From assembly GCA_045543615.1 (NCBI GenBank), contig JAZPXL010000007.1, forward strand, positions 56,465 through 120,464: a stretch of 64,000 bases of DNA. Direction: 5' to 3'. Made by a program: the position numbers and the translations under genes. Position 1 is the first letter of the stretch; each line of letters opens with the position of its first letter. Below are positions 1-64,000 of this stretch, piece after piece. The stretch is from Eubacteriales bacterium. Its GTDB lineage: Bacteria; Bacillota; Clostridia; Oscillospirales; CAG-272. A model generated the notes under the pieces. It worked only from the letters and a program-made list of their open reading frames with translations, did not search any database and had not been told where the DNA came from.

Positions 1-1
1 G

Positions 2-337
2 CTGTATGTTGCATTTTGGGTTATCCTTGCACTCCTTATGGTGTTTAGTATTGCTGCGCTTATAGTGATTGTGGCCGCAGGAGCTTTGGTGTCGCTGATC
101 GGAATTGTCTACGGTGTTGTCCAAATAGTAACAGGACAAGTGCCGGTGGGTCTGTTCGAGGTTGGACTTGGCGTTGTAGTCGGTTCAGCAGTTATGATAG
201 TCGGCATCCTTGTTTATAATTTTGCAGTTCGTCTCATTCCTTTTGCTATGAAAAAGCTTACATCACTTTTGCCGATCATTTTCAAAAAGGGAAGAGCCGG
301 ATATGAAGCACTGAAAGGAGTAATTGAAAACATATGA
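2..337 (+). CDS. Hydrophobic membrane protein, C-terminal part (frame is open to the left window edge)
   Basis: No stop in this frame between position 2 and the first ATG at 38. The product is almost entirely hydrophobic and its end overlaps the next gene by 4 nt (ATGA). Its position upstream of a DUF4097-like gene resembles DUF1700-type partners (inference). Confidence 0.4.
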   Translation: MYVAFWVILALLMVFSIAALIVIVAAGALVSLIGIVYGVVQIVTGQVPVGLFEVGLGVVVGSAVMIVGILVYNFAVRLIPFAMKKLTSLLPIIFKKGRAGYEALKGVIENI

Positions 338-1386
338 AGCCTACATCAGTAATTTTTTTGATAGTTTCCATACTCCTTGCGTGCGTGGGTATTCTTCTTT
401 GTATGACAGCATCAAATATGGCGACACAACAGGGAATCAGTATTTTCTCACAGGTTGGTGGCGAGGATGACAACTTCGTAACTACCGAAGAGCTTTCAAC
501 TGAAGAGCTTAAGAAGATAGTTGTCAAGGTCAGCGATGTTGATGTAAATGTTTACGGTGGCCAGGAAAGCGCAAGAGTTGAGCTTGTCAACTTCTCAAAC
601 GGTGGTTACAGCTACCAGCTCAACCGTTCGACACTTCAGATCTCCGATAACGCAGGCATCGGTGGTATCATTGATATCGACAATCTCAAAATCAACTTCA
701 ACGGATTCCGTGATTATATCTACTACTTTGAGTACAAGGACAAAGCAAAGTCGGTCAATATCTATCTTACAGACGACACCGACCTTGTAAACTTTGTTAT
801 AACAACATCAGCAGGAGATATCACACTCTCTGATCTCGATATTGACTGTGACTATAAAATAACATCTGCAAACGGTCACATCAGCCTCTCCGAGATTTCG
901 ACCACATCTGCTGTTCAGATCGAATCCACAGAAAGTGCGAATATCGATATTACAGCAGTTGAAGCAAATGAATACAGAATTATGGGCTTTGAGACCTTTA
1001 TGAATATCACCGATAGCACATTTACACGTGCTATGTATATCAACGTTGAGACAGGTGATATCGTTTATGACAGAGTGGAGAGCGATTTTGCTAACCTTGA
1101 TGTAGTTCTTCAGTCTCAGTTAGGCTCAATAACCGTATTTGGTGGACAGTACACAGATGTCTTCTCGGAGCTGAATGCTCCAAAGGATGAAACTCCTACA
1201 ACACCTCCCGAAAGTGATACGGATACTGATACCGACGAGGACGGCGGTGAAACAGGCGAGGATGCATCTGAGGAAACGACTGTCGAGGACGAGGGCGGCG
1301 AAGATGGCGACATCAACGAAACGCTTGTAATTCCCGCAAACACACTTACAATTATTATTGCCGAGGGCAATATTGAGGTAAAATAA
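334..1386 (+). CDS. Membrane-anchored DUF4097-like beta-strand repeat protein with acidic low-complexity C-terminal region
   Basis: N-terminal TM helix. Recurrent G-D/H/N-I-x-hydrophobic repeat units (SAGDITLSDL, ANGHISLSEI, ETGDIVYDRV, AEGNIEVK) typical of DUF4097 putative adhesins. D/E/T-rich stretch TDTDTDEDGGETGEDASEE. Confidence 0.5.
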   Translation: MKPTSVIFLIVSILLACVGILLCMTASNMATQQGISIFSQVGGEDDNFVTTEELSTEELKKIVVKVSDVDVNVYGGQESARVELVNFSNGGYSYQLNRSTLQISDNAGIGGIIDIDNLKINFNGFRDYIYYFEYKDKAKSVNIYLTDDTDLVNFVITTSAGDITLSDLDIDCDYKITSANGHISLSEISTTSAVQIESTESANIDITAVEANEYRIMGFETFMNITDSTFTRAMYINVETGDIVYDRVESDFANLDVVLQSQLGSITVFGGQYTDVFSELNAPKDETPTTPPESDTDTDTDEDGGETGEDASEETTVEDEGGEDGDINETLVIPANTLTIIIAEGNIEVK

Positions 1387-1390
1387 AAGA

Positions 1391-1430
1391 AAACAAACAA
1401 GGCTCTGCAAAAGCAGAGCCTTGTTTGTTT
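1391..1430. terminator. Bidirectional rho-independent terminator (perfect 18-bp stem, AAAA loop)
   Basis: aaacaaacaaggctctgc-aaaa-gcagagccttgtttgttt lies between convergent genes, with A/T runs on both sides. Confidence 0.85.
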
Positions 1431-1437
1431 AGAAAAA

Positions 1438-2532
1438 TTATACGTTGAAACGGAAGAGAGTGATGTCTCCGTCCTTCATGACATAGTCCTTGCCCTCGCT
1501 TCTGACAAGACCTGCCTCCTTTGCGGCAGTCATAGAGCCGAGACGAACAAGGTCATCGAAAGCAACAATTTCAGCACGAATGAATCCACGCTCAAAGTCG
1601 CTGTGAATTTTGCCTGCCGCTCCGGGTGCTTTAGTACCCTTGCGAATTGTCCAGGCACGAACCTCCTTAGGTCCTGCTGTGAGGAAGCTGATGAGTCCGA
1701 GAAGCTCATATCCTGCACGGATAAGTCTGTTGAGTCCTGATTCTTTAAGCCCCATATCCTCGAGGAACATCTGCTTTTCATCGCCCTCAAGCTCAGCAAG
1801 CTCTGCCTCAAGACCACCACAAATTGCAACAATACCGGAGTTCTCTGTTGCAGCAAATTCCTTAAGTGCAAGGTAATAGGGATTGTCAACGGGATCAGGA
1901 TCAATGCTGTCCTCGCCAACGTTGGCAACATAAATAACAGGTTTTGCGCTGAGAAGAGGCATCTCGGCGAGAAGTGCAGCCTCGTCCTCGTTGACGTCAA
2001 GCGCACGGGCAGATTTGCCCTCACCAAGATGAACGAGAAGCCTTTCAAGAAGAGCAACTTCAGCCGCAAGGGATTTGTCTGCTTTCATAGCCTTTCTTGA
2101 ACGATCAAGTCTTCTCTCGGCAATCTCAATATCCGAAAGAATAAGCTCATAGTTGATGGTGTCAACATCGCTGCAAGGATCAACACGTCCGTCAACGTGA
2201 ATGATGTTGTCGTTTTCAAAGCAACGAACAACGTGAAGGATTGCATCACATTCACGAATATGGGAGAGGAATTTGTTGCCAAGTCCTTCACCTTGAGATG
2301 CGCCCTTAACAAGGCCTGCTATATCAAAAAACTCTACTGTTGCAGGGGTGTACTTTTCCGGAGCATACATTTCTGCAAGAGTGTCAAGACGGGAATCGGG
2401 AACGGGAACAACGCCTACATTGGGCTCAATGGTGCAGAAGGGGTAGTTTGCAGATTCTGCGCCACCACCACAGAGTGCGTTGAAGAGTGTACTTTTGCCA
2501 ACATTGGGAAGGCCAACGATACCAAGTTTCAT
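1438..2532 (-). CDS. ychF: Ribosome-binding ATPase YchF (Obg-family)
   Basis: MKLGIVGLPNVGKSTLFNAL P-loop, full-length 364 aa, C-terminal TGS-like end ...DGDITLFRFNV. Confidence 0.93.
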   Translation of the reverse strand: MKLGIVGLPNVGKSTLFNALCGGGAESANYPFCTIEPNVGVVPVPDSRLDTLAEMYAPEKYTPATVEFFDIAGLVKGASQGEGLGNKFLSHIRECDAILHVVRCFENDNIIHVDGRVDPCSDVDTINYELILSDIEIAERRLDRSRKAMKADKSLAAEVALLERLLVHLGEGKSARALDVNEDEAALLAEMPLLSAKPVIYVANVGEDSIDPDPVDNPYYLALKEFAATENSGIVAICGGLEAELAELEGDEKQMFLEDMGLKESGLNRLIRAGYELLGLISFLTAGPKEVRAWTIRKGTKAPGAAGKIHSDFERGFIRAEIVAFDDLVRLGSMTAAKEAGLVRSEGKDYVMKDGDITLFRFNV

Positions 2533-2686
2533 TTTTTCTCCATAAAAAAAGTGTATTTTAGTTTTAATGCCGTATTATTATATAACATTTTTTCTGATTT
2601 TTCAATAGAAACTGAAAAATATACGCAAAAAACGGCGATAATTGTTAACATTTTTTCAAAAACATCTATGCAAAACGAAAAAAGTG

Positions 2687-2695
2687 TGCTATAAT
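2687..2695 (+). promoter_or_regulatory. Extended -10 promoter element TGcTATAAT upstream of the response regulator gene
   Basis: tgctataat lies about 70 nt upstream of the ATG at 2765. There is no good -35. Confidence 0.45.
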
Positions 2696-2764
2696 ATAGT
2701 GGATAGTAAATATTTAGCTGTATATTAGGAGTTATGCAGCGTGATCAATTAAGGAGGAATTACA

Positions 2765-3457
2765 ATGTACACAAAAATACTCGTCGTTGATGACGATAGC
2801 AACATTTGCGATCTTCTGAAGCAGTATCTTGAGAAGGAGGGATACGATGTCCGCACGGCCTCGGATGGATACGAAGCTATTGATACATTTAAAAAGTACG
2901 AGCCCGATCTCGTTTTGCTTGACATAATGCTTCCCGGAAAGAATGGAAAAGATGTTTGCACTGAGCTTCGCAAGTTCACAAACAAGCCCATCATTATGAT
3001 TACAGCAAAGGGCGAGGTAGTTGATAAGGTTGTCTGCCTTGAGCTTGGTGCTGATGACTATGTGGTCAAGCCCTTTGATATGAACGAGCTTTTTGCTCGC
3101 ATCAAGGCTCTTCTTCGCCGTTGCAACTCCCACGATGATTCCGATGATGATGAGGTAATCAGATTTGAGAACATCGAAATCAGCAAGCAGAAGTATGAGC
3201 TGAAGCTCAACGGAAAGAGCGTTGACATTCCTCCTAAGGAGCTTGAGTTGCTTTATTTTCTTGCTTCTAATTACAATCGCGTATTTACCCGCGATCAGCT
3301 TCTTGATAAGGTATGGGGCTTTGATTATCTCGGAGACTCCCGTACTGTTGACGTACATGTTAAGAGACTTCGTGAAAAGCTCGAAGGCGTTTCTGATAAG
3401 TGGATTCTTAAGACTGTCTGGGGAGTTGGCTATAAGTTCGAACTGACAGGCAATTAA
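2765..3457 (+). CDS. OmpR/PhoB-family response regulator
   Basis: Receiver motifs (VVDDD, LLDIMLPGKNG, ITAKG) plus a C-terminal winged-helix (RTVDVHVKRLREKL, WGVGYKF). AAGGAGG RBS. Confidence 0.9.
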   Translation: MYTKILVVDDDSNICDLLKQYLEKEGYDVRTASDGYEAIDTFKKYEPDLVLLDIMLPGKNGKDVCTELRKFTNKPIIMITAKGEVVDKVVCLELGADDYVVKPFDMNELFARIKALLRRCNSHDDSDDDEVIRFENIEISKQKYELKLNGKSVDIPPKELELLYFLASNYNRVFTRDQLLDKVWGFDYLGDSRTVDVHVKRLREKLEGVSDKWILKTVWGVGYKFELTGN

Positions 3458-3467
3458 TAATCGATGT

Positions 3468-3500
3468 ATACGCCACAGCTTTGCTGCGGCGTATGCTTTT
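3468..3500 (+). promoter_or_regulatory. Intercistronic hairpin between response regulator and kinase genes (possible attenuator or processing site)
   Basis: atacgccacag-ctttg-ctgcggcgtat (10/11 bp) followed by gctttt, directly before the kinase RBS. Confidence 0.35.
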
Positions 3501-3517
3501 AGGAAGGAGGAGAATAT

Positions 3518-5011
3518 ATGTTTCGCAGTATTTATGTCAAATATATCGTTACATTTATGGTTATAATAGTAATCAGCCTGGCTCTCCTTCTTGCAATTAT
3601 CGGAACGTTGCTTGGCGACTATTCCGAAACCTCAAAATATGAGGTTGTGGCATCTGCTTCGGACGCACTTGCTGATTATATCGAGTACAAGATACAAAAG
3701 CTTGGTATGAGTGACTTTTCGAGCTTTTGTCATCTGTTTGCCGATGATATAGATTGGCAGATTTCAACCGTCACCGATATATCAGCTTTCCCGATAACTA
3801 TAATGATTGCTGACAGCGATGGTAAGATACTGATCGCAAATCCTGCAGAGGATTGCGACTTTAAGGGCGGTACGCAAATTCCCAGAGCTATTATGGATGA
3901 CCTCAACAATGGAGTTGAGCTTAGTAGCTTTGAAAGCCTTGAGGGTATCTTCGATTCACCACACGTGGTCAGCGCAAAGCCCGTCAATATGAGAAATAAC
4001 TACGTTTGCGGAACGGTTTTTGTGTGTTGCGATAGCTCATCACTCCACTCGTTCTCAAGCCTGCTCATAAAGACAGTTGCTATCTCAAGCCTTTGGGTAA
4101 TGCTCGCTGCGCTTATTGCGATCTTCTTTATAAGCGAAAGAATAATAAGCCCACTCAAAGAGATGAGTATTGCAGCAAAGAGCTTCTCGCAAGGTAAGTT
4201 TGATGTCAGAGTCCCCGTTCTCGGAAATGACGAGGTGGCACAGCTTGCAGCTGCATTTAACAATATGGCGCAGAACCTTGAATCGCTTGACGAGATGAGA
4301 AATAACTTTATGTCGAGCGTATCTCACGATATGCGCACGCCGATGACTACGATTTCAGGCTTTATCGATTGCATCCTTGATGGAGCTATTCCTCCCGAAA
4401 AGCACGAGTATTATCTGAAGATTATTCGTGATGAGGTGCAGAGACTTTCAAGACTCGTTGCAACACTTCTTGATATTTCAAGAATTCAGGCAGGAGACAG
4501 AAAGTTTGTAATGGCACCGTTTGATATTTGCGAAATGGGACGCCAGGTGCTTATTTCCTTTGAGCAGAAGATAGACAAGAAAAAGCTTGAGGTCGAATTT
4601 ATTGTCGATGATGACAATATGTTTGTAGTAGGTGACCACGATGCAATATATCAGATTTATTATAATATCACAGACAACGCAGTAAAATTTGCCCGTGAGG
4701 GCGGCCTACTCAGACTCTCGATGACAACTGAAGACAAAAAGGTCAAAGTCTCTGTATATAACGAGGGAGACGGAATACCTTATGAGGATCAGCCATATAT
4801 CTTCGAGAGATTTTACAAGAGTGACAGAAGCCGTGGAAAAGATAAAACAGGCGTTGGTCTTGGAATGTTTATAACCAAGACGATAATTGAAGCACACGGC
4901 GAAACCATTACGCTTAAGAGTGAACCGGGAAGGGATTGTGAGTTCTGCTTCACATTACCACGCACGACAGATCCCAAAAAGTCTGCTCCCACGCGTGAAC
5001 AAAGAGATTAA
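3518..5011 (+). CDS. Sensor histidine kinase (2 TM, extracytoplasmic domain, HAMP, HisKA, HATPase_c)
   Basis: H-box SHDMRTPMT, N-box DNAVKFA, G-boxes DGIPYE / GVGLGM. Two hydrophobic segments flank a roughly 150-aa loop. Confidence 0.88.
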   Translation: MFRSIYVKYIVTFMVIIVISLALLLAIIGTLLGDYSETSKYEVVASASDALADYIEYKIQKLGMSDFSSFCHLFADDIDWQISTVTDISAFPITIMIADSDGKILIANPAEDCDFKGGTQIPRAIMDDLNNGVELSSFESLEGIFDSPHVVSAKPVNMRNNYVCGTVFVCCDSSSLHSFSSLLIKTVAISSLWVMLAALIAIFFISERIISPLKEMSIAAKSFSQGKFDVRVPVLGNDEVAQLAAAFNNMAQNLESLDEMRNNFMSSVSHDMRTPMTTISGFIDCILDGAIPPEKHEYYLKIIRDEVQRLSRLVATLLDISRIQAGDRKFVMAPFDICEMGRQVLISFEQKIDKKKLEVEFIVDDDNMFVVGDHDAIYQIYYNITDNAVKFAREGGLLRLSMTTEDKKVKVSVYNEGDGIPYEDQPYIFERFYKSDRSRGKDKTGVGLGMFITKTIIEAHGETITLKSEPGRDCEFCFTLPRTTDPKKSAPTREQRD

Positions 5012-5022
5012 GGTAATTAATT

Positions 5023-6387
5023 ATGGAAGAAAACAAGAATGAAATGCTTGAAGGCGTCGATGACGCTCCTTCTACTCAAAACACAGATACCGTACAGAGT
5101 GCGAGCGCGACTGAAAATGACGCACCTGCAGAAATAACAGAGGAAGCTGTCGCAGAGCCACAGGACACAGCTGATGCTCGCGAGCCGGCAGGTGTTACTG
5201 AAACAGAAGCAACCCCTCGACTTGCAGCAAAGCCTATTTGGAACTTTACCACTCAGGTGGCAGAGGACAGAGCAGAGCTTAAGAAGAGAGGCAGACGGGG
5301 TGCGCTCGTCTACGCAATAATTATGACAGCCCTGTTTGCCATCTGCTTTGCTACTCTTGCTGTGTTGCTTATATCGGGATACGGCGCAAATAATGGTGGA
5401 ACATATCCTCCGACAGACTATCTGCCAAATGCCGATGGAGTTTCTCTGTCTGCTCTTTATGAAGAACTGAACCCTTCCGTTGTAAGCGTTTCTTGCACGC
5501 TTGAAAACGGATCGAGTATTGGTAGTGGGTTTATTTATACTGAAAGTGGATACATCATCACAAATTATCACGTCATTGACGGTGCTGTGGACGTTGTTGT
5601 CTATCTCTCCGACGGCAGCGACTATAAGGCAGAGATCGTAGGCAGTGATGAGATATCGGATATCGCTGTTTTGCACATTAATGCAAAGTGGCTGAAGCCT
5701 GCAGTAATGGGCGATTCCGATGCACTTGTTGTTGGTCAGTCGGTTGTTGCGATTGGTACGCCTATATCCCTTGAATTTAGTGGTACATTTACTGACGGTA
5801 TTATCTCAGGACTTAACAGATATATAGAAATATATAATGAAGACGATCTTGTTGAGAAGAGTATGAATATGATTCAAACAAATACCATACTCAACCCCGG
5901 CAACTCAGGTGGTCCACTATTTACTCTTGCAGGTGAGGTCATCGGCATCAATAATATGAAGTATATTGGTGACGAAAACTCAGGCACACCGTTTGAGGGA
6001 GTCGGATTTGCGATTCCGATCAATGCGGCAATTGTTGTTGCGGACGAAATCATCGAGACAGGCTCATACTCGGGTAGCGGTGACGTTGCAGAGAAGGGCG
6101 TAAACCTCGGTATCGCTTGTGGTACGGTTGTTGAAGGTCAGTCCGTTACCCTTGGCAACCAGAGCTTTACAGCAGGCGCGACCGGAGTGCTCGTTTCCGA
6201 GGTTAAGACCGGCTATCCTGCAGAGGGTAAGCTCAAGGTGCGTGACATCATCACTCATATTGATGGAGAGGCTACTGAAACCTTTGAAGCTCTGAAAGAA
6301 ATACTTGTAACTCACAAATCGGGGGATACAATTGAGCTGACGGTTTTCCGTGATAACTCCTCACAAAAAGTAACAATTACTCTTTAA
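5023..6387 (+). CDS. HtrA/DegP-family serine protease with C-terminal PDZ domain
   Basis: Trypsin-like triad context (ITNYHVI, DIAVL, GNSGGPLF), one TM after an acidic N-terminal tail, PDZ-like C-terminus. Confidence 0.85.
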   Translation: MEENKNEMLEGVDDAPSTQNTDTVQSASATENDAPAEITEEAVAEPQDTADAREPAGVTETEATPRLAAKPIWNFTTQVAEDRAELKKRGRRGALVYAIIMTALFAICFATLAVLLISGYGANNGGTYPPTDYLPNADGVSLSALYEELNPSVVSVSCTLENGSSIGSGFIYTESGYIITNYHVIDGAVDVVVYLSDGSDYKAEIVGSDEISDIAVLHINAKWLKPAVMGDSDALVVGQSVVAIGTPISLEFSGTFTDGIISGLNRYIEIYNEDDLVEKSMNMIQTNTILNPGNSGGPLFTLAGEVIGINNMKYIGDENSGTPFEGVGFAIPINAAIVVADEIIETGSYSGSGDVAEKGVNLGIACGTVVEGQSVTLGNQSFTAGATGVLVSEVKTGYPAEGKLKVRDIITHIDGEATETFEALKEILVTHKSGDTIELTVFRDNSSQKVTITL

Positions 6388-6392
6388 GTTAA

Positions 6393-6433
6393 AAACACTA
6401 AACGCCCGGAATTTTTCCGGGCGTTTAGTGTTT
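6393..6433. terminator. Bidirectional rho-independent terminator
   Basis: aaacactaaacgcccgga / tccgggcgtttagtgttt is a perfect long stem between convergent genes. Confidence 0.85.
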
Positions 6434-6438
6434 ATTTA

Positions 6439-8043
6439 TTAGCTGCGTCTGACCTTTGCCATAATTGAATCGTGAGAAAGACCGTATTTGTCCGCGATGT
6501 CACGGGCGTAGCTCTTGCCATCGGGCTTTGCACGGTAAATCTTAAATGAACGCTTACCCTCGTCAATTCCTGCAACAAGAGTGTCAATAGGAGCACCACC
6601 CTCGGCAGCGCACCTTGCATTGATATCGTCAATCATAGCAGATAGCTCGTGCAGGTGGGTTGAGAAGAGAGTGCGACATCTCGCACAAGAAAATCCTGCA
6701 AGAACCTCTGCGGCAATATATGATGCCTCATAAGAGCCTGTGGAAGAAAGAGATTCATCAAGAAGCACGAGCGAGTGCGAGGTTACTTTGTCGAAAATTT
6801 CACCAAGTCGGGCGCATTCCTCTCCAAGTCTACCCTTGTCAATTGTATCGTCAGCACCTGTCGGGAAGTGAGTAAAAATTGCGTCAACGGGCGAGATTGT
6901 GGCAGATTTGGCAGGAACAAATAGTCCAAGCTGCATCATAGCCTGAGCCATACCGAGAGCACAGGTAATAACCGACTTACCACCTCTGTTAGGACCTGAG
7001 AGAACATAGATTGTTGCCTTTTCATCGAAGATGAGGTCGTTTGTTATGATCTCGTCATCAATCTTAAGCGCAACTGCAGGGTTGTAAAGCTCAAGGGCAG
7101 AGAAAGCTCGGCTGTCCATCGGAGCGATGGTGGGTTCACAAAGTGAGCAACCCTTGTCCCTGAGCTGTTGCATAAGTCTTGTGCCCTTAATGAGAAATTC
7201 AATCTCAGGCATAAGGTTGAGCAGAAAGTCCGTGTTTTCGAGAACATAGGTCTGAACTATCTTCTTCCAAGAACGGAGGGAGGACTTGTATACCTCGTTT
7301 ATTGCTGTGTTGAATGCAAGGGAGAGAGCTGTTTTCTGACTCTCGGATTGTTTTTTGCCGAAAGGCACAAGGCTTGCAATACAGGTGTATTCATCATCCT
7401 TGAAATTAAGACGGAGAATCTTCTCAAGCACATCTCCCGAACGGAACGGCTCGGGATTGATTGAGAGTACGCCTGCAGAACAGGGGCGAAGCTGAGCGTC
7501 AAGGTTTACGCCCATAGTAACACTCTTGATTTCACGTACTCGCTTTGTAAGCTCACAAAGCTGTTCGTTTAGCTCTGCGTAATAATCGCTTTCTGCAAGC
7601 TCATTAATTCTGTCGCAGAGAATGGAAAAGGCCTTGCCCTTAAGATTGTCCCTGACCTCGTTAAGTCCGTCATCAAGCGTGTCAATACAAGAGATGTAAA
7701 GCTCGATCTCCGTGATGCTTGAAAGATAATCGTTTGGGTCACCACTATCAGCTTCAAGACGTCGAAGCTCCATAATATCTGAAAGAATGGGCAGAAGATT
7801 GTTAAGCATCTTTATGAGCGAGGGGTTTTCAAGCATATCCGAAAAGGTTTCCTGACGATAGCGAATTACATCGGTGTCGGCAGTAAAGTATTCGGAAAGA
7901 GAGCTGTTTTTCAGATCAAGAATATCAGGCATACCAAGCTCTTCAAGAGCAAAAAGCGAAATATCAGGTCTTCCACCGATTGCCATATGCTTTGAAAGCG
8001 ATTCGGCCGAAGGGTAGAGAAGTGAGAAATTTGTAAGATCCAA
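6439..8043 (-). CDS. MutS-related ATPase (MutS domain V only; no mismatch-binding or Smr domain)
   Basis: C-terminal MutS ATPase motifs GPNRGGKSV, LLDESLSSTG, STHLHEL. TTG start 8 nt after AAAGGAG. Confidence 0.7.
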   Translation of the reverse strand: MDLTNFSLLYPSAESLSKHMAIGGRPDISLFALEELGMPDILDLKNSSLSEYFTADTDVIRYRQETFSDMLENPSLIKMLNNLLPILSDIMELRRLEADSGDPNDYLSSITEIELYISCIDTLDDGLNEVRDNLKGKAFSILCDRINELAESDYYAELNEQLCELTKRVREIKSVTMGVNLDAQLRPCSAGVLSINPEPFRSGDVLEKILRLNFKDDEYTCIASLVPFGKKQSESQKTALSLAFNTAINEVYKSSLRSWKKIVQTYVLENTDFLLNLMPEIEFLIKGTRLMQQLRDKGCSLCEPTIAPMDSRAFSALELYNPAVALKIDDEIITNDLIFDEKATIYVLSGPNRGGKSVITCALGMAQAMMQLGLFVPAKSATISPVDAIFTHFPTGADDTIDKGRLGEECARLGEIFDKVTSHSLVLLDESLSSTGSYEASYIAAEVLAGFSCARCRTLFSTHLHELSAMIDDINARCAAEGGAPIDTLVAGIDEGKRSFKIYRAKPDGKSYARDIADKYGLSHDSIMAKVRRS

Positions 8044-8130
8044 GGTGTGTGCTCCTTTCGGACTTTTGTACTAAATAAAAATTATAGCATACTTTTAAGT
8101 AAAAATAAAGAGGAAAAATGTAAATTACAA

Positions 8131-9153
8131 TTAATTGTTGTCATCATCGACGTTTCCGATGTTCGACAGAGGATTTTTCGACATAGCTGCTTCGATATCG
8201 CTGTTTGAAACGTGGGTGTAAATCTGCGTAGTGTTGAGTTGCTCGTGACCAAGAATTTCCTGAAGGATGCGAACATCAACGCCACCCTTCTGATACATAA
8301 GGGTTGCAGCTGTGTGCCTTAGCTTGTGGACGGAAAAGCCACGGTTTCCAAGTCCTGATTCCTCAAGATACTTTTCGACTGTCCATTGAACAGTTCTGTT
8401 GTTGATTCTGAGTCCTCTGTTCGATAGGAAGAGAGCCGTTGTGTCAGCAGTTCCAAGCTTTTCGTCGTTACGGATGGGCAAATACTCTGCAAGAGCGTTT
8501 CGGCAAGCATCGTTCAGGTAGATTATTCGCTCCTTGTTGCCCTTACCAAGCACACGCAGGGAGCGCAGGTATTTGTCAATATCTCCAAGGTTGATCCCAA
8601 CAAGCTCCGACAGACGCATTCCACAGTTCAGAAAAAGAGTCATCATACAATAATTGCGTATGCGCATCTTCTCGGGAACACTTCTGTCTGCTCTCACGGT
8701 GTTTAGAAACAGAGTGGCTTCTTCAAGAGACATATGCCTTGGAAGAGACTTTTTCTTTTTTGGCGTTTCCACATTTGCAGAGGGATCATTTTCAAGAAGC
8801 ATCTTCGTTGCCGTGTAATATTTGAAAAATCCTTTTATAGCTGAGAGCTTTCTCGCTCTTGCGGCAGCGGCATTTTTTAGCTCACGCTCGCAGAAGAAAA
8901 GAAACTCGTATATATCTGAGGTCGAAACCGAACGCAGAAATTCAGCGTCAACGCAAGTAAGCGATATTTTTTCAAAATCCTCACTTGATGGATCAATGCT
9001 GTTTCTGTCAGCAATTATGAATCTAAAAAAGGTTCTCAGGTCGAGCATATATTCATCAACTGTCTTGGGCGAGCATCCCTTGATCGCAAGCTTGTATGAT
9101 GCGAAGTCACGAAGTAGTAGAGAATATTCACGAGGATTATATTCGGTTGACAT
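8131..9153 (-). CDS. Tyrosine recombinase, XerC/XerD-like
   Basis: SAM-like N-terminal domain plus catalytic HKLRHTAAT (HxxR) and GHEQLNTTQIYTH (Tyr). GGAGG RBS. Confidence 0.8.
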   Translation of the reverse strand: MSTEYNPREYSLLLRDFASYKLAIKGCSPKTVDEYMLDLRTFFRFIIADRNSIDPSSEDFEKISLTCVDAEFLRSVSTSDIYEFLFFCERELKNAAAARARKLSAIKGFFKYYTATKMLLENDPSANVETPKKKKSLPRHMSLEEATLFLNTVRADRSVPEKMRIRNYCMMTLFLNCGMRLSELVGINLGDIDKYLRSLRVLGKGNKERIIYLNDACRNALAEYLPIRNDEKLGTADTTALFLSNRGLRINNRTVQWTVEKYLEESGLGNRGFSVHKLRHTAATLMYQKGGVDVRILQEILGHEQLNTTQIYTHVSNSDIEAAMSKNPLSNIGNVDDDNN

Positions 9154-9265
9154 ATTTTTTGCCTCCGTTTCGCAATTTTTGCCGAGTTTGTGGCCGTCTT
9201 CTATATAATTATACTACATTTAGAAATTTTTTAGTGGATAAAATGTAAATTTTCAGTGTATGGTG

Positions 9266-9294
9266 TTGATTAATATTATACAAAAGTATATAAT
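9266..9294 (+). promoter_or_regulatory. Sigma-A type promoter TTGATT-17-TATAAT
   Basis: Hexamers at 9266-9271 and 9289-9294 with a 17-nt spacer. They lie inside the long ORF call 9260.., which argues for a downstream start. Confidence 0.6.
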
Positions 9295-9349
9295 TTATAT
9301 AAATGCGCAAACCAAGTCCCTGTGGGACATTAGAAAGGAAAAAAACAAA

Positions 9350-9964
9350 GTGATAAATTTTCTTAAAAATCATTCATACAGTGCCGTAAGGCTCTTCGTC
9401 ACACAGATAGTTATTTCTGTGTTTGGACTGGCACTTGTTATTGCGACAGGTCAGAACAATACTCTGCAGATTATCGTCAGCTGTGCCGCAGTTGCTTTTT
9501 ACCTATTCCTCATATACGCTGCGATGTGGGATATAGGCTCAAAGGATTGTGTCAACATTGAGACGGGTAAGATAGAAAGACGACCGCTTACAGGTCTGTT
9601 CATCTCGCTGTTTGCTAACATCCCCAATTTCATCCTCGCAATACTTATTACAATCGGAATGCTGTTTGCAGACGGTGGAGCTATCTCAAACCTTGGTGCA
9701 ACAACAAGCTCGATAGCTCTCTGGGTTCAGGGAATGTATGTCGGACTTATGACAATCGACGTCGGTGGCGCACCTCTCAACTCTTATTTCTGGATGTACT
9801 TTGTAATCATCATTCCTGCAGTAGCAGTTGCTACGCTTGCCTACTTCCTTGGAAGCCGTGGAATTCACGCAACACGAATTCTCATAGCAGATACTCCTGA
9901 GGAGGCAGAGATCAAGAGAGAGAAGAAGAAAGCAAGAAAAAAGAGACGTGACGAAGGAAATTAA
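9350..9964 (+). CDS. Multi-pass membrane protein of unknown function
   Basis: GTG start after AAAGGA. At least five hydrophobic segments and a K/R/E-rich C-terminal tail. Start chosen downstream of the promoter at 9266-9294. Confidence 0.5.
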   Translation: MINFLKNHSYSAVRLFVTQIVISVFGLALVIATGQNNTLQIIVSCAAVAFYLFLIYAAMWDIGSKDCVNIETGKIERRPLTGLFISLFANIPNFILAILITIGMLFADGGAISNLGATTSSIALWVQGMYVGLMTIDVGGAPLNSYFWMYFVIIIPAVAVATLAYFLGSRGIHATRILIADTPEEAEIKREKKKARKKRRDEGN

Positions 9965-9974
9965 GTGTGAAGAA

Positions 9975-10592
9975 ATGTCTTATGAACATCTGATCTACGA
10001 TTTTGACGGTACGATATCTGATACATACCCCTGCTTTACAAAGGCTTTGCTTCGCTTACTTGCAGACTTTTCGCTTGAGGACACATATGAGGGAGCTTAT
10101 AAAAAGCTCAAGGTATCCGTTGGCTACGCTCTCTCAAGATACGATTTGCCTGTTTCGATGAAGGAGGCTGATGAGATTTTCACTCGCTATCACCACGAGC
10201 TTGTGCACACTCTTCAGATGCCGTTTTCCGAGGCAGAGGAAATATTGCGATATGCAATAGAGAGAGGAAAGAAGAATTATCTTTATACCCATTCCGGCAA
10301 GATTGCAACAAGCTTGCTACAAAAATGGGGACTATATGATTATTTTGATTACATAATTGATGCAACGCAGGGCTTCCCACTAAAGCCTGCACCCGATGCG
10401 CTCAACCATCTCTGCAAAATCCGTTCAATAGATCCGAGTACGGCACTTATGATTGGCGACAGAGACATAGATACCGATTGTGGACGAGCTGCCGGTATGA
10501 GTGGATGCTTGTTTGACACAGAGCATTATTATGACGAATGTGTATGCGAACATCGCATAGATAATTTACTTCAGTTAAAAACAATAATCTAA
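9975..10592 (+). CDS. HAD-superfamily hydrolase (phosphoglycolate phosphatase-like, subfamily IA)
   Basis: Motif I IYDFDGTISDT and motif IV-like MIGDRDIDTD. Start is uncertain (GTG 9948 or ATG 9975). Confidence 0.7.
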   Translation: MSYEHLIYDFDGTISDTYPCFTKALLRLLADFSLEDTYEGAYKKLKVSVGYALSRYDLPVSMKEADEIFTRYHHELVHTLQMPFSEAEEILRYAIERGKKNYLYTHSGKIATSLLQKWGLYDYFDYIIDATQGFPLKPAPDALNHLCKIRSIDPSTALMIGDRDIDTDCGRAAGMSGCLFDTEHYYDECVCEHRIDNLLQLKTII

Positions 10593-10618
10593 TATATATT
10601 CGAGAAAGGACGACTACT

Positions 10619-11671
10619 ATGTCAGAAAAGATCACAGCGTTAAAAAGTGAATTTTTCGCAAGACTTGAGGCTGCAAGTACAATTGCAGCACTCGAAGAGC
10701 TTCGTGTTGAGTATCTCGGTAAAAAAGGAAGCGTGACCGAGCTGCTTAAGGCGATGAAGGGCCTTGGCCCTGAGGAAAAGAAGGAGTTTGGCCAGCTTGT
10801 CAACATCCTTAAAACAGAGCTTACAGAGGCAATCGCTGCCAAGGCTGAGGTTCTCAAGAGAGAAGAGATCGAACGTGAGGTGGCTTCTATGCCCGAGTTC
10901 GATGTTTCAATGCCTGCAGTTCTTGATAGAGGCTCATTCCACCCCATCACACTCGTACAGCGTGAATGCGAAGCAATTTTCCGTTCAATGGGCTTTACGG
11001 TCGAGGATTACTCCGAGATTGTAAGTGACTATGAATGCTTTGAGTCTCTCAATATACCCAAACACCATCCCGCACGCGATATGCAGGATACCTATTATCT
11101 TACAAACGGTCAGCTTCTAAAGTCCCAGACCTCTGCGGCTCAGAATGCAATTTATCACAAGTACAGAAAGGCACTCATCGAGGACGGAGTTCCGATCAAG
11201 GCAATATTCCCCGGCAGATGCTTCCGTAACGAAGCAACCGATGCTTGCCACGAAAATACATTCTTCCAGATGGAAGGCGTTATGGTTGATAAGAATATCT
11301 CCATTTCAAACCTTATCTTCTTTATGAAGACAATGCTCTCCGAGGTATTCCGGAAGGACATCAATGTTCGTCTTCGCCCCGGCTTCTTCCCGTTTGTAGA
11401 ACCCGGCTTTGAGCTTGACATCAGTTGTCTTATATGTGGTGGTGAGGGTTGTCCCTCCTGCAAGCACAGTGGCTGGCTTGAGCTTTGTCCCTGTGGTATG
11501 ATTCACCCCGAGGTACTTCGTGCAGGTGGTATTGATCCCGACGAATATACAGGCTTTGCGTTCGGTCTTGGTATGACAAGACTTGCTATGATGAAGTACG
11601 GTGTAAAGGATATCCGTGACCTCAATAGTGGCAGCCTGCGCACACTTTCTCAGTTCAGAGAAGATAAATAA
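10619..11671 (+). CDS. pheS: Phenylalanine--tRNA ligase alpha subunit
   Basis: Full-length 350 aa with class II motifs (HPARDMQDTYY, FPGRCFRNE, GFAFGLGMTRLAM). Confidence 0.95.
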   Translation: MSEKITALKSEFFARLEAASTIAALEELRVEYLGKKGSVTELLKAMKGLGPEEKKEFGQLVNILKTELTEAIAAKAEVLKREEIEREVASMPEFDVSMPAVLDRGSFHPITLVQRECEAIFRSMGFTVEDYSEIVSDYECFESLNIPKHHPARDMQDTYYLTNGQLLKSQTSAAQNAIYHKYRKALIEDGVPIKAIFPGRCFRNEATDACHENTFFQMEGVMVDKNISISNLIFFMKTMLSEVFRKDINVRLRPGFFPFVEPGFELDISCLICGGEGCPSCKHSGWLELCPCGMIHPEVLRAGGIDPDEYTGFAFGLGMTRLAMMKYGVKDIRDLNSGSLRTLSQFREDK

Positions 11672-11691
11672 AGAAAGGAAGGCTTACGAAA

Positions 11692-14055
11692 ATGTTTTTA
11701 TCTATGAATTGGATCGGCGATTTTGTTGATCTTTCGGGTCTTGACAAGCTTTCCCTTATCCATCGTTTCTCACTCTCAACAGCTGAGGTTGAAAACGAGA
11801 TATTTATGAAGGGTAGCGACATAAACGGTATAGTTGTTGCAGAAATCAAATCGGTAGAGGAGCATCCCTCCTCCAGAAAACTCCATCTTCTCAAGGTTGA
11901 TATTGGTGAGGATGAGCTTGTTGACGTTGTCTGCGGCGCACCCAATGTTTTTGTAGGTGCAAAAGTGCCTTTTGCAAAGCTTGGCGCAACTCTGGGCGAG
12001 ATTACCATAGCTCCCCGCCAGCTTGCAGGCTTTACCTCCAATGGTATGTGCTGTTCTGAAAAGGAGATCGGTATCAGCGACAACAATGACGGACTTATGA
12101 TTCTTGATCCCTCCATCCCGAACGGAACTGATATCAAGACAATATTCGACATTGATGATATCGTGTTTGAGGTTGACAATAAGTCGCTTACAAACCGTCC
12201 TGACCTTTGGGGACATTATGGCATCGCTCGTGAGTTTGCAGCCCTTACCGGCAGACCTCTGAAGCCCCTTGATGTTGCAGACCTTGACGAGTTTTCCTCA
12301 CTTCCTGCTGTCGATATGAAGATTGAGGACAAGCTCTGCCAGCGTTATTCCTGCCTCCAGGTAGAGAATATCAAGCGAACTGTAAGCCCTGTTAATATGA
12401 GAATTCGTCTCTATTATTGTGGCCTTCGTGCAATTAACTTCCTTGCTGATATAACAAACTACATTATGCTTGAGATGGGTCAGCCGATGCACGCATTCGA
12501 CTCCCGTAAGGTAGAAAAGCTTCGTATTAAGAGATTTGATAAGCCCTTTGTGTTTAAAACTCTTGATGGCGTTGATAGGAACATCGACGAAGATATGCTT
12601 ATGATCTGCAACGGTGATATTCCCGTATGTATTGCAGGCGTTATGGGTGGTCTTGACTCCGAAATCGTTGAGAGCACAACAAAGCTGACACTTGAGTGCG
12701 CAACCTTTGACGCTGTCTCCGTTCGCAAAACAACTGTTCGTCTTGCTCACAGAACCGATGCATCGGTAAGATATGAGAAATGCCTTGACCCTGAGATGAC
12801 AACAACAGCTATTGCAAGATTTGTAAAGCTTATGCGTGACGCAGATCCCGAGGTTGTGGTCGTTTCTTCGCTCACAGACGAGTACGCATATAAGTATCCG
12901 GAGATTACATTCTCATTTGATAAGGCTTTTGTTGACAGATACACAGGTATCGACATTCCGAGTACCCAGATAGTTGATACACTTTCGGCACTTGGCTTTG
13001 GTATCTCACTTGCAGATGATACATTTACTGTTACAGTTCCGTCTTGGAGAGCTACCAAGGACGTAACAATGAAAGCTGACATCATCGAGGAGATTACAAG
13101 AATTTACGGTTACGATAACTTCGATATCCATACTGCAAACGCACCCCTTTATCCAATTCGTGTTGCTGCAGAGAAGAGCGTCGAAGAGCAGATCAAGGAT
13201 CTCCTTGTAAAGCGTTTCTCACTCCACGAGCTTCACTCTTACATCTGGACATACAATGATGAATATGAGGCACTCGGAATCGAGGTTGAGGACAATATCA
13301 AGCTTGTAAATGCTACAAACCCCAATATCGAAACAATTCGTCGTTCCATAGTTCCCACACAGCTCTGTCAGGTTAAGTACAACACGACGTTTGCGTCCGA
13401 GTTCGGTGTGTTTGAAATTGGTAGAGTGGTTGACGGCGTGAACGCAGAGACAGGACTTTGCAACGAACAGAAGAAGCTTGCGATCACACTCTATTCAAAG
13501 AACAAGAGCGTAGAGGAGCTCTACTTAGAGCTTTGTGGCATCGTTGCAGTTATGGCAGACGATATTAAGCATCTTCCCGTTCTCTTTGCTAAGAAGGAAG
13601 CTACTCACTCCTACGAGCATCCTCGCAACCTCAACTCAATTGTTTGTGGTGGCACGCAGATCGGTGAGATTGGCGTAGTTTATCCCACAGTATCAAAGAA
13701 GATTGACAAGAAGGCTGCCATCGTCTTTGCAGAGATAGATGTTGTAACATTCGCAGAGCTTAAGAAGAGTGCTCTCGTTTATGATGAGCCCTCAAAGTAT
13801 CCTGAAATGGATATCGACCTTACTTTCATTTGCGATACCTACGCACCCATAGGTGCAGCCGTTGCAGAAAACGGCGGCGCACTTGTAAAGGGTATCCGTG
13901 TTGTTGATACCTATAAGGATGAATCCGGCAAGTCGATTACTGTTCGTATAACATTTGCAGATAAGACCAGAACTCTCACAAGAGATGAGGTTATGGCTAT
14001 CGCAGAGCGTGTTATTGCTGCACTTGCAACACAGGGCATAGCTCTTAAGGGCTAA
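11692..14055 (+). CDS. pheT: Phenylalanine--tRNA ligase beta subunit
   Basis: 787 aa with tRNA-binding N-terminus, B3/4, B5 and FDX-ACB-like C-terminus. Sits immediately downstream of pheS. Confidence 0.95.
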   Translation: MFLSMNWIGDFVDLSGLDKLSLIHRFSLSTAEVENEIFMKGSDINGIVVAEIKSVEEHPSSRKLHLLKVDIGEDELVDVVCGAPNVFVGAKVPFAKLGATLGEITIAPRQLAGFTSNGMCCSEKEIGISDNNDGLMILDPSIPNGTDIKTIFDIDDIVFEVDNKSLTNRPDLWGHYGIAREFAALTGRPLKPLDVADLDEFSSLPAVDMKIEDKLCQRYSCLQVENIKRTVSPVNMRIRLYYCGLRAINFLADITNYIMLEMGQPMHAFDSRKVEKLRIKRFDKPFVFKTLDGVDRNIDEDMLMICNGDIPVCIAGVMGGLDSEIVESTTKLTLECATFDAVSVRKTTVRLAHRTDASVRYEKCLDPEMTTTAIARFVKLMRDADPEVVVVSSLTDEYAYKYPEITFSFDKAFVDRYTGIDIPSTQIVDTLSALGFGISLADDTFTVTVPSWRATKDVTMKADIIEEITRIYGYDNFDIHTANAPLYPIRVAAEKSVEEQIKDLLVKRFSLHELHSYIWTYNDEYEALGIEVEDNIKLVNATNPNIETIRRSIVPTQLCQVKYNTTFASEFGVFEIGRVVDGVNAETGLCNEQKKLAITLYSKNKSVEELYLELCGIVAVMADDIKHLPVLFAKKEATHSYEHPRNLNSIVCGGTQIGEIGVVYPTVSKKIDKKAAIVFAEIDVVTFAELKKSALVYDEPSKYPEMDIDLTFICDTYAPIGAAVAENGGALVKGIRVVDTYKDESGKSITVRITFADKTRTLTRDEVMAIAERVIAALATQGIALKG

Positions 14056-14067
14056 ACACTAAGAATA

Positions 14068-14105
14068 AAGAAACATCCCGAAGCGAAAGCTTCGGGATGT
14101 TTCTT
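14068..14105. terminator. Bidirectional rho-independent terminator
   Basis: aagaaacatcccgaagc-gaaa-gcttcgggatgtttctt is a perfect 17-bp stem between convergent pheT and gdhA. Confidence 0.85.
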
Positions 14106-14120
14106 GTATATAGTAGATAA

Positions 14121-15596
<1,476 letters not shown>

Positions 15597-18050
15597 TTAT
15601 TCAGATGTCACAGGTAGAAAAACGACTTCCCCGCTCCTATCATCAATGTCGCACAACAGCCTGCCTGACAACTCGCCTTTGCTATCAACGATCATTTGTG
15701 AAAGTGGCGTTTCAACCATCTGTCCGATGTGTCGACGAAGATTTCTTGCTCCCGTATTATCCGTGCAGGACATTCGGCAAAGCGTTTTTATCAGGGGGTC
15801 GCTAAAGGAAAGAGATATTCCATTTTGCAGAGCGCGAAAAGCGAGGGCGTCAAGGTGTTTTTTGCAGATGATTTCAAGGCTTTCGAAGGAGAGAGGGGAG
15901 AAATAGATACAATCGTCAATACGGTCGAGAAATTCAGGACGAAATGTTTCTTCAAGCGCACGCCTCACCCTTGCCATTTCTTTCTCCTGTTCATCAGATA
16001 TTTCACTAACAAAACCGAGAGAAGAGCCTTTTTTGTGCACTGCACCCACATTTGAGGTCATAATCAAAACCGTGTTTTTGAAGCTGACGGCTCTCCCCTC
16101 GGAATCACTAAGCACTCCGTCCTCAAGAACACTCAAGAGAAGATTGTAAATATCGGGGTGTGCTTTTTCTATCTCATCAAGCAAAATTACAGAATACGGA
16201 TGCCTCCGAACACGTTCTGTAAGCTGTCCGCCTTCACCATACCCGACATAACCGGGAGGTGAGCCTATGAGACGGGAAACGCTGTGCTTTTCCATATATT
16301 CGGACATATCAAGCCGTATGAGGAATTTTGTGCTACCAAAAAGCTCCTCTGCAAGTACCCTGCAGGTTTCAGTTTTGCCAACACCACTTCTGCCAATGAA
16401 CAGAAAAGAACCGATAGGTCCGCTCTCGCGCTTGATGCCTGTGCGAGCGCGAATTATGCAATCTGCTAATGCACGGCACGCCCTCTCCTGACCAATCACA
16501 CGATAGGTGAGCCTCTCGTAAAGCGAGGCGAGCTTTTGACTTTCGTCAGCATTTATGCTTGATACAGGTATGCCCGTCGATGCTGTTAAAACTAAGGCGA
16601 TATCAAGTGCAGTAAGCACAGGCTGCTCGTCTTTGCTATCAGTTGTTTCTCTCAGCCGTTCACACTTCTCTCGCAACTGCTTTTCCTCGTCACGCAGGGA
16701 TGCGGCAAGCTCATAGTTCTGTGTTGTTATAGCAAGCTCTTTTTCGTGAGAAACTGACTTGAGCCTACCCTCAAGACTGCGCATTTCTTCAGGAGGTGAA
16801 TGAAACTCGGCAGAAAGACCACTCGCTGCTTCGTCAAGAAGATCGATTGCCTTGTCTGGCAGAAACCTGTCATTAATATATCGAACAGAGAGTGCAACTG
16901 CCGCCTCTATCGCCTCATCTGAGATCTTCAGCCGATGATGCGCTTCGTAACGCTTGCGAAGAGAGCGCAGAATTGAAATAGTAATCTCTGCGCTCGGTTC
17001 TGTGAGAACAACGGGCTGAAAACGTCTTTCAAGAGCGGCATCTTTTTCAATATACCTGTGGTACTCCGTGTGAGTGGTGGCCCCGATAATCTGCATCTCT
17101 CCTCGTGCAAGCGCAGGCTTGATGATGTTAGCGGCATCAATAGCACCTTCTGCAGCACCGGCTCCGACTATCGTGTGTAATTCATCAATAAACAAAATAA
17201 TGTTCTCGTTCTTTTTCACTTCGTCCATCACGGCTTTGAGTCTGTCCTCAAATTCGCCACGGTATTTTGCGCCTGCTATCATACTCGGCAGATCAAGCGT
17301 AACTATTCGTTTGTTCTCAAGTCTATCAGGAACATTTCCCTCAAATATGCGCACAGCAAGACCTTCAACAACTGCTGTTTTTCCAACACCCGGCTCACCG
17401 ATAAGACAGGGATTATTCTTTTGTCGACGGCAGAGAATACGGATGACTCTCTCAGTTTCACTATCCCTGCCAACAATCGTATCAATTTCACCACGCTCTG
17501 CCATTGCGCTCAGATCTCGTCCGTATTTGGCGATATTGGGGACATTACCAAGAGAGCTTGATGGCGAGAGCGAACGGGATGAGCTTGTAAGAGAAGAAAA
17601 ATCCCTGAGAGTTTCAAGAAAAGACGAGATGTCTTGACGAATATCTGTTACTCGAACACCTATCTCTTCAAGAATTCTGACAGCTACACAATTTCCCTCT
17701 TCGAGAATAGCAAGTAACAGGTGTTCGGTTCCGATATAACCGTGAGTGTACCTGGAAGAAATTAAAGCTGATTCTTCGATGATTTTCTTTGTCCGTGGTG
17801 TCATATCTGACGGCAAAAGAACGGTCGGCTCTCCCACTCCTGCAAGCTCACAGATGCGTTTTTTGACTATCTCTTTGTCGCATCCACGAGCATATAAAAG
17901 CTTTGAGGCAACAGAGTCGCTTACAAATAAAAGACCGAGCAGAAGATGTTCTGAGCCGATATATGAATGTCCAAGTTCTTTGGCAGTGCTGAGTGCGCTG
18001 TTAAGTGCGCTTTGTGCCATTTGCGTAAAATTGCTTTTCATATCCACCAT
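15597..18050 (-). CDS. clpC: ATP-dependent Clp protease ATP-binding subunit ClpC
   Basis: Clp_N repeats, two AAA modules (GEPGVGKTA; GRSGVGKTE), UVR-like linker, ClpP-docking LGF loop. Start may be Met1 or Met4. Confidence 0.9.
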   Translation of the reverse strand: MVDMKSNFTQMAQSALNSALSTAKELGHSYIGSEHLLLGLLFVSDSVASKLLYARGCDKEIVKKRICELAGVGEPTVLLPSDMTPRTKKIIEESALISSRYTHGYIGTEHLLLAILEEGNCVAVRILEEIGVRVTDIRQDISSFLETLRDFSSLTSSSRSLSPSSSLGNVPNIAKYGRDLSAMAERGEIDTIVGRDSETERVIRILCRRQKNNPCLIGEPGVGKTAVVEGLAVRIFEGNVPDRLENKRIVTLDLPSMIAGAKYRGEFEDRLKAVMDEVKKNENIILFIDELHTIVGAGAAEGAIDAANIIKPALARGEMQIIGATTHTEYHRYIEKDAALERRFQPVVLTEPSAEITISILRSLRKRYEAHHRLKISDEAIEAAVALSVRYINDRFLPDKAIDLLDEAASGLSAEFHSPPEEMRSLEGRLKSVSHEKELAITTQNYELAASLRDEEKQLREKCERLRETTDSKDEQPVLTALDIALVLTASTGIPVSSINADESQKLASLYERLTYRVIGQERACRALADCIIRARTGIKRESGPIGSFLFIGRSGVGKTETCRVLAEELFGSTKFLIRLDMSEYMEKHSVSRLIGSPPGYVGYGEGGQLTERVRRHPYSVILLDEIEKAHPDIYNLLLSVLEDGVLSDSEGRAVSFKNTVLIMTSNVGAVHKKGSSLGFVSEISDEQEKEMARVRRALEETFRPEFLDRIDDCIYFSPLSFESLEIICKKHLDALAFRALQNGISLSFSDPLIKTLCRMSCTDNTGARNLRRHIGQMVETPLSQMIVDSKGELSGRLLCDIDDRSGEVVFLPVTSE

Positions 18051-18102
18051 TCCAATTTAGAATTATATATTATTCTATAACAGAATGGCGTGATATTATT
18101 CG

Positions 18103-18627
18103 TTATTCATAGAGATGGAGAGAATCAAAAACACGCACTAGCGCATTCCAGGTCAGCTTATCTGTGACTCCTGTGACAGGTAACAGATACCTCTCCTGAA
18201 ACCGCCGTACAGCCTCCGTGGTTTCCTTACCGTATCTTCCTGTTATCTCAACCTCTTCTAAGGGAAAAAGAATACTGAGCTTGCCAAGAATATACTGAAG
18301 AACTGATACTGTAAAGTTCTCGTCACCCTCGTAAAGCTTATACCCCACAGGATCTGTCGGGAAAATGTCGGGCCTTAGTGGAGGTGAGTTTTCTTCAAGA
18401 GATAACAAATAATCCTCATAAAGTGCCTCCCAGGTCTCAAGGTCGGCAACCCCACTTACCTCAAGCCCTCGCTTGCGCTGATAGGCTCGTATTGCATCGG
18501 TTGTGTCATCTCCCTTTATGCCATCAATGGGAACTGTGGGTATGTCCGAATCAAAATATGATAGCTGTCGCAGATATTTCTGCAGATTGCGACGAGCCTC
18601 CCTCTCATTTCTGTTGTTAGTCGCCAT
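18103..18627 (-). CDS. Protein with two peptidoglycan-binding (PG_binding_1) repeats
   Basis: Two repeats of the pattern LQ.yL......p.v..dG..g..T..Av..fQ....l...G..d..TW.aL. Confidence 0.7.
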   Translation of the reverse strand: MATNNRNEREARRNLQKYLRQLSYFDSDIPTVPIDGIKGDDTTDAIRAYQRKRGLEVSGVADLETWEALYEDYLLSLEENSPPLRPDIFPTDPVGYKLYEGDENFTVSVLQYILGKLSILFPLEEVEITGRYGKETTEAVRRFQERYLLPVTGVTDKLTWNALVRVFDSLHLYE

Positions 18628-18635
18628 AACTCCTC

Positions 18636-20042
18636 CTAATCAATCTCAAATCCCGGATACTGGCCGCCAAGCAATCTGTCTGCTGCACTTACATCATCAA
18701 AAATATTAATAATTTCATCCCACGTTACAGCATCCACAACTCCGTTTTTAAGATTTGTGCCGAAAAGCTCTTGAAAAGCTATGACAGACGCCTCTGTTTG
18801 CGAGCCGAAATATCCGGTTGTGCTTACCGCTCGGATTTCGGGGTAGCTTTCGGCAATTCTGTTTAAATATCGTTGAAGAAGCAGAACATCCTCGCCCTCG
18901 CTTCCAACTCTAAGCTGAACGCCACCGAAAGGCACGCCCGATGCCTCCACGTATTGCAGAGGAATGCTTGCCACAATTCCAAGATATGCGTTATAAAGCT
19001 TGTTCCAAGTAAGCTCACCAACAACACCGTCAGGCTCAAGTCCAAAGGTTTCTTGGACGGCAATAACTGCGTTCTCTGTTTCACTTCCAAATATCCCGTC
19101 TCTTGCAACGGAAGGTATGGATGGGTAGTAATTGGAAACATAATTAATATAATACTGAAGATTCTCGACAGCGTTACCGAATGAGCCAACCCTCAGTACA
19201 TCGGGGAACTCTTGCGTTACCTCAAACAGAGATACTCCCTCTGAATCAAGCTCATTGAGTCTCTTGACAGCGTTATAGTAGAAGAGAACTGCATACCAGG
19301 TTGCTTTTCCTACAATTCCATCAACAGTTATGCCTGCAATATTCTGAAATGCTCTTACTGCGGCCTCTGTGTCATCGGTGAAAATCCCGTCCGTCAAAGC
19401 AATTTTCGGAATTGCAGGATAATTTTTCGAGATCCTGTTCAAACGAATTTGCAGAGTGCGAACATCGTTGTTTGTCGAGCCTTGACGCAGAGGGATGTTC
19501 GGAGCCGACGGAGTGACATTTTCGATAGGAACATCACTTACAATGTTTATGTCGTTTCCATAATAATACTGCAATATCTCATACGGCGTCAGTCCACTCT
19601 CGGCTAAACCAACTGTGCCCCATTGCTCAAGACCGTTACAGCGAACTTCGTCTCCGTCACAATATTGCGTAAAATATGGCTCAACCGTGCCTTGTCTTAC
19701 AACATAGCTATTGAAAAGCTCGCTTGCAAGCTCCCTAATGTTTGAATAAATTTCCCGACCGGCTATAAACGATTGATCGTTTGTGGTCGAATTTGTGATG
19801 TCGAAATTGTAGCCTCTTGTTCGGTAATACTCTGTGTAAATTCGGTTTAGCGCAAAGCTGATTTGCGCATACATATTTGCCCTGATTGCATTCTCAGGCC
19901 AGGTAGGGTAGATCTCACTTGATGCTACATTTGCGACGTATTCAATAAACGGTACAGTCACATTTGGCGCATTCTGATTAGCTCGCCCAAGGTGAACGGT
20001 GATGTATTCGGGAATGGTGGGAAGAGAAGCAGGGTTATTCAT
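18636..20042 (-). CDS. SleC-like spore cortex-lytic enzyme core followed by three PG_binding_1 repeats
   Basis: N-terminal block PEYITVHLG...VPFIEYVANVASSEIYPTWPENAIRANMYAQISFALNRIYTEYYRTRGYNFDITNST resembles the SleC catalytic region as I recall it, followed by three PG-binding repeats. Confidence 0.65.
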   Translation of the reverse strand: MNNPASLPTIPEYITVHLGRANQNAPNVTVPFIEYVANVASSEIYPTWPENAIRANMYAQISFALNRIYTEYYRTRGYNFDITNSTTNDQSFIAGREIYSNIRELASELFNSYVVRQGTVEPYFTQYCDGDEVRCNGLEQWGTVGLAESGLTPYEILQYYYGNDINIVSDVPIENVTPSAPNIPLRQGSTNNDVRTLQIRLNRISKNYPAIPKIALTDGIFTDDTEAAVRAFQNIAGITVDGIVGKATWYAVLFYYNAVKRLNELDSEGVSLFEVTQEFPDVLRVGSFGNAVENLQYYINYVSNYYPSIPSVARDGIFGSETENAVIAVQETFGLEPDGVVGELTWNKLYNAYLGIVASIPLQYVEASGVPFGGVQLRVGSEGEDVLLLQRYLNRIAESYPEIRAVSTTGYFGSQTEASVIAFQELFGTNLKNGVVDAVTWDEIINIFDDVSAADRLLGGQYPGFEID

Positions 20043-20484
20043 CGCGCTCTCCTCTGAGCCTCTCGCCCGTCACAGAGTCGAATAAGAACACTCCGTCTTT
20101 TGTATAAGCGTCATTTGTTCCGTCCTCAGGCAGAGGAACGAGATCTGCTGTCTGAACCGAAGTGATTGAGTCAAATATTACAATCCCTGAATAGAGATTT
20201 GAATAATATCCCGGCATTGATACCTCGGCATCATAACTTGCGTAGGGCTTTATGTCCGATGGCGTATTGGCAGAGAGACGAGGAGGAGCAGGAAGAGCAA
20301 TAAGCGGAACGGAGCCACTTTGATCAGTCAGAAAGGAAATAATAGCATCCCCGCCCTCGCCACGTTCTCTTATGGTAACGAGAGCGCCCTCAAGTGGAAT
20401 AGCACCCGATGCAGTGCGCACAAGAAATCGCAGGTATCCCTTTGGTGATGATGGGTTTATTTGTGCATTGTCTTGATTATTCAA
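20035..20484 (-). CDS. SleC N-terminal pro-domain-like protein (carboxypeptidase-regulatory-like fold), separate ORF
   Basis: TTG start 9 nt after GGAGG. GYLRFLVRTASGAIPLEGALVTI...SMPGYY resembles the N-terminal region of clostridial SleC. Overlaps the next ORF by 8 nt (ATGAATAA). Confidence 0.55.
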   Translation of the reverse strand: MNNQDNAQINPSSPKGYLRFLVRTASGAIPLEGALVTIRERGEGGDAIISFLTDQSGSVPLIALPAPPRLSANTPSDIKPYASYDAEVSMPGYYSNLYSGIVIFDSITSVQTADLVPLPEDGTNDAYTKDGVFLFDSVTGERLRGERDE

Positions 20485-20542
20485 TTCGTAAAACCTCCAA
20501 TGCTTTTTTAATAATTCTATGCAACGAAGGGATCTGTGACAC

Positions 20543-20606
20543 AAAAGCCCACCTTTACGGTGGGCTTGAGTAAAAAAGAAAAGGTCCGGGTCAAAAGACC
20601 CGAACC
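20543..20606 (-). terminator. Two tandem rho-independent terminators downstream of tRNA-Leu
   Basis: Minus strand: GGTTCGGGTC-TTTT-GACCCGGACC + TTTTCTTTTTT, then AAGCCCACC-GTAAA-GGTGGGCTTTT. Confidence 0.8.
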
Positions 20607-20607
20607 G

Positions 20608-20694
20608 TGGTGCCGGTAGCCGGAGTCGAACCGGCACGCCATCGCTGGCGGTGGATTTTGAGTCCACTACGTCTACCAATTCCATCATACCGGC
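20608..20694 (-). tRNA. tRNA-Leu (anticodon CAA), class II with long variable arm, CCA encoded
   Basis: Hand-folded: acceptor GCCGGTA/TACCGGC, anticodon stem GTGGA/TCCAC with loop CTCAAAA, variable arm GCCA-GCGA-TGGC, T arm GCCGG-TTCGACT-CCGGC, 3' ACCA. Confidence 0.9.
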
Positions 20695-20703
20695 GCGCTT
20701 AAA

Positions 20704-20732
20704 ATTATAGCACAAGTTTGCGTTAAAATCAA
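20704..20732 (-). promoter_or_regulatory. Promoter of tRNA-Leu: TTGATT-17-TGcTATAAT
   Basis: Minus-strand hexamers at 20727-20732 and 20704-20709 with an extended -10 TG. The predicted start lies a few nt before the tRNA 5' end. Confidence 0.7.
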
Positions 20733-20802
20733 TACCTAATTTGTTTTTTTATTGTTGAAAATATTTTTTGTACCAAAAGATAATTTTTTTGTAAAAAATA
20801 TG

Positions 20803-20831
20803 TGGACTTTTCCTTAATTTGGTGGTATAAT
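20803..20831 (+). promoter_or_regulatory. Candidate promoter tGGACT-17-TGgTATAAT for the second two-component operon
   Basis: Extended -10 at 20823-20831, about 137 nt upstream of the ATG at 20968. Confidence 0.4.
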
Positions 20832-20967
20832 TAGGTATTGTAATTTGGAGAAAAAGGCAAAAAATATCGAAACTGACAGTTTTATCAACTACCATTGAGG
20901 TCTTTTTGATTTTCTGTTGAAACGCTTGGTGTATAATATATTATACTACTTATTAGGGGAGGCTTAT

Positions 20968-21639
20968 ATGTTTCAGATTTTAGTTGTAGAAGATGATAAG
21001 GAATTACGCCAGCTTTTTGCCCACGTTCTCTCAAAAAATGGTTATTATGTCACAGGAGTTTCAAACGGAAGGGAAGCACTTGATACAATAGCTGAAAGCT
21101 ATTACGATCTGATAATTTCGGATATTATGATGCCCGTTATGGATGGATATGAGCTTGTTCGTTCGCTTCGTGACTCTGATATAAACACACCTGTTTTGAT
21201 GATAACTGCCAAGGATGCTTTTGACGATATGAGACTTGGATTTCTGTCCGGAACTGATGATTATATGGTCAAGCCTATAAATGTTAATGAAATGCTTTTG
21301 AGAGTCAGCGCACTTTTGCGACGTGCGCAGCTGATAAGCGAACGCAGACTCACCATAGGCGAGACGGTTATGGAATGCGATTCGCTGACGGTAAGCTGCA
21401 GAGGCGAACGCTTCGTTCTGCCACAAAAGGAGTTTATGCTACTTTATAAGATGGCATCATTCCCGGGCAAGCTGTTCACAAGGCAGCAGCTTATGGATGA
21501 TATATGGGGATACGATGTAAGCTCTGATACTCACACGGTTGATGTACATATAGGCAGATTGCGTGAAAGATTCAGAGATAGCGAGGACTTCAAGATTATC
21601 ACTATGAGAGGTCTTGGATATAAGGTAATAAAGCTGTGA
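20968..21639 (+). CDS. OmpR/PhoB-family response regulator
   Basis: MFQILVVEDDKEL start after AGGGGAGG. ISDIMMPVMDG, ITAKD, C-terminal HTVDVHIGRLRERF...GLGYKV. Confidence 0.9.
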   Translation: MFQILVVEDDKELRQLFAHVLSKNGYYVTGVSNGREALDTIAESYYDLIISDIMMPVMDGYELVRSLRDSDINTPVLMITAKDAFDDMRLGFLSGTDDYMVKPINVNEMLLRVSALLRRAQLISERRLTIGETVMECDSLTVSCRGERFVLPQKEFMLLYKMASFPGKLFTRQQLMDDIWGYDVSSDTHTVDVHIGRLRERFRDSEDFKIITMRGLGYKVIKL

Positions 21640-22658
21640 AAAACTTACTTAAGCGCAGAAGCCTGATTTTTTACGTCTCGCTCAGCTCACTTGGTGGTAT
21701 AGTATTTGCTATTGTTGTTTCTTCAATTATCGCAAGAATTTTCCATATTTCTCTCGATAAGCTACCGGGTACATTCCTAATGATATTCTGTGGCTCAATA
21801 GGTGGCTTTGCTGCAATTGTAATCAACAGATTGTTGCTCAAGCCAATCTCTGTCCTGTCAAAGAAAATGAGCGAGGTTTCCTCAGGTGATTTTGAGGTCA
21901 GGATTGACGAAAAAAAAGCTGTGGTAACTGAGATAGAAGAGATCTACACAAGCTTTAATCTTATGACAGCCGAGCTTGGAGTAACCGAAACTATACAGTC
22001 GGATTTTGTATCCAACGTCTCGCACGAGATCAAAACGCCACTCAGTGCTATTGAGGGTTACGCAATGCTTCTCCAGGACAGCTCTTGTACCGAAGAAGAA
22101 AAGGAACAGTATATAGAAAAGATACTGTTCAATACTCGCCGCCTTTCTGAGCTTGTCGGAAACATTCTCTTGCTCTCAAAAATTGAAAACAGATCAATAG
22201 AGCCGATGCCCTCTACCTTCAGGCTTGACGAACAGATCCGTCAATCGATTATGCTTTATGAGTCGAAATGGACGGAAAAGGGAATTGAACTTGAAGTCGA
22301 TTTGGAAGAAATTACGTATTCTTGCGACAAAGGCTTGCTCGTTCACGTATGGAATAACCTGATAAGCAATGCAGTAAAGTTCAATCCCGTTGGCGGAACG
22401 GTAAAGATCAGGCTTGAAAAGATGGACGAAAAGATTATTTTCGTCATTGAAGACGAAGGGCCGGGAATATCTCCCGATGCTCAAAAGCACATATTTGACA
22501 AATTCTATCAAGAGGATAGCTCGCATAAGCAGGACGGAAACGGACTTGGTCTTGCTCTTGTCAGAAGGATTCTTGATAATATGCGCGGAGATGTTAAAAC
22601 GGAGAATCTCACACCAAAGGGGTGCCGTTTTACAGTAACACTTCCGGCGCACAGATAG
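21636..22658 (+). CDS. Sensor histidine kinase (2 TM, HAMP-like, HisKA, HATPase_c)
   Basis: GTG start overlapping the regulator stop (GTGA). SHEIKTPLS H-box, NAVKFNP, EGPGISP, GNGLGLAL. Confidence 0.88.
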   Translation: MKNLLKRRSLIFYVSLSSLGGIVFAIVVSSIIARIFHISLDKLPGTFLMIFCGSIGGFAAIVINRLLLKPISVLSKKMSEVSSGDFEVRIDEKKAVVTEIEEIYTSFNLMTAELGVTETIQSDFVSNVSHEIKTPLSAIEGYAMLLQDSSCTEEEKEQYIEKILFNTRRLSELVGNILLLSKIENRSIEPMPSTFRLDEQIRQSIMLYESKWTEKGIELEVDLEEITYSCDKGLLVHVWNNLISNAVKFNPVGGTVKIRLEKMDEKIIFVIEDEGPGISPDAQKHIFDKFYQEDSSHKQDGNGLGLALVRRILDNMRGDVKTENLTPKGCRFTVTLPAHR

Positions 22659-22686
22659 TAAACCGTTAGCGAAAGGCAATTTTTAA

Positions 22687-23271
22687 ATGGCTAAGAATGA
22701 AAAAACAATGCTGAGCGATAGCACAAACAGAATTCTGACTCTACCAAATCTTCTCTCGCTCGTAAGGCTTATTATGATCCCCGTCATCGTTTGGATGTAT
22801 TGCGCACTCGAGGAGTACCTTTGGACAGGCATCCTCGTTATCATCTCAGGAATAACCGATGTTGTTGACGGATTTATAGCAAGACGCTTCGGGCTTGTAA
22901 GTGACGTCGGCAAGGCACTTGACCCGATAGCAGACAAGATGACACAGGGAGCTGTTCTTCTGTGCCTCGTCACAAGATTTAATCTGATGCTTGTGCCACT
23001 TGTTATTCTGCTTATAAAGGAAGTTATAACGGGTGCTCTCAGACTCTTTATTGCGAAGAAAACACACGCCGTACACGGCGCGAATTGGCACGGCAAGGTC
23101 ACCACGGTACTGCTTTATGCCGTAATAGTTTTGCATATATTCTGGGCAAATATGCCGCTTGAAATATCGTCACTCACAATTATTATTTCAACTGCTATGA
23201 TGTTGTTTTCTTTCGTTATGTATAGTATACAGAACTTTAGGCTGATAAAGGAAAGCAAAAGCAATACATAA
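22687..23271 (+). CDS. CDP-alcohol phosphatidyltransferase (PgsA-like)
   Basis: Signature DVVDGFIARRFGLVSDVGKALDPIADK (D-x2-DG-x2-AR...G-x3-D-x3-D). Multi-TM, 194 aa. Confidence 0.8.
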   Translation: MAKNEKTMLSDSTNRILTLPNLLSLVRLIMIPVIVWMYCALEEYLWTGILVIISGITDVVDGFIARRFGLVSDVGKALDPIADKMTQGAVLLCLVTRFNLMLVPLVILLIKEVITGALRLFIAKKTHAVHGANWHGKVTTVLLYAVIVLHIFWANMPLEISSLTIIISTAMMLFSFVMYSIQNFRLIKESKSNT

Positions 23272-23327
23272 AAGTGAAAAATTCACGAAATATATCTAAA
23301 AAAGTGAAATAAACTTCAAAAAAGGTA

Positions 23328-23356
23328 TTGCATTTTTTTTACATCTGTGATATAAT
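23328..23356 (+). promoter_or_regulatory. rplS promoter TTGCAT-17-TGaTATAAT
   Basis: Hexamers at 23328-23333 and 23351-23356 with an extended -10 TG, leaving a leader of about 80 nt before the RBS. Confidence 0.65.
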
Positions 23357-23443
23357 AGTCAAGTGCACTGTGCACGGGAACGGTCCTCTGCGAGCTTCGG
23401 TATGAACGTTCTTACTATTACTTCTACAAAGGAGGATAAGGTA

Positions 23444-23785
23444 ATGGATTACATTGCAGCTATTACCAAGGAGCATCTTAAGTCTGAACTTCCCGTAGTT
23501 AATGTTGGTGACACCGTTCGTGTTCACAATCGCATTAAAGAGGGAGCACGTGAGAGAATCCAGCTTTTCGAAGGCGTTGTCATCGCAAAGCACGGCGGCG
23601 GAATCTCCGAGACCTTTACTGTAAGACGTGTTTCTTACGGTGTTGGTGTTGAGAAGACATTCCCCATCCACTCTCCCAACGTGGTTAAGGTTGACATCAC
23701 TCGTTATGGTGTTGTAAGACGTGCAAAGCTCTACTATCTGCGTGACAGAGTTGGCAAGGCTTCCAAGGTTAAAGAGAAGATCTAA
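23444..23785 (+). CDS. rplS: 50S ribosomal protein L19
   Basis: [28 protein letters not shown]... 113 aa after an AAGGAGG RBS. The longer ORF call starts within the promoter/leader. Confidence 0.95.
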
Positions 23786-23804
23786 GCTCAGTCCCAGTAA
23801 CAAT

Positions 23805-23841
23805 AAAGGGTGTGCCATCGGCACACCCTTTATTGTTTTTT
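23805..23841 (+). terminator. Rho-independent terminator of rplS
   Basis: aaagggtgtgcc-atc-ggcacacccttt followed by attgtttttt. Confidence 0.85.
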
Positions 23842-23877
23842 GTCAGAATTACCAATTTATGCACACGCCCATTTTCT

Positions 23878-23908
23878 GAATAACTAAAACCTCTGAGAGC
23901 GATAATTA
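23878..23908 (+). promoter_or_regulatory. Candidate forespore (sigma-F/G type) promoter: GAATA-18-GATAATTA
   Basis: Loose match to -35 GnATA and -10 cAtAaTA with 18-nt spacing, 26 nt upstream of the sigG ATG. By eye only. Confidence 0.3.
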
Positions 23909-23933
23909 TTTTATACCACTCCCGGAGGTAAGG

Positions 23934-24713
23934 ATGTATTACGGAAAAGTAGAGATAAGTGGCATTGACACCTCAAAGCTTAAGGTTTTGAGTGATGAGG
24001 AAAAGCAAGTGCTGCTGTTGAAATCTAAGGCTGGCGATAGCGAGGCGAGGGATGAGCTTATATGTGGCAACCTAAGGCTTGTTTTAAGCATCATACAGCG
24101 ATTTGCAGGACGCAAGGAGTCAATGGACGACTTGTTTCAAGTAGGCTGTATCGGGCTTATAAAGGCTGTTGACAACTTCAATACTGACCTCAATGTTAAG
24201 TTCTCGACCTACGCCGTTCCTATGATAATTGGCGAAATAAGAAGATATCTGAGAGATAACAACGCAATCAGAATAAGTCGCTCGGTTCGTGACCTGGCGT
24301 ATAGAGCACTAAGCGCAAGGGAAGAGCTGTCGGCCGAGAAAAACACAGACCCGACACCCGACGAAATCGCAGCACGCATAGGCGAGGACAGGGAGGCTGT
24401 TGTGAGAGCGATGGAAGCGATAGTTGAGCCAATCTCGCTATATGAGCCTGTGTTTACTGAAAACGGCGATTCGCTTTATGTTATTGATCAGCTTGCAGAT
24501 GGTAGTGACGGAGACGAAGCTTGGCTTGAAAATATTGCGCTCGCCGAAGCACTTGATAGCCTCGGCGAGCGTGAGAAAAAGATTATTGATATGAGGTTTT
24601 ATAAGAATAAGACTCAAATGGAAATTGCTGATGAGATAGGAATATCTCAAGCTCAGGTTTCAAGACTTGAAAAAGGCGCACTTGAAAGAATGAGAAAGCA
24701 GATCAAGCAATAA
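23934..24713 (+). CDS. sigG: Sporulation sigma factor SigG
   Basis: KVEISGIDTSKLKVL...GNLRLVLSIIQRF...DDLFQVGCIGLIKAVDNF...KFSTYAVPMIIGEIRRYLRDNNAIRISRS closely matches B. subtilis SigG as I recall it, and is more SigG-like than SigF-like. Confidence 0.85.
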   Translation: MYYGKVEISGIDTSKLKVLSDEEKQVLLLKSKAGDSEARDELICGNLRLVLSIIQRFAGRKESMDDLFQVGCIGLIKAVDNFNTDLNVKFSTYAVPMIIGEIRRYLRDNNAIRISRSVRDLAYRALSAREELSAEKNTDPTPDEIAARIGEDREAVVRAMEAIVEPISLYEPVFTENGDSLYVIDQLADGSDGDEAWLENIALAEALDSLGEREKKIIDMRFYKNKTQMEIADEIGISQAQVSRLEKGALERMRKQIKQ

Positions 24714-25325
24714 TCAAATTTGCTTTAGATTAGAGTTTGTAAGTGGAGAGCTATCAAAAACAATCACACGGTCAGCAAATTTCGATGCAAGAGCAATGTC
24801 GTGTATGATACACAAGACGGTCTTGCCGACGGTTTGCTCACGAATGACTTCTGCGACATTGAGCGCAGTTTCGTGATCAAGATTAGCAAATGGCTCGTCG
24901 AAGAGATATATGTCGGAGTCCGGCGCAAGTGCTCTTGCAATGCCTGTTCGTGCTCGCATACCACCTGACATTTCGTCAGGGTATAGAGTCGGATCAGTGA
25001 TTCCGAGCATATTCAGAAGAAGAGCGCAAAGTGGAAGCGTCTCCTTTTTATCACCTAAAACAAGGTTGACGTTCTCTTGAGCCGTTCTTCCCTCAAGAAG
25101 ACAGGGCTCTTGAAATGTAATTGAAAATCGAGGCTTGGGTACTGAAAATGAAATCGTACCCGAGCTTTTTTTCTCAATACCGGCTATAAGACGAAACAGA
25201 GTGCTCTTGCCACAGCCCGAAGGCCCACATATTGCAACGGTTTCGCCTTTTTTGAATGAAAGGGAAAGATTTGAAATTACTGCCTTGCCATCGTAACTTA
25301 TAGATAGGTCTTTTATTGTAATCAT
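24714..25325 (-). CDS. ABC transporter ATP-binding protein (NitT/TauT-type)
   Basis: Walker A GPSGCGKST, signature MSGGMRAR, Walker B IYLFDEPF. Overlaps the permease gene by 4 nt. Confidence 0.88.
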   Translation of the reverse strand: MITIKDLSISYDGKAVISNLSLSFKKGETVAICGPSGCGKSTLFRLIAGIEKKSSGTISFSVPKPRFSITFQEPCLLEGRTAQENVNLVLGDKKETLPLCALLLNMLGITDPTLYPDEMSGGMRARTGIARALAPDSDIYLFDEPFANLDHETALNVAEVIREQTVGKTVLCIIHDIALASKFADRVIVFDSSPLTNSNLKQI

Positions 25326-26095
25326 AACGTCGCCCCCTTACTTTTCTTTTTTGAAAGCAGACCCAAGAGCTTAACTATTGCAATCTCAATAATAAGGCTG
25401 AGAACAATTATTACAGCCGTCCAGGCAAACAGATCGACCGTCTCAAGATAGTTCTTTGATTCGGCGAGAAGCTTGCCGATAGAATCAGGTGAGAACGCAA
25501 GTACCTCAGCCGCTATACCCGCCTTCCAAGCAAGACCTATTGAGGTCTGTGTTGCCGACAGGAAATACGGAAGCGTGGAGGGAAAATAGATGCGTTTGAT
25601 CTTAAGATTAGTTGGAACGGCAAATACCTTTGCCATAGTAAGCTGCTCCTTTGAAGTGTGGTTTATACCCTCACGAACATTTGTGAAAACAACGGGAAAA
25701 ACCATAAGCAAGGAGATGAATGACGGAAGAATGTCACGACCTATCCACACAAGCGCAAGAATTATAAATGAAGCGACGGGTGTGGACTTTATAACGGTGA
25801 TAGCCGGGCTTAATAGCTTATCAAGTGGCTTTATGATCGAGCAGAGAACTGCCATAATAACTGCAAGAGGAATTGCGACAACAATTGCGCCAAACACACG
25901 AAGCAGAGAGAGTGCTGTAATTTTATAAAACTCAGCCGTCCCTGCAAGCTCCCACAGTCTTTTTGCTACAACTACGGGAGAGGGGAGCAAAAGCTCCTGT
26001 CCCGTAATCATAGCTGCTATAAACCACAAAGCAAGCCAAAACAGCGCAACACCGAGAATTTCAAGTGCTTTGAATAGAATCTTTTTCTTTTTCAT
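25322..26095 (-). CDS. ABC transporter permease (BPD_transp_1, NitT/TauT-type)
   Basis: Six hydrophobic segments and an EAA-like loop (AKVFAVPTNLKIKRIYFPSTLPY). Confidence 0.85.
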   Translation of the reverse strand: MKKKKILFKALEILGVALFWLALWFIAAMITGQELLLPSPVVVAKRLWELAGTAEFYKITALSLLRVFGAIVVAIPLAVIMAVLCSIIKPLDKLLSPAITVIKSTPVASFIILALVWIGRDILPSFISLLMVFPVVFTNVREGINHTSKEQLTMAKVFAVPTNLKIKRIYFPSTLPYFLSATQTSIGLAWKAGIAAEVLAFSPDSIGKLLAESKNYLETVDLFAWTAVIIVLSLIIEIAIVKLLGLLSKKKSKGATL

Positions 26096-26153
26096 ATACG
26101 CCTTTTCTTACTTTTTAAACTTTGGTGTCAATAAACAGGTAGTGTTTTGATAA

Positions 26154-27203
26154 TCAATAAAAAATTGCGTTGTCGGGAAGCTTTCCGCCTACCGAGGAGG
26201 GAACTTGTGCATAAAGTGCACCCCAGAACTTGTTAAGCGCGCTGTTCATAGCTTCACCCGTGAGATAAGTGATGTTACATCTCGGAAGAGCGTTGGTTAC
26301 AAGCGTTTCATTTGCAACGATACCTGCAGAAACGATGAACTTTGCAGCTTCCTTGGCGTCTGCATTTACTGTATCGACTGATGCCTTGTATTCCTTGAGG
26401 AAATTCTCGACAGCTATGGGATGAGCATCAACAAATTCTTTTCTTGCAATTATGCAGCCCTGAACAAGTTCAGTGCCCGTGAGTGTCTTCCACTCCTTTG
26501 TGAAGTCAATAGCTACACGGAGCGAGGCGTTCTTTGTAACTGCAGCTGTAACCTTGGGCTCAGGAATAACTCCAAGGGATGCCTTGCCGGATGCAAGAGC
26601 TGTTGTCAGCTCGTCGGGGCTTCCGTAGGTGTAGTCAAGAGTTACTTTGTCTGCGATGCCGGCAAGCTCAAGAAGAGCCTTGAGAACATATTCAGGGTTC
26701 GATCCCTGACCGGGAAGATATACTGTCTTGCCTTCAAGATCATTGATGGAGTTTACGGTTGATCCGTTCTCGACAAGATAAAGCACGCCGAGTGTGTTTA
26801 CAGCAAGAACTTTAATTCCGCCCTGAGTCTTGTTGTAGAGAACTGCTGCGAGGTTTGTGGGAACTGCTGCTATATCGACGCTCTTGCTGATAACCAAGGG
26901 AGCAACGAGTGTTGCATCAGAATAGAAATCAATCTTTGCATTAAGATCAGTCTTGTTGTCTCTTATGTTGCAGAAAAGAGGAGCGATGCCAAAGCCTGTT
27001 GTTCCGTTGAGAACCGCGACCTTGATCTCTGTGTCGTCCGTTGGAGGAGTCGTTGTATCGTCACCGTCAGGAGTGCTGTCGGAGGTTGGATTGTTGGGAG
27101 CAGTTGTGTCATCTCCGTTTTCGTTGGGATTGCAGGAAGCAAACGAGAGGAGAAGCGTGAGTGCAAGTGTGAGTGCGATGAGAGTTGCGAATAGTTTTTT
27201 CAT
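26154..27203 (-). CDS. ABC substrate-binding lipoprotein (NMT1/THI5-like)
   Basis: MKKLFATLIALTLALTLLLSFASC signal peptide with lipobox, T/D/P-rich linker, periplasmic-binding fold. Start at the second Met, which has an RBS. Confidence 0.8.
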   Translation of the reverse strand: MKKLFATLIALTLALTLLLSFASCNPNENGDDTTAPNNPTSDSTPDGDDTTTPPTDDTEIKVAVLNGTTGFGIAPLFCNIRDNKTDLNAKIDFYSDATLVAPLVISKSVDIAAVPTNLAAVLYNKTQGGIKVLAVNTLGVLYLVENGSTVNSINDLEGKTVYLPGQGSNPEYVLKALLELAGIADKVTLDYTYGSPDELTTALASGKASLGVIPEPKVTAAVTKNASLRVAIDFTKEWKTLTGTELVQGCIIARKEFVDAHPIAVENFLKEYKASVDTVNADAKEAAKFIVSAGIVANETLVTNALPRCNITYLTGEAMNSALNKFWGALYAQVPSSVGGKLPDNAIFY

Positions 27204-27238
27204 AGTTTTTTGTCCTTTCGATTTTTTATGAGAATGCG

Positions 27239-27919
27239 TTAGCATAGTTCTTCAAGCTTTTGTTTGTCAATTATACGGACGGTATCGTTTTCTCTTACAA
27301 TAGCACCTGAAAGAGAGAGTGCATCAAACGCACGATAGAGCGATGCTCGTCCGATGTCGAGTGCCTCGGCAAGCGCAGTCATCGACATACCGATGGTGAT
27401 AGTTCCGCTTTCATAGAGGGGCGAAGACTTGATAAACAGTGCAAGTCTTCTGTCGGCAGAGCCACCTGTCACACAATCTATCCTTGAATTAAGAAACGCC
27501 ACCTTGCTTGAGAGAAAGCGAATGAGATTGTTTCGGGCACATCCATCACTCTCCGAGTCAAGCAGAGACACAAAGGCTTGTCTATCAAAGAAGAAAAGCT
27601 CTGAATGTCGGTCACCACAGGAAAAGATTCTTGTGTGAGGTGGAGCATCAGCGAAAAGTCCTGCAACACCGACGGCCTCTCCGGGCGAGACAAAACGCAA
27701 AAGAGCCTTTCTGTCTTTGTCGGAGGAGTAAATTACACACCTGCCTGAAAGCAGAACGCCTACCGTTGCGTTTCCACTATCGTCAGTGAGTGAAAATTCC
27801 TCACCGGGCATATATTTGCGAATATAACCATTTGCAATGATGTGCTTTTTTATTAAAGCAGGATCACATCCACAAAATAATTTTATTGCAGAAATGAGAT
27901 TTATTTGATTTTGTTCCAT
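27239..27919 (-). CDS. Crp/Fnr-family transcriptional regulator
   Basis: cNMP-binding-like N-terminal domain plus a C-terminal HTH (MSMTALAEALDIGRASLYRAFDAL). Start at Met4, 8 nt after AAAGGA. Confidence 0.8.
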   Translation of the reverse strand: MEQNQINLISAIKLFCGCDPALIKKHIIANGYIRKYMPGEEFSLTDDSGNATVGVLLSGRCVIYSSDKDRKALLRFVSPGEAVGVAGLFADAPPHTRIFSCGDRHSELFFFDRQAFVSLLDSESDGCARNNLIRFLSSKVAFLNSRIDCVTGGSADRRLALFIKSSPLYESGTITIGMSMTALAEALDIGRASLYRAFDALSLSGAIVRENDTVRIIDKQKLEELC

Positions 27920-28022
27920 AAAAGTCATCCTTTACAATTAGAGTGTATCAAATGAGACATCTGATACAATCATATTATAACATACGGACAAGCAAAAATC
28001 AATAGTATATTTGTAATATAAA

Positions 28023-28050
28023 TGTCAATTAGAACACAATTCTATTGACA
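28023..28050. promoter_or_regulatory. Imperfect palindrome TGTCAATTAGAA-N5-TTCTATTGACA overlapping the -35 (candidate operator)
   Basis: Perfect sub-repeats TGTCAAT/ATTGACA and TAGAA/TTCTA. Located between the divergent Crp-family gene and the sugar operon. Confidence 0.35.
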
Positions 28051-28073
28051 AATTTGACAAAGTGGTATATAAT
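28045..28073 (+). promoter_or_regulatory. Consensus sigma-A promoter TTGACA-17-TATAAT
   Basis: Exact consensus hexamers at 28045-28050 and 28068-28073. A second TTGACA lies at 28054-28059. Confidence 0.75.
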
Positions 28074-28114
28074 AAGTAGAGATATAAATTAAAATGCGAA
28101 AGTAGGGGCAAAAT

Positions 28115-29026
28115 TTGACACTTCTTATACTTGCGGCAGGAATGGGCTCCCGATTTGGTGGAATGAAGCAAATTACACCTGTTGGACCCGGTGGAGAATT
28201 TATTATAGATTACTCGTGCTTTGATGCAATAAGAGCAGGATTTGACAAAATTGTTTTTGTCATAAAGAAAGAAAACTACGAAATATTCAGAGAAAGCGTT
28301 GGCAGAAGAGTAGAAAAATTCGCAACTGTTGAATATGCTTTCCAAGAGCTTGATGCACTGCCTGAGGGCTTCTCTGTGCCCGATGGAAGAGTTAAGCCTT
28401 GGGGAACGGCTCACGCTATGCTTGCGGCAAAGGATATTATAACAGATCCGTTTGCTACTATTAATGCAGATGATTTTTACGGTAAGGAGACTTATAGAAT
28501 TATCTTTGACTTTCTCAAGAACAGTAAGAAGGTAGATGATAAGTATTCTTTCGCTATGGCAGGCTATCGTCTGGCTAATACACTTACAGAGAATGGAACA
28601 GTTTCAAGAGGTATTTGTAAGGTAGACTCTGACGGCAAGCTCGTTGATATAACTGAGAGAACAAAGATACGTGCGTCAGCAAATGATGCAGAATATGAGA
28701 CGGACTATGGAGAATGGACTTTTGTATCAGGAGATAGCGTTGCATCAATGAACTTCTTTGCGTTTACACCTGAAATTTTCGATTTCGCAGAAAAGCATTT
28801 TGCAGAATTTCTTCTAAATATGAAAGATCCGGCTAAATCCGAGTTCTATCTCCCGACTGTTGCAAGTCTCGCTATGAGTGAGGGCTTTGCTACCGTAAGC
28901 GTCTGCCCGACACCTGAAAGATGGCACGGCGTTACATATGCTGCCGACAGACAGGGTCTTGAGGCAGAAATTCGCAATATGATTGCACGTGGAGAGTATT
29001 CAGAAAATTTATGGAGGACTACATAA
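28115..29026 (+). CDS. Sugar-1-phosphate nucleotidyltransferase (NTP_transferase fold)
   Basis: N-terminal LILAAGMGSRFGG signature of sugar nucleotidyltransferases. TTG start 6 nt after AGGGG. Confidence 0.7.
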   Translation: MTLLILAAGMGSRFGGMKQITPVGPGGEFIIDYSCFDAIRAGFDKIVFVIKKENYEIFRESVGRRVEKFATVEYAFQELDALPEGFSVPDGRVKPWGTAHAMLAAKDIITDPFATINADDFYGKETYRIIFDFLKNSKKVDDKYSFAMAGYRLANTLTENGTVSRGICKVDSDGKLVDITERTKIRASANDAEYETDYGEWTFVSGDSVASMNFFAFTPEIFDFAEKHFAEFLLNMKDPAKSEFYLPTVASLAMSEGFATVSVCPTPERWHGVTYAADRQGLEAEIRNMIARGEYSENLWRTT

Positions 29027-29029
29027 TTT

Positions 29030-30115
29030 ATGGATAATATAGTGGATGTTGTCAAGGCTTTTGCAATTGAAGCGGACTTTGTGTCGTGCTCCGAATGTAC
29101 AGCAGGACATATCAATTCTACATTCTTTGTTGATTGCGCTGACGGTAGCAGATACGTTCTTCAGCGAATCAATACATCGGTTTTCCGTGATGTTGAGCTT
29201 TTAATGAACAATATTGTCAGCGTCACATCTCACATACATAATAAGCTTATAGCTGAGGGAAAGGATCCCTTGCGTGGTACTCTTCATTTCTGCAAAACAC
29301 AGGACGGAAAGTATTATCATATCGACAAAAGCGGTAACGCCTGGAGACTGTACAGACATATAGGTGGAGTTGATTGCTACAACAGCGCAGACGATCCCGA
29401 GATATTCGAGCGAGTCGGTGCAGCGTTTGGCCACTTCCAGATGCAGCTTTCTGATTATGATGCGTCATCCTTGCGTGAAACTATCCCGAATTTTCATAAC
29501 ACACCATCTCGTCTGGCTGATTTTCGTGTAGCTCTCAAGGCTGATGTGGCGCACAGAGCCCAAAGCATACCCGAGGAGATTGCGTTTGTTCTTGAGCGAG
29601 AAGAGCTTTGTTCTTATATTACAGATAGGATAGAAAACGGAACAATTCCTCTCCGTGTAACACACAACGATACAAAGCTCAATAATCTGCTTATTGACAG
29701 CGAAAGCGGTGAGCCTATTTGCGTAATTGACCTTGACACAATTATGCCCGGTTCGGTGCTCTTTGACTTTGGTGATGCCATACGTTTTGGTGCGTCAAGC
29801 GCAGCTGAGGACGAAACGGATCTCGCAAAGGTATATATCAGAGAGGATTATTTTGATGCATTTACCAAGGGTTTTGTAGGTGGACTTGAAAATTCACTTA
29901 CAGAGACAGAGGTTCTTGAGCTTCCTATGGGTGCTCTCGTTATCACACTTGAGCTTGGAATCAGATTTCTTACGGACTATCTCAACGGTGACACGTATTT
30001 CAGAATTCACTACAAAGAGCAGAATCTTGATCGTGCACGCAATCAGTTCAAGCTTGTGATGGATATGGAGGCAAAAATGCCCCGTATGCGTGAAATAGTA
30101 AAAAAATATCTTTAA
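29030..30115 (+). CDS. N-acetylhexosamine 1-kinase-like anomeric sugar kinase (APH/phosphotransferase family)
   Basis: GHINSTF, IPLRVTHNDTKLNNLLID, IDLDTIMPGSVLFDFGDAIRFGAS match Bifidobacterium NahK as I recall it, over the full length. Confidence 0.75.
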   Translation: MDNIVDVVKAFAIEADFVSCSECTAGHINSTFFVDCADGSRYVLQRINTSVFRDVELLMNNIVSVTSHIHNKLIAEGKDPLRGTLHFCKTQDGKYYHIDKSGNAWRLYRHIGGVDCYNSADDPEIFERVGAAFGHFQMQLSDYDASSLRETIPNFHNTPSRLADFRVALKADVAHRAQSIPEEIAFVLEREELCSYITDRIENGTIPLRVTHNDTKLNNLLIDSESGEPICVIDLDTIMPGSVLFDFGDAIRFGASSAAEDETDLAKVYIREDYFDAFTKGFVGGLENSLTETEVLELPMGALVITLELGIRFLTDYLNGDTYFRIHYKEQNLDRARNQFKLVMDMEAKMPRMREIVKKYL

Positions 30116-30133
30116 ATAAACAGAGGTTTAATT

Positions 30134-31147
30134 ATGGCAATTCTTGTTACCGGTGGAGCCGGATTCATTGGATCACACACTGTGGTAGAGCTTATCGAAG
30201 CAGGCAGAGAAGTAATTATTATTGATAACTTCTCGAACAGTAAGCCAGAGGTACTCAACAGAATCGAAAAGATTACAGGCGTACGCCCCCGTCTTTATGC
30301 TGTTGATCTTCTTGACCTTGAGGCGACACGTAAGGTTTTTGCTGAAAACGAAATTGAGGCAGTTATCCATTTCGCAGGACTTAAGGCAGTAGGTGAGTCC
30401 GTATCCCAGCCTCTTCGTTACTACAGCCACAACTTTGATGCTACATTTAATCTTTGCCGTGCAATGATTGAATTTGGCGTTGGCAATATCGTGTTCTCAT
30501 CATCTGCTACTGTATACGGTAATCCCGCAACAGTTCCGATCAAGGAGGATTTCCCTCTCTCCACAACAAATCCCTATGGCGAGACTAAGCTTGTAATTGA
30601 GCGTATGCTAAGAGATATTCAGTGCGCCGGAGAGCTTCGCAGCGTATCTATTCTTAGATATTTCAATCCCATTGGAGCGCACGAGTCAGGTCTTATAGGA
30701 GAAGACCCCAAGGGTATTCCGAACAATCTTCTTCCTTATATTACACAGACGGCTATCGGAAAGCTTGAAAAGCTTCACGTATACGGCAACGATTATCCTA
30801 CACACGATGGTACAGGCGTCCGTGATTATATTCACGTAGTTGACCTTGCAAGAGCACATCTTAAGGCACTTGACAGAGCTCTTGAGGTTGAGGCTACTGA
30901 ATACTTTAATATTGGTACAGGCGTTGGCTATTCAGTTCTTGACATCGTAAAGGCATTTGAGAGCGCAAGTGGTAAGACAGTTCCTTATGTTATTGACGCT
31001 CGTCGCCCCGGTGATATTCCCGAGTGCTATGCAGATCCTACTCTTGCAAAAGAGGTTCTCGGCTGGGAGGCTGAATATGATATAGTTCGTATGTGCCGTG
31101 ATGCTGACCGTTGGCAGTCAATGAACCCCGACGGCTACACCGACTGA
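30134..31147 (+). CDS. galE: UDP-glucose 4-epimerase
   Basis: GGAGFIGSH Rossmann motif, SSSATVYG, YGETK (YxxxK), 337 aa. Confidence 0.92.
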   Translation: MAILVTGGAGFIGSHTVVELIEAGREVIIIDNFSNSKPEVLNRIEKITGVRPRLYAVDLLDLEATRKVFAENEIEAVIHFAGLKAVGESVSQPLRYYSHNFDATFNLCRAMIEFGVGNIVFSSSATVYGNPATVPIKEDFPLSTTNPYGETKLVIERMLRDIQCAGELRSVSILRYFNPIGAHESGLIGEDPKGIPNNLLPYITQTAIGKLEKLHVYGNDYPTHDGTGVRDYIHVVDLARAHLKALDRALEVEATEYFNIGTGVGYSVLDIVKAFESASGKTVPYVIDARRPGDIPECYADPTLAKEVLGWEAEYDIVRMCRDADRWQSMNPDGYTD

Positions 31148-31162
31148 TTTGGAGACGCAGTT

Positions 31163-32203
31163 ATGGAAAAGAAAACATTTGGCTACATAGACGGCAGAGA
31201 GGTTTCTCTCTATACGCTCAAATCAAAGGACGGCGCACTTGAAGCTACCGTCTCTGATTACGGAGCTACTATTATTCGTGTTCGTCTAACACTTAAGAGT
31301 GGAGAGGTCAGAGACCTTGTCAGAGGATATGACACGCTTGAGTCCTATATGAACGCAGATGGCTATCTTGGCGCAGTTGTCGGCAGAGTCGGCAACCGTA
31401 TTGCTGTTGGCAAGTTCGAGCTTGACGGAGTTAAATATTCGCTCTATTGCAACAATGGCGCAAACCATCTTCACGGTGGCAAGATTGGCTTTGATAAAAA
31501 AATCTATTCCGTAACAGTTTTGGCTGACAATAAGATCAAGCTCACAGCCACCTCTCCCGATGGTGAGGAAGGCTATCCGGGAACGGTTGAGTATTCTGTA
31601 ACCTATACGCTTACCGATGAAAACGGTCTTAAGCTTGATTATTTTGCTACAACTGACAAGGCAACACCCATCAATCTTACAAACCACGTATATTTCAACC
31701 TTGCAGGCAAGGGAGATGTCGCAGAGCATATAGCTTGGGTTGATGCTGACAGATTCATTCCCACAGACGAAGGACTTATTCCCACGGGAGAGATCCCGTC
31801 CGTTGAGGGTACGGCATTTGACTTCAGAGAAATGAAGAGAATTGGTGACGCTCTCCGGTCGGGCGATAAGGACATCGAAATCGGTGGTGGACTTGACCAT
31901 TGTGTTGTCTTTACCGACAGAGGAGAGGGATTCTTTAAGAGAGTAAGCGTTCTGTCTCCTGATCACGATGTTGAGCTTCAGATGTATACAGACGCACCTG
32001 CTGTTCAGTTTTATAGTGGAAACTTCCTCGGTAACCCGGACTTCCCGTTCAGAGGCGGCGAGGCACAGTTTAAGCGAGCAGCATTCTGCCTTGAGTCAGA
32101 GGCTATGCCCGACTCGATCAATCATCCCAATTTCACAAACACCGTTCTCCGTCCCGGTGAAGAGTATAAGACATCTACGGAGTACAGGTTTATCGCACTT
32201 TAA
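31163..32203 (+). CDS. galM: Aldose 1-epimerase (galactose mutarotase)
   Basis: NHLHGG, TNHVYFNL and CLESEAMPDS motifs, 346 aa. Confidence 0.88.
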   Translation: MEKKTFGYIDGREVSLYTLKSKDGALEATVSDYGATIIRVRLTLKSGEVRDLVRGYDTLESYMNADGYLGAVVGRVGNRIAVGKFELDGVKYSLYCNNGANHLHGGKIGFDKKIYSVTVLADNKIKLTATSPDGEEGYPGTVEYSVTYTLTDENGLKLDYFATTDKATPINLTNHVYFNLAGKGDVAEHIAWVDADRFIPTDEGLIPTGEIPSVEGTAFDFREMKRIGDALRSGDKDIEIGGGLDHCVVFTDRGEGFFKRVSVLSPDHDVELQMYTDAPAVQFYSGNFLGNPDFPFRGGEAQFKRAAFCLESEAMPDSINHPNFTNTVLRPGEEYKTSTEYRFIAL

Positions 32204-32213
32204 TTCTTACAAT

Positions 32214-32252
32214 AATAATTCGAGCCACTGTTGTGTCTCGAATTATTTTTTT
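32214..32252 (+). terminator. Rho-independent terminator after galM
   Basis: aataattcgag-(12 nt)-ctcgaattatt followed by a T-run. Confidence 0.7.
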
Positions 32253-32304
32253 CCTTTCGGCATAAAATATTTTGTGAATGTTTGATTATGAAAGGAAAAT
32301 CAAT

Positions 32305-33507
32305 ATGAAAAAGAAGCTTACAAGTATAACAAAAACTATGCTTGCCTTTGCCATTGTGTTCTTAGTTTTAATACAAGCTGCTACGGTAGATACACTTGCG
32401 CTCACAAAAAACAGCGCAAACGCAGATACGATTGCTCTTCCGACAATGCAAGGGCGGCTCAACTGCAAAAGCGCAGTGCTTATGGAAGCAGAGACGGGCA
32501 GAATATTGTATGAACAAAACGCAAGAGAACCCCTGCCACCGGCTTCCGTAACTAAAATAATGACTCTGCTGCTTGTAATGGAAGCTATCGAGAGAGGAGC
32601 GATTACTCTTGACACAATGCTGACGACATCAGCAAATGCAGCATCAATGGGGGGCTCACAGATATTTCTGGAGGTCGGCGAGAGGATGAGCGTTGATGAC
32701 CTGATAAAAAGCGTTGTCATATCATCGGCAAATGATGCAGCAGTTGTGCTTGCAGAAGCTGTTAGTGGAAGCGAAGAGGCTTTTGTCGGCAGAATGAACG
32801 AAAGAGCACGTGAGCTTGGAATGGACGAGGCTGTGTTTGAAAACACAAACGGTCTTGATGATACAGCAAAATCGCACGTCCTGTCTGCAAGAGATATTGC
32901 GATTATGTCAAGAGAGCTTATTAAGTATGAAAAAATACTTGAGTACAGTTCAACCTGGATGGATAGCATTAGGGACGGTCAGTTTGGACTTACAAACACA
33001 AACAGACTTGTGCGTTTTTATTCGGGTGCAACCGGCCTTAAAACAGGTTCGACATCAAAGGCAAAGTTTTGTATAAGTGCAAGTGCGAAGCGTGACGGTA
33101 TGCATTTGATTGCCGTAATAATGGGAGCTGAGAGCAGGGACACGAGAAATGCAGAGGCTGCAAAATTGCTCGATTGGGGCTTTGCAAATTTTTCACTTTA
33201 CTCCTATTATCCCAAAGAAAACGGAGAGGTTCGACTTCTCGGTTCTGACAAAACTGAGACGGCGTTCGAGAGTGGGGAGTTTGTTTGCCTAGTTCCAAAG
33301 GGAAGCAGTAGGAGAGTTGTAGTTGACGTTGAGTTGCCACAAGAGGTCGAAGCACCTCTGAAAAAGGGCGACAAAATTGGCGTAGTCAGCTTTGTGCTCG
33401 ATGGAAAAAACATAGGAACTGCTGACATATATGTTACAGAGGACTCAGAAAGGATAACTTTTAAACAAATATTCCTTGAAATTTTGAGGAAATGTTGTAT
33501 ATTATAA
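32305..33507 (+). CDS. D-alanyl-D-alanine carboxypeptidase (PBP5-type, peptidase S11), catalytically intact
   Basis: Signal peptide; SxxK = SVTK, SxN = SAN, KTG = KTG all present. C-terminal PBP5_C-like domain. Confidence 0.88.
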   Translation: MKKKLTSITKTMLAFAIVFLVLIQAATVDTLALTKNSANADTIALPTMQGRLNCKSAVLMEAETGRILYEQNAREPLPPASVTKIMTLLLVMEAIERGAITLDTMLTTSANAASMGGSQIFLEVGERMSVDDLIKSVVISSANDAAVVLAEAVSGSEEAFVGRMNERARELGMDEAVFENTNGLDDTAKSHVLSARDIAIMSRELIKYEKILEYSSTWMDSIRDGQFGLTNTNRLVRFYSGATGLKTGSTSKAKFCISASAKRDGMHLIAVIMGAESRDTRNAEAAKLLDWGFANFSLYSYYPKENGEVRLLGSDKTETAFESGEFVCLVPKGSSRRVVVDVELPQEVEAPLKKGDKIGVVSFVLDGKNIGTADIYVTEDSERITFKQIFLEILRKCCIL

Positions 33508-33537
33508 ATTAATATATGATAAAATCAAAAAAAGATG

Positions 33538-33566
33538 TTGAAATCTGTCTCGATTAGTGGTAAAAT
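33538..33566 (+). promoter_or_regulatory. pgi promoter TTGAAA-17-TGgTAAAAT
   Basis: Hexamers at 33538-33543 and 33561-33566 with an extended -10 TG. Confidence 0.6.
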
Positions 33567-33590
33567 ATACTGTATAATATCAAATAAAGG

Positions 33591-34937
33591 ATGGCTGAAC
33601 ATATGGCAATCAGACTTGAAGACAAATTTGTCAAACCATTTATTACAGATGAAGAGATCAAAGCGATAGCTCCTGAGGTCGACGCTGCTGCTGCTGCGCT
33701 TCGTGCCGGTAGTGGAAAAGGCGCAGAGATGCGTGGCTGGCTCACTCTTCCCGAAAATTATGACCGTGACGAGTTCGCAAGAATTAAAGCTGCGGCAGAG
33801 AAGATCAAGAAGAGCTGTGATGTCTTCATTGTTATAGGTATTGGTGGATCTTACCTCGGCGCAAGAGCCGTTATAGAATTTCTTAAATCTCCGAGATACA
33901 ACCTTCTCAAGAAGGATACTCCCGATATTTATTTCTCAGGTTGTAATATCAGTGGTAGCGACCTCGAGGAGCTTATGGCAATCTGCGAGGGTAGGGATGT
34001 TTGCATAAACGTCATCTCCAAGTCAGGTACAACAACCGAGCCGGCAGTTGCATTTAGATATTTCCGTGCTTGGCTTGAAAACAAGTACGGCAAGGATGGT
34101 GCTCGTGAGCGTATCTTTGTTACAACAGATAAGGCAAAGGGAACACTCAAGTCGTTCTCTACCGATGCAGGCTATGAAACATTCGTAGTTCCGGATGATG
34201 TCGGCGGAAGATTTTCCGTGCTTTCTGCAGTTGGACTGCTTCCTATCGCTGTGTCAGGTGTAGATATCGATGAGCTTATGGGTGGTGCAGCTGATGCAAT
34301 GGGCGCACTTTCTTCCGGAGACGTTTACACAAATGATGCATATAAGTATGCCGCTATCAGGAATATTCTCTATCGCAAGGGTAAGGTTACTGAAATTTTC
34401 GTAGGATATGAGCCTTACGAGCAGATGTTCTGCGAATGGTGGAAGCAGCTTTATGGCGAGAGCGAGGGCAAGGACGGCAAGGGTCTTTATCCCTCTTCCG
34501 TTATCTTCTCGACAGATCTCCACTCCCTTGGACAGTATGTTCAGTCAGGTCTTCGCACACTCTTTGAGACAGTTCTTTCTATTGAAAAGCCTGACAGCAA
34601 GGCTGTTGTTCCGAACGATCCTGCAAACATTGATGGACTTAACTTCCTCTCCGGAATGCTTCTTGCTGATGTAAACCGTACAGCAATGAACGGCACGCTT
34701 CTTGCACACGTTGATGGTGAAGTACCGAACATTGTTCTTTCTCTTGAAGAGAGAAATGCTCGTAACCTCGGCTATATGATTTACTTCTTTGAGCTTGCTT
34801 GCGCAGTTTCGGGATATGTTCTCGATGTCAATCCCTTTGACCAGCCCGGCGTTGAGGCTTACAAGAAGAATATGTTTGCCCTCCTCGGCAAGCCCGGTTA
34901 CGAAGAAATGACAGAACAACTTCGTGCAAGACTGTAA
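33591..34937 (+). CDS. pgi: Glucose-6-phosphate isomerase
   Basis: 448 aa, GIGGSYLGARA, SKSGTTTEP. Start could be the ATG at 33603 (better RBS spacing). Confidence 0.92.
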   Translation: MAEHMAIRLEDKFVKPFITDEEIKAIAPEVDAAAAALRAGSGKGAEMRGWLTLPENYDRDEFARIKAAAEKIKKSCDVFIVIGIGGSYLGARAVIEFLKSPRYNLLKKDTPDIYFSGCNISGSDLEELMAICEGRDVCINVISKSGTTTEPAVAFRYFRAWLENKYGKDGARERIFVTTDKAKGTLKSFSTDAGYETFVVPDDVGGRFSVLSAVGLLPIAVSGVDIDELMGGAADAMGALSSGDVYTNDAYKYAAIRNILYRKGKVTEIFVGYEPYEQMFCEWWKQLYGESEGKDGKGLYPSSVIFSTDLHSLGQYVQSGLRTLFETVLSIEKPDSKAVVPNDPANIDGLNFLSGMLLADVNRTAMNGTLLAHVDGEVPNIVLSLEERNARNLGYMIYFFELACAVSGYVLDVNPFDQPGVEAYKKNMFALLGKPGYEEMTEQLRARL

Positions 34938-34953
34938 AATCGTAAAAAAAGAC

Positions 34954-34982
34954 TTGATTTTGTTTTAAAGATATTGTATAAT
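34954..34982 (+). promoter_or_regulatory. Promoter TTGATT-17-TATAAT
   Basis: Hexamers at 34954-34959 and 34977-34982, upstream of the small P-loop gene. Confidence 0.6.
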
Positions 34983-35019
34983 AGATATAGAAAAAAGAAC
35001 CACATTGTAGGAGGTTACT

Positions 35020-35427
35020 ATGCTTAAATTAATTGTTGGTAAAAAAGGGTCAGGAAAAACCAAGACTCTGATTAATATGGTCAATGAGGCTCTTGAGACA
35101 TCAAGTGGATGCGTTGTCTGCATTGAGAAGGGAATCAAGCTGCGCTACGATGTTAACTATCGTTGCCGTCTCATCAATGTTGACGAGTACTATGTATACG
35201 GTGCAAATCAGCTCTATGGTTTCGTAGCAGGTATTCTTGCAGGAAACCACGATGTTACAGATCTCTTCATTGACGGAACTCTTCGTATCTGCAACAGCAC
35301 AGTGGATGATTTCGAGAAGTGCGCTCATCACCTCGATGAGCTTGCTGACAAGTACAAGATGAATATTGTCATTACTGTTTCTATGTCCGAAGAAGAGCTT
35401 CCCGACGCACTCAAAAAGTATATTTGA
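35020..35427 (+). CDS. Small (135 aa) P-loop protein of unknown function
   Basis: Strong RBS (AGGAGG). Walker A-like GKKGSGKT at residues 7-14 and a possible Walker B LFIDG. No other recognisable domain. Confidence 0.45.
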   Translation: MLKLIVGKKGSGKTKTLINMVNEALETSSGCVVCIEKGIKLRYDVNYRCRLINVDEYYVYGANQLYGFVAGILAGNHDVTDLFIDGTLRICNSTVDDFEKCAHHLDELADKYKMNIVITVSMSEEELPDALKKYI

Positions 35428-35444
35428 CGCAGTTTAATGCGAAA

Positions 35445-35477
35445 AGCCGGGTCTCGTAACGGGATCCGGCTGTTCTT
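35445..35477 (+). terminator. Probable terminator hairpin
   Basis: agccgggtctcg-taa-cgggatccggct (two G-U pairs) followed by gttctt, a weak T tract. Confidence 0.45.
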
Positions 35478-35507
35478 AAACAATAAAAACTAAAAGGAAA
35501 TATCAAA

Positions 35508-37007
35508 ATGGCTTTTTATTATTCTGAACCCTCTCGCACATTCAGCGAGTATTTGTTGATTCCCGGTTATACATCCCCGGAGTGCATTCCTTCGAATGTG
35601 TCACTCAGAACTCCACTTGTAAAATTCCGCAAAGGCGAAACATCGCAAATTTGTCTCAATATTCCGCTTGTATCAGCTATTATGCAGTCCGTTTCAGATG
35701 ATAGAATGGCAATTGCTCTCGCAAGGGAGGGCGGAATGTCCTTTATCTACGGTGCACAGAGCATTGAGGATGAGGCTGCAATGGTTGCAAGAGTTAAGAA
35801 CTATAAGGCAGGATTTGTTGTAAGTGACTCTAACCTCACACCTGACAACACGCTTGCAGATGTTCTTGAGCTTGTTCGGCGCAACGGCCACAGCACAATT
35901 GCAATTACTGATGACGGAAGTGGCAACGGTAAGCTTCTCGGCATCGTCACCGGCAGAGATTATCGTGTATCCCGTATGACAACGGATATTAAGGTTTCTG
36001 AATTTATGACTCCTCGCGAAAAGCTTGTTGTGGCTCCTGCGTCAACTACGCTTAAGGAAGCTAACGATATTATCTGGGAGCATAAGCTCAACTCACTTCC
36101 CATAGTTGATGACAACGGAAGACTTATGTATTTCGTTTTCAGAAAGGACTATTCCGAGCACAAGGATCATCCTCTTGAGATGCTTGACCGTGACAAGAGA
36201 TTTATGGTTGGTGCCGGTATCAATACGCGTGACTATGAACGTAGAGTTCCTGCACTTGTAGAGGCCGGAGCAGATGTGCTTTGTATTGACGCATCCGAGG
36301 GCTACACCTGTTGGCAGAAGAATACACTTGACTTTATTCGCTCACGTTATGGTGACAGCGTAAAGGTTGGCGCAGGTAATGTTGTTGACAGAGAGGGATT
36401 CAGATTCCTCGCCGAAGCGGGAGCTGATTTTGTTAAAGTCGGAATCGGTGGTGGCTCTATCTGTATTACTCGTGAGCAGAAGGGCATCGGCAGAGGTCAG
36501 GCAACGGCTCTTATTGAGGTTGCTGCTGCAAGAGATGAATATTTTGAGGAAACAGGCATATATGTACCGATTTGCTCCGACGGTGGCATAGTTCACGATT
36601 ATCATATGACACTTGCACTCGCTATGGGCGCGGACTTTATTATGCTTGGACGATACTTCGCACGCTTTGACGAAAGCCCTACAAACAAGCTCTTTGTTAA
36701 TGGTCAGTACGTCAAGGAATATTGGGGTGAGGGCTCTAACAGAGCACGAAACTGGCAGAGATACGATCTTGGTGGCGCAACAGGTCTTGGCTTTGAAGAG
36801 GGCGTTGATTCTTATGTCGTTTACGCAGGCTCGCTACACGACAATGTGGCAAAGAGCCTTTATAAAGTAAAGTCAACTATGTGTAACTGTGGCGTTATAA
36901 CAATACCCGACCTCCAGAGAAATGCCCGAATTACACTTGTTTCTGCAACAAGTATTGTAGAGGGTGGCTCTCACGATGTCATACTGAAGACGACCGGTAC
37001 AAAATAA
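35508..37007 (+). CDS. guaB: IMP dehydrogenase (long form with CBS pair)
   Basis: Catalytic loop [20 protein letters not shown], a CBS pair, 499 aa. N-terminus [20 protein letters not shown]. Confidence 0.9.
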
Positions 37008-37792
37008 TGGCAAGAGATCCTAATTTACACGCTGGTCATCGTCAGCGATTGAAGAATAAATTCCTGAATTACGGACTTGACAGCTTTTCGCCTCACGAGG
37101 TGCTTGAGCTTGCGCTCTTTTATGCAATCCCAAGACGTGACACAAACGAACTTGCTCATATCCTTATTGAAAGGTTTGGCTCGTTTCGTGGAGTGCTTGA
37201 TGCCGAATACGATGAGCTTGTTGAGGTTGAGGGTGTAGGAGAAAATGCAGCTCTGTTTATTACATTCTTCCGTGAAATATTCCGTTTTTATCGTGCATCA
37301 AGAAATGATGCTGAGTATGTTTATGATACCATAGAAAAGCTTGGTAGCTACGCTGTCAACCTTTACACAGGTATGCAGAACGAAAAATGTTATGCGCTTT
37401 TGTTTGACAATAATATGAAGCTCTTGACAACAGTTCTTGTCAGTGAGGGCTCGGTTTCAAGCACAAATGTAAATATTCCGTTTATTATTGAAAAGATAAT
37501 GAAAAAGAAAGCAACAACAGTAGTTCTTGTCCATAATCATCCCTCCGGAAGACCTTTCCCATCCCAAGCAGACGATGCAATCACATCCGATGTCCAGACT
37601 GCGCTTAGCATTTGTGGGTGTACGCTGCTCGAGCATATCATAGTTGGTGGCGAATATTTCTACCCAATGCTTCGTTCAAGAGCAAAATCAGGCTTGCCGA
37701 TGACTCATCCTACACTCAGCTATAAATCTTTCTATGGTGATGTTCAGGGCGGTGCTATGCTTGCAGAGCCTTTGCCAACAATTGACGACTGA
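37007..37792 (+). CDS. radC: RadC-like JAB-domain protein
   Basis: HhH-like N-terminus and JAMM motif VLVHNHPSGRPFPSQAD. Start overlaps the guaB stop (TAATG). Confidence 0.8.
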   Translation: MARDPNLHAGHRQRLKNKFLNYGLDSFSPHEVLELALFYAIPRRDTNELAHILIERFGSFRGVLDAEYDELVEVEGVGENAALFITFFREIFRFYRASRNDAEYVYDTIEKLGSYAVNLYTGMQNEKCYALLFDNNMKLLTTVLVSEGSVSSTNVNIPFIIEKIMKKKATTVVLVHNHPSGRPFPSQADDAITSDVQTALSICGCTLLEHIIVGGEYFYPMLRSRAKSGLPMTHPTLSYKSFYGDVQGGAMLAEPLPTIDD

Positions 37793-37794
37793 TT

Positions 37795-38391
37795 ATGATC
37801 TGTCTTTATTGCGAAGACCCCGCGCTTCGTGCTGAATATCATCATTTTTATCGGGGCTGTGGCTTGATAGTCGAGTCAGTTCCATCAGGTGAGTTTATCA
37901 AGCGTTCGCATTCTGCGCAAACTGATGCTCTGCTTATAATTGGACAGTATCCAATAGGTATGACCTCGTTTCTGAGCCATCGTGTACCACTGTTTTTTGT
38001 CGGACGGCAAAAGTCACGGGAAAACAATTCATTCGATACTTTTGATTCACCACAGCTTCTTTCCTTGCTAAAACAGCATTCTTCCGACGAAGAGGCGATT
38101 AATCATCGTTCTTTGTTGTATATATCAACATCGGGAAAGGCGTATTATCTCGGTTACAAGCTAAAGCTTACGAAAACTGAGGCGTCAATACTTTATTATC
38201 TTACAAGTAATTTTGGCAAGGATGTGGAGATAGATAAGCTTCTTTCGGTTTGTATTGGTGACGCTCACCGTAAACCATCAAATATCGCTCGCCATATCTC
38301 AAATATCAATCGCAAAGCAAGAGAGATTGGAGAGAGGAATATTATTGTGTCCATAAAGCCAAAAACTTATCGTCTTTGCGAATATATCTAA
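37795..38391 (+). CDS. Orphan winged-helix (OmpR/PhoB trans_reg_C-like) DNA-binding protein with degenerate N-terminal domain
   Basis: C-terminal LTKTEASILYYL...EIDKLLSVCIG...ARHISNINRKA...IVSIKPKTYRL follows the OmpR-type wHTH pattern. The N-terminal ~100 aa lacks the receiver acidic pocket. Confidence 0.5.
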   Translation: MICLYCEDPALRAEYHHFYRGCGLIVESVPSGEFIKRSHSAQTDALLIIGQYPIGMTSFLSHRVPLFFVGRQKSRENNSFDTFDSPQLLSLLKQHSSDEEAINHRSLLYISTSGKAYYLGYKLKLTKTEASILYYLTSNFGKDVEIDKLLSVCIGDAHRKPSNIARHISNINRKAREIGERNIIVSIKPKTYRLCEYI

Positions 38392-38430
38392 AAAAGGAAA
38401 CGCTTTGAGCTCCTTCTCATAAGGAAGTTT
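38392..38430 (+). repeat. Left arm of a ~40-nt imperfect inverted repeat
   Basis: AAAAGGAAACGC...TCTCATAAGGAAGTTT. The reverse complement recurs at 39111-39152 (12/12 and 16/16 nt blocks around an 11-nt mismatch). Confidence 0.75.
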
Positions 38431-38433
38431 ACC

Positions 38434-38502
38434 GTAGGGGCGACCCTTGGTCGCTCGCAAACAACCGCAAAACCAAAACGGGCGACCAATGGTCGCCCCT
38501 AC
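38434..38502. repeat. Pair of inverted GC-rich palindromic units (REP-like): GTAGGGGCGACC-nnnn-GGTCGC... / ...GGCGACC-AAT-GGTCGCCCCTAC
   Basis: Unit 1 (38434-38458) and the reverse complement of unit 2 (38479-38502) match at 22/24 nt. Each unit is itself a hairpin. Confidence 0.7.
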
Positions 38503-38512
38503 AAACAAATTC

Positions 38513-38538
38513 CGGCAGAGATATTGTTTTCTCTGCCG
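38513..38538 (+). terminator. Hairpin CGGCAGAG-N10-CTCTGCCG (possible terminator of the upstream gene)
   Basis: Perfect 8-bp stem followed by ATTTGTGTT, a poor T tract. Confidence 0.4.
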
Positions 38539-38552
38539 ATTTGTGTTATAAT
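38524..38552 (+). promoter_or_regulatory. Candidate promoter TTGTTT-17-TGtTATAAT
   Basis: Extended -10 at 38544-38552. Would give a ~145-nt structured leader before the ORF at 38698. Confidence 0.45.
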
Positions 38553-38564
38553 AGGGTTACATCT

Positions 38565-38624
38565 TAGGGCGGGAGCAAGCCCCTGCCCTACAAAAATAAG
38601 GGGTATGGGCTTTGCCCTACACCT
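38565..38624. repeat. Two further degenerate palindromes ending in CCCTAC
   Basis: TAGGGCGGGAG-CAAG-CCCCTGCCCTA (9/11 bp), and GTATGGGC-TT-TGCCCTAC sharing the GTAGGG/CCCTAC termini. Confidence 0.5.
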
Positions 38625-38697
38625 GTAATACAAAGGCGAAAATGGCGCGATAAAACCTGTTTGTTGATGGTAATTTTATAGTAAAGGAGAATCTATT

Positions 38698-39048
38698 GTG
38701 TATTTAGGATTTTTAATTATTGCTTTGATATTCTTTTTCACTATCAAAGGCATTATACAAAGCATTAAATCAAAAAGAACGTTTGATTTGTTAGTATGGT
38801 TGCTGTTTATCCCATTCCAATTTTTCTTCTTTATAACCCTTTTATTTGGGGGAAGCGCATTCAATGATGCAGAAACTGAGTATGAATTATATCAAGCGGG
38901 TCATTATTATTTAGAATCCCACGGACAATGGACAGAGGTTTCGCATGGAAAGTACGTTGTCGCTTTTGTTTCCGAAATTGTGGGGATTTCAACCTTTATA
39001 ATTGCTTTTGTTATGAATTTGATTCGCGTCTTATCAAAAAAAGAATAA
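38698..39048 (+). CDS. Small (116 aa) three-TM membrane protein, AT-rich gene, unknown function
   Basis: GTG start 7 nt after AAAGGAGA. Three hydrophobic segments. Composition is visibly more AT-rich than neighbours (by eye). Confidence 0.45.
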   Translation: MYLGFLIIALIFFFTIKGIIQSIKSKRTFDLLVWLLFIPFQFFFFITLLFGGSAFNDAETEYELYQAGHYYLESHGQWTEVSHGKYVVAFVSEIVGISTFIIAFVMNLIRVLSKKE

Positions 39049-39049
39049 T

Positions 39050-39082
39050 ATAAACGCCGACAAAGAATCTGTCGGCGTTTAT
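39050..39082. terminator. Bidirectional rho-independent terminator
   Basis: ataaacgccgaca-aagaatc-tgtcggcgtttat is a perfect 13-bp stem. Confidence 0.8.
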
Positions 39083-39110
39083 ATTTGTTTACAGCAAAGC
39101 AAATACAATC

Positions 39111-39152
39111 AAACTTCCTTATGAGAACCACCCATTTGCGTTTCCTTTTTTT
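39111..39152 (-). repeat. Right arm of the ~40-nt imperfect inverted repeat
   Basis: AAACTTCCTTATGAGA...GCGTTTCCTTTTTTT is the reverse complement of the 38392-38430 blocks. Confidence 0.75.
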
Positions 39153-39153
39153 A

Positions 39154-39843
39154 TTAAAGAGTACTTATTTCTGTAACAGTTAAAACGCCTGAAGAAACCT
39201 TGAAAGAAATCTTATAGTGGGAAAACTCAAAGGTGTAAATTCTGCCGGGATCACTTTGATATCCGGGGCGTGGGTCTTGCTCAAGAATTTTTGTTATTGT
39301 ATTTATTTCGGACTCTGGAATTTCGCTCATAACTCCGTCAGTAAATACAACTTGCATAGATGCTTTGTCGGGCGCAAGAGCAAATCCACCACTTGCCTCT
39401 GCGTGAGAGTCTGTGTACGGCAGATAGGGCTTGATATCATATATCGGAGTGTTATCAAGCAAATCTGCACCACAAACAGTAAGTATAGGACCTCTTGGTG
39501 TATCAAGCTCGTAACCAATGAGTCGAACCGATGAGAGCCCGATGGGGTTTGGCCTGAAAGGTGACCGAGTGGCAAAAACGCCGACACGTTTGTTTCCACC
39601 GAGCTTGGGTGGTCTTACCGTAGGCGTCCATTCATCACGGACGGACTCGGAAAACTCCCACAGAAGCCAAAGATGAGAAAACTCCTCAATTCCTCTAAGC
39701 GCATCGGGATTTCGGTATTCAGGTTCAAAAACAATAGCTCCGACGATCGATTCAATTATACCACTTTGCCTTGGAATTCCAAACTTTGATTTGAAATCAC
39801 AGTGCAAGCGAGCTATTCGTTTCAGCTTTATTCCGTCGCTCAT
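39154..39843 (-). CDS. trmO: tRNA (t6A37-N6)-methyltransferase TrmO (TsaA/YaeB family)
   Basis: FGIPRQSG, RPNPIGLS and KPYLPY motifs, 229 aa. Overlaps radA by 4 nt. Confidence 0.78.
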   Translation of the reverse strand: MSDGIKLKRIARLHCDFKSKFGIPRQSGIIESIVGAIVFEPEYRNPDALRGIEEFSHLWLLWEFSESVRDEWTPTVRPPKLGGNKRVGVFATRSPFRPNPIGLSSVRLIGYELDTPRGPILTVCGADLLDNTPIYDIKPYLPYTDSHAEASGGFALAPDKASMQVVFTDGVMSEIPESEINTITKILEQDPRPGYQSDPGRIYTFEFSHYKISFKVSSGVLTVTEISTL

Positions 39844-41243
39844 TCAATCTCGCTCCCTTGCTTTTTGCTATCGGAGAGGAATGATAGTATCTCATAAACA
39901 CTCTTGATGGGTATGAGGCGAATTTTACAGTCTATGGGGCGTTTTTCGATATTTCGGTAGGGAACGATGACTCTGGAAAAACCGAGCCTCTCGGCTTCTT
40001 TTACGCGAGTCTCAAGATTAGAGACAGCTCTGCATTCTCCTGCAAGACCAATCTCACCGATAGCAAGAATATCCTCAGGGATTATCTTGTCCGTAATTGA
40101 TGAAATCAGAGCAAGTGCAGCTGATACATCGGATGCAGGTTCATCAAGTCTCATGCCACCAATGACGTTCATATAAATATCGTTTGCAGAGAATTTAAGA
40201 CCAAGTCTCTTTTCAAGAACTGCGAGAATAAGACAAATTCGGTTGTAGTCCATGCCGTTAATTGTACGCCTTGGAGATGGGAAACTTGTTGGTGAAACGA
40301 GTGCTTGTACCTCAGCGATCAGAGGACGAGTTCCCTCAACTGTGCAAACTGCGCAGTTACCGGAAACCTTTTTCGGTCTTCCTGCAAGGAGAACCTCGGA
40401 GGGATTGGGGACTTCGCAAAGTCCTCTGTCAGTCATCTCGAATACTCCGATTTCATTGGTCGAACCGTAACGGTTCTTAACAGCACGAATAATTCTGTAT
40501 GCCTGCTGATGCTCGCCCTCAAAGCAGAGAACTGCATCCACCATATGTTCAAGCAACTTAGGACCTGCAATAGAGCCCTCCTTGTTCACGTGACCAACGA
40601 GAATTACAGAAATTCCTTCGTTCTTTGCTTTTGCAATGAACGAGAGTGCTGTCTCCCTGACTTGCGAAACGCTTCCGGGGGAGGAAGCTGCAGTTGGCGA
40701 GTACATAGTTTGTATTGAGTCAACAATGAGAACGTCCGGAGAGATACTGTCGCATTCTTTTAAAATCTTGTCAATATTGGTTTCAGTCATAACAAGAAGT
40801 CCTGCGCTCCTAACTCCAAGCCTCGTTGCACGAAGCTTCAGCTGTCCACCGGATTCCTCTCCTGAAATATATAGAACCTTTCTGTTGTCTCCGAGAATGC
40901 CACTTATTTGCATTAAAAGTGTGGATTTCCCAATTCCGGGCTCGCCTGTAAGCAAAACAACAGAGCCTTTTACAAGTCCACCACCAAGAACACGGTCAAG
41001 TTCGCCCAGTCCCGTTAGTGAACGGATGCAACTGTCAGCCTGAAGCTCAGTAATCGGAACAACACCGCTGTCTCCGCCAACGCTGAACTGATGCTTGTTT
41101 TCTGCACCCTTTACAGCAGGAGAGGTATCAACAACATCCTCAACAAAAGAGTTCCAAGCTCCGCATTTTGGGCATTTGCCCATCCACTTGGGACTTTCGT
41201 ATTCGCAGGATGAGCATATATAAATTGTTTTCAAGCCTTTCAT
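39840..41243 (-). CDS. radA: DNA repair protein RadA/Sms
   Basis: N-terminal CxxC...CxxC zinc finger, Walker A GEPGIGKST, KNRYG motif, Lon-like C-terminal domain. Confidence 0.93.
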   Translation of the reverse strand: MKGLKTIYICSSCEYESPKWMGKCPKCGAWNSFVEDVVDTSPAVKGAENKHQFSVGGDSGVVPITELQADSCIRSLTGLGELDRVLGGGLVKGSVVLLTGEPGIGKSTLLMQISGILGDNRKVLYISGEESGGQLKLRATRLGVRSAGLLVMTETNIDKILKECDSISPDVLIVDSIQTMYSPTAASSPGSVSQVRETALSFIAKAKNEGISVILVGHVNKEGSIAGPKLLEHMVDAVLCFEGEHQQAYRIIRAVKNRYGSTNEIGVFEMTDRGLCEVPNPSEVLLAGRPKKVSGNCAVCTVEGTRPLIAEVQALVSPTSFPSPRRTINGMDYNRICLILAVLEKRLGLKFSANDIYMNVIGGMRLDEPASDVSAALALISSITDKIIPEDILAIGEIGLAGECRAVSNLETRVKEAERLGFSRVIVPYRNIEKRPIDCKIRLIPIKSVYEILSFLSDSKKQGSEIE

Positions 41244-41253
41244 TTTTGAGTCC

Positions 41254-41805
41254 TCAAACAGATTTACTGAAGATTATGTTTCCATCAAGATCCTTGAGGG
41301 TGAATACACCTCCCTCAAAAATCATATATGAGTGTTTAGAATTATCCTTTGGAATTGAGACAGAGCCCGGATTGATAATATATACTCCTTGCACACAATC
41401 AAATGTCGGAATGTGCGTGTGGCCGTGAAGAAGAACATCGCCCTTCTTGATGGATGGAAGACTATCACGGTTATAGTGATGACCGTGAGTTGCAAAAATA
41501 ATATTGCCGCGCATTGTTTCGTCAGCAATTAATGCATATTCCGCAAGAACGGGGAAAGGGAGCACCATATCATCAACCTCTCCGTCGCAGTTGCCCCTAA
41601 CGGACAGTATGAGATCGGAAAATGGAGAAAGAAGAGATATAACCGTCTTTGGAGAATAATCAAGAGGGAGGTCATTTCGAGGCCCGTGATAGAGAATATC
41701 GCCAAGCAAAAGCATTCTGTCAGCGTTCTCACGAACAAAGGCATCAAGCATAAGCTTCGCATAGTATGCAGATCCGTGTATATCGGAAGCAATAAACCAC
41801 TTCAT
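41254..41805 (-). CDS. YfcE-like metallophosphoesterase (MJ0936 family phosphodiesterase)
   Basis: DIHGS, GDILYHGPRN, GNCD and GHTH motifs, 183 aa. Confidence 0.8.
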   Translation of the reverse strand: MKWFIASDIHGSAYYAKLMLDAFVRENADRMLLLGDILYHGPRNDLPLDYSPKTVISLLSPFSDLILSVRGNCDGEVDDMVLPFPVLAEYALIADETMRGNIIFATHGHHYNRDSLPSIKKGDVLLHGHTHIPTFDCVQGVYIINPGSVSIPKDNSKHSYMIFEGGVFTLKDLDGNIIFSKSV

Positions 41806-41833
41806 TTTAATAGTCCTTATATAGTTTTTTTAT

Positions 41834-41862
41834 ATTATACTATATTTTTTATTACAATTCAA
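41834..41862 (-). promoter_or_regulatory. Promoter TTGAAT-17-TATAAT for the yfcE-like/radA/trmO operon
   Basis: Minus-strand hexamers at 41857-41862 and 41834-41839. Confidence 0.6.
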
Positions 41863-41879
41863 CGGTTTTGGAAAAATCT

Positions 41880-42623
41880 TTAGTCGAGTGCGCTATCAAT
41901 GGCAGAAAAAATGAGAAGAGAGAGCTTTTGCCTGTATAATTCATCACACAAAAGAGCACACTCCTCGGGATTTGAGAGAAATCCACATTCAATAAGTATA
42001 GATGGATAATCTGCACGGTCAAGCAGAAAGATTTTTGAGTCTGCGGCCTTTATTTCTCTGTTGTTTTGTGTCTGAAGCTTTTCCCTTATAACATCCCTAA
42101 CAGACTCGGCAACACCAAGGGAGATAGGGCAAGACTTCGAGTAATAAACAGTAAGCCCGCTATATTTACTTACGGAAAAAGAATTCATATGAATGCTGAC
42201 AAACAAATCACACCCCGAAGCCTTTCCAATATCAAGTCTGGCTTTGAGATCCAAAACCTTCTTTCTTCCCTCAAAATCAGTGCTCCTGTCGTATAGAAGT
42301 ATATCTTCGGTTCTTGTTTCGATCACGTTGTATCCTGCTGTTTTGAAAAGCTCAGAGAGTTTTTTTGAAATACTGAGGTTAATGTCTTTTTCAAGAACGC
42401 CACCTATTCCAACAGTTCCGGGGTCTTCACCTCCGTGACCTGCGTCTATAACAATGGTCTTGCTCTCGTTGTCTTTAGCTGAGGTAGCCTGTGTGTTTCT
42501 GTGATTGCGCAGAGAAGAAGAGAGAAGAAAGCTTGTGGCGAGAGAAAAAGAAATAAAAATCATCGCAAACAAAAAGAAAGCGATGAGCGTGCGGTAATCA
42601 GTTTTTGCTTTGAGTGGTTTCAA
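41880..42623 (-). CDS. cwlD: N-acetylmuramoyl-L-alanine amidase (Amidase_3), CwlD-like germination-specific
   Basis: TTG start 4 nt after AAGGAGGTG. One TM, then VIDAGHGGEDPGTVG. About 247 aa, as for CwlD. The longer ORF call would run through the acpP terminator. Confidence 0.65.
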   Translation of the reverse strand: MKPLKAKTDYRTLIAFFLFAMIFISFSLATSFLLSSSLRNHRNTQATSAKDNESKTIVIDAGHGGEDPGTVGIGGVLEKDINLSISKKLSELFKTAGYNVIETRTEDILLYDRSTDFEGRKKVLDLKARLDIGKASGCDLFVSIHMNSFSVSKYSGLTVYYSKSCPISLGVAESVRDVIREKLQTQNNREIKAADSKIFLLDRADYPSILIECGFLSNPEECALLCDELYRQKLSLLIFSAIDSALD

Positions 42624-42677
42624 TATATCACCTCCTTTAGCAATATACTGATAAAGCTTGTTTTTTATTACATAATA

Positions 42678-42709
42678 AAAACCGAGCGAACTGAACATTC
42701 ACTCGGTTT
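42678..42709 (-). terminator. Rho-independent terminator of the ACP gene
   Basis: Minus strand: AAACCGAG-(15 nt)-CTCGGTTT followed by TTTATTATG. Confidence 0.6.
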
Positions 42710-42718
42710 ATTACGAAA

Positions 42719-42946
42719 TTATTTCTCGAGAGTCTCAAGGAATTTTACAACGTCGCCTACTGTAACGAATTTGTGGATTTCGTCGTCGGGAATTGCAACT
42801 CCGAAGTTGTCCTCACACTGCAGAACAAGCTCTGCAAGCTCGATAGAATTGATACCAAGATCAGCAGAAAGTTCAGCGTCGAGAGTTATCTTGTCTTCTT
42901 CTACCTGGAATTCATCAATCAGTAGTTCTTTAAACTGTTCAAACAT
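42719..42946 (-). CDS. Acyl carrier protein (stand-alone)
   Basis: 75 aa after a GGAGG RBS. Four-helix ACP pattern with the phosphopantetheine Ser in LGINSIELAELV. Confidence 0.8.
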   Translation of the reverse strand: MFEQFKELLIDEFQVEEDKITLDAELSADLGINSIELAELVLQCEDNFGVAIPDDEIHKFVTVGDVVKFLETLEK

Positions 42947-43092
42947 AAATAGCCTCCAAAATTTTTGAGAATGGAAATTCGCTTGTGTTAAACACAAAAT
43001 AATTATACCTTATCAATATTGTTTTGTCAACAACTAAATACAAAAAAGCACCAAAAACAGCTAAAAATGACACAATCTGAGTCTTGTTGTGC

Positions 43093-44442
43093 TTATCTTC
43101 TGTATCTGTTATAGGTTTTTGAAACAGATCCTTTGTAAATAGCACGTCCGATAATATATATTATTGTAATAACCACAGCACTTATTACTGTTGCAATAAA
43201 AAACCTGCTTTGTGTAAATTCTTTGATATTTTCGAGCGCAACCAAAATGTCACTTTGGTTTACAGAGGTCTTCGTTACAAGAGAAACTGTGGCAATCTCA
43301 CGAGTTCCATCGTAAACCGTTAGAAATCCAACTACCTCACCCTCGCTCACAGGAGCTTTGAGCTCCTCTTCCGTTATTTTTGTGGTATAGGTTATGTCCT
43401 CGCCCACAATAGTTGAAAGTGGCAGATATGCTCTTAGTGACATCTCAGGTACAACAAGAACAGTTTCAGAGTCAATGGACATTTTTACGGGCAGCTCACA
43501 TATTATCTGATCGGATGAGAGAATATCAATATATCCATAGCTTTGGTAAGCCGTATTGATTAGCTTGTTTGCCGTATTGTAGCAAAGTGCCTCATCTGCA
43601 ATTTTTGCTCCTGCCGCAATACCCATAGCCCCCATAACAATGCAGAGATAAGAGATCTCGCCGTTGTCTGCTATCGTTGCAACACAAGCACCATCTGTGT
43701 TTGTGTAACCGGCGCAAAGGCCACGGCAGAGCGAGTTGTGGTATTCTGCGTATTCGTTACTGACAAGCCTGTTTCTGTTGTAAAAATCGTCATTCTTTGC
43801 CATACCCTCGGTTACATAGTCAGGTGAACAAACTATCTGCATCAGCAAGCTGTTTTCATTGGCAGCAAGCGATAGCTTTGCAATATCCTCAACCGTTGTA
43901 TACATCAAAGGATCGGTAAGACCTGACGGGTCTGTATAGAAGGTGTTTTTCATACCAAGCTCTGCAGCCTTCTTGTTCATAAGCACAACAAAGCTCGAAA
44001 CGCCACCGCTGATACGGTAGCAGAGAATATTTATAGCATCTTGATAACCTACGCAAAACGCCATATAGAGCAAGTCTCGAACCGAGGCGGTTGAGCCTGC
44101 CTTGAGTCCGTAATGAAATCCTACGATGTTTTCAACCATATTGGCAGTAACCGTAACCACCTCATCCAAATCGTCTTTGAGCATTTCGGTTGCAACAAGC
44201 CCCGCCATAAGCTTTGCAGTTGCTACGGGAGCGATCTTCTGTGTTGCGTTCTTCTCGATGAGGACGGTGTCATTCTCGATATTGTATAGGTAAACTGATG
44301 TAATATTGTTTGTGTTAATATCTGCAAATGGTGATGCGCTTGATGGTAAAACCAAAACAGATAGCGATACTATATATGATAGCAAAACCGCCACTGCAAA
44401 AAAAGTTGCACGTAGGCGGTTGTTAACGTTGGTAGATATCAT
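43093..44442 (-). CDS. PBP5/peptidase-S11 homologue with degenerate catalytic motifs (probable pseudo-enzyme), C-terminal TM anchor
   Basis: Aligns by eye to the paralog at 32305-33507, but SVTK->ATAK, SAN->GYQ and KTG->CAG. Confidence 0.75.
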   Translation of the reverse strand: MISTNVNNRLRATFFAVAVLLSYIVSLSVLVLPSSASPFADINTNNITSVYLYNIENDTVLIEKNATQKIAPVATAKLMAGLVATEMLKDDLDEVVTVTANMVENIVGFHYGLKAGSTASVRDLLYMAFCVGYQDAINILCYRISGGVSSFVVLMNKKAAELGMKNTFYTDPSGLTDPLMYTTVEDIAKLSLAANENSLLMQIVCSPDYVTEGMAKNDDFYNRNRLVSNEYAEYHNSLCRGLCAGYTNTDGACVATIADNGEISYLCIVMGAMGIAAGAKIADEALCYNTANKLINTAYQSYGYIDILSSDQIICELPVKMSIDSETVLVVPEMSLRAYLPLSTIVGEDITYTTKITEEELKAPVSEGEVVGFLTVYDGTREIATVSLVTKTSVNQSDILVALENIKEFTQSRFFIATVISAVVITIIYIIGRAIYKGSVSKTYNRYRR

Positions 44443-44467
44443 AACTCAACCCTGCTTAAAATTATAA

Positions 44468-45349
44468 TCATAAATCAAAATAAGAACGTGCGAATGCCGT
44501 ATCAAGTGATATTCTGTCCTTAAGTTCATCAGGCGATGAAAAACGCTGCTCATCTCGTATGCGTGCTAAAAACTCAACCGTAAGGATTTTTGGTGTTTGT
44601 GAAGGAGTTGAGTCAAGTAGGTGGGTTTCAAGTCGGACAACCCCACTTGTGTCAAGCGTTGGAGCAAGACCAACATCTGTAACAGATGGGTAAACTTCAC
44701 CATTATCAAAGGTAGCACGAGTGACATAAACACCGTGCTTTGGAATCGCAAGAGCACTGTGTGGAACTTGATTGAGCGTAGGGAAACCGAGCTTTCTGCC
44801 GTCGCGCCTACCGGATGTTACGGGTGCTGTTACAGAGTAGCTGTGCCCAAGGAGACGGCTTGCGCCTTCGACATCGCCAAAGAGTATGCAAGACCTGATT
44901 CTGCTTGAGCTGACAGGCTCGCCGTCCAATTCTATGGGTGGGATGACACGGACGTTTTGGCTATCGAAATGCTGTGAAAGCATAGAGACAGAACCGAGCC
45001 TGCCTCTGCCAAAAGAAAAGTTATATCCACAGACAACTCCGACAGCAGAATATTTCTTGATCAAAAATTCAACAATAAAGTCTTCAGCTTCGATATTGCA
45101 AAAATCGGAATAGTCGGCAAAAATTACATTTTTGACTCCAAGGCTCTCAATCAAAGCTTTCTTTTGTGTAGGAGTTGAGAGAAGCTTTATGTCACTATTC
45201 AGACAAGCAGCAGGAGGAGTTGAAAAGCAAAATACGGCAACCTCGGCGCAGAGTTCTTGGCTCAGAGTAACGGCGGCATCTATTACAGCCTTGTGAGCAA
45301 GATGCACACCATCAAAACTGCCTAAAGCGAGAACTCGGCGTGTCATCAT
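44468..45349 (-). CDS. ribF: Bifunctional riboflavin kinase / FMN adenylyltransferase
   Basis: LGSFDGVHLAH nucleotidyltransferase motif plus a C-terminal riboflavin kinase domain (GFPTLN, ...LETHLLD). Confidence 0.9.
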   Translation of the reverse strand: MMTRRVLALGSFDGVHLAHKAVIDAAVTLSQELCAEVAVFCFSTPPAACLNSDIKLLSTPTQKKALIESLGVKNVIFADYSDFCNIEAEDFIVEFLIKKYSAVGVVCGYNFSFGRGRLGSVSMLSQHFDSQNVRVIPPIELDGEPVSSSRIRSCILFGDVEGASRLLGHSYSVTAPVTSGRRDGRKLGFPTLNQVPHSALAIPKHGVYVTRATFDNGEVYPSVTDVGLAPTLDTSGVVRLETHLLDSTPSQTPKILTVEFLARIRDEQRFSSPDELKDRISLDTAFARSYFDL

Positions 45350-45630
45350 TATTTTTCTGCTTTAAAATAATATCTTGTGAATGCTTCAAGAAGCTCGTCA
45401 CGGTCTATCTTGCGAATAAGACCTCTTGCATTTCTGTGGCTTGTAATATAAGTAGGATCCTCAGAAAGAATATAGCCAACGATCTGGCTTACGGGATTAT
45501 ATCCCTTTTCTACAAGTGCTTCGTAAACAACATTTAAAATCTCACGAATAGTCGCATCCTTATCGGCAGTAGAGGGATATGTTCTTGTCTCGCTACCCCT
45601 TGCGCTTGGTGATTGAATCTTTCCAGGCAT
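45349..45630 (-). CDS. ireB: IreB-family regulatory phosphoprotein (UPF0297/YrzL)
   Basis: VYEALVEKGYNPVSQIVGYILSEDPTYITSHRNARGLIRKIDRDELLE closely parallels B. subtilis YrzL as I recall it. Confidence 0.75.
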   Translation of the reverse strand: MPGKIQSPSARGSETRTYPSTADKDATIREILNVVYEALVEKGYNPVSQIVGYILSEDPTYITSHRNARGLIRKIDRDELLEAFTRYYFKAEK

Positions 45631-45768
45631 ATTGTTACCTCCCCTGAAACGTAGATTTAAATATATTATAACCTATTTTTTATTAAATTTCAATAGTTTT
45701 TTCTATTAAGCTTGACTAAAAAGCAAGTGAATTTGATTTTTTTGACTAATAATAAAGAATAATGCGTA

Positions 45769-45797
45769 TTGACTTATTTTGAAATCTATTATATAAT
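45769..45797 (+). promoter_or_regulatory. Promoter TTGACT-17-TATAAT of the TerB/ATPase/helicase operon
   Basis: Hexamers at 45769-45774 and 45792-45797. GGAGG RBS before the ATG at 45828. Confidence 0.65.
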
Positions 45798-45827
45798 AAT
45801 ATAATACAGAAATTTGGAGGTTGCAAA

Positions 45828-47516
45828 ATGATTGATGACAAGAAAAGCACAGACGCATACGCAGAGCACGATTCATTTTGGGATCTCGACTCTGTAATAC
45901 CAACAAGGCGCAGAATTACGCCGGCGTCAAAAGCTCATACTGAACCTGTCGAAATTGAGATTGAAGCACAAGAAGAAAGCAAATCGTCGATAAGTCCCCC
46001 TGAACCTATTTCAAAAAGAGAGACGGTCATACGCCGATTTGTGCGCACAGGTGGTGAGGACACGGAAAGCAGACGCCTGTGTGAGAGCGGATACAGTCCT
46101 GACATATCTCTTATTCATAAGGTACGAGTATACGGCTGGAGCGCGCCGTACAGGTATTACGAAAGCTTTGTTCGTATGGCTCGTTTTTATGATAATAAGA
46201 CTGCAGAACGTTGCGATGCTGTTGAGTTTTTTTCATATATTCCGCAATATTCTCAAATGAACAACCGTCAGCTTAGGTATTATTTGTATGTGAGAGAGCA
46301 AATCAAGCATGGAGTTTATCCCGATATTGATTACACTTATCTGCTGCTCTTTATTTATGAGATTATTAATCTTGCCGACGGCAAGTCCTATGAGTATTCG
46401 GTAGATCTGCTTACAAGGATCTGGATGAATTACAGACGGACATATGCAAGGCTTGACTCCCAACTGTCGGAATGGATATTTGACCTGTGCCTTATAGGAA
46501 ATGTAAAACCACCGTATAAGCTTATCGGAGATATAGTGGAAAAGCTTCCTGCAACGGCAGCTCTGCGTGAATTTTTTGTTGACGCATCGAGAGATTACGA
46601 CGGATATGCAGAACTTCTTATGAAGTATTGCTCAAATTACGATTACCGTAAGAGCAAATTCGCTGTTGCCGAAAATCTGCCACTATACGAAAAACACACA
46701 AAAGGCGTGCTCTCGTTTATTCTCTCAAAAAGCCAAGACCCTTCACATCCGTTTGACTTTTCGGGGCTGAGTTTCCAAGACAGCAAAACTACAAGAGACA
46801 GCTTTGTTGGTGCTTTGTGCTCGTCCAATATGAAAAAACGTATAGAGATTGAATACTGCTCGTTTTCTCATTCACACGAGCTGAGATTTGTGGTAACAGA
46901 CCTGCTTAAATATGCAGAAAACAGAATAAGAGCACACATAGGCGTAAAATCAAGACTCTCGTTTGGTTCACTCTCGCCAAAACTTAAGGCTCTTGCAGAT
47001 GAGTATTTCGACGCATATTTGCCGAAAAAAGCAATATTGGGCAGGATGGATGAAGAAATACCCGAATACGAGAAGTTATATGAGCCAAGAGAGAGCACCC
47101 TTTCATTCAGTGCAGCTGCGCTAATTGAGGAGAGCTCTTGGCAAACAACAGAACGTCTCGTTGATGCGTTTGATGGCGAAGCTGAAGATGAAACAGTACC
47201 TTTTGAAGTAGTTACACAGTTGCCAACAGAGCCCAACGATGAGCTCTCGGAAGATGATATGGTTGATGAGCTATTAAATAGCCTTTGCGATTACCAGCTT
47301 GAGTTTGTTTTGTTTGCAATACAGAACAAAGAAGAGGAGCAGAGGAGAATTGCGTCCGAAAGGTTTATGACGGCAGATGTAATTGCTGATCAAATCAACA
47401 CTCTGTCAGCTGATATTATAGGTGACATTGTTCTTGAAGAAGATGAGGATGGATTTTTAGTGCTTGATGATTATCTTGAACAGATCCATCGTGCTATAAC
47501 AAAAAGGAAAGGATGA
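45828..47516 (+). CDS. TerB-N / TerB-C domain protein (Shango SngA-like)
   Basis: FFSYIPQYSQMNNRQLRYYLYVREQIKHG...YLLLFIYEIIN (TerB-N-like), an acidic linker, then the C-terminal LEFVLFAIQNKEE...ADQINTLSADIIGDIVLEEDEDGFLVLDDY (TerB-C-like). No TM. Confidence 0.72.
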   Translation: MIDDKKSTDAYAEHDSFWDLDSVIPTRRRITPASKAHTEPVEIEIEAQEESKSSISPPEPISKRETVIRRFVRTGGEDTESRRLCESGYSPDISLIHKVRVYGWSAPYRYYESFVRMARFYDNKTAERCDAVEFFSYIPQYSQMNNRQLRYYLYVREQIKHGVYPDIDYTYLLLFIYEIINLADGKSYEYSVDLLTRIWMNYRRTYARLDSQLSEWIFDLCLIGNVKPPYKLIGDIVEKLPATAALREFFVDASRDYDGYAELLMKYCSNYDYRKSKFAVAENLPLYEKHTKGVLSFILSKSQDPSHPFDFSGLSFQDSKTTRDSFVGALCSSNMKKRIEIEYCSFSHSHELRFVVTDLLKYAENRIRAHIGVKSRLSFGSLSPKLKALADEYFDAYLPKKAILGRMDEEIPEYEKLYEPRESTLSFSAAALIEESSWQTTERLVDAFDGEAEDETVPFEVVTQLPTEPNDELSEDDMVDELLNSLCDYQLEFVLFAIQNKEEEQRRIASERFMTADVIADQINTLSADIIGDIVLEEDEDGFLVLDDYLEQIHRAITKRKG

Positions 47517-48865
47517 GAAAGATGGAGAACAGAAACAACTCAAGGATACCCAAAAGAATCCTGTCATCGCTGATTGCATCAATATCTGCAGGTGTTGTGC
47601 CAAGAGCCGGTGCACCTTATATAGCTATTGGCAGACAGGACGAGATCAACGCCTTGCTTTCGGATCTTGAGCTTATTAATGAGGGTGGTGGAAGTATGCG
47701 TTTCCTCATTGGCAGATACGGAAGTGGCAAGAGCTTTCTCATTCAGCTTATCAGAGGATATGCGCTTGAGAGGGATTTCCTGACAGCAGACTGCGACCTA
47801 TCGCCTGAGCGCAGGCTATATGGTAGTGGTGGTGGGGGTGTTGCAACATACCGTGAGCTTATGAAAAATCTTGCTTCCAAAGCGTCCCCCGACGGTGGAG
47901 CGTTACCGAAGATTATTTCCAAATGGGTTTATACTTTGCAGTCTGAGCTTGTTTCAGAAGGAATATCCCCGTCGTGTAGTGATTTTGGTTCTAAGCTTGA
48001 CTATAAAATTAATGAAGTGCTAAGAGAGATTGAGTTCCTTGTTGGAGGCTTTGATTTTGCTCGTGTAATCAGCGAATACTATAAAGCATCAATTTCCGGA
48101 AACGAAAACAGGATGGCTTCGTGTCTACGTTGGCTCAGAGGTGAGTATTCAACCAAAACAGAGGCAAGAAGAGAGCTTGGCTTTGATGTATCAGCAATAA
48201 TTGGTGATAACAACTGGTACGATTTTCTGAAGCTTTGGGCATCTCTTTCAAGCAAAATGGGATACAGAGGACTGGTTGTTTTCATTGACGAATGCGTAAA
48301 TCTCTATAAGATTCCACATAGAGTATCAAGAGAGAACAATTATGAAAAGATACTATCTATGTTCAACGATACTCTTCAAGGAAGGGCGGCACATCTTGGA
48401 CTTGTTCTTGGTGGAACACCACAGTTTCTTGAAGACCCACGAAGAGGTCTTTTCAGCTATGAGGCACTAAGGAGCAGGCTTTGCGACAGTAGGTTTAATA
48501 TTGAAGGATGCAAAAACTTTGTAGGCCCTGTTATAAGACTCGCAAGGCTTTCTGATGATGAGCTTCTTGCGCTTGTGGTTCGTGTAACGGCATTACATTC
48601 CCAAAACTATAATTGGAGCGCGAGAGTGAGCGAGGACGATCAGGTTGCGTTTGTAAAGATTTGTCTTGAGAGAGCCGGCGCAAACATTCTCATAACACCA
48701 AGAGAAATGCTCAGGGATTATATGACGGTACTGAATATACTGATGCAAAACCCGTCTGTAAGCTTTTCTGATATAGTCGGTACAACGGTTACGCTAAAAA
48801 CCGAAGAAGCGAGTGACGGTAATTCCAAAAGTGGCGAGTTTGACCTTGAGGATATAGAGTTTTAA
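47513..48865 (+). CDS. P-loop ATPase, DUF2791/BrxD-like (Shango ATPase-like)
   Basis: Walker A GRYGSGKS, Walker B GLVVFIDE. ATGA overlap with the upstream gene (alternative ATG at 47522). Confidence 0.72.
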   Translation: MRKMENRNNSRIPKRILSSLIASISAGVVPRAGAPYIAIGRQDEINALLSDLELINEGGGSMRFLIGRYGSGKSFLIQLIRGYALERDFLTADCDLSPERRLYGSGGGGVATYRELMKNLASKASPDGGALPKIISKWVYTLQSELVSEGISPSCSDFGSKLDYKINEVLREIEFLVGGFDFARVISEYYKASISGNENRMASCLRWLRGEYSTKTEARRELGFDVSAIIGDNNWYDFLKLWASLSSKMGYRGLVVFIDECVNLYKIPHRVSRENNYEKILSMFNDTLQGRAAHLGLVLGGTPQFLEDPRRGLFSYEALRSRLCDSRFNIEGCKNFVGPVIRLARLSDDELLALVVRVTALHSQNYNWSARVSEDDQVAFVKICLERAGANILITPREMLRDYMTVLNILMQNPSVSFSDIVGTTVTLKTEEASDGNSKSGEFDLEDIEF

Positions 48866-48874
48866 GGTGACAGG

Positions 48875-51127
48875 ATGAGCGAACAAGATAGAATATTTGA
48901 AAGATTTCCTGATTATATTAGGGAATATATTTATGAGCATTCGTGGGACTCACTTCGTTCGATACAGGTTATGGCAGCAAAATCGCTCTTTGAGAGCGAA
49001 AACAATCTGCTTTTGACCTCATCAACGGCTTCAGGAAAGACGGAAGCAGCTTTCTTTCCCATACTCTCAATGCTCGATGAGGATATGCCGCAAAGCATCG
49101 GGGTTTTGTATATAGCACCTCTCAAAAGCCTTATAAACGATCAGTTTGGCAGAATTGGTGAGTTGCTTGATATGTCCGGTATCCCCGTGACGCATTGGCA
49201 CGGAGATGTTGCGCAATCGCATAAAAAGAAACTGCTTGAAAATCCGAGAGGAATATTGCAAATAACACCTGAATCTCTTGAATCAATGTTGATGAATCGC
49301 TCAAACGATATTGTTCGTTTGTTCTACGACCTCCGTTTTGTAATCATTGATGAGATTCATACGCTAAGTGGTTCTGACAGAGGCAATCAGATAATATGTC
49401 AGCTTTGCAGACTTGGCAAGAAGATTGGACATCATCCAAGGAGAATAGGATTGTCGGCCACTATTGGAGACCCAAGGCTTGCTGCTGATTGGCTTTCTGC
49501 CGGTAGTGGACGGGAAACAGATATTCCCGAGGCTTCAAGCGAGAAGTTGCGCTGGCGTCTTGGAATGGAGCACTTCTTTCTTCAAAATCCAAGCTTTGAT
49601 CAATCGGGAAAAAGCGAGCAAGAGCCGCTTGTGCCTGATTGCAGAGAGGGTGGGGTAGCAGCAATTGATGCAGGCTACGAATATATTTACGATTGCGTAA
49701 GGGATAAAAAATCTCTTGTGTTTTCAAACTCAAGAGAAGAAACGGAATATGTTACTGCAACTCTCAGACAAATTGCAAAAAACAGGGGAGAGGCTGACAT
49801 CTTCTTAATTCATCACGGCAATCTCTCGGCATCACTAAGAGAAGAAGCAGAGCTTAAGATGAAAGATGATGATGTGCACGCTGTCACCTGCGCAACTGTT
49901 ACGATGGAGCTTGGTATTGATATTGGCAAGCTTGAGAGAGTTGTTCAGAACTCCTCGCCTAACTCAGTCTCAAGTCTGCTTCAAAGACTTGGACGGTCGG
50001 GTAGAAGAGGACAACCACCTGAAATGATGCTTGTGTTCAGGGAAGAAGATCCACTACCTAATACGCCACTGCCTCAACTGATCCCGTGGGAGCTTTTGAG
50101 AGCGATTGCAATAGTACAGCTATATATCGAAGAGAGGTTTATTGAGCCTCCCAGAATCAAAAAGCTTCCGTTCAGCTTGGCGTTCCATCAGACACTTAGT
50201 GTTCTTGCTTCAAGCGGAGAGCTAAAGCCAAAGGCACTTGCTGACATTGTTCTGTCACTTCCACCCCTTTCGGCCATCACAAAAGAGGATTATAAAACTC
50301 TTATAGTTTCGATGATAAAAAACGATTTTATCGAGATGACCGAGGAAAAAGGACTTATTGTCGGACTTGCAGGTGAGAAGCTGATTTCAAGCTTTAAGTT
50401 CTATGCAGTTTTCAAAGACAGCGAGGATTATACAGTCAGATGTGAATCTGACGAGATTGGCACTATAACTACTCCATCACCGATTGGGGACAGGTTTGCT
50501 CTTGCCGGTAGAGTGTGGGAGGTTGAAGAGCTTGATATTCCGAGAAAGCTGATTTACGTAAAAGCTGTTGAAGGTAAAATGGAAATCTCGTGGCCCGGTG
50601 ACTACGGCGAGATACACACAAAAATTCTTAAGCGAATGAGACGTGTTCTTGAAGAAGATACAGCATATCCATATCTAAAGCCAAACGCTGTGCACAGACT
50701 TGAAGTTGCAAGACATCTTGCGAGAAATACAGGAATGCTTGAGCATTCAATAGTTCATCTTGGTGGATACTCCTGGTGCGTTTTTCCTTGGCTCGGTACA
50801 AGAGCTTTCAGAACATTCAGAAAATATCTTGCTTTGCGTGGCGATGAGTTTAAGATCAGTGGCATTGAATATGAGGGCTGTTGCTTCATTACTTTCAAGA
50901 TGGAGAAGGGCAACGATTATTCACTTGCTTCAGGTCTTGCCCGTGGCGTAATGAGAGATGGTATAGACAGGCGTGCACTTGTCAAGCCGGGAGAGAATCC
51001 GGTGTTTGAAAAGTACGATGATCATATACCAACCGAGCTTCTTCAGAAGGCTTATATTGCAGATAAGCTTTCGCACGAAGAAGCCGAGGAACGAATACTC
51101 GAAATATTTTCAGAATATTGTGAATAA
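48875..51127 (+). CDS. SF2 DEAD/DEAH-box helicase, Lhr/BrxHI-like (Shango helicase-like)
   Basis: Motifs Q (RSIQ), I (STASGKT), II (DEIH), III (SAT) and VI (QRLGRSGRRG), plus a ~330-aa C-terminal extension. Confidence 0.85.
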   Translation: MSEQDRIFERFPDYIREYIYEHSWDSLRSIQVMAAKSLFESENNLLLTSSTASGKTEAAFFPILSMLDEDMPQSIGVLYIAPLKSLINDQFGRIGELLDMSGIPVTHWHGDVAQSHKKKLLENPRGILQITPESLESMLMNRSNDIVRLFYDLRFVIIDEIHTLSGSDRGNQIICQLCRLGKKIGHHPRRIGLSATIGDPRLAADWLSAGSGRETDIPEASSEKLRWRLGMEHFFLQNPSFDQSGKSEQEPLVPDCREGGVAAIDAGYEYIYDCVRDKKSLVFSNSREETEYVTATLRQIAKNRGEADIFLIHHGNLSASLREEAELKMKDDDVHAVTCATVTMELGIDIGKLERVVQNSSPNSVSSLLQRLGRSGRRGQPPEMMLVFREEDPLPNTPLPQLIPWELLRAIAIVQLYIEERFIEPPRIKKLPFSLAFHQTLSVLASSGELKPKALADIVLSLPPLSAITKEDYKTLIVSMIKNDFIEMTEEKGLIVGLAGEKLISSFKFYAVFKDSEDYTVRCESDEIGTITTPSPIGDRFALAGRVWEVEELDIPRKLIYVKAVEGKMEISWPGDYGEIHTKILKRMRRVLEEDTAYPYLKPNAVHRLEVARHLARNTGMLEHSIVHLGGYSWCVFPWLGTRAFRTFRKYLALRGDEFKISGIEYEGCCFITFKMEKGNDYSLASGLARGVMRDGIDRRALVKPGENPVFEKYDDHIPTELLQKAYIADKLSHEEAEERILEIFSEYCE

Positions 51128-51128
51128 G

Positions 51129-51165
51129 AAAACAGCCATAAGCAATTTTGCTTATGGCTGTTTTT
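51129..51165. terminator. Bidirectional rho-independent terminator (perfect 15-bp stem)
   Basis: aaaacagccataagc-aatttt-gcttatggctgtttt. Also contains the stop codon of the convergent small ORF. Confidence 0.85.
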
Positions 51166-51424
51166 GATAGCTGCGTGCAGTTATGTCATACAAAAGCATT
51201 CCACCAAAATATATCACAAAAGACATAAGTATCTGCTCAAGCATAGGTAAATAATAAAAATGAGCTCCATCTATATATCCACCGTCAACTGTGTTCAAGC
51301 TGATTATTATGTAAGCAAGAGAAATAATTGTAATGGTTGCTCCACTTTTGAAGAGAGTAATTGCTGCTTTTGGTATTTGACTTACTTTTTGAGCCAGGCT
51401 TGAAATAATAAGAGTTGTTTTCAT
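51152..51424 (-). CDS. Small (90 aa) two/three-TM membrane protein, unknown function
   Basis: ATG 6 nt after GGAGAA. Hydrophobic segments. Convergent with the helicase gene. Confidence 0.4.
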   Translation of the reverse strand: MKTTLIISSLAQKVSQIPKAAITLFKSGATITIISLAYIIISLNTVDGGYIDGAHFYYLPMLEQILMSFVIYFGGMLLYDITARSYQKQP

Positions 51425-51782
51425 TTTTTCTCCTGTTTTTAAAATAATCAAATGAATATTTTTAAGTTATGCAGAAAAATATGCAAAAAATCCTCCATAT
51501 AGCTTAATTGTAACAAGGAAAACGCAAGTTTTCAATGCTAAATATCTGGTAATTGGCTAAAGCGAGCTACGTAAATCCCGATTAAATTGCAATATAATCC
51601 ATCAATTTGCTGATTTTTGTTGTTTTGATGATTTCTTGGTAGCTCATATTAAATACAAATTGTCGTATTGAATGTCGCTCACAAGGGTTAAAAACTCAAA
51701 ACAACACAGATTCTTCGTCAAATTGTCCAATTAAATTTGGTTTTTTATAACTAAATCTTCATAGTAGGTGTCGAAATATCTG

Positions 51783-51791
51783 TGGTATAAT
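51783..51791 (+). promoter_or_regulatory. Extended -10 element TGgTATAAT
   Basis: Lies 38 nt upstream of the ATG at 51829, with a weak -35. Confidence 0.4.
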
Positions 51792-51828
51792 CTATATAAA
51801 TCGGCATTATAAAAAGGAGGAATGGGAA

Positions 51829-52125
51829 ATGAAATTATTTGACTTTACAAAGAACAACGAATGCCGCAGTATAATTCAAATTAAGGGAGACATAAGGAGC
51901 GTGCAAGGGGAGGACGTATATTATCGTCTATATGAAGTGAGAAAGGGAGCTATAAAAAGCTACGCAATTAATATCTGTTGTGGGCCTGAGAGCGAGATCT
52001 GCTCCTTTGGCACAGATAGGGCTGCAGTATTTGCAATTTATAGGAAGATTGTAAGAGGTGCCGTTACACCGACAACTCTGAAGGAGATAGCAGAAGATTA
52101 TTTCGCAGAAAAACGATACAGTTGA
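51829..52125 (+). CDS. Hypothetical 98-aa soluble protein
   Basis: AAAGGAGG RBS. No recognisable motif and no terminator before nrdR. Confidence 0.4.
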   Translation: MKLFDFTKNNECRSIIQIKGDIRSVQGEDVYYRLYEVRKGAIKSYAINICCGPESEICSFGTDRAAVFAIYRKIVRGAVTPTTLKEIAEDYFAEKRYS

Positions 52126-52251
52126 GTGCAGAGATCGTGAGAAAAGAGAATTATTGTCTATGCTCTTTACAAATTGAAAAAAATGTGGTATTATATATAG
52201 AGGCAAAAGTTGCCAACATCAATTATTTCTAAACACGAGAGGAATCAGAGT

Positions 52252-52710
52252 ATGAAATGCCCCGCTTGCGGTTGCCTTGAAAGCAAGGTTATCGATTCAA
52301 GACAAAATGTAGAAGGAAACAATATACGACGCAGAAGAGAATGCCTCAGCTGCCAGAGAAGATTTACAACTTTTGAGGTTATTGAATCTGTGCAGATAAT
52401 TGTGCTTAAAAAAGATGGCACAAAAGAGCTGTTCGATCCCTCAAAGCTCCTCTCGGGACTTCTGAAGGCTTGCCAGAAGCGTCCTGTTAATGCTGAGACG
52501 ATAGCTTTTGAAATCGAAGCTGAGCTTCAGAATTCACTTCGCAGAGAGGTTACATCTACTGACATAGGTGAGATGGTAATGCGCAAGCTAAAAGTTGCTG
52601 ACGATGTAGCTTATGTGCGCTTTGCGAGTGTGTACAGAGAGTTTAAGGATATTGAAACATTTATTCGTGAACTTAACGATATTCGCAACAACGAGGGCGA
52701 GTCTGAATAA
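52252..52710 (+). CDS. nrdR: Transcriptional repressor NrdR
   Basis: MKCPACG...[12 protein letters not shown] zinc ribbon plus an ATP-cone, 152 aa. Start at the Met with a GAGAGG RBS. Confidence 0.93.
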
Positions 52711-52733
52711 GCGCAATTTTATATACACAAACG

Positions 52734-52775
52734 AAAATAAAGCCGGTATGTACACTCGGCTTTATTTTCATTTTT
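52734..52775 (+). terminator. Rho-independent terminator of nrdR
   Basis: aaaataaagccg-(11 nt)-cggctttatttt followed by catttttg. Confidence 0.75.
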
Positions 52776-52836
52776 GAGAAAAACTTTACTTGTAAAGAAA
52801 AATATTTAAATAAGTCTTTTTTTCTTCTATTTTTTG

Positions 52837-52845
52837 TGCTATAAT
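52837..52845 (+). promoter_or_regulatory. Extended -10 element TGcTATAAT upstream of pyk
   Basis: tgtgctataat lies 45 nt upstream of the ATG at 52890. Confidence 0.5.
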
Positions 52846-52889
52846 ATAAGCTGAACGAAATTGTTCTTGAAAGGAGCTAAATATATATT

Positions 52890-54302
52890 ATGAGAAAAAC
52901 CAAGATTGTTTGCTCGATAGGCCCTGCCAGCGAGAGCGAAGAGGTTTTGATTGGGCTTTGCAAGGCGGGAATGAATGTTGCAAGATTTAATTTTTCACAC
53001 GGAACATACGAAGAGCATCAGAGAAGATTTGACGTCCTTAAAAAAGTAAGAAAAACTCTTGGCCTTCCTATCGCTATTATGCTTGACACCAAGGGACCTG
53101 AATATAGAATTAAGACATTCAAAGATGGCGCAATCGAACTTTCGGACGGCGACAGCTTTACATTTACAACAGACGATGTTGAGGGAGATAACACCATAGT
53201 TTCTGTTACATACAAGAACCTCCACGAAGAACTTGAGGCTGGTGATAGAATCCTTCTTAACAACGGTCTTTTGCTTTTTGATGTCGTCAGCATTGAAGGT
53301 CATAATATTAACTGCAAGGTTGTGTGTGGTGGAGAGCTCAGCAACAGAAAGAGTATGAGCTTTGGAGGCAAGGTGCTTAAGCAGGTTTACCTTTCTGAGC
53401 AGGACAAGGCTGACATTCTTTTTGGAGTTCAGAACGGAATTGACTATATTGCTTGCTCCTTTGTTTCCTGTAAGCAGGATCTTATTGACGTTGCAGAATA
53501 TCTCGAAGAGATTGGTGCTAACCACATTGAGCTTATTGCAAAAATTGAGAATCAGTCCGGTGTTGACAATATCGAGGAGATCTGTGAGCATTGTGACGGA
53601 ATTATGGTTGCAAGAGGAGATATGGGTGTTGAAGTTCCTTTCGATCAGCTCCCTGCAATCCAGAAGGAGCTTATCACAAAGTGCAGAATGCTTGGTAAGA
53701 GAGTTATCACTGCAACAGAAATGCTTGAGTCTATGATTCACAACCCCAGACCCACAAGAGCCGAGATTTCCGATGTTGCGAATGCTGTTTATGATGGCAC
53801 AAGCGCTATTATGCTTTCAGGTGAGACTGCTGCCGGCGAATATCCGGTTCTTACTGTTCAGACGATGGCAAAGATTGCTGAAACTGCTGAAAGTAATATT
53901 GATTATGCTTCAAGATTTTATAGCTCTGCTTTCAAGATTAAAAATTCAGTCGATGCTATTTCTCACGCAACCTGCGCCATGTCCATTGATATCAATGCAA
54001 AGGCTATCGTAGCTTGCTCGCTTTCCGGTATGACAGCAAGACTTGTTTCTCGTTTCCGTGCTCCCGGCCCGATTATTGGACTTACAACGGATGAGAACAC
54101 CTGGCGCAAGCTTGCGCTCTCTTGGGGCGTTATTCCCGTTATGTGCGAAACCTATAATTCTACCGACGTTCTTTTCTATATTGCAAAGAAGACAGCGGCA
54201 GAGGGACTCGGTCTTAAGAAGGGTGACAAAATTGTTATAACCGGTGGAGATACAACGGGCAAATCCGGCAACACAAATCTTATTAAGGTTGAAGAGATTT
54301 AA
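52890..54302 (+). CDS. pyk: Pyruvate kinase
   Basis: MRKTKIVCSIGPAS, MVARGDMGVE, 470 aa. Confidence 0.93.
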   Translation: MRKTKIVCSIGPASESEEVLIGLCKAGMNVARFNFSHGTYEEHQRRFDVLKKVRKTLGLPIAIMLDTKGPEYRIKTFKDGAIELSDGDSFTFTTDDVEGDNTIVSVTYKNLHEELEAGDRILLNNGLLLFDVVSIEGHNINCKVVCGGELSNRKSMSFGGKVLKQVYLSEQDKADILFGVQNGIDYIACSFVSCKQDLIDVAEYLEEIGANHIELIAKIENQSGVDNIEEICEHCDGIMVARGDMGVEVPFDQLPAIQKELITKCRMLGKRVITATEMLESMIHNPRPTRAEISDVANAVYDGTSAIMLSGETAAGEYPVLTVQTMAKIAETAESNIDYASRFYSSAFKIKNSVDAISHATCAMSIDINAKAIVACSLSGMTARLVSRFRAPGPIIGLTTDENTWRKLALSWGVIPVMCETYNSTDVLFYIAKKTAAEGLGLKKGDKIVITGGDTTGKSGNTNLIKVEEI

Positions 54303-54319
54303 TTATCAACTTAATACAT

Positions 54320-54353
54320 AAAGACAGCCACCGCTTTCGCGGTGGCTGTCTTT
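54320..54353. terminator. Bidirectional rho-independent terminator
   Basis: aaagacagccaccgc-tttc-gcggtggctgtcttt is a perfect 15-bp stem between convergent pyk and PEPCK. Confidence 0.85.
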
Positions 54354-54371
54354 AAAATTTTTAAATAAAGC

Positions 54372-56153
54372 TTATGCTCTGAGTCTTGCTTCAAGGGCAG
54401 CGAGCTCTTCCTTAAGCTCGGCTGGAACTCTTTCGCCAACAAATGCATAGAACTCTTTGATATTTTCAACGTCTTCAAGCCAGGATGCTGTGTCAACTGT
54501 GAGCAGCTCACGGATTGTGTCGATAGTAACATCGGAGAGTCCTTCGATGTTGATGTCCTCAGCCTTAGGAACAAAGCCAATGGGAGTTTCAACTGCATCA
54601 ACCTTGTCCTCGCAGCGAGCGAGAATCCAGTCAAGAACACGGAGGTTGTCGCCGAATCCGGGCCAAATGAAGTGGCCTTCGTCATCGGTACGGAACCAGT
54701 TAACGTGGAAGATCTTGGGAGCGTTGGGAATTACCTTGCCCATATTGAGCCAGTGTGCCCAATAGTCACCCATATCGTATCCAACGAAGGGACGCATAGC
54801 CATAGGATCGCGACGAACTACGCCGACAGCACCTGAAGCGGCTGCCGTTGTCTCGGAAGCCATAATAGAGCCAACGAAAGTACCATTCTGCCAGCTTGTG
54901 GACTGGTAAACCAGGGGAGCGGTCTTTGCACGTCTGCCACCGAATACGATTGCACTTACAGGAACGCCCGCGGGATTGTTGAACTCAGAAGAGAGGCAGG
55001 GGCAGTTCTTTGCAAGAGCTGTGAAACGGCTGTTGGGATGCGCACCACAGGTTGACTTGTCCTTCTTGTCATAGAGTCTGTAATCCCACTTGTTACCCTT
55101 CCAGTCAATAGCATCAGCAGGGGGATTGTTGTCAAGGCCTTCCCACCAAACTGTATTGTTCTCGAGATTGTGAACAACATTTGTGAAGATGGTGTCTCTC
55201 ATAGTTGTATGGAGAGCGTTGGGGTTGGACTTCTCGTTAGTGCCGGGAGCAACGCCGAAGAAGCCGTTCTCAGGGTTCATAGCCCAAAGTCTGCCGTCAG
55301 AACCAACACGCAGCCAAGAAATATCGTCACCTACGCACCAAACCTTGTAGCCCTTCTTTGCATAAATCTCAGGCGGAATAAGCATTGCGAGGTTTGTCTT
55401 ACCACAAGCAGAGGGGAATGCAGCGCAGATATATTTTGTTTCTCCGTTAGGATACTCAACGCCGAGGATGAGCATGTGCTCAGCCATCCAACCTTCCTTA
55501 CGACCGAGGTAGGATGCAATACGGAGAGCGAAGCACTTCTTACCAAGGAGAACGTTTCCACCGTAACCGGAGTTGACAGACCAAATGGTGTTGTCCTCAG
55601 GGAAGTGGCAGATATAACGGTTTTCCTCGTCGATGTCAGCTCTTGCGTGAAGTCCCTTGATAAAATCAGCACTATCACCAATAGCCTCAAGAACGTCAAC
55701 GCCTACACGGGTCATAATAAGCATATTAAGTACAACATAGATGGAGTCTGTAAGCTCAATGCCGTACTTTGCAAAGTCAGAACCAACGATACCCATAGAG
55801 TAGGGAATTACATACATAGTTCTGCCCTTCATAGAGCCTGTGTAAAGCTTGGACAGCTTTGCGTAGCAGTCAGCAGGTGCCATCCAGTTGTTGATATTAC
55901 CTGCATCTTCCTTGTTGGTGGTGCAGATAAATGTGCGCCCCTCAACACGAGCTACGTCATTGATAGCTGTGCGATGGAGGTAGCAGTTGGGGAGAAGCTC
56001 CTCGTTGAGCTTGTACATTTCGCCTGTTGAGCAAGCTTCTGCACGGAGCTGTTCTGCCTGAGCTTCAGTACCGTCGATCCAGACAATTCTGTCAGGCTTG
56101 GTCATAGCGGCCATTTCGTCGATCCAATTAAGGATGTACTTGTTTTTGGTCAT
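54372..56153 (-). CDS. pck: Phosphoenolpyruvate carboxykinase (GTP)
   Basis: Kinase-1a P-loop FPSACGKTN and GTP-PEPCK length (593 aa). Start at the Met 9 nt after AAGGAG. Confidence 0.92.
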   Translation of the reverse strand: MTKNKYILNWIDEMAAMTKPDRIVWIDGTEAQAEQLRAEACSTGEMYKLNEELLPNCYLHRTAINDVARVEGRTFICTTNKEDAGNINNWMAPADCYAKLSKLYTGSMKGRTMYVIPYSMGIVGSDFAKYGIELTDSIYVVLNMLIMTRVGVDVLEAIGDSADFIKGLHARADIDEENRYICHFPEDNTIWSVNSGYGGNVLLGKKCFALRIASYLGRKEGWMAEHMLILGVEYPNGETKYICAAFPSACGKTNLAMLIPPEIYAKKGYKVWCVGDDISWLRVGSDGRLWAMNPENGFFGVAPGTNEKSNPNALHTTMRDTIFTNVVHNLENNTVWWEGLDNNPPADAIDWKGNKWDYRLYDKKDKSTCGAHPNSRFTALAKNCPCLSSEFNNPAGVPVSAIVFGGRRAKTAPLVYQSTSWQNGTFVGSIMASETTAAASGAVGVVRRDPMAMRPFVGYDMGDYWAHWLNMGKVIPNAPKIFHVNWFRTDDEGHFIWPGFGDNLRVLDWILARCEDKVDAVETPIGFVPKAEDINIEGLSDVTIDTIRELLTVDTASWLEDVENIKEFYAFVGERVPAELKEELAALEARLRA

Positions 56154-56338
56154 TCTTTTGTTCTCCTTGATATATTTCAATATAAGTTTTTAAAGCCGAT
56201 TGCAGATTTATTCTGCAATTATATATTTTACTATATATTTTTCTTACTTTCAATAGGAGCTTGTAAAAGTTACATTTTCTTAACAAGTTGACTAATTATT
56301 GAGCAAAAAAATTATGAACAATGCACATAGAAAAAATA

Positions 56339-56352
56339 CGAACAAATGTTTG
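56339..56352. promoter_or_regulatory. LexA (Cheo/SOS) box CGAACAAATGTTTG
   Basis: Matches the Gram-positive consensus CGAAC-N4-GTTYG and overlaps the -35 of the lexA promoter. Confidence 0.7.
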
Positions 56353-56378
56353 ATTTTGGGCTATAAATATGTTATAAT
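56350..56378 (+). promoter_or_regulatory. lexA promoter TTGATT-17-TATAAT
   Basis: Hexamers at 56350-56355 and 56373-56378. Confidence 0.65.
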
Positions 56379-56404
56379 TATATTATTATGACGGAGGTGT
56401 CATT

Positions 56405-57001
56405 ATGAAGGAATTAACTTTGAGAGAAAAACAAGTATATGATTATATTAGTGAGACATTAAAGCAGAAGGGATATGCTCCAAGTGTCAGGGATGTGCGT
56501 GATGCGCTTGGCTTCAAGAGCACATCAACTGTACATATGTATATTCAGAGACTTGCTGATATGGGGCTTATAGTAAAGGATGGGGGCAAGAGCCGCGCGC
56601 TCTTTGTAGACGGAGCTACGGGCAATGATAGCGTGCCTCTGATAGGAAGAGTTACTGCAGGTAAGCCCATACTTGCAGAGCAGGATTTTGAGGGTTACAT
56701 ATCATTTTCTGCCTCAAGCGTTGGATGTAGAAGAGAAAATCTATATGCTTTGCGCGTTAAAGGTGAGAGTATGAAGAACGCAGGCATACTTGACGGAGAT
56801 ATTGTTATTGTCGACCGTAGAAGCTATGCGGAAAATGGCGAGATTGTCGTGGCATTACTTGAAGATGAGGCAACTGTAAAGACCTTTTATAAAGAGGATG
56901 GGCATTTCCGTCTTCAGCCACAAAACCCTGATTTTGCGCCCATCGTTGTAGAAAACGTTGAGATACTTGGCAAGGTTGTTGCTGCACTTAGACTTTATTA
57001 A
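56405..57001 (+). CDS. lexA: LexA repressor
   Basis: wHTH N-terminus (LTLREKQVYDYI...), S24 peptidase domain with VKGESM Ser and a downstream Lys, 198 aa. Confidence 0.92.
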   Translation: MKELTLREKQVYDYISETLKQKGYAPSVRDVRDALGFKSTSTVHMYIQRLADMGLIVKDGGKSRALFVDGATGNDSVPLIGRVTAGKPILAEQDFEGYISFSASSVGCRRENLYALRVKGESMKNAGILDGDIVIVDRRSYAENGEIVVALLEDEATVKTFYKEDGHFRLQPQNPDFAPIVVENVEILGKVVAALRLY

Positions 57002-57016
57002 AATTGGTGGTCTTGA

Positions 57017-59371
57017 ATGTCAAGAAAAAGAAAGGTTGAATATATAGATCACGTCAGGGTTCGCAGAAATCCCGTCGAGATGCTCATAGAGGCCATAAAA
57101 TCTGTTTTTGGTTGGCTTTGCAGGTTCTTTGCCCCTGCTAACATTAAACACGGAATGCGTTCTGTTACATCATCGTTTCGTGAGTTTGCCGTTTTCTTTG
57201 TTGCGCTGTTTCTTGTTCAGATTGTTTTCTGGTCTTTGTTCCTTGCAACAGATTTCAGAATGCAGGCAATAAAAGATGAGGCATATAAATCTTCAGATTA
57301 TCATTTGCGCATTAATGGATTTACCAGAGATGAGTGGGCAAGTGTTGAGAGCTCAAACTTCTACGTTGCAGGCTATATGGATCCTGAGGACAGACATTAT
57401 ATTTCTTATAAATCAAAAGAATATGTTAACTTTGCCTCAGATACTCTCGTTTCGGTAGAGTTCTTGTTGTGTGATGATACCCCTGAGTCGCAAAGTAAGT
57501 TTTTGCAAACATATAACCTTAGTGGCTCTAATATTTCATTTGAATACAGCAGACGCGCAACTTACCTTGATGAAATAAACGCTATGCAAACGGTAAGGGT
57601 GGTTCTTATTGTTATTTCCGGGCTGTTGTCAGCTCTTGTTCTGGTCGTACTGTACAATATAAGGATCAATCACTTTAAGTTCAAATATGGCATATATATG
57701 TCTTTTGGCGCAGATTATGAAAAGCTGTTGCACACATCGGCGTGGGAGCTGATATCAATTTCCTTGCTGACGGGAATTCCTGCAACTTTGATTGGCTGTC
57801 TTATTGAATTTTTGGTTGTCACAAATATAGGTTCTCAATTTGCGTTTAACCCAATAGGTCTTCTTTACTTTTTTATTTGGAATGTTTGTGTGGTACTGCT
57901 TTCTGTTTTTCCATCACTCAGAATACTTGCAGATCGCACTCCTGTATCACTTATAGTTGCAGGTGATAACTCAAACTATGTTTCATCTCCAAAGGTTTCG
58001 TTCAGGATTTTCAGAAAGAATTATCCGGTTCATTATGAGCTTTTCGGTTTTTGGAGATTTAGGCGATACTATGTTACCTTGCTTTTGTCATCTATCTTGT
58101 TTACTTCGCTTTTTCTGTGTGGCTCGTTTGCCATTGATATGGTAAAGGAAGAAGAGAGGATGCACAGACCACAGTATTCACTCACTGCAAAGACGGGGGA
58201 GGAGATAGAAGACTACGTTCTGCTTTCAGTTATTGAGAGTGATGGTGTTCATCACGTTCTTTGGGAGAATTCAGTCTCGGCGTCATCAGTAAGCTCATAT
58301 TGCGTTCTTGATGCAAAACAACGCTCGGGAATATCTTCAAAGACTGTTAAAGCCAAACAAGACGGTAAGTACGCAGACAACAACTTTAAATATATGCTCC
58401 TTGATGACTTGTTGTGCGCTCAAGCGCAAAAGGAGGGTGCTTGGGAAATTGAGGGAGACTTAGGTAGAGTTTTGACGGAACAAAACTGTGTTGCTGTCAC
58501 AAAGTATATAAACAACAAGGAATCTCTTGGTTTTGAAGTCGGGGATGAAATCATCCTTGCTAAATTTAAAGAGTCGCTTGTGCCAATATCATTTGATAAG
58601 CTTGACAAAAAGTATATTCTGAGTCAGCTTGTCAAAGAGGGAATTTACGATTTCTATACAGTAGAGATAGCTGCTGTTGTTGACACTTTTGATAATGATG
58701 ACGAATATTCCATAATACTTGGAGAAGAGCTGTTTAGTGAAATTGTCGGCAAACAATTAAAAACTACGATAGCTGATATATACACTGCAAGAAAACTGTC
58801 GTATGAAGAAACAGACAGGATCTTTGAGGCTATCAGAGCAAAGCTTTCAGTCTTTGACAGGGTGTCGCTAGTGGATTTAGGTGCTAATGCAGACGAAAAT
58901 ATTAACGCTAAGTCAAGCTTTATTGCACCTGTTTTAACCGTTTCGGTTATTTTGCTTTTGATTTCGCCTCTTGTTTGGTTTTTCTCTCAATCTATGTTTT
59001 CGTCAAAACGCAGTGGGGAAAACGCAATATTGTCGGCGTTTGGCGCAACGGATAAACAAATCGGACAGATGTATCTATTTTCGGGTGGAGCGTTGAGCCT
59101 GCCTGCGTGTGTTGTTACGGTTTTGCTTGGCTTTGGTGTGACAAGCTTTGCTTATTGGTTGATAAATGAATTTCTGACGTCGCTGGGGCTTGGAAGCGAC
59201 GCACGCTTTGTTTATGTTTTTTCAATCACGGGAGTGCTTGTTTGCATAGCTGTCTCTGTCGCAAGCGCAGTTATCTCAACATATCTGCCGTTTGTAAAAT
59301 GGAAACGTGAGCGTGATAGGATAATAAAACGACACAGTGGTGATATAAGTAAGAGAGATGAGGATAAATAG
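57017..59371 (+). CDS. Large FtsX-family ABC transporter permease (two FtsX-type TM bundles with big extracytoplasmic regions)
   Basis: 784 aa with hydrophobic clusters at ~60-90, ~200-310, ~345-370 and the C-terminal ~640-770. Followed by a MacB/LolD-type ATPase gene. Confidence 0.75.
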   Translation: MSRKRKVEYIDHVRVRRNPVEMLIEAIKSVFGWLCRFFAPANIKHGMRSVTSSFREFAVFFVALFLVQIVFWSLFLATDFRMQAIKDEAYKSSDYHLRINGFTRDEWASVESSNFYVAGYMDPEDRHYISYKSKEYVNFASDTLVSVEFLLCDDTPESQSKFLQTYNLSGSNISFEYSRRATYLDEINAMQTVRVVLIVISGLLSALVLVVLYNIRINHFKFKYGIYMSFGADYEKLLHTSAWELISISLLTGIPATLIGCLIEFLVVTNIGSQFAFNPIGLLYFFIWNVCVVLLSVFPSLRILADRTPVSLIVAGDNSNYVSSPKVSFRIFRKNYPVHYELFGFWRFRRYYVTLLLSSILFTSLFLCGSFAIDMVKEEERMHRPQYSLTAKTGEEIEDYVLLSVIESDGVHHVLWENSVSASSVSSYCVLDAKQRSGISSKTVKAKQDGKYADNNFKYMLLDDLLCAQAQKEGAWEIEGDLGRVLTEQNCVAVTKYINNKESLGFEVGDEIILAKFKESLVPISFDKLDKKYILSQLVKEGIYDFYTVEIAAVVDTFDNDDEYSIILGEELFSEIVGKQLKTTIADIYTARKLSYEETDRIFEAIRAKLSVFDRVSLVDLGANADENINAKSSFIAPVLTVSVILLLISPLVWFFSQSMFSSKRSGENAILSAFGATDKQIGQMYLFSGGALSLPACVVTVLLGFGVTSFAYWLINEFLTSLGLGSDARFVYVFSITGVLVCIAVSVASAVISTYLPFVKWKRERDRIIKRHSGDISKRDEDK

Positions 59372-59372
59372 A

Positions 59373-60065
59373 ATGGATGAAAGACGCATTGTCCTTGAAA
59401 CAAGGGATGTTATAAAGCAATACAAGCAATATGATACAGTTGTTACTGCGGTAGATCGTGCAAATATCCAGATTTTTGATGGCGAAATGGTTGCAATCAT
59501 TGGCGCATCGGGTTCAGGCAAGAGTACTTTTTTGCATCTGTGCGCAGGTCTTGACAGACCTAATGCCGGCAAGATAATTATTCGTGGGAATGAGCTTACG
59601 GAGATGACGGCAGATGAGCTTGGAAACTTCAGAGGAAATTTTCTCGGTATGATTTTTCAGAATCATAATCTCATCCCACAGTTCACAGCACTTGAAAATA
59701 TTCTAATTCCTACTCTTATGTGCAACAAGGCTAATCACAGCTACGAGGAGCATTTCAAAAAGCTTGTCTCAACGCTCGGAATTGCGGACAGGCTTCACCA
59801 CCTCCCAAGCGAGCTTTCCGGTGGACAACAACAAAGGGTTGCGATTGCACGCGCTCTAATCAACAGACCTCAGGTTGTTTTTGCAGATGAGCCGACGGGC
59901 AACCTCGACAGAAAAAATGCTGATGAGGTACTTGATCTTTTGATTGCAACCAAAAATGAGTTTAATCAAACTCTTCTTATTGTTACTCACGATATGTCGA
60001 TTGCACAGAAGGCGGACAGAATTTTCGTTATGGACAACGGTGTTTTGTCACCTTACAGAAAATGA
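59373..60065 (+). CDS. ABC transporter ATP-binding protein (MacB/LolD-type)
   Basis: Walker A GASGSGKST, signature LSGGQQQRV, Walker B VVFADEPT. Start at the Met 9 nt after GAGGA. Confidence 0.9.
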   Translation: MDERRIVLETRDVIKQYKQYDTVVTAVDRANIQIFDGEMVAIIGASGSGKSTFLHLCAGLDRPNAGKIIIRGNELTEMTADELGNFRGNFLGMIFQNHNLIPQFTALENILIPTLMCNKANHSYEEHFKKLVSTLGIADRLHHLPSELSGGQQQRVAIARALINRPQVVFADEPTGNLDRKNADEVLDLLIATKNEFNQTLLIVTHDMSIAQKADRIFVMDNGVLSPYRK

Positions 60066-60072
60066 ACTAAAT

Positions 60073-60107
60073 GAGCCGACGAATTACATTCGTCGGCTCT
60101 GTTTTTT
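60073..60107. terminator. Bidirectional rho-independent terminator
   Basis: gagccgacgaat-tac-attcgtcggctc is a perfect 12-bp stem followed by tgtttttt. Confidence 0.85.
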
Positions 60108-61662
60108 ATCTCTGTGGAAGAAGAGTTGAGAGTATCCAATTCCGCATTTCTTTATCAATAACTCCGAAAATATTTAAAAGCAGTATGTATAACAGTATTG
60201 AAATCAAGCTTTTTATTAATAGTGACGCAGTAATTGATAGTGCATTCGTTTGAATAATAGCAAACAGGGAAGAGACTAATAAAGATGAAAGTATTACAAG
60301 AGCGATAGGAAGCACGAGCCAACGAAAGATTTTGAATTTAAGTGGGCATTTGCTTAATAACTTTGCTGCTGAAAAAGCGAAGTTGATAAGCTCACTGATA
60401 TACATTACTGCTATATAGCCATATATGCCGTACCTAGGCACAAGAAGGGTAACAAGTATTACTGATATCGCTGCATCTGCGATATTGACGTTCATTGTAT
60501 AAACCTGTTCACCCATACCCTTAAGAATTGAATCTGTTACGGTATCTATATACATAAGAGGCATAAGTGGAGCTAATGCATAAATGTACCTTCCTGCCAT
60601 ATTGTTTGAGTACAGGCACTCTCCAAATGCAGAAGCGCAAACGGACAGCACGCCCGTTGCACAAAAACCAAAAATAAGCGTTAGTCTCCATACTCGCTTT
60701 GTTATGTATTCTATATGCTTTTTCTCACCACTTGCTATTGCTGATGAAATTTCGGGAACAAGCTGAGAGGTAAACGAGTGGATAAGTGCGTAGGGAAAAA
60801 GGACTACTGGCAGTGCCATCCCTGATAGAGCACCATATTCACTCAGAGCCTCTGCGTTTGTTGCACCAAAGCTCTCAAGTCCTATTGGAATGAGGATGTG
60901 TTCAATGGCTGTAAGTCCTGAACGAACATAGGTGCTCAGAGCTATCGGCATAGCAATAGAGAATATCTTCTTTGTATAGTTTTGACTCGGGTTGTGTCTT
61001 GTTATAGAGATAAGCTTTTTCTTTTTTTCATAAAGGTAAAAAATGAAAGCTATCATCGCAGATAATAATTCGGATATTGTTGTTCCGAGCACTAAAGCTA
61101 CACAAGAGTATTCGATGCCAAGAGGCATCAGAGGAGTCAATAGCATAGCTGTGCTAAAGATTTTCACCGCTTGAGACAGAATTTGATTTAATGCGCTTTT
61201 CCAGACACGTCGAACTGCAGAAAAATATCCTGAGAGAGCTGAAGAAATTGCGATTGCCGGCAAAGGTAACCCCATCAGCGCAAGCGGCAATGCAGCTCTT
61301 GTGTCTCTTAACCAGTGAAGTGAAATCGTATTTGCAAGAGAGATAAGCAAAAGCATTGCAAGAGAACCGAAGGTTGTTGCATATATCAGGCTTTTTTTCA
61401 TTATTGCTCGTATTTCTGTTGCGCTATTCAAAGCCTCTGCAACGGTACGGGTAACGGCAAGATTGATTCCGGAGGTAGCAAGTGTAAGAGCAAATCCCCA
61501 AACGTTGCAGATGAGGGAATACAAGCCCATAGCCTCAGCACCAACTCGATTTGATATATAAACATTGAAAGCTACACTTACAGTTCTGATAAGGATAGCT
61601 GAAAGTGTTAGCAACAAGGAGTTATACACAAATGTTCTTGCTATATTATTTGTCTTTGTCAT
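60106..61662 (-). CDS. spoVB: MOP-superfamily flippase, SpoVB-like (stage V sporulation protein B / polysaccharide biosynthesis protein)
   Basis: 518 aa, about 14 TM. N-terminal pattern ...LLLTLSAILIRTVSVAFNVYISNRVGAEAMGLY typical of SpoVB/MurJ-like proteins. Confidence 0.6.
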   Translation of the reverse strand: MTKTNNIARTFVYNSLLLTLSAILIRTVSVAFNVYISNRVGAEAMGLYSLICNVWGFALTLATSGINLAVTRTVAEALNSATEIRAIMKKSLIYATTFGSLAMLLLISLANTISLHWLRDTRAALPLALMGLPLPAIAISSALSGYFSAVRRVWKSALNQILSQAVKIFSTAMLLTPLMPLGIEYSCVALVLGTTISELLSAMIAFIFYLYEKKKKLISITRHNPSQNYTKKIFSIAMPIALSTYVRSGLTAIEHILIPIGLESFGATNAEALSEYGALSGMALPVVLFPYALIHSFTSQLVPEISSAIASGEKKHIEYITKRVWRLTLIFGFCATGVLSVCASAFGECLYSNNMAGRYIYALAPLMPLMYIDTVTDSILKGMGEQVYTMNVNIADAAISVILVTLLVPRYGIYGYIAVMYISELINFAFSAAKLLSKCPLKFKIFRWLVLPIALVILSSLLVSSLFAIIQTNALSITASLLIKSLISILLYILLLNIFGVIDKEMRNWILSTLLPQR

Positions 61663-61791
61663 TTTCTTACCTCCGTTATTAGAGAATATTCACCTATTTA
61701 ATATAGAATGCACAAAGAAATTTTTTTAGACTACTTTACAAATCAAAGATAATTTGATATAATAATCAAAAACTTGGGAGGTGTACGACTT

Positions 61792-62424
61792 ATGAGCAAT
61801 ACTGATACATTCGTTGTAACTGTGGCAAGACAATATGGAAGTGGTGGCAGAGAAATTGGTCTACGTCTTGGAGAGCTCCTTGGATTTAAAGCTTATGATA
61901 AAGAGCTTATTACAATGGCTGCGCAAAAGTCAGGTATGTCAAGTGAGGTACTGGGGCAGGTAGACGAGCACGCAACAAGCAGTCTTTTGTATACACTTGC
62001 TATGGGTTCTTCATATTTCAATGCTCCTGTACACAGCATAAGTATGCCGCTTAATGATAGGCTCTTTGTTACTCAGTCTCAGATAATCCGTGAACTTAGC
62101 AATAAAGAATCCTGCGTTATTGTTGGCAGATGTGCAGATTATGTACTAAAGGAGTCACCTAAGAGAATAAGTATTTTTGTTTATGCGCCTCTTGATTTTA
62201 AGATCGCAAGAATAATGGAACGTCACCCCGGCATTGACGAAAAGAACGCCCGTGAGATCTCGCAGAGAACTGACAAGCGCAGAATTAATTATTATAATTA
62301 CTATACAGGAAAAAAGTGGGGAGCTTTCGAGAATTATAATCTTTTGATTGATAGCTCTTTGCTTGGAATTGAAGGAACAGCAAATATGCTTGCTTCATAT
62401 GTAAGAACAATTATGAATACGTAA
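61792..62424 (+). CDS. Cytidylate kinase-like family protein
   Basis: VVTVARQYGSGGREIG N-terminal motif characteristic of the Cytidylate_kin2 family. Start at the ATG after GGGAGG. Confidence 0.65.
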   Translation: MSNTDTFVVTVARQYGSGGREIGLRLGELLGFKAYDKELITMAAQKSGMSSEVLGQVDEHATSSLLYTLAMGSSYFNAPVHSISMPLNDRLFVTQSQIIRELSNKESCVIVGRCADYVLKESPKRISIFVYAPLDFKIARIMERHPGIDEKNAREISQRTDKRRINYYNYYTGKKWGAFENYNLLIDSSLLGIEGTANMLASYVRTIMNT

Positions 62425-62453
62425 AAACAGACCCGACTGAGTCGGGTCTGTTT
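62425..62453. terminator. Bidirectional rho-independent terminator
   Basis: aaacagacccgac-tga-gtcgggtctgttt is a perfect 13-bp stem. Confidence 0.85.
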
Positions 62454-62462
62454 ATTTGTAAT

Positions 62463-64000
62463 TTATTCACTTCTGAGTGCTTCAACGGGATCTTTCTTTG
62501 CGGCAATCTTTGAGGGAATAAGACCTGCAATAAGTGTCATCAGAATACTGATGCACACAAGAATGATTGCGCCACCAACAGGAAGAGAAGCACCGATATT
62601 TGTTATGCCTGATGCGTGGTGTATAATAATGTTTGTGGGAATGATCAAAAGTATTGTTACACCGATACCAAGCAAGCCTGAAATAAGACCAATGATGAAT
62701 GTCTCTGCGTTAAATACACGGGCAACATCCTTCTTAGATGCACCAATGGCACGGAGAATACCAATCTCCTTAGTGCGCTCAAGTACGGAGATATAAGTGA
62801 TAACTCCTATCATTATAGATGAAACGACAAGCGAAATAGCAACAAAAGCAATAAGAACACCTGAGATAACGTCAATAATGGTTGTAATTGAGGACATAAG
62901 AAGCTTTACATAGTCGGTGTACTTAATAACCTTTTCTTCTTTTCCTTCATCAATCATTCTCTGGTTATAGGCGTCAATGATTGCGGAAATCTGGTCTTTA
63001 TCAGAGAATGTTTTTGCATAAATGCTTATGCTTGCAGGAGTTTCAAGATCAACAGAGCACAGCTTCTTCATATTGCCCTCGTAGGTTGCGTCCGTTGTGG
63101 GCATTTGTGCTTTGAACATCTCAATGATCTGCTCTTCGGTCATCATCTGCATATATGCGTTGATCTGTGCCTGCTGATCTTCAGGAAGTGTTGCGATATA
63201 AGCCTTGATATCCTCAATTGTGATGTCACCATCCCTGAACTCTATGCCGGTAAAAACGTCTACACCGGGGTTATCCTTCTGTTCCTTTACGAGCTTATGA
63301 TCGTTGATGCGATTGATATACTCACGGGTGAGAGCAGAGGTGTAAGCTATAGAGCCTGCGCTGATGGATGTTGAAACAGCGTCCTTGCTGGGACGGATTA
63401 TACCAACTACCTTAAGGTCAATTCCATATTCCTCAAGCTGAGCGGAGAGGAGATTTTCGTGGTTTTTGTTGTCAGAGAAATCAGCAACGCTAACGTATGT
63501 CTTGGTTTCCTCATCATAAACGAATGTGTCGGGAGTGAGGAGAAGGGTGTAGGTCATATTGAGAATATCCTCAATTTTGTACTCCGTGGGAACGATTTCG
63601 TATTCTTCACCCTTGAGAATCTTTTTGAAGTTCTCGAGTGCCTCGTCCTGATCCTTAAGTCCGAGAGTGTAGAGCGAGAGGTCGCTGATTCCGTTGTTTT
63701 CATCAACAACAAGCACAACCTCGTCATAATTGGAGGGCCACTTACCTGCGATACAATCGTACTGGGAGTGAATAAGCTCCTCGTCATCAATCATCTCGGT
63801 AAATGCATTCATACCATACATAGCAGAAGCTGTTGATGTGATACCTGAGGACATCGAACCACCCATAATAGACATCATCTCGTCAATAAGAGGGCTGGGG
63901 TGAACCTGTGTCACACCATTTGTTCTGTCGGAAGAATAAATCTGAAGGTCGAGATTGTATGTGTACGAAATTGCGGAGATATAATCTTTAAGCCCGCTAT
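62463..64000 (-). CDS. MacB-like FtsX-family ABC permease, N-terminus beyond the right window edge
   Basis: C-terminal FtsX domain (LRAIGASKKDVARVFNAETFIIG...). The frame stays open upstream of the GTG at 63914 through position 64000. Confidence 0.8.
   Translation of the reverse strand, partial: SGLKDYISAISYTYNLDLQIYSSDRTNGVTQVHPSPLIDEMMSIMGGSMSSGITSTASAMYGMNAFTEMIDDEELIHSQYDCIAGKWPSNYDEVVLVVDENNGISDLSLYTLGLKDQDEALENFKKILKGEEYEIVPTEYKIEDILNMTYTLLLTPDTFVYDEETKTYVSVADFSDNKNHENLLSAQLEEYGIDLKVVGIIRPSKDAVSTSISAGSIAYTSALTREYINRINDHKLVKEQKDNPGVDVFTGIEFRDGDITIEDIKAYIATLPEDQQAQINAYMQMMTEEQIIEMFKAQMPTTDATYEGNMKKLCSVDLETPASISIYAKTFSDKDQISAIIDAYNQRMIDEGKEEKVIKYTDYVKLLMSSITTIIDVISGVLIAFVAISLVVSSIMIGVITYISVLERTKEIGILRAIGASKKDVARVFNAETFIIGLISGLLGIGVTILLIIPTNIIIHHASGITNIGASLPVGGAIILVCISILMTLIAGLIPSKIAAKKDPVEALRSE

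What the first reader, a model, noticed from the sequence alone, without database searches (positions are those of the whole stretch)
38392..39152. 0.76-kb cassette bracketed by ~40-nt inverted repeats adjacent to the stop codons of two convergent genes
A few nt after the TAA of the wHTH gene (38389-38391), the sequence reads AAAAGGAAACGC-(11 nt)-TCTCATAAGGAAGTTT. Its exact reverse complement (12/12 and 16/16 nt, with a non-matching 11-nt middle) ends a few nt before the TAA of trmO on the other strand (39111-39152). With the ~680 bp in between removed, the arms would form one long interrupted hairpin, which would be a typical bidirectional terminator for the convergent pair. The interior looks like a foreign mini-module. 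It has four GC-rich palindromes, its own extended -10 promoter (38544-38552), a visibly AT-rich 116-aa three-TM ORF with a strong RBS, and its own perfect terminator (39050-39082). No transposase or recombinase is present. Possible explanations are a hairpin-targeted insertion, a MITE-like non-autonomous element carrying cargo, or a duplicated terminator arm.
Basis: seen in the sequence. Interest (0 to 1): 0.6.

Follow-up and report, generated by a model that had tools for sequence, protein, structure and literature searches.

The report
Mobile gene cassette inside a terminator loop
The 0.73-kb stretch is a small mobile DNA cassette (own promoter, one membrane-protein gene, own terminator, no enzyme for moving itself) that landed exactly in the loop of the transcription-terminator hairpin shared by two neighbouring genes. 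It belongs to a large family of such single-gene cassettes in gut Clostridia for which I found no published description.

Summary
The ~40-nt arms have three layers. The outer 14 nt (A-run + GGAAACGC) are the two halves of the host's bidirectional terminator. Next comes a TT on each side. The inner 24 nt (7 degenerate + 17 conserved, TTCTCATAAGGAAGTTT) are the inverted ends of an inserted element (38407-39134).

A syntenic contig from a related species carries the empty site: the same stem closed by a 4-nt loop, with 81% homology stopping at the stem edge. The 17-mer bounds 39 complete cassettes in ruminant-gut Clostridia genomes (36 of them scorable for orientation). They sit at almost entirely unrelated loci. 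Each has one gene of varied function behind a shared terminator-promoter module and 5' leader.

In 35 of 36 cassettes, removing the element and one dinucleotide copy restores a terminator hairpin with that dinucleotide in the apical loop. TT lies on the cargo-sense strand at both junctions in 31 of 36. I read this as recombination by a trans-acting, multi-targeting large serine recombinase at a TT crossover. That enzyme assignment is an inference (~0.4), and no enzyme was found.

"Duplicated terminator arm" is not.

The parts
38390..38403 (.). Host DNA: left half of the wHTH/trmO bidirectional terminator (A-run 38390-95, overlapping the wHTH stop codon at 38389-91, then stem GGAAACGC 38396-38403)
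   Evidence: Homology to the empty-site contig L230 (81% over 2.8 kb) ends exactly at 38403. L230 carries AAAAAACAAGGAAACGC-ATCT-GCGTTTCCTTGTTTTTT, which folds at -23.8 kcal/mol.
38404..38406 (+). Loop remnant T (38404) and the left copy of the TT dinucleotide (38405-06), proposed to be the duplicated target or crossover dinucleotide
   Evidence: In the family logo, TT sits at -9/-8 on the promoter side in 36/36 and 35/36 cassettes. Reconstructed empty sites place it in the apical loop in 35/36.
38407..38430 (+). Left (promoter-side) end of the element: 7-nt degenerate GC-rich segment GAGCTCC, then the conserved 17-nt inverted repeat TTCTCATAAGGAAGTTT
38431..38503 (.). Doublet of inverted REP-like GC-rich palindromes with GTAG/CTAC heads (REPIN-like)
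   Evidence: Inverted repeat I2. Fold -46 kcal/mol, z -8.7. Depth is 60-560x in gut metagenomes against about 3x for the flanking genes. These are the only clustered GTAGGG/CCCTAC heads in the window; three lone matches elsewhere look like chance.
38512..38552 (+). Terminator-promoter module: hairpin 38513-38538 followed by ATTTGTGTT; -35-like TTGTTT at 38524-29; extended -10 TGTTATAAT at 38544-52
   Evidence: Terminator-like on both strands. Fold -20 kcal/mol. A nearly identical module is present in 28 of the 38 cassettes scanned, whatever the cargo. Depth is 500-3700x in metagenomes and metatranscriptomes.
38553..38697 (+). 5' leader: REP-like hairpin 38566-38591; conserved 'leader box' 38599-38654 (GGGGTATGGGCTTTGCCC...TGTAATACAAAGGCGAAA.TGGCG.GATAAA); ribosome-binding site AAAGGAG at 38683-89
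   Evidence: The leader box was found in 37 of 38 cassettes with unrelated cargo genes.
38698..39048 (+). Cargo gene: 116-aa protein with three transmembrane helices and a small beta-hairpin; function unknown
   Evidence: 41 homologue clusters with an invariant GGSAFNDA..EYELYQAGHYYL motif. AlphaFold pLDDT 84. No Pfam, NCBIfam, PADLOC or PDB match. Contigs of four metatranscriptome runs cover a 98%-identical variant.
39047..39085 (.). The cassette's own bidirectional intrinsic terminator
   Evidence: I3; -23.7 kcal/mol, z -7.5.
39111..39134 (-). Right (terminator-side) end of the element: conserved 17-nt inverted repeat (39111-27) and the 7-nt degenerate segment CCACCCA (39128-34)
   Evidence: Metagenome contigs carrying the same cassette at other sites stay identical up to 39136 and then diverge into other stems and T-runs.
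39135..39137 (+). Right copy of the TT dinucleotide (39135-36) and loop remnant T (39137)
39138..39152 (.). Host DNA: right half of the terminator (stem GCGTTTCC 39138-45, T-run 39146-52). The trmO stop codon is at 39154-56 on the minus strand.

Best explanation
The region 38407-39134 is a non-autonomous mobile cassette. It has 24-bp imperfect terminal inverted repeats and encodes no recombinase or transposase. It integrated into the 4-nt apical loop of the bidirectional intrinsic terminator shared by the convergent wHTH and trmO genes, so the two stem halves and their A/T runs now lie on either side of it.

The cassette is a self-contained, insulated expression unit. In order, it holds a REP-like palindrome doublet, a compact terminator-plus-extended-minus-10 promoter module, a conserved leader, one small membrane-protein gene, and a bidirectional terminator. 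The internal hairpins replace the terminator that the insertion split, so the neighbouring genes are probably little disturbed (inferred).

It is one member of a family of at least about 100 copies in ruminant-gut (and some human-gut) Clostridia. These copies carry many different single genes behind the same promoter/leader module and always sit in terminator loops (shown).

Inferred mechanism: a trans-acting site-specific recombinase, most likely a multi-targeting large serine recombinase of the TnpX/DUF4368 kind. It would recombine a palindromic joint on a circular form of the cassette (right end - TT - left end, 24+2+24 bp) with a look-alike host site (A-run, ~8-9 bp GC-rich, TT, ~8-9 bp GC-rich, T-run). 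The crossover at the TT would leave a TT at both junctions and fix the cassette's orientation relative to the loop strand.

Confidence is about 0.9 for a mobile cassette inserted in the terminator loop and about 0.4 for the serine-recombinase step.
For: - **Empty site.** L230 is syntenic and 81% identical up to 38403. It has only AAAAAACAAGGAAACGC-ATCT-GCGTTTCCTTGTTTTTT between the wHTH and trmO stop codons.
- **Family.** The 17-mer hits at least 120 stretches of genome contigs, about 100 of them in the family context. There are 39 complete pairs, 0.5-1.4 kb plus one 96-bp mini copy, and each of the 37 with cargo has one cargo ORF (two in L112).
- **Independent insertions.** Flanks are unrelated among loci. 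The window's own cargo occurs at five or more other loci with different outer stems. Metagenome and metatranscriptome contigs diverge right after 39136 into other stems and T-runs.
- **Diverse cargo.** GNAT, NUDIX, Peptidase_S51, SF0329, DUF3795, DUF3784, a Fer4 membrane protein, DUF559, and many with no family.
- **Junction logo.** TT on the cargo-sense strand just outside both 24-nt ends (36/36 and 35/36 on the promoter side; both sides in 31/36; never AA/AA).
- **Restored hairpins.** Flank + one dinucleotide copy + flank folds into a terminator hairpin with that dinucleotide in the apical loop in 35/36. The loop is 3-5 nt in 30 and the median energy is -18.6 kcal/mol.
- **Host half-sites resemble element half-sites.** Both show W at position 1 and GC-rich positions 2-8. 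T frequency is 73-95% at positions 10-14 of host sites, against TTCTCAT at positions 8-14 of the element.
[quoted passage not shown] A multi-targeting LSR clade has a TT core with A/T-rich flanks (bioRxiv 10.1101/2021.11.05.467528).
Against: - No recombinase or transposase was found in the cassette. The serine-recombinase motif scan of the window and of about 1 Mb of related loci found nothing, and no recombinase recurs next to cassettes.
- No circular-joint or back-to-back end junction was found in genome assemblies or in the fetched loci.
- The one natural empty site has loop ATCT, with no TT, so duplication of TT at this locus is inferred from the family and not seen directly.
- The 7 nt next to the TT differ among copies with near-identical cargo (CCACCCA, GTCCGCT, CCAGCCT, GCCCGCT). 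A simple crossover at TT does not explain this.
- Three cassettes have TT/AA or TA/TA.
- No read-level evidence of present-day excision in this organism. It reaches only about 3x depth in the available runs.
Confidence: 0.8

Rival explanations
1. The cassette is a classical mobile insertion cassette (MIC/MITE with cargo). An unseen DDE transposase recognising the 24-bp inverted repeats moves it in trans, and TT is a 2-bp target-site duplication from staggered cuts in the loop.
For: It has terminal inverted repeats, no transposase inside, passenger genes, many copies, and a short direct repeat at the junctions. This matches the published definition of a mic element (PMC3913671). Insertion sequences that target the loops of REP hairpins are known (PMC1525189).
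Against: The duplicated dinucleotide is non-palindromic, yet it is always on the cargo-sense strand (0 of 36 AA/AA). A symmetric transpososome is not expected to impose this. The outermost 7 nt of the ends are the least conserved part, whereas DDE transposon tips are usually the most conserved (my own knowledge). No IS with these ends was found.
Confidence: 0.25
2. A tyrosine recombinase (Xer-like or Tn916-like) exchanges cassettes at the conserved 17-mer. This would be analogous to the dif modules of Acinetobacter plasmids, or to coupling-sequence transposition.
For: The 17-mer contains a small palindrome, CTTC-TCATAAG-GAAG, which is extended to 10-7-10 in the 'GCCCAAC' end type. The 7 nt outside it vary between copies like Tn916 coupling sequences. 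A XerC/D-like gene lies next to the L083 cassette, and the window has one at 8131-9153.
Against: Sites in inverted orientation would give inversion, yet end type and cargo orientation are coupled in 35/36 cassettes. The direct repeat is 2 nt, not 6-8 nt. The site does not fit the 11-6-11 Xer layout. Xer genes are housekeeping genes and do not recur beside cassettes.
Confidence: 0.1
3. The arrangement is ancestral, and the relative (L230) lost the cassette by precise deletion between the arms.
For: Only one empty-site contig was found, and it comes from a different species at 75-81% identity. Long inverted repeats can promote deletions.
Against: The same cassette sits between different terminator stems at unrelated loci. 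The cassette's GC content and its REP-type palindromes are foreign to the 64-kb window. A deletion would have to restore a perfect 4-nt-loop terminator.
Confidence: 0.03
4. The inverted repeats are sites for an invertase, and the segment is a phase-variable invertible element.
For: Inverted repeats bracket a promoter-bearing segment of about 0.7 kb.
Against: Promoter, gene and terminator all lie inside, so flipping would change nothing. The asymmetric end types always keep the same relation to cargo orientation. No strand-switch joints were seen, although only contigs were available.
Confidence: 0.03

Closest known systems
Mobile insertion cassettes (MIC231 of Bacillus cereus; the qnrD and qnrS2 mic elements) and cargo-bearing MITEs
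   Same: They are bracketed by inverted repeats, carry passenger gene(s) but no transposase, occur in several copies, and are presumably moved in trans (definition in PMC3913671).
   Different: No cognate IS is known for this family. Insertion is confined to the apical loop of terminator hairpins. The junction dinucleotide is strand-coupled. Every copy carries a standard terminator-promoter-leader module in front of a varying single gene.
Tn4451/Tn4453 and related clostridial elements moved by large serine recombinases (TnpX, TndX), and the multi-targeting LSR clade with DUF4368
   Same: They have a 2-bp direct repeat at both junctions, ends that would form a palindromic joint, target sites that resemble the joint, and a host range in Clostridia. 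One reported multi-targeting LSR has a TT core with A/T-rich flanks (PMC3158075; bioRxiv 10.1101/2021.11.05.467528).
   Different: Those elements encode their own recombinase and are several kb to tens of kb long. Here the cassette is 0.7 kb and no recombinase has been identified. No circular form was observed.
Insertion sequences that target REP hairpins (IS1397, ISKpn1, ISPpu9/10 and others)
   Same: Insertion into an extragenic palindrome leaves the element flanked by the two halves of the palindrome (PMC1525189).
   Different: Those target one repeated REP sequence of the host and are autonomous IS. Here the stems are locus-specific ordinary terminators.
Integron gene cassettes
   Same: Both are small, single-gene units with very diverse, mostly uncharacterised cargo (GNATs, small membrane proteins), shared across genomes.
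   Different: Integron cassettes are promoterless, end in an attC site, sit in arrays next to intI, and recombine through a tyrosine integrase. These cassettes have their own promoter, inverted ends, and are scattered singly in terminators.
REP/REPIN elements with RAYT transposases
   Same: The interior GC-rich palindromes have GTAG/CTAC heads and form inverted doublets. RAYT-like genes occur in related loci (NF047646, E 5e-16, below the family cut-off).
   Different: These palindromes are passengers or decorations inside the cassette, not its boundaries. The window has no RAYT gene and no other REP clusters.

Membership tests
Mobile insertion cassette / non-autonomous TIR element | Terminal inverted repeats at both ends | tested here: met
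   17/17 exact plus a 7-nt degenerate extension.
Mobile insertion cassette / non-autonomous TIR element | No transposase gene inside; passenger gene(s) instead | tested here: met
   The only credible ORF is the 116-aa membrane protein.
Mobile insertion cassette / non-autonomous TIR element | Several copies at unrelated sites, plus an empty site | tested here: met
   39 complete copies with almost entirely unrelated flanks (one orthologous pair, L082/L157). Empty site in L230.
Mobile insertion cassette / non-autonomous TIR element | Target-site duplication | tested here: inconclusive
   TT/TT flanks 31 of 36 copies, and one copy restores a 3-5-nt loop. The single natural empty site reads ATCT.
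Mobile insertion cassette / non-autonomous TIR element | A cognate autonomous IS with the same ends that supplies the transposase | tested here: not met
   None among the 120 or more loci, the viral contigs, plasmids or phages. The search was limited to 8-kb neighbourhoods.
Large-serine-recombinase element (Tn4451-like) | Encodes a large serine recombinase | tested here: not met
   No serine-recombinase motif in the window or in the cassette loci. The enzyme would have to act in trans.
Large-serine-recombinase element (Tn4451-like) | The same 2-bp dinucleotide at both junctions, fixing orientation | tested here: met
   TT on the cargo-sense strand on both sides in 31/36; never AA/AA.
Large-serine-recombinase element (Tn4451-like) | A circular intermediate whose joint is a ~50-bp imperfect palindrome around the dinucleotide | not testable with these tools
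   The joint can be predicted (24+2+24 bp). It was not found in assemblies. No raw reads of a carrier at useful depth were available.
Large-serine-recombinase element (Tn4451-like) | Target sites resemble the joint | tested here: met
   Host and element half-sites share the pattern W, GC-rich positions 2-8, then a T-rich run.
Integron cassette | attC site, promoterless ORF, array next to intI | tested here: not met
   The cassette has its own promoter and inverted ends, occurs singly, and has no back-to-back junctions.
Invertible promoter element | Both orientations occur between fixed flanks | tested here: not met
   End type is coupled to cargo orientation in 35/36. No strand-switch joints were seen in contigs.
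Xer dif module | Flanking 28-bp XerC-spacer-XerD sites (11-6-11) | tested here: not met
   The sequence of the ends does not fit this layout. Judged by eye, against the dif consensus as I remember it.
Known RNA families (Rfam) | Match at the gathering threshold | tested here: not met
   Only sub-threshold matches to terminator-like parts.

The most novel reading that the evidence does not exclude
Gut Clostridia may harbour a 'scattered integron'. In this reading, one trans-acting multi-targeting serine recombinase shuttles hundreds of standardised single-gene cassettes. Each has the same insulating terminator-promoter-leader module and a 50-bp palindromic joint. The cassettes go into the loops of bidirectional terminators, which serve as harmless landing pads throughout the chromosome. 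This would be a gene-cassette mobility system distinct from integrons, MICs and dif modules.
Probability: 0.3. Interest if true: 0.85.

Novelty: new variant of a known kind. Interest (0 to 1): 0.68.

Why it matters
If this reading holds, three things follow.
- It shows a way for bacteria to trade single accessory genes at almost no cost to the recipient. The element lands in a terminator loop, brings replacement terminators for both neighbours, and brings its own promoter.
- It defines a large, easily recognisable family (a 17-mer, a TT, and a split hairpin) in poorly known rumen and gut Clostridia. The family carries dozens of uncharacterised genes and could be mined for function.
- If the enzyme is a multi-targeting serine recombinase with a compact 50-bp donor site and a predictable class of targets, it would interest those who build DNA-integration tools.

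The shared promoter/leader module is also a candidate portable expression and regulation signal for these organisms.

Tried and rejected
- **Rfam scan** of 37500-40000 at a permissive threshold: only sub-threshold hits to terminator-like parts.
- **Exact search for the whole 39-nt arm** in genome contigs: nothing, because the outer part is locus-specific.
- **Exact-protein look-ups** for the three window proteins: not on record.
- **TrmO relatives in genome contigs:** at most 62% identity, too distant for intergenic comparison.
- **Empty-site pattern in metagenome contigs:** 22 unrelated terminators with the same stem, none syntenic.
- **BLAST of the cassette and of a predicted joint** against plasmids and phages: no real matches, except a solo end remnant in MT839602.
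- **17-mer in viral contigs:** chance hits only.
- **Back-to-back ends** (circular joint or tandem cassettes): none found.
- **Recurrent neighbouring genes and serine-recombinase motifs near cassettes:** none.
- **Read laying on 12 runs** (contigs only): the window's species is at about 3x depth, so excision and inversion could not be tested.
- **Leader box as a structured RNA:** the helices are almost invariant, with only 2 compensatory cells, so this is undecided.
- **Cargo structure search:** no PDB match.
- **Readings considered and dropped:** attC-like reading of GCCCAAC...GTTGGGC (too short, and only one end type has it); dif-like reading of ACTTCCT (a 4-nt register problem); IS200/IS605-type ends (the ends are inverted, not direct hairpins).
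Full report
**1. The observation**

The window has inverted arms at 38390-38430 and 39111-39151. They are 41 nt long, 80% complementary and 680 nt apart. The outer AAAAAAGGAAACGC and the inner TCTCATAAGGAAGTTT match exactly, and the 11 nt between them do not. Both exact motifs occur nowhere else in the 64 kb.

The left arm starts in the stop codon of a 198-aa Trans_reg_C (winged-helix) protein. The right arm ends 2 nt before the stop codon of trmO on the other strand.
- GC-rich palindromes.
- A hairpin followed by the extended -10 TGTTATAAT at 38544-52.
- A 116-aa ORF with three transmembrane helices and an AAAGGAG ribosome-binding site.
- A perfect bidirectional terminator at 39047-85.
- Lower GC content over the ORF, 30-38% against 44-49% in the flanking genes.

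**2. The empty site**

The wHTH protein has only one relative among 5.8 billion proteins (75% identity). Its contig, L230, has the same gene order: IMPDH, RadC, wHTH, TrmO, RadA. Between the two stop codons L230 has only AAAAAACAAGGAAACGC-ATCT-GCGTTTCCTTGTTTTTT. This is a bidirectional terminator that folds at -23.8 kcal/mol.

Nucleotide homology between L230 and the window is 81% over 2.8 kb. It stops exactly at 38403, the last base of the left stem, and resumes inside trmO. So the window's outer arms are the two halves of one ancestral terminator stem, and everything from 38404 to 39137 occupies the position of a 4-nt loop.

**3. A family**

Gut metagenome contigs laid on the region gave three very different depths:

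| Region | Depth |
|---|---|
| 38404-38650 (interior modules) | about 100-3000x |
| The ORF, as a 98%-identical variant | 9-20x |
| The flanking genes | about 0-4x |

So the interior modules are repeated elsewhere.

- **Copy number.** A 25-mer from the leader and the 17-mer TTCTCATAAGGAAGTTT retrieved 9 and at least 120 stretches from species-representative genomes. About 100 of the 17-mer hits are in Clostridia/Eubacteriales/Oscillospiraceae MAGs from sheep, goat, cattle, yak and deer guts (organism names from the record titles). The rest are chance hits of a 17-mer in 596 Gb.
- **Complete cassettes.** Thirty-nine complete inverted pairs were found, 0.5-1.4 kb plus one 96-bp cargo-less mini copy.
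- **Cargo.** Each of the 37 with cargo carries one credible gene (two in the composite L112), of very varied kind: GNAT acetyltransferases, NUDIX, peptidase S51, SF0329, DUF3795, DUF3784, a 4Fe-4S membrane protein, DUF559, and many with no family.
- **Different loci.** The flanking genes are unrelated between loci, except for one orthologous pair. The window's own cargo gene is found in cassettes at five or more other loci, between different outer stems.
- **Where identity ends.** Metagenome and metatranscriptome contigs carrying this cargo stay identical up to 39136 and then run into other stems and T-runs.
- **Shared modules.** A match to the terminator-promoter module (AATTTCGGCAGAGA..TTGTTTTCTCTGCCGATTTGTGTTATAAT) was found in 28 of 38 cassettes. 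The 55-nt leader box occurs in 37 of 38.

**4. Anatomy of the junctions**

I oriented 36 cassettes by their cargo gene and made a position table.
- Inside, a 17-nt block is nearly invariant.
- Outside it, 7 nt are GC-rich but degenerate. The consensus is R-S-G-C-T-S-S when read from the outer end towards the 17-mer.
- Outside those, the promoter side has TT in 36/36 and 35/36 cassettes. The terminator side has AA on the opposite strand. So TT lies on the cargo-sense strand at both junctions.
- Both junctions read TT in 31 of 36 cassettes, and none reads AA/AA.
- Beyond the TT come 0-3 loop nucleotides, then a locus-specific inverted stem with an A-run on one side and a T-run on the other (29 of 36 with at least 7 matching positions).

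I then joined left flank + one dinucleotide copy + right flank. The result folds into a terminator hairpin with that dinucleotide in the apical loop in 35 of 36 cases. The loop is 4 nt in 19 cases and 3-5 nt in 30, with a median energy of -18.6 kcal/mol. Keeping no copy of the TT would leave loops of 1-3 nt (arithmetic from the loops), too small for most hairpins. This favours a duplicated or shared dinucleotide.

For the window the restored site is AAAAAAGGAAACGC-TTTT-GCGTTTCCTTTTTT. It matches the natural L230 site except in the loop.

**5. Mechanism**

*Shown:* a non-autonomous element with inverted ends inserted into the apex of terminator hairpins many times independently.

*Inferred:* the enzyme. 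A non-palindromic 2-nt repeat that is always on the same strand relative to the element is the signature of a serine recombinase, for two reasons (both from my own knowledge of the enzyme family):
- The crossover dinucleotide is shared by donor and target and ends up at both junctions.
- The same dinucleotide alone sets the polarity of integration.

Other observations fit this reading:
- The two ends would join into a 24+2+24-bp imperfect palindrome, the usual size of an attP site (my own knowledge of the family).
- Host half-sites look like element half-sites: A/T at position 1, GC-rich at positions 2-8, then T at 73-95% for positions 10-14, against TTCTCAT at positions 8-14 of the element. 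Bidirectional terminators are therefore natural pseudo-sites.
- A clade of multi-targeting large serine recombinases has been reported with a TT core and A/T-rich flanks (bioRxiv 10.1101/2021.11.05.467528).

Against this reading:
- No such gene lies in the cassette, in the window, or near other cassettes.
- No circular joint was found.
- The 7 nt next to the TT vary among copies with the same cargo.
- Three cassettes have TT/AA or TA/TA; two of them, L090 and L114, have perfectly homogenised 40-nt arms.

I put the serine-recombinase step at about 0.4. A DDE transposase with a 2-bp duplication gets about 0.25, a tyrosine recombinase about 0.1, and the remainder is unknown.

**6. What the cassette does to its site**

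The insertion splits the neighbours' terminator. However, the cassette provides hairpins followed by T-runs facing both ways: 38480-38498 and 38512-38539 towards the left, 38513-38538 towards the right, and 39047-39085 in both directions. Its promoter sits immediately after such a hairpin. The unit therefore looks insulated from read-through and self-expressed (inferred). Contigs of four metatranscriptome runs cover the cargo variant, although DNA carry-over cannot be excluded.

The cargo belongs to a conserved family of small membrane proteins with three helices and a beta-hairpin. It has an invariant GGSAFNDA..EYELYQAGHYYL motif and no known relative or fold match.

**7. Comparison and novelty**

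By definition the element is closest to mobile insertion cassettes and cargo-bearing MITEs (PMC3913671). In target choice it resembles IS elements that insert into REP hairpins (PMC1525189). In junction chemistry it resembles clostridial serine-recombinase elements. It fails the tests for integron cassettes, invertible promoters, dif modules and Rfam families.

Full-text searches for the end sequence, and for terminator-loop cassettes generally, found no description. I rate it a new variant of a known kind, with a moderate chance that it represents a distinct cassette-mobility system.

Noticed in passing
window 38599-38654, and the same position in 37 of 38 cassettes (e.g. L083, rc of 3380-3440): A conserved ~55-nt 'leader box' (AGGGGTATGGGCTTTGCCC..TGCCTTTGTAATACAAAGGCGAAACTGGCGATAAA) lies 40-100 nt upstream of the start codon, whatever the cargo gene. 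It holds a GGGC/GCCC hairpin and a perfect palindrome, GCCTTTGT-AAT-ACAAAGGC. It could be a cis-regulatory RNA or an operator. There is no Rfam match. The helices are almost invariant, with only two compensatory cells.
   Followed up: partly
window 38512-38552: The 40-nt hairpin-plus-extended-minus-10 module reaches 500-3700x contig depth in gut metagenomes and metatranscriptomes. It is flanked there by many different sequences, and it also sits in front of RAYT-like genes (L127, L160). It behaves as a portable terminator-promoter unit in these bacteria.
   Followed up: partly
window 38431-38503, 38566-38591, 38603-38621: REP/REPIN-like palindromes with GTAG/CTAC heads occur in the 64-kb window only inside the cassette, and the window has no RAYT gene. 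RAYT-like genes (NF047646, E 5e-16, below the family cut-off) are present in four related loci (L195, L117, L160, L127). In L117 the gene lies 37 nt from a cassette end.
   Followed up: partly
L198:3983-4078; L171:621-1118: L198 is a cargo-less mini copy: 96 bp, two ends around one REP doublet. L171 is 498 bp with end types that do not follow the usual asymmetry and no credible ORF. A metagenome contig joins 38433 to 39110, that is, left end and right end almost back to back on their inner sides.
   Followed up: no
L090:6380-7334; L114:7033-7858: In two cassettes the arms, including stem, dinucleotide and 7-mer, are perfect 40-nt inverted repeats (TT on one side, AA on the other). It looks as if the two arms had been homogenised against each other.
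   Followed up: no
window 39128-39134 compared with L082/L157, L084, L114, L179: The 7 nt between the conserved 17-mer and the TT differ among cassettes with 94-97% identical cargo (CCACCCA, GTCCGCT, GCCCGCT, CCAGCCT). Conversely, L140 and L151 share both 7-mers but carry different genes. The ends and the cargo are reshuffled by an unknown route.
   Followed up: partly
L243 (GenBank MT839602, 'Bacteriophage sp.', human faeces), 2760-2830: A solo promoter-side end (stem, TT, TACGCTCC, 16 of the 17 nt) is followed directly by a degenerate copy of the other stem half. This may be a deletion remnant. It shows that the family also occurs in human-gut samples.
   Followed up: partly
leaders of L082:794, L090, L108, L114, L125, L134, L140, L177, L180 and others: A second repeated element is inserted in many cassette leaders between the promoter and the leader box. 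It is a ~150-nt long inverted repeat starting AAAAGCCTCCCTCCGAGAGGGAGGTGGCAC... and ending ...GCTCCCTCCCGGAGGGAGCC. It is absent from the window's copy.
   Followed up: no
window 37795-38391: The winged-helix (Trans_reg_C) protein next to the cassette has no receiver domain. It has only one relative (75% identity) among 5.8 billion clustered proteins.
   Followed up: no
window 8131-9153 (minus strand): A XerC/D-like tyrosine recombinase gene, 51% identical to the one that abuts the L083 cassette. It is probably housekeeping.
   Followed up: no
L239, L240, L241/L242: More distant homologues of the cargo gene (59-84% identity) keep the promoter, leader or terminator modules but have lost recognisable 17-mer ends (L241/L242 keep one degenerate end). 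This suggests older, decayed insertions.
   Followed up: partly

Follow-up and report, generated by a model that had tools for sequence, protein, structure and literature searches.

A Shango-type operon inherited at one chromosomal site in a clade of uncultured Clostridia

The window analysed here, a stretch of 64,000 nucleotides of Clostridia DNA, contains three adjacent genes in the interval between ireB-ribF and nrdR. The initial annotation took them for a candidate Shango-type anti-phage system inserted among housekeeping genes. The locus raises the question of whether these genes belong to Shango and whether they are a recent acquisition or an old resident of the chromosome. The gene names follow the Shango components, and the features of the locus are as follows.

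45769..45797, plus strand: putative sigma-A-type promoter, TTGACT-17-TATAAT
45828..47516, plus strand: sngA, 562 aa; TerB_N, conserved centre, acidic linker and TerB_C
47513..48865, plus strand: sngB, 450 aa; BrxD-like AAA+ ATPase of the ORC/Cdc6 clade
48875..51127, plus strand: sngC, 750 aa; SF2 DExH helicase of the Lhr/BrxHI type
51129..51164, no strand assigned: bidirectional intrinsic terminator hairpin, common to sngC and the convergent small gene at 51152-51451 (-)

Layout of the operon and its signals

The three ORFs were co-directional on the plus strand and spanned 45828-51127. Read directly from the sequence, the stop codon of sngA and the start codon of sngB shared the letters ATGA in a 4-nt overlap (47513-47516), which suggests translational coupling, and sngB and sngC were separated by 9 nt (48866-48874). 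The putative promoter matched 11 of the 12 consensus positions; a promoter scan found 23 sites versus 17 ± 4 in shuffled sequences, and the lone match was not above chance. Alignment revealed that the -35 TTGAC and the -10 block were unchanged upstream of sngA in four other lineages (L001, L005, L006 and L175), one of which had a different upstream gene, and we infer that this element drives the operon. No LexA box (GAAC-N4-GTTC) was seen upstream of sngA when checked by eye. The terminator consisted of a perfect 15-bp stem (51129-51143 paired with 51150-51164) with a 6-nt loop and a folding energy of -25.8 kcal/mol (z = -6.5; none of 200 shuffles equalled it), and was overlooked by a simple terminator scan because its T-run sits inside the stem. 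Equivalent hairpins of different sequence were located 3' of sngC in L001, L005 and L008. An Rfam scan of the window returned only a tRNA, away from the operon. All elements of the single unit described initially (ORF sizes, overlap, gap, promoter and terminator) were found, and the operon is complete and apparently functional, with its own conserved near-consensus promoter and a strong closing hairpin.

The genes flanking the trio were ireB, ribF, dacB, nrdR and pyk. The housekeeping character claimed for both sides held, but nrdR was not the immediate right neighbour because two small genes, at 51152-51451 (-) and 51829-52125 (+), separate it from sngC. No sporulation-specific family was found among the approximately 30 window ORFs scanned against Pfam.

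Protein composition and relationship to Shango

Pfam analysis of SngA revealed TerB_N at residues 106-224 (E = 1.8e-10, 41.4 bits; cutoff 25) and TerB_C at residues 428-553 (E = 1.5e-6, 28.9 bits; cutoff 26.3), so that both domains proposed for this protein scored above the gathering thresholds. The predicted acidic linker was present at about residues 451-474 and, as had also been stated, no TM segment was found (maximum Kyte-Doolittle 19-residue mean 1.19). Neither TerB (PF05099) nor TerD gave a Pfam match at E <= 0.01, and judged by its domains SngA is a "TerB-associated" protein, not a TerB protein proper. The centre of the protein (residues about 311-400) had no Pfam match and proved conserved in a region-by-region comparison, the termini evolving fast, and SngA evolved at the speed of the fastest flanking genes. 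The AF2 model of SngA had a mean pLDDT of 82. A PDB sequence search gave no match, and Foldseek against the PDB gave no significant full-length match, only weak local wHTH-like ones (E > 0.2), on which the description of the TerB_C end as winged-helix-like rests.

SngB matched the Pfam family BrxC_BrxD (formerly DUF2791) with an E-value of 2.1e-153, in keeping with the DUF2791/BrxD ATPase that had been suggested, and gave no match in a PDB sequence search. The expected Walker A (GRYGSGKS) and Walker B (FIDE) motifs were present and invariant among homologues. The placement of SngB in the ORC/Cdc6 clade follows PMC12839542.

SngC matched the Pfam families DEAD (1e-26) and Helicase_C (7e-16). 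Motifs Q (Q31), I (TASGKT), II (DEIH), III (SAT) and VI (QRLGRSGRRG) were all present, as first read, and invariant among homologues. The secondary-structure elements of the C-terminal part suggested a winged helix, a small beta-barrel and an alpha+beta CTD (model pLDDT 64). In Lhr-core and MrfA (YprA), too, a winged helix and additional C-terminal domains come after an SF2 DExH core, and these helicases were the top PDB matches of SngC by sequence and fold. The sequence similarity (MrfA/YprA, 1.5e-28; Lhr, 4e-27) was confined to the helicase core, residues 15-385, and the top Foldseek match, Lhr 5V9X (E = 8e-17), covered the whole length with an rmsd of 15 Å for a model of the above pLDDT. 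The Lhr-like NCBIfam models scored far under their cutoffs, and DEXH_lig_assoc reached 204 bits (cutoff 850). The Lhr-like nature claimed for this protein was retained at the level of fold, in a mediocre model, but DEAD_assoc, which had been expected, gave no Pfam match at E <= 0.01, nor did DUF1998; the other anticipated families (TerB_N, TerB_C, BrxC_BrxD, DEAD and Helicase_C) were all found. Unlike SngC, Lhr and MrfA are not known to be accompanied by SngA and SngB partners.

Membership in Shango was judged from matches to the PADLOC protein models and from the adjacency of all three genes. The models matched the three proteins near full length: SngA with 8.9e-43 (model positions 66-525 of 528), SngB with 5.4e-163 (541 bits, positions 3-424 of 439) and SngC with 4.6e-240 (797 bits, positions 5-714 of 720), which bears out the composition proposed at the outset. 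One cluster contained a SngA homologue, a SngB with an intact P-loop and a SngC with intact motifs, and these matches identify the trio as an intact member of the Shango system described earlier. Shango is a known anti-phage system (Millman et al. 2022; Johnson et al. 2023). Phage resistance has been demonstrated only with systems from P. aeruginosa PA14 and E. coli, and no mechanism was described in the literature searched. The Clostridia operon agrees with the known systems in gene order, in the approximate size of its products and in all three components (a TerB_N/TerB_C protein, a BrxD-like ATPase and a DExH helicase), and it is likewise compact, its genes lying close together or overlapping. 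The validated systems, in contrast, are proteobacterial and located in variable defence hotspots (cDHS1 of P. aeruginosa, islands of E. coli), whereas the Clostridia operon is chromosomally fixed amid housekeeping genes and co-diverges with them. SngB homologues were found on 697 plasmids, 542 of which were conjugative. A scan of viral contigs gave one partial match (L171) and a phage collection gave none, so within these collections Shango is not carried by phages.

Inheritance of the trio at the ireB-nrdR interval

A GTDB scan with a RibF alignment found relatives. In at least 11 divergent lineages of Clostridia, with a locus GC of 0.43-0.55 and RibF identity down to 37%, the trio lay in the same interval (ireB-ribF ... 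nrdR); the gene context was shared by L001-L011, L014, L097, L101, L102, L119, L172 and L175. For nine lineages, the tree of the trio was identical to that of the flanks (RF = 0, bootstrap >= 92% at all splits), among 135,135 possible unrooted trees for nine taxa. In the L001-L011 pair, dN/dS was 0.040 for SngA, 0.021 for SngB and 0.019 for SngC, and 0.055, 0.037 and 0.009 for the flanking RibF, DacB and RadA, respectively; dS was 0.80-0.87 in the trio versus 0.99-1.64 in the flanks. The GC and GC3 of the trio were equal to those of the flanks. No integrase, transposase or tRNA target was found at the trio, and a search of the cassette ends for target-site duplications or terminal repeats yielded only AT-rich sequence of at most 9 nt. 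Of the marks of an accessory or mobile island (variable presence, bordering mobility genes or repeats, deviant composition), the only trace was a clean empty site in L013, a lineage nested among carriers; the trio is therefore dispensable and was lost in L013. Its position was largely shared among relatives, but it was not strictly core.

These results contradict the earlier description of an inserted accessory module. There was no recent insertion: the trio is inherited vertically at one spot and diverges together with the housekeeping genes around it. It is long established in this group of uncultured Clostridia from gut and rumen, where it is under strong purifying selection and is occasionally lost. 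In the wider SngBC tree, deep nodes had bootstrap values of 12-49, and homologues with approximately 70% identity in SngB were also located in other chromosomal contexts, with housekeeping neighbours and not mobile elements or defence islands; some ancient relocation or transfer may therefore have taken place.

Proposed action and alternative readings

Taken jointly, the observations are probably best explained by a functional, vertically resident Shango operon in which SngC, loaded by SngB, would act against phage DNA. The three proteins would be made together. SngB, as an ORC/Cdc6-type AAA+ ATPase, would bind DNA and load or activate SngC on foreign DNA, and SngC would be a Lhr-type 3'-to-5' translocase or helicase with extra DNA-binding modules. 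Invading phage DNA or replication intermediates would then be unwound or stripped using ATP, and phage replication would be blocked. SngA, in which no recognisable enzymatic domain was found, is probably a scaffold or sensor deciding when or where SngB and SngC engage, and its winged-helix-like TerB_C end could take part in this control. Loading of SngC by SngB under the control of SngA, which we infer by analogy, is likely; the idea derives from PMC12839542, in which helicase loading is proposed for the homologous pair that BrxD and BrxHI form in type 2 BREX. BrxD, itself an ORC/Cdc6-type AAA+ ATPase, is a homologue of SngB, and BrxHI (SF2 core, wHTH, beta-barrel and Lhr-like CTD) is one of SngC; both pairs are tightly linked and adjacent. 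Unlike type 2 BREX (Pgl), the Shango locus has no PglZ, PglX, BrxC, PglW or methyltransferase, with SngA in their place; without a methyltransferase at the trio, there is no obvious epigenetic marking of self and non-self. The operon encodes no nuclease or toxin effector, which makes direct interference seem more likely than abortive infection.

An unlikely alternative is that SngABC was domesticated in this clade for genome maintenance of the host itself, for instance to act on stalled forks, R-loops or damaged DNA as Lhr or MrfA do, instead of or besides defence. The fixed position, the identical trees, the housekeeping-like dN/dS (0.02-0.04), the conserved near-consensus promoter and the housekeeping surroundings of non-syntenic homologues are consistent with it, as is the fact that, among solved structures, the repair helicases MrfA and Lhr come closest to SngC. 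Between deep lineages, SngB and SngC were better conserved than NrdR (70-72% versus 64-67% identity), and this conservation, together with the long fixation amid housekeeping genes, is atypical of defence and fits a housekeeping role equally well. The neighbourhood is also rich in DNA-metabolism genes (radA, radC, nrdR and lexA), but this argument is weak because the empty site has the same neighbours. Against domestication, the Shango models far outscored the repair-helicase models (for SngC, 797 bits against the 204 bits of DEXH_lig_assoc), the family is widely plasmid-borne and anti-phage by experiment, the clean loss in a nested lineage marks the trio as dispensable, and the evolutionary rate of SngA matches that of the fastest flanking genes. 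We find it improbable that this branch of Shango now belongs, by stable inheritance and constitutive expression, to core DNA metabolism, with SngB loading SngC on host replication or repair intermediates. If it had, the locus would be an example of defence-to-housekeeping domestication; alternatively, Shango would at root be a genome-integrity system, with phage restriction as a by-product.

There is little likelihood that the ireB-nrdR interval serves as a hotspot of integration in which different lineages captured Shango independently, making the trio an ordinary mobile island. Other variable insertions do occur there (a 1092-aa ORF in L008 and L010; MatE and HTH+LGT in L175), one lineage has an empty site, the cassette has its own promoter and terminator, and Shango is mobile elsewhere. 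However, the occupied sites sampled all held Shango and never a different defence system, and independent capture is opposed by the agreement of the trio and flank trees, the comparable dS, the nesting of the empty-site lineage among carriers, and the lack of mobility genes, a tRNA target, direct repeats or compositional deviation at the trio. That the trio is a BrxD-BrxHI pair left over from, or a satellite of, a type 2 BREX/Pgl system, or that it belongs to a Ter operon for tellurite stress, is scarcely credible, and both readings were rejected: SngB and SngC did match the PADLOC models of BrxD (3.1e-46, 156 bits) and BrxHI (3.3e-122, 407 bits), and the SngA domains are named after TerB, but the Sng models scored much higher (541 and 797 bits), NCBIfam BREX_BrxD reached 154.9 bits under a cutoff of 350, the core BREX genes PglZ, PglX, BrxC and PglW were absent nearby, where the flanks are ireB, ribF, dacB and nrdR, and SngA had neither TerB (PF05099) nor TerD at E <= 0.01.

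Read as a resident Shango operon, the locus adds nothing new in kind to the system. It presents a branch of a validated defence family, one without an obvious effector, that evolves like a housekeeping operon, with a fixed site, the phylogeny of its neighbours and a dN/dS of about 0.02-0.04, and it raises the question of whether a defence system that has been resident for a long time also serves in genome maintenance. The very strong conservation of SngB and SngC, set against the quick divergence of SngA, provides comparative material: the SngA centre (about 311-400) and the SngB-SngC pair represent the invariant machinery, and the SngA termini the variable part.

Composition and transcription of the sngABC operon

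Three genes, sngA, sngB and sngC, lay on the forward strand of the window at the positions proposed in the initial annotation, and the ATGA overlap of sngA with sngB and the 9-nt gap between sngB and sngC were both seen in the sequence itself.

Features of the operon and its right border (window coordinates)
45769-45797, + strand: promoter TTGACT-17-TATAAT, matching 11 of 12 consensus positions
45828-47516, + strand: sngA, ORF of 562 aa
47513-48865, + strand: sngB, ORF of 450 aa
48875-51127, + strand: sngC, ORF of 750 aa
51129-51143 / 51150-51164: terminator hairpin with a perfect 15-bp stem
51152-51451, - strand: 99-aa hydrophobic protein, between sngC and nrdR
51829-52125, + strand: 98-aa DUF6514-like protein, between sngC and nrdR

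The promoter claimed upstream of the trio was present. Promoter-like matches were frequent in the AT-rich DNA of the window (23 sites in a scan versus 17 expected), and the significance of this one rests on the conservation of its -35 and -10 blocks rather than on the consensus match alone. Both blocks were invariant in the related loci L001, L005, L006, and L175, and in L175 they were kept even though a different gene stood upstream of sngA. The claimed terminator was also found; its hairpin (-25.8 kcal/mol, z = -6.5) overlapped the 3' end of the convergent 99-aa gene, and hairpins of differing sequence occupied the equivalent place after sngC in L001, L005, and L008.

The Pfam search of SngA matched TerB_N (1.8e-10) and TerB_C (1.5e-6), both exceeding the gathering scores, while SngB matched BrxC_BrxD (2.1e-153) and SngC matched DEAD and Helicase_C; DEAD_assoc, which had been expected in SngC, was not detected. 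The PADLOC models for SngA (8.9e-43), SngB (5.4e-163), and SngC (4.6e-240) aligned nearly end to end, those for SngB and SngC scored clearly above the related BrxD and BrxHI models, and the NCBIfam BrxD and Lhr-type models scored under their cutoffs. The Walker A and B motifs of SngB and motifs Q, I, II, III, and VI of SngC, as first annotated, were invariant among homologues. By sequence, these matches and motifs identify the trio as a Shango operon, which upholds the original family call. The reports that described Shango, by Millman et al. (preprint) and Johnson et al. (PMC10250203), found a modest reduction of plaques but strong protection in liquid culture; its mechanism is still termed unknown in later papers.

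The ireB-nrdR site in related genomes

SngA homologues with only 37-52% identity were found in an identical gene context: dacB, ribF, and ireB, the trio, a small minus-strand gene, a small DUF6514-like plus-strand gene, and nrdR. A GTDB scan by RibF alignment, a metagenome scan by SngB alignment, and additional look-ups added L011, L014, L097, L101, L102, L119, and L175, as well as L094, L109, and L172 with the right flank only. In all, no fewer than 11 lineages had the syntenic trio, and the GC of the locus ranged over 0.43-0.55. Between the window and L001, identity was 50-90% for the flanks and 50%, 80%, and 81% for SngA, SngB, and SngC. For nine lineages, neighbor-joining trees of IreB+RibF+DacB and of SngA+B+C had the same topology (RF = 0, among 135,135 possible unrooted trees), with every split at a bootstrap of 92% or more. 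In the closest pair, L001-L011, the trio and its flanks had comparable dS (0.80-0.87 and 0.99-1.64), and dN/dS was 0.019-0.040 for the trio versus 0.009-0.055. The GC and GC3 of the trio were those of its neighbours, and no terminal repeats or mobility genes were found.

In L013, a single GTDB species, the trio was missing and ireB directly adjoined the small genes and nrdR across a 105 bp gap, with the ireB promoter region intact. The flanks of L013 fell within the trio-bearing group (99.5%), and the empty site is most simply explained by deletion of the trio. From the shared context, congruent trees, substitution rates, composition, and nested position of L013, it follows that the operon is an old resident of this site, passed on by vertical descent under strong constraint, yet dispensable. 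The suggestion of an inserted accessory module therefore fails for any recent time scale. Since the Shango family was already known, what this locus adds is modest: long persistence at a fixed chromosomal site.

Elsewhere, SngA had 1717 representatives (50% identity clusters) at E <= 1e-3. SngB homologues occurred on 697 plasmids (542 conjugative), mostly from Klebsiella and Salmonella, next to genes for a TerB_N protein and a helicase; one on a Clostridium estertheticum plasmid adjoined a relaxase and an IS110 element, and the phage collection yielded none. Other Clostridia-like contigs carried trios whose SngB was about 70% identical, in chromosomal settings that differed but were likewise housekeeping. 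The deep nodes of the larger tree that included these trios were poorly supported, and the trio may therefore have been relocated in ancient times.

Protein architecture and a possible mode of action

Pfam and hydropathy analysis of SngA revealed neither a transmembrane segment nor a TerB domain proper. The protein was mainly helical in its AF2 model (mean pLDDT 82); residues 28-76 and 451-471 were disordered, and three helices plus a hairpin formed a C-terminal unit, whose matches to LysR/MarR winged helices were weak and only local. The best-conserved part was residues 311-400 (window 46758-47027), with an average identity of 61%; the regions of TerB_N and TerB_C had 34-48%. No Pfam model matched residues 311-400. 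Six positions there (C331, R353, K361, E364, N365, and R368) were invariant and two more (C344 and H350) almost invariant, and this part may serve for metal binding or for interaction.

A PDB sequence search found no solved relative of SngB. In BREX, the SngB homologue BrxD counts as an AAA+ ATPase of the ORC/Cdc6 type, with the loading of BrxHI as its proposed role (PMC12839542). SngC resembled MrfA and Lhr by sequence in the helicase core. Its model was mediocre (pLDDT 64), with Lhr 5V9X as the top fold match (8e-17). In this model the core was followed by a winged helix, a small barrel of five strands, and an alpha+beta CTD, the same architecture as that reported for BrxHI (PMC12839542).

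The three proteins are probably co-translated into one complex, in which SngC would be loaded onto DNA, or activated there, by SngB and would move 3'-to-5', unwinding or stripping invading DNA or replication intermediates, while SngA would act as a sensor or tether. The absence of a nuclease or toxin gene from the operon and the wide range of phage doses over which Shango protected liquid cultures (PMC10250203) point to direct interference more than to abortive infection. The chief alternative, a housekeeping role in genome maintenance in this clade, would suit the fixed site, the flank-congruent tree, and the flank-like dN/dS; however, it is improbable given that the trio belongs to the Shango family, that this family is carried on plasmids, that the trio was lost in L013, and that SngA evolves fast.

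Neighbouring genes

Both small genes were retained in most syntenic loci and at the empty site of L013, and therefore belong with nrdR rather than with Shango. Some related Shango operons included an additional hydrolase gene: sngA and sngB were separated by a GDSL-like lipase/acylhydrolase in L014 (6174-7022, - strand), and a GH39-like ORF lay between sngB and sngC in L091 (11471-12799, + strand; the same gene in L093). In some lineages the ireB-nrdR interval also held an ORF of 1092 aa that weakly resembled pectate lyases (L008:6539-9817 and L010:6536-9820, both - strand) and, in L175, a MatE transporter (4240-5697, + strand) and an HTH regulator plus LGT (11390-13243). The site appears permissive for insertions.

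A DUF5131 gene followed nrdR in several syntenic loci, and one lay about 4 kb downstream of Shango on the C. estertheticum plasmid (L006:17227-17943, L172:13106-13864, L175:14907-15632, and L178:14526-15245); this recurrence may be coincidence. In the window, a tRNA gene (20611-20694, - strand; Rfam, 52 bits), a Xer-type tyrosine recombinase with Phage_integrase and SAM-like N domains (8131-9153, - strand), and a MutS2-like protein with the MutS_V domain only (6439-8043, - strand) lay well away from the operon and seem to be normal genes of the chromosome. One GTDB MAG carried a SngA-like gene of 40% identity, cut by the contig end (L049:9814-11303), about 9 kb away on the other side of ribF rather than at the syntenic position.
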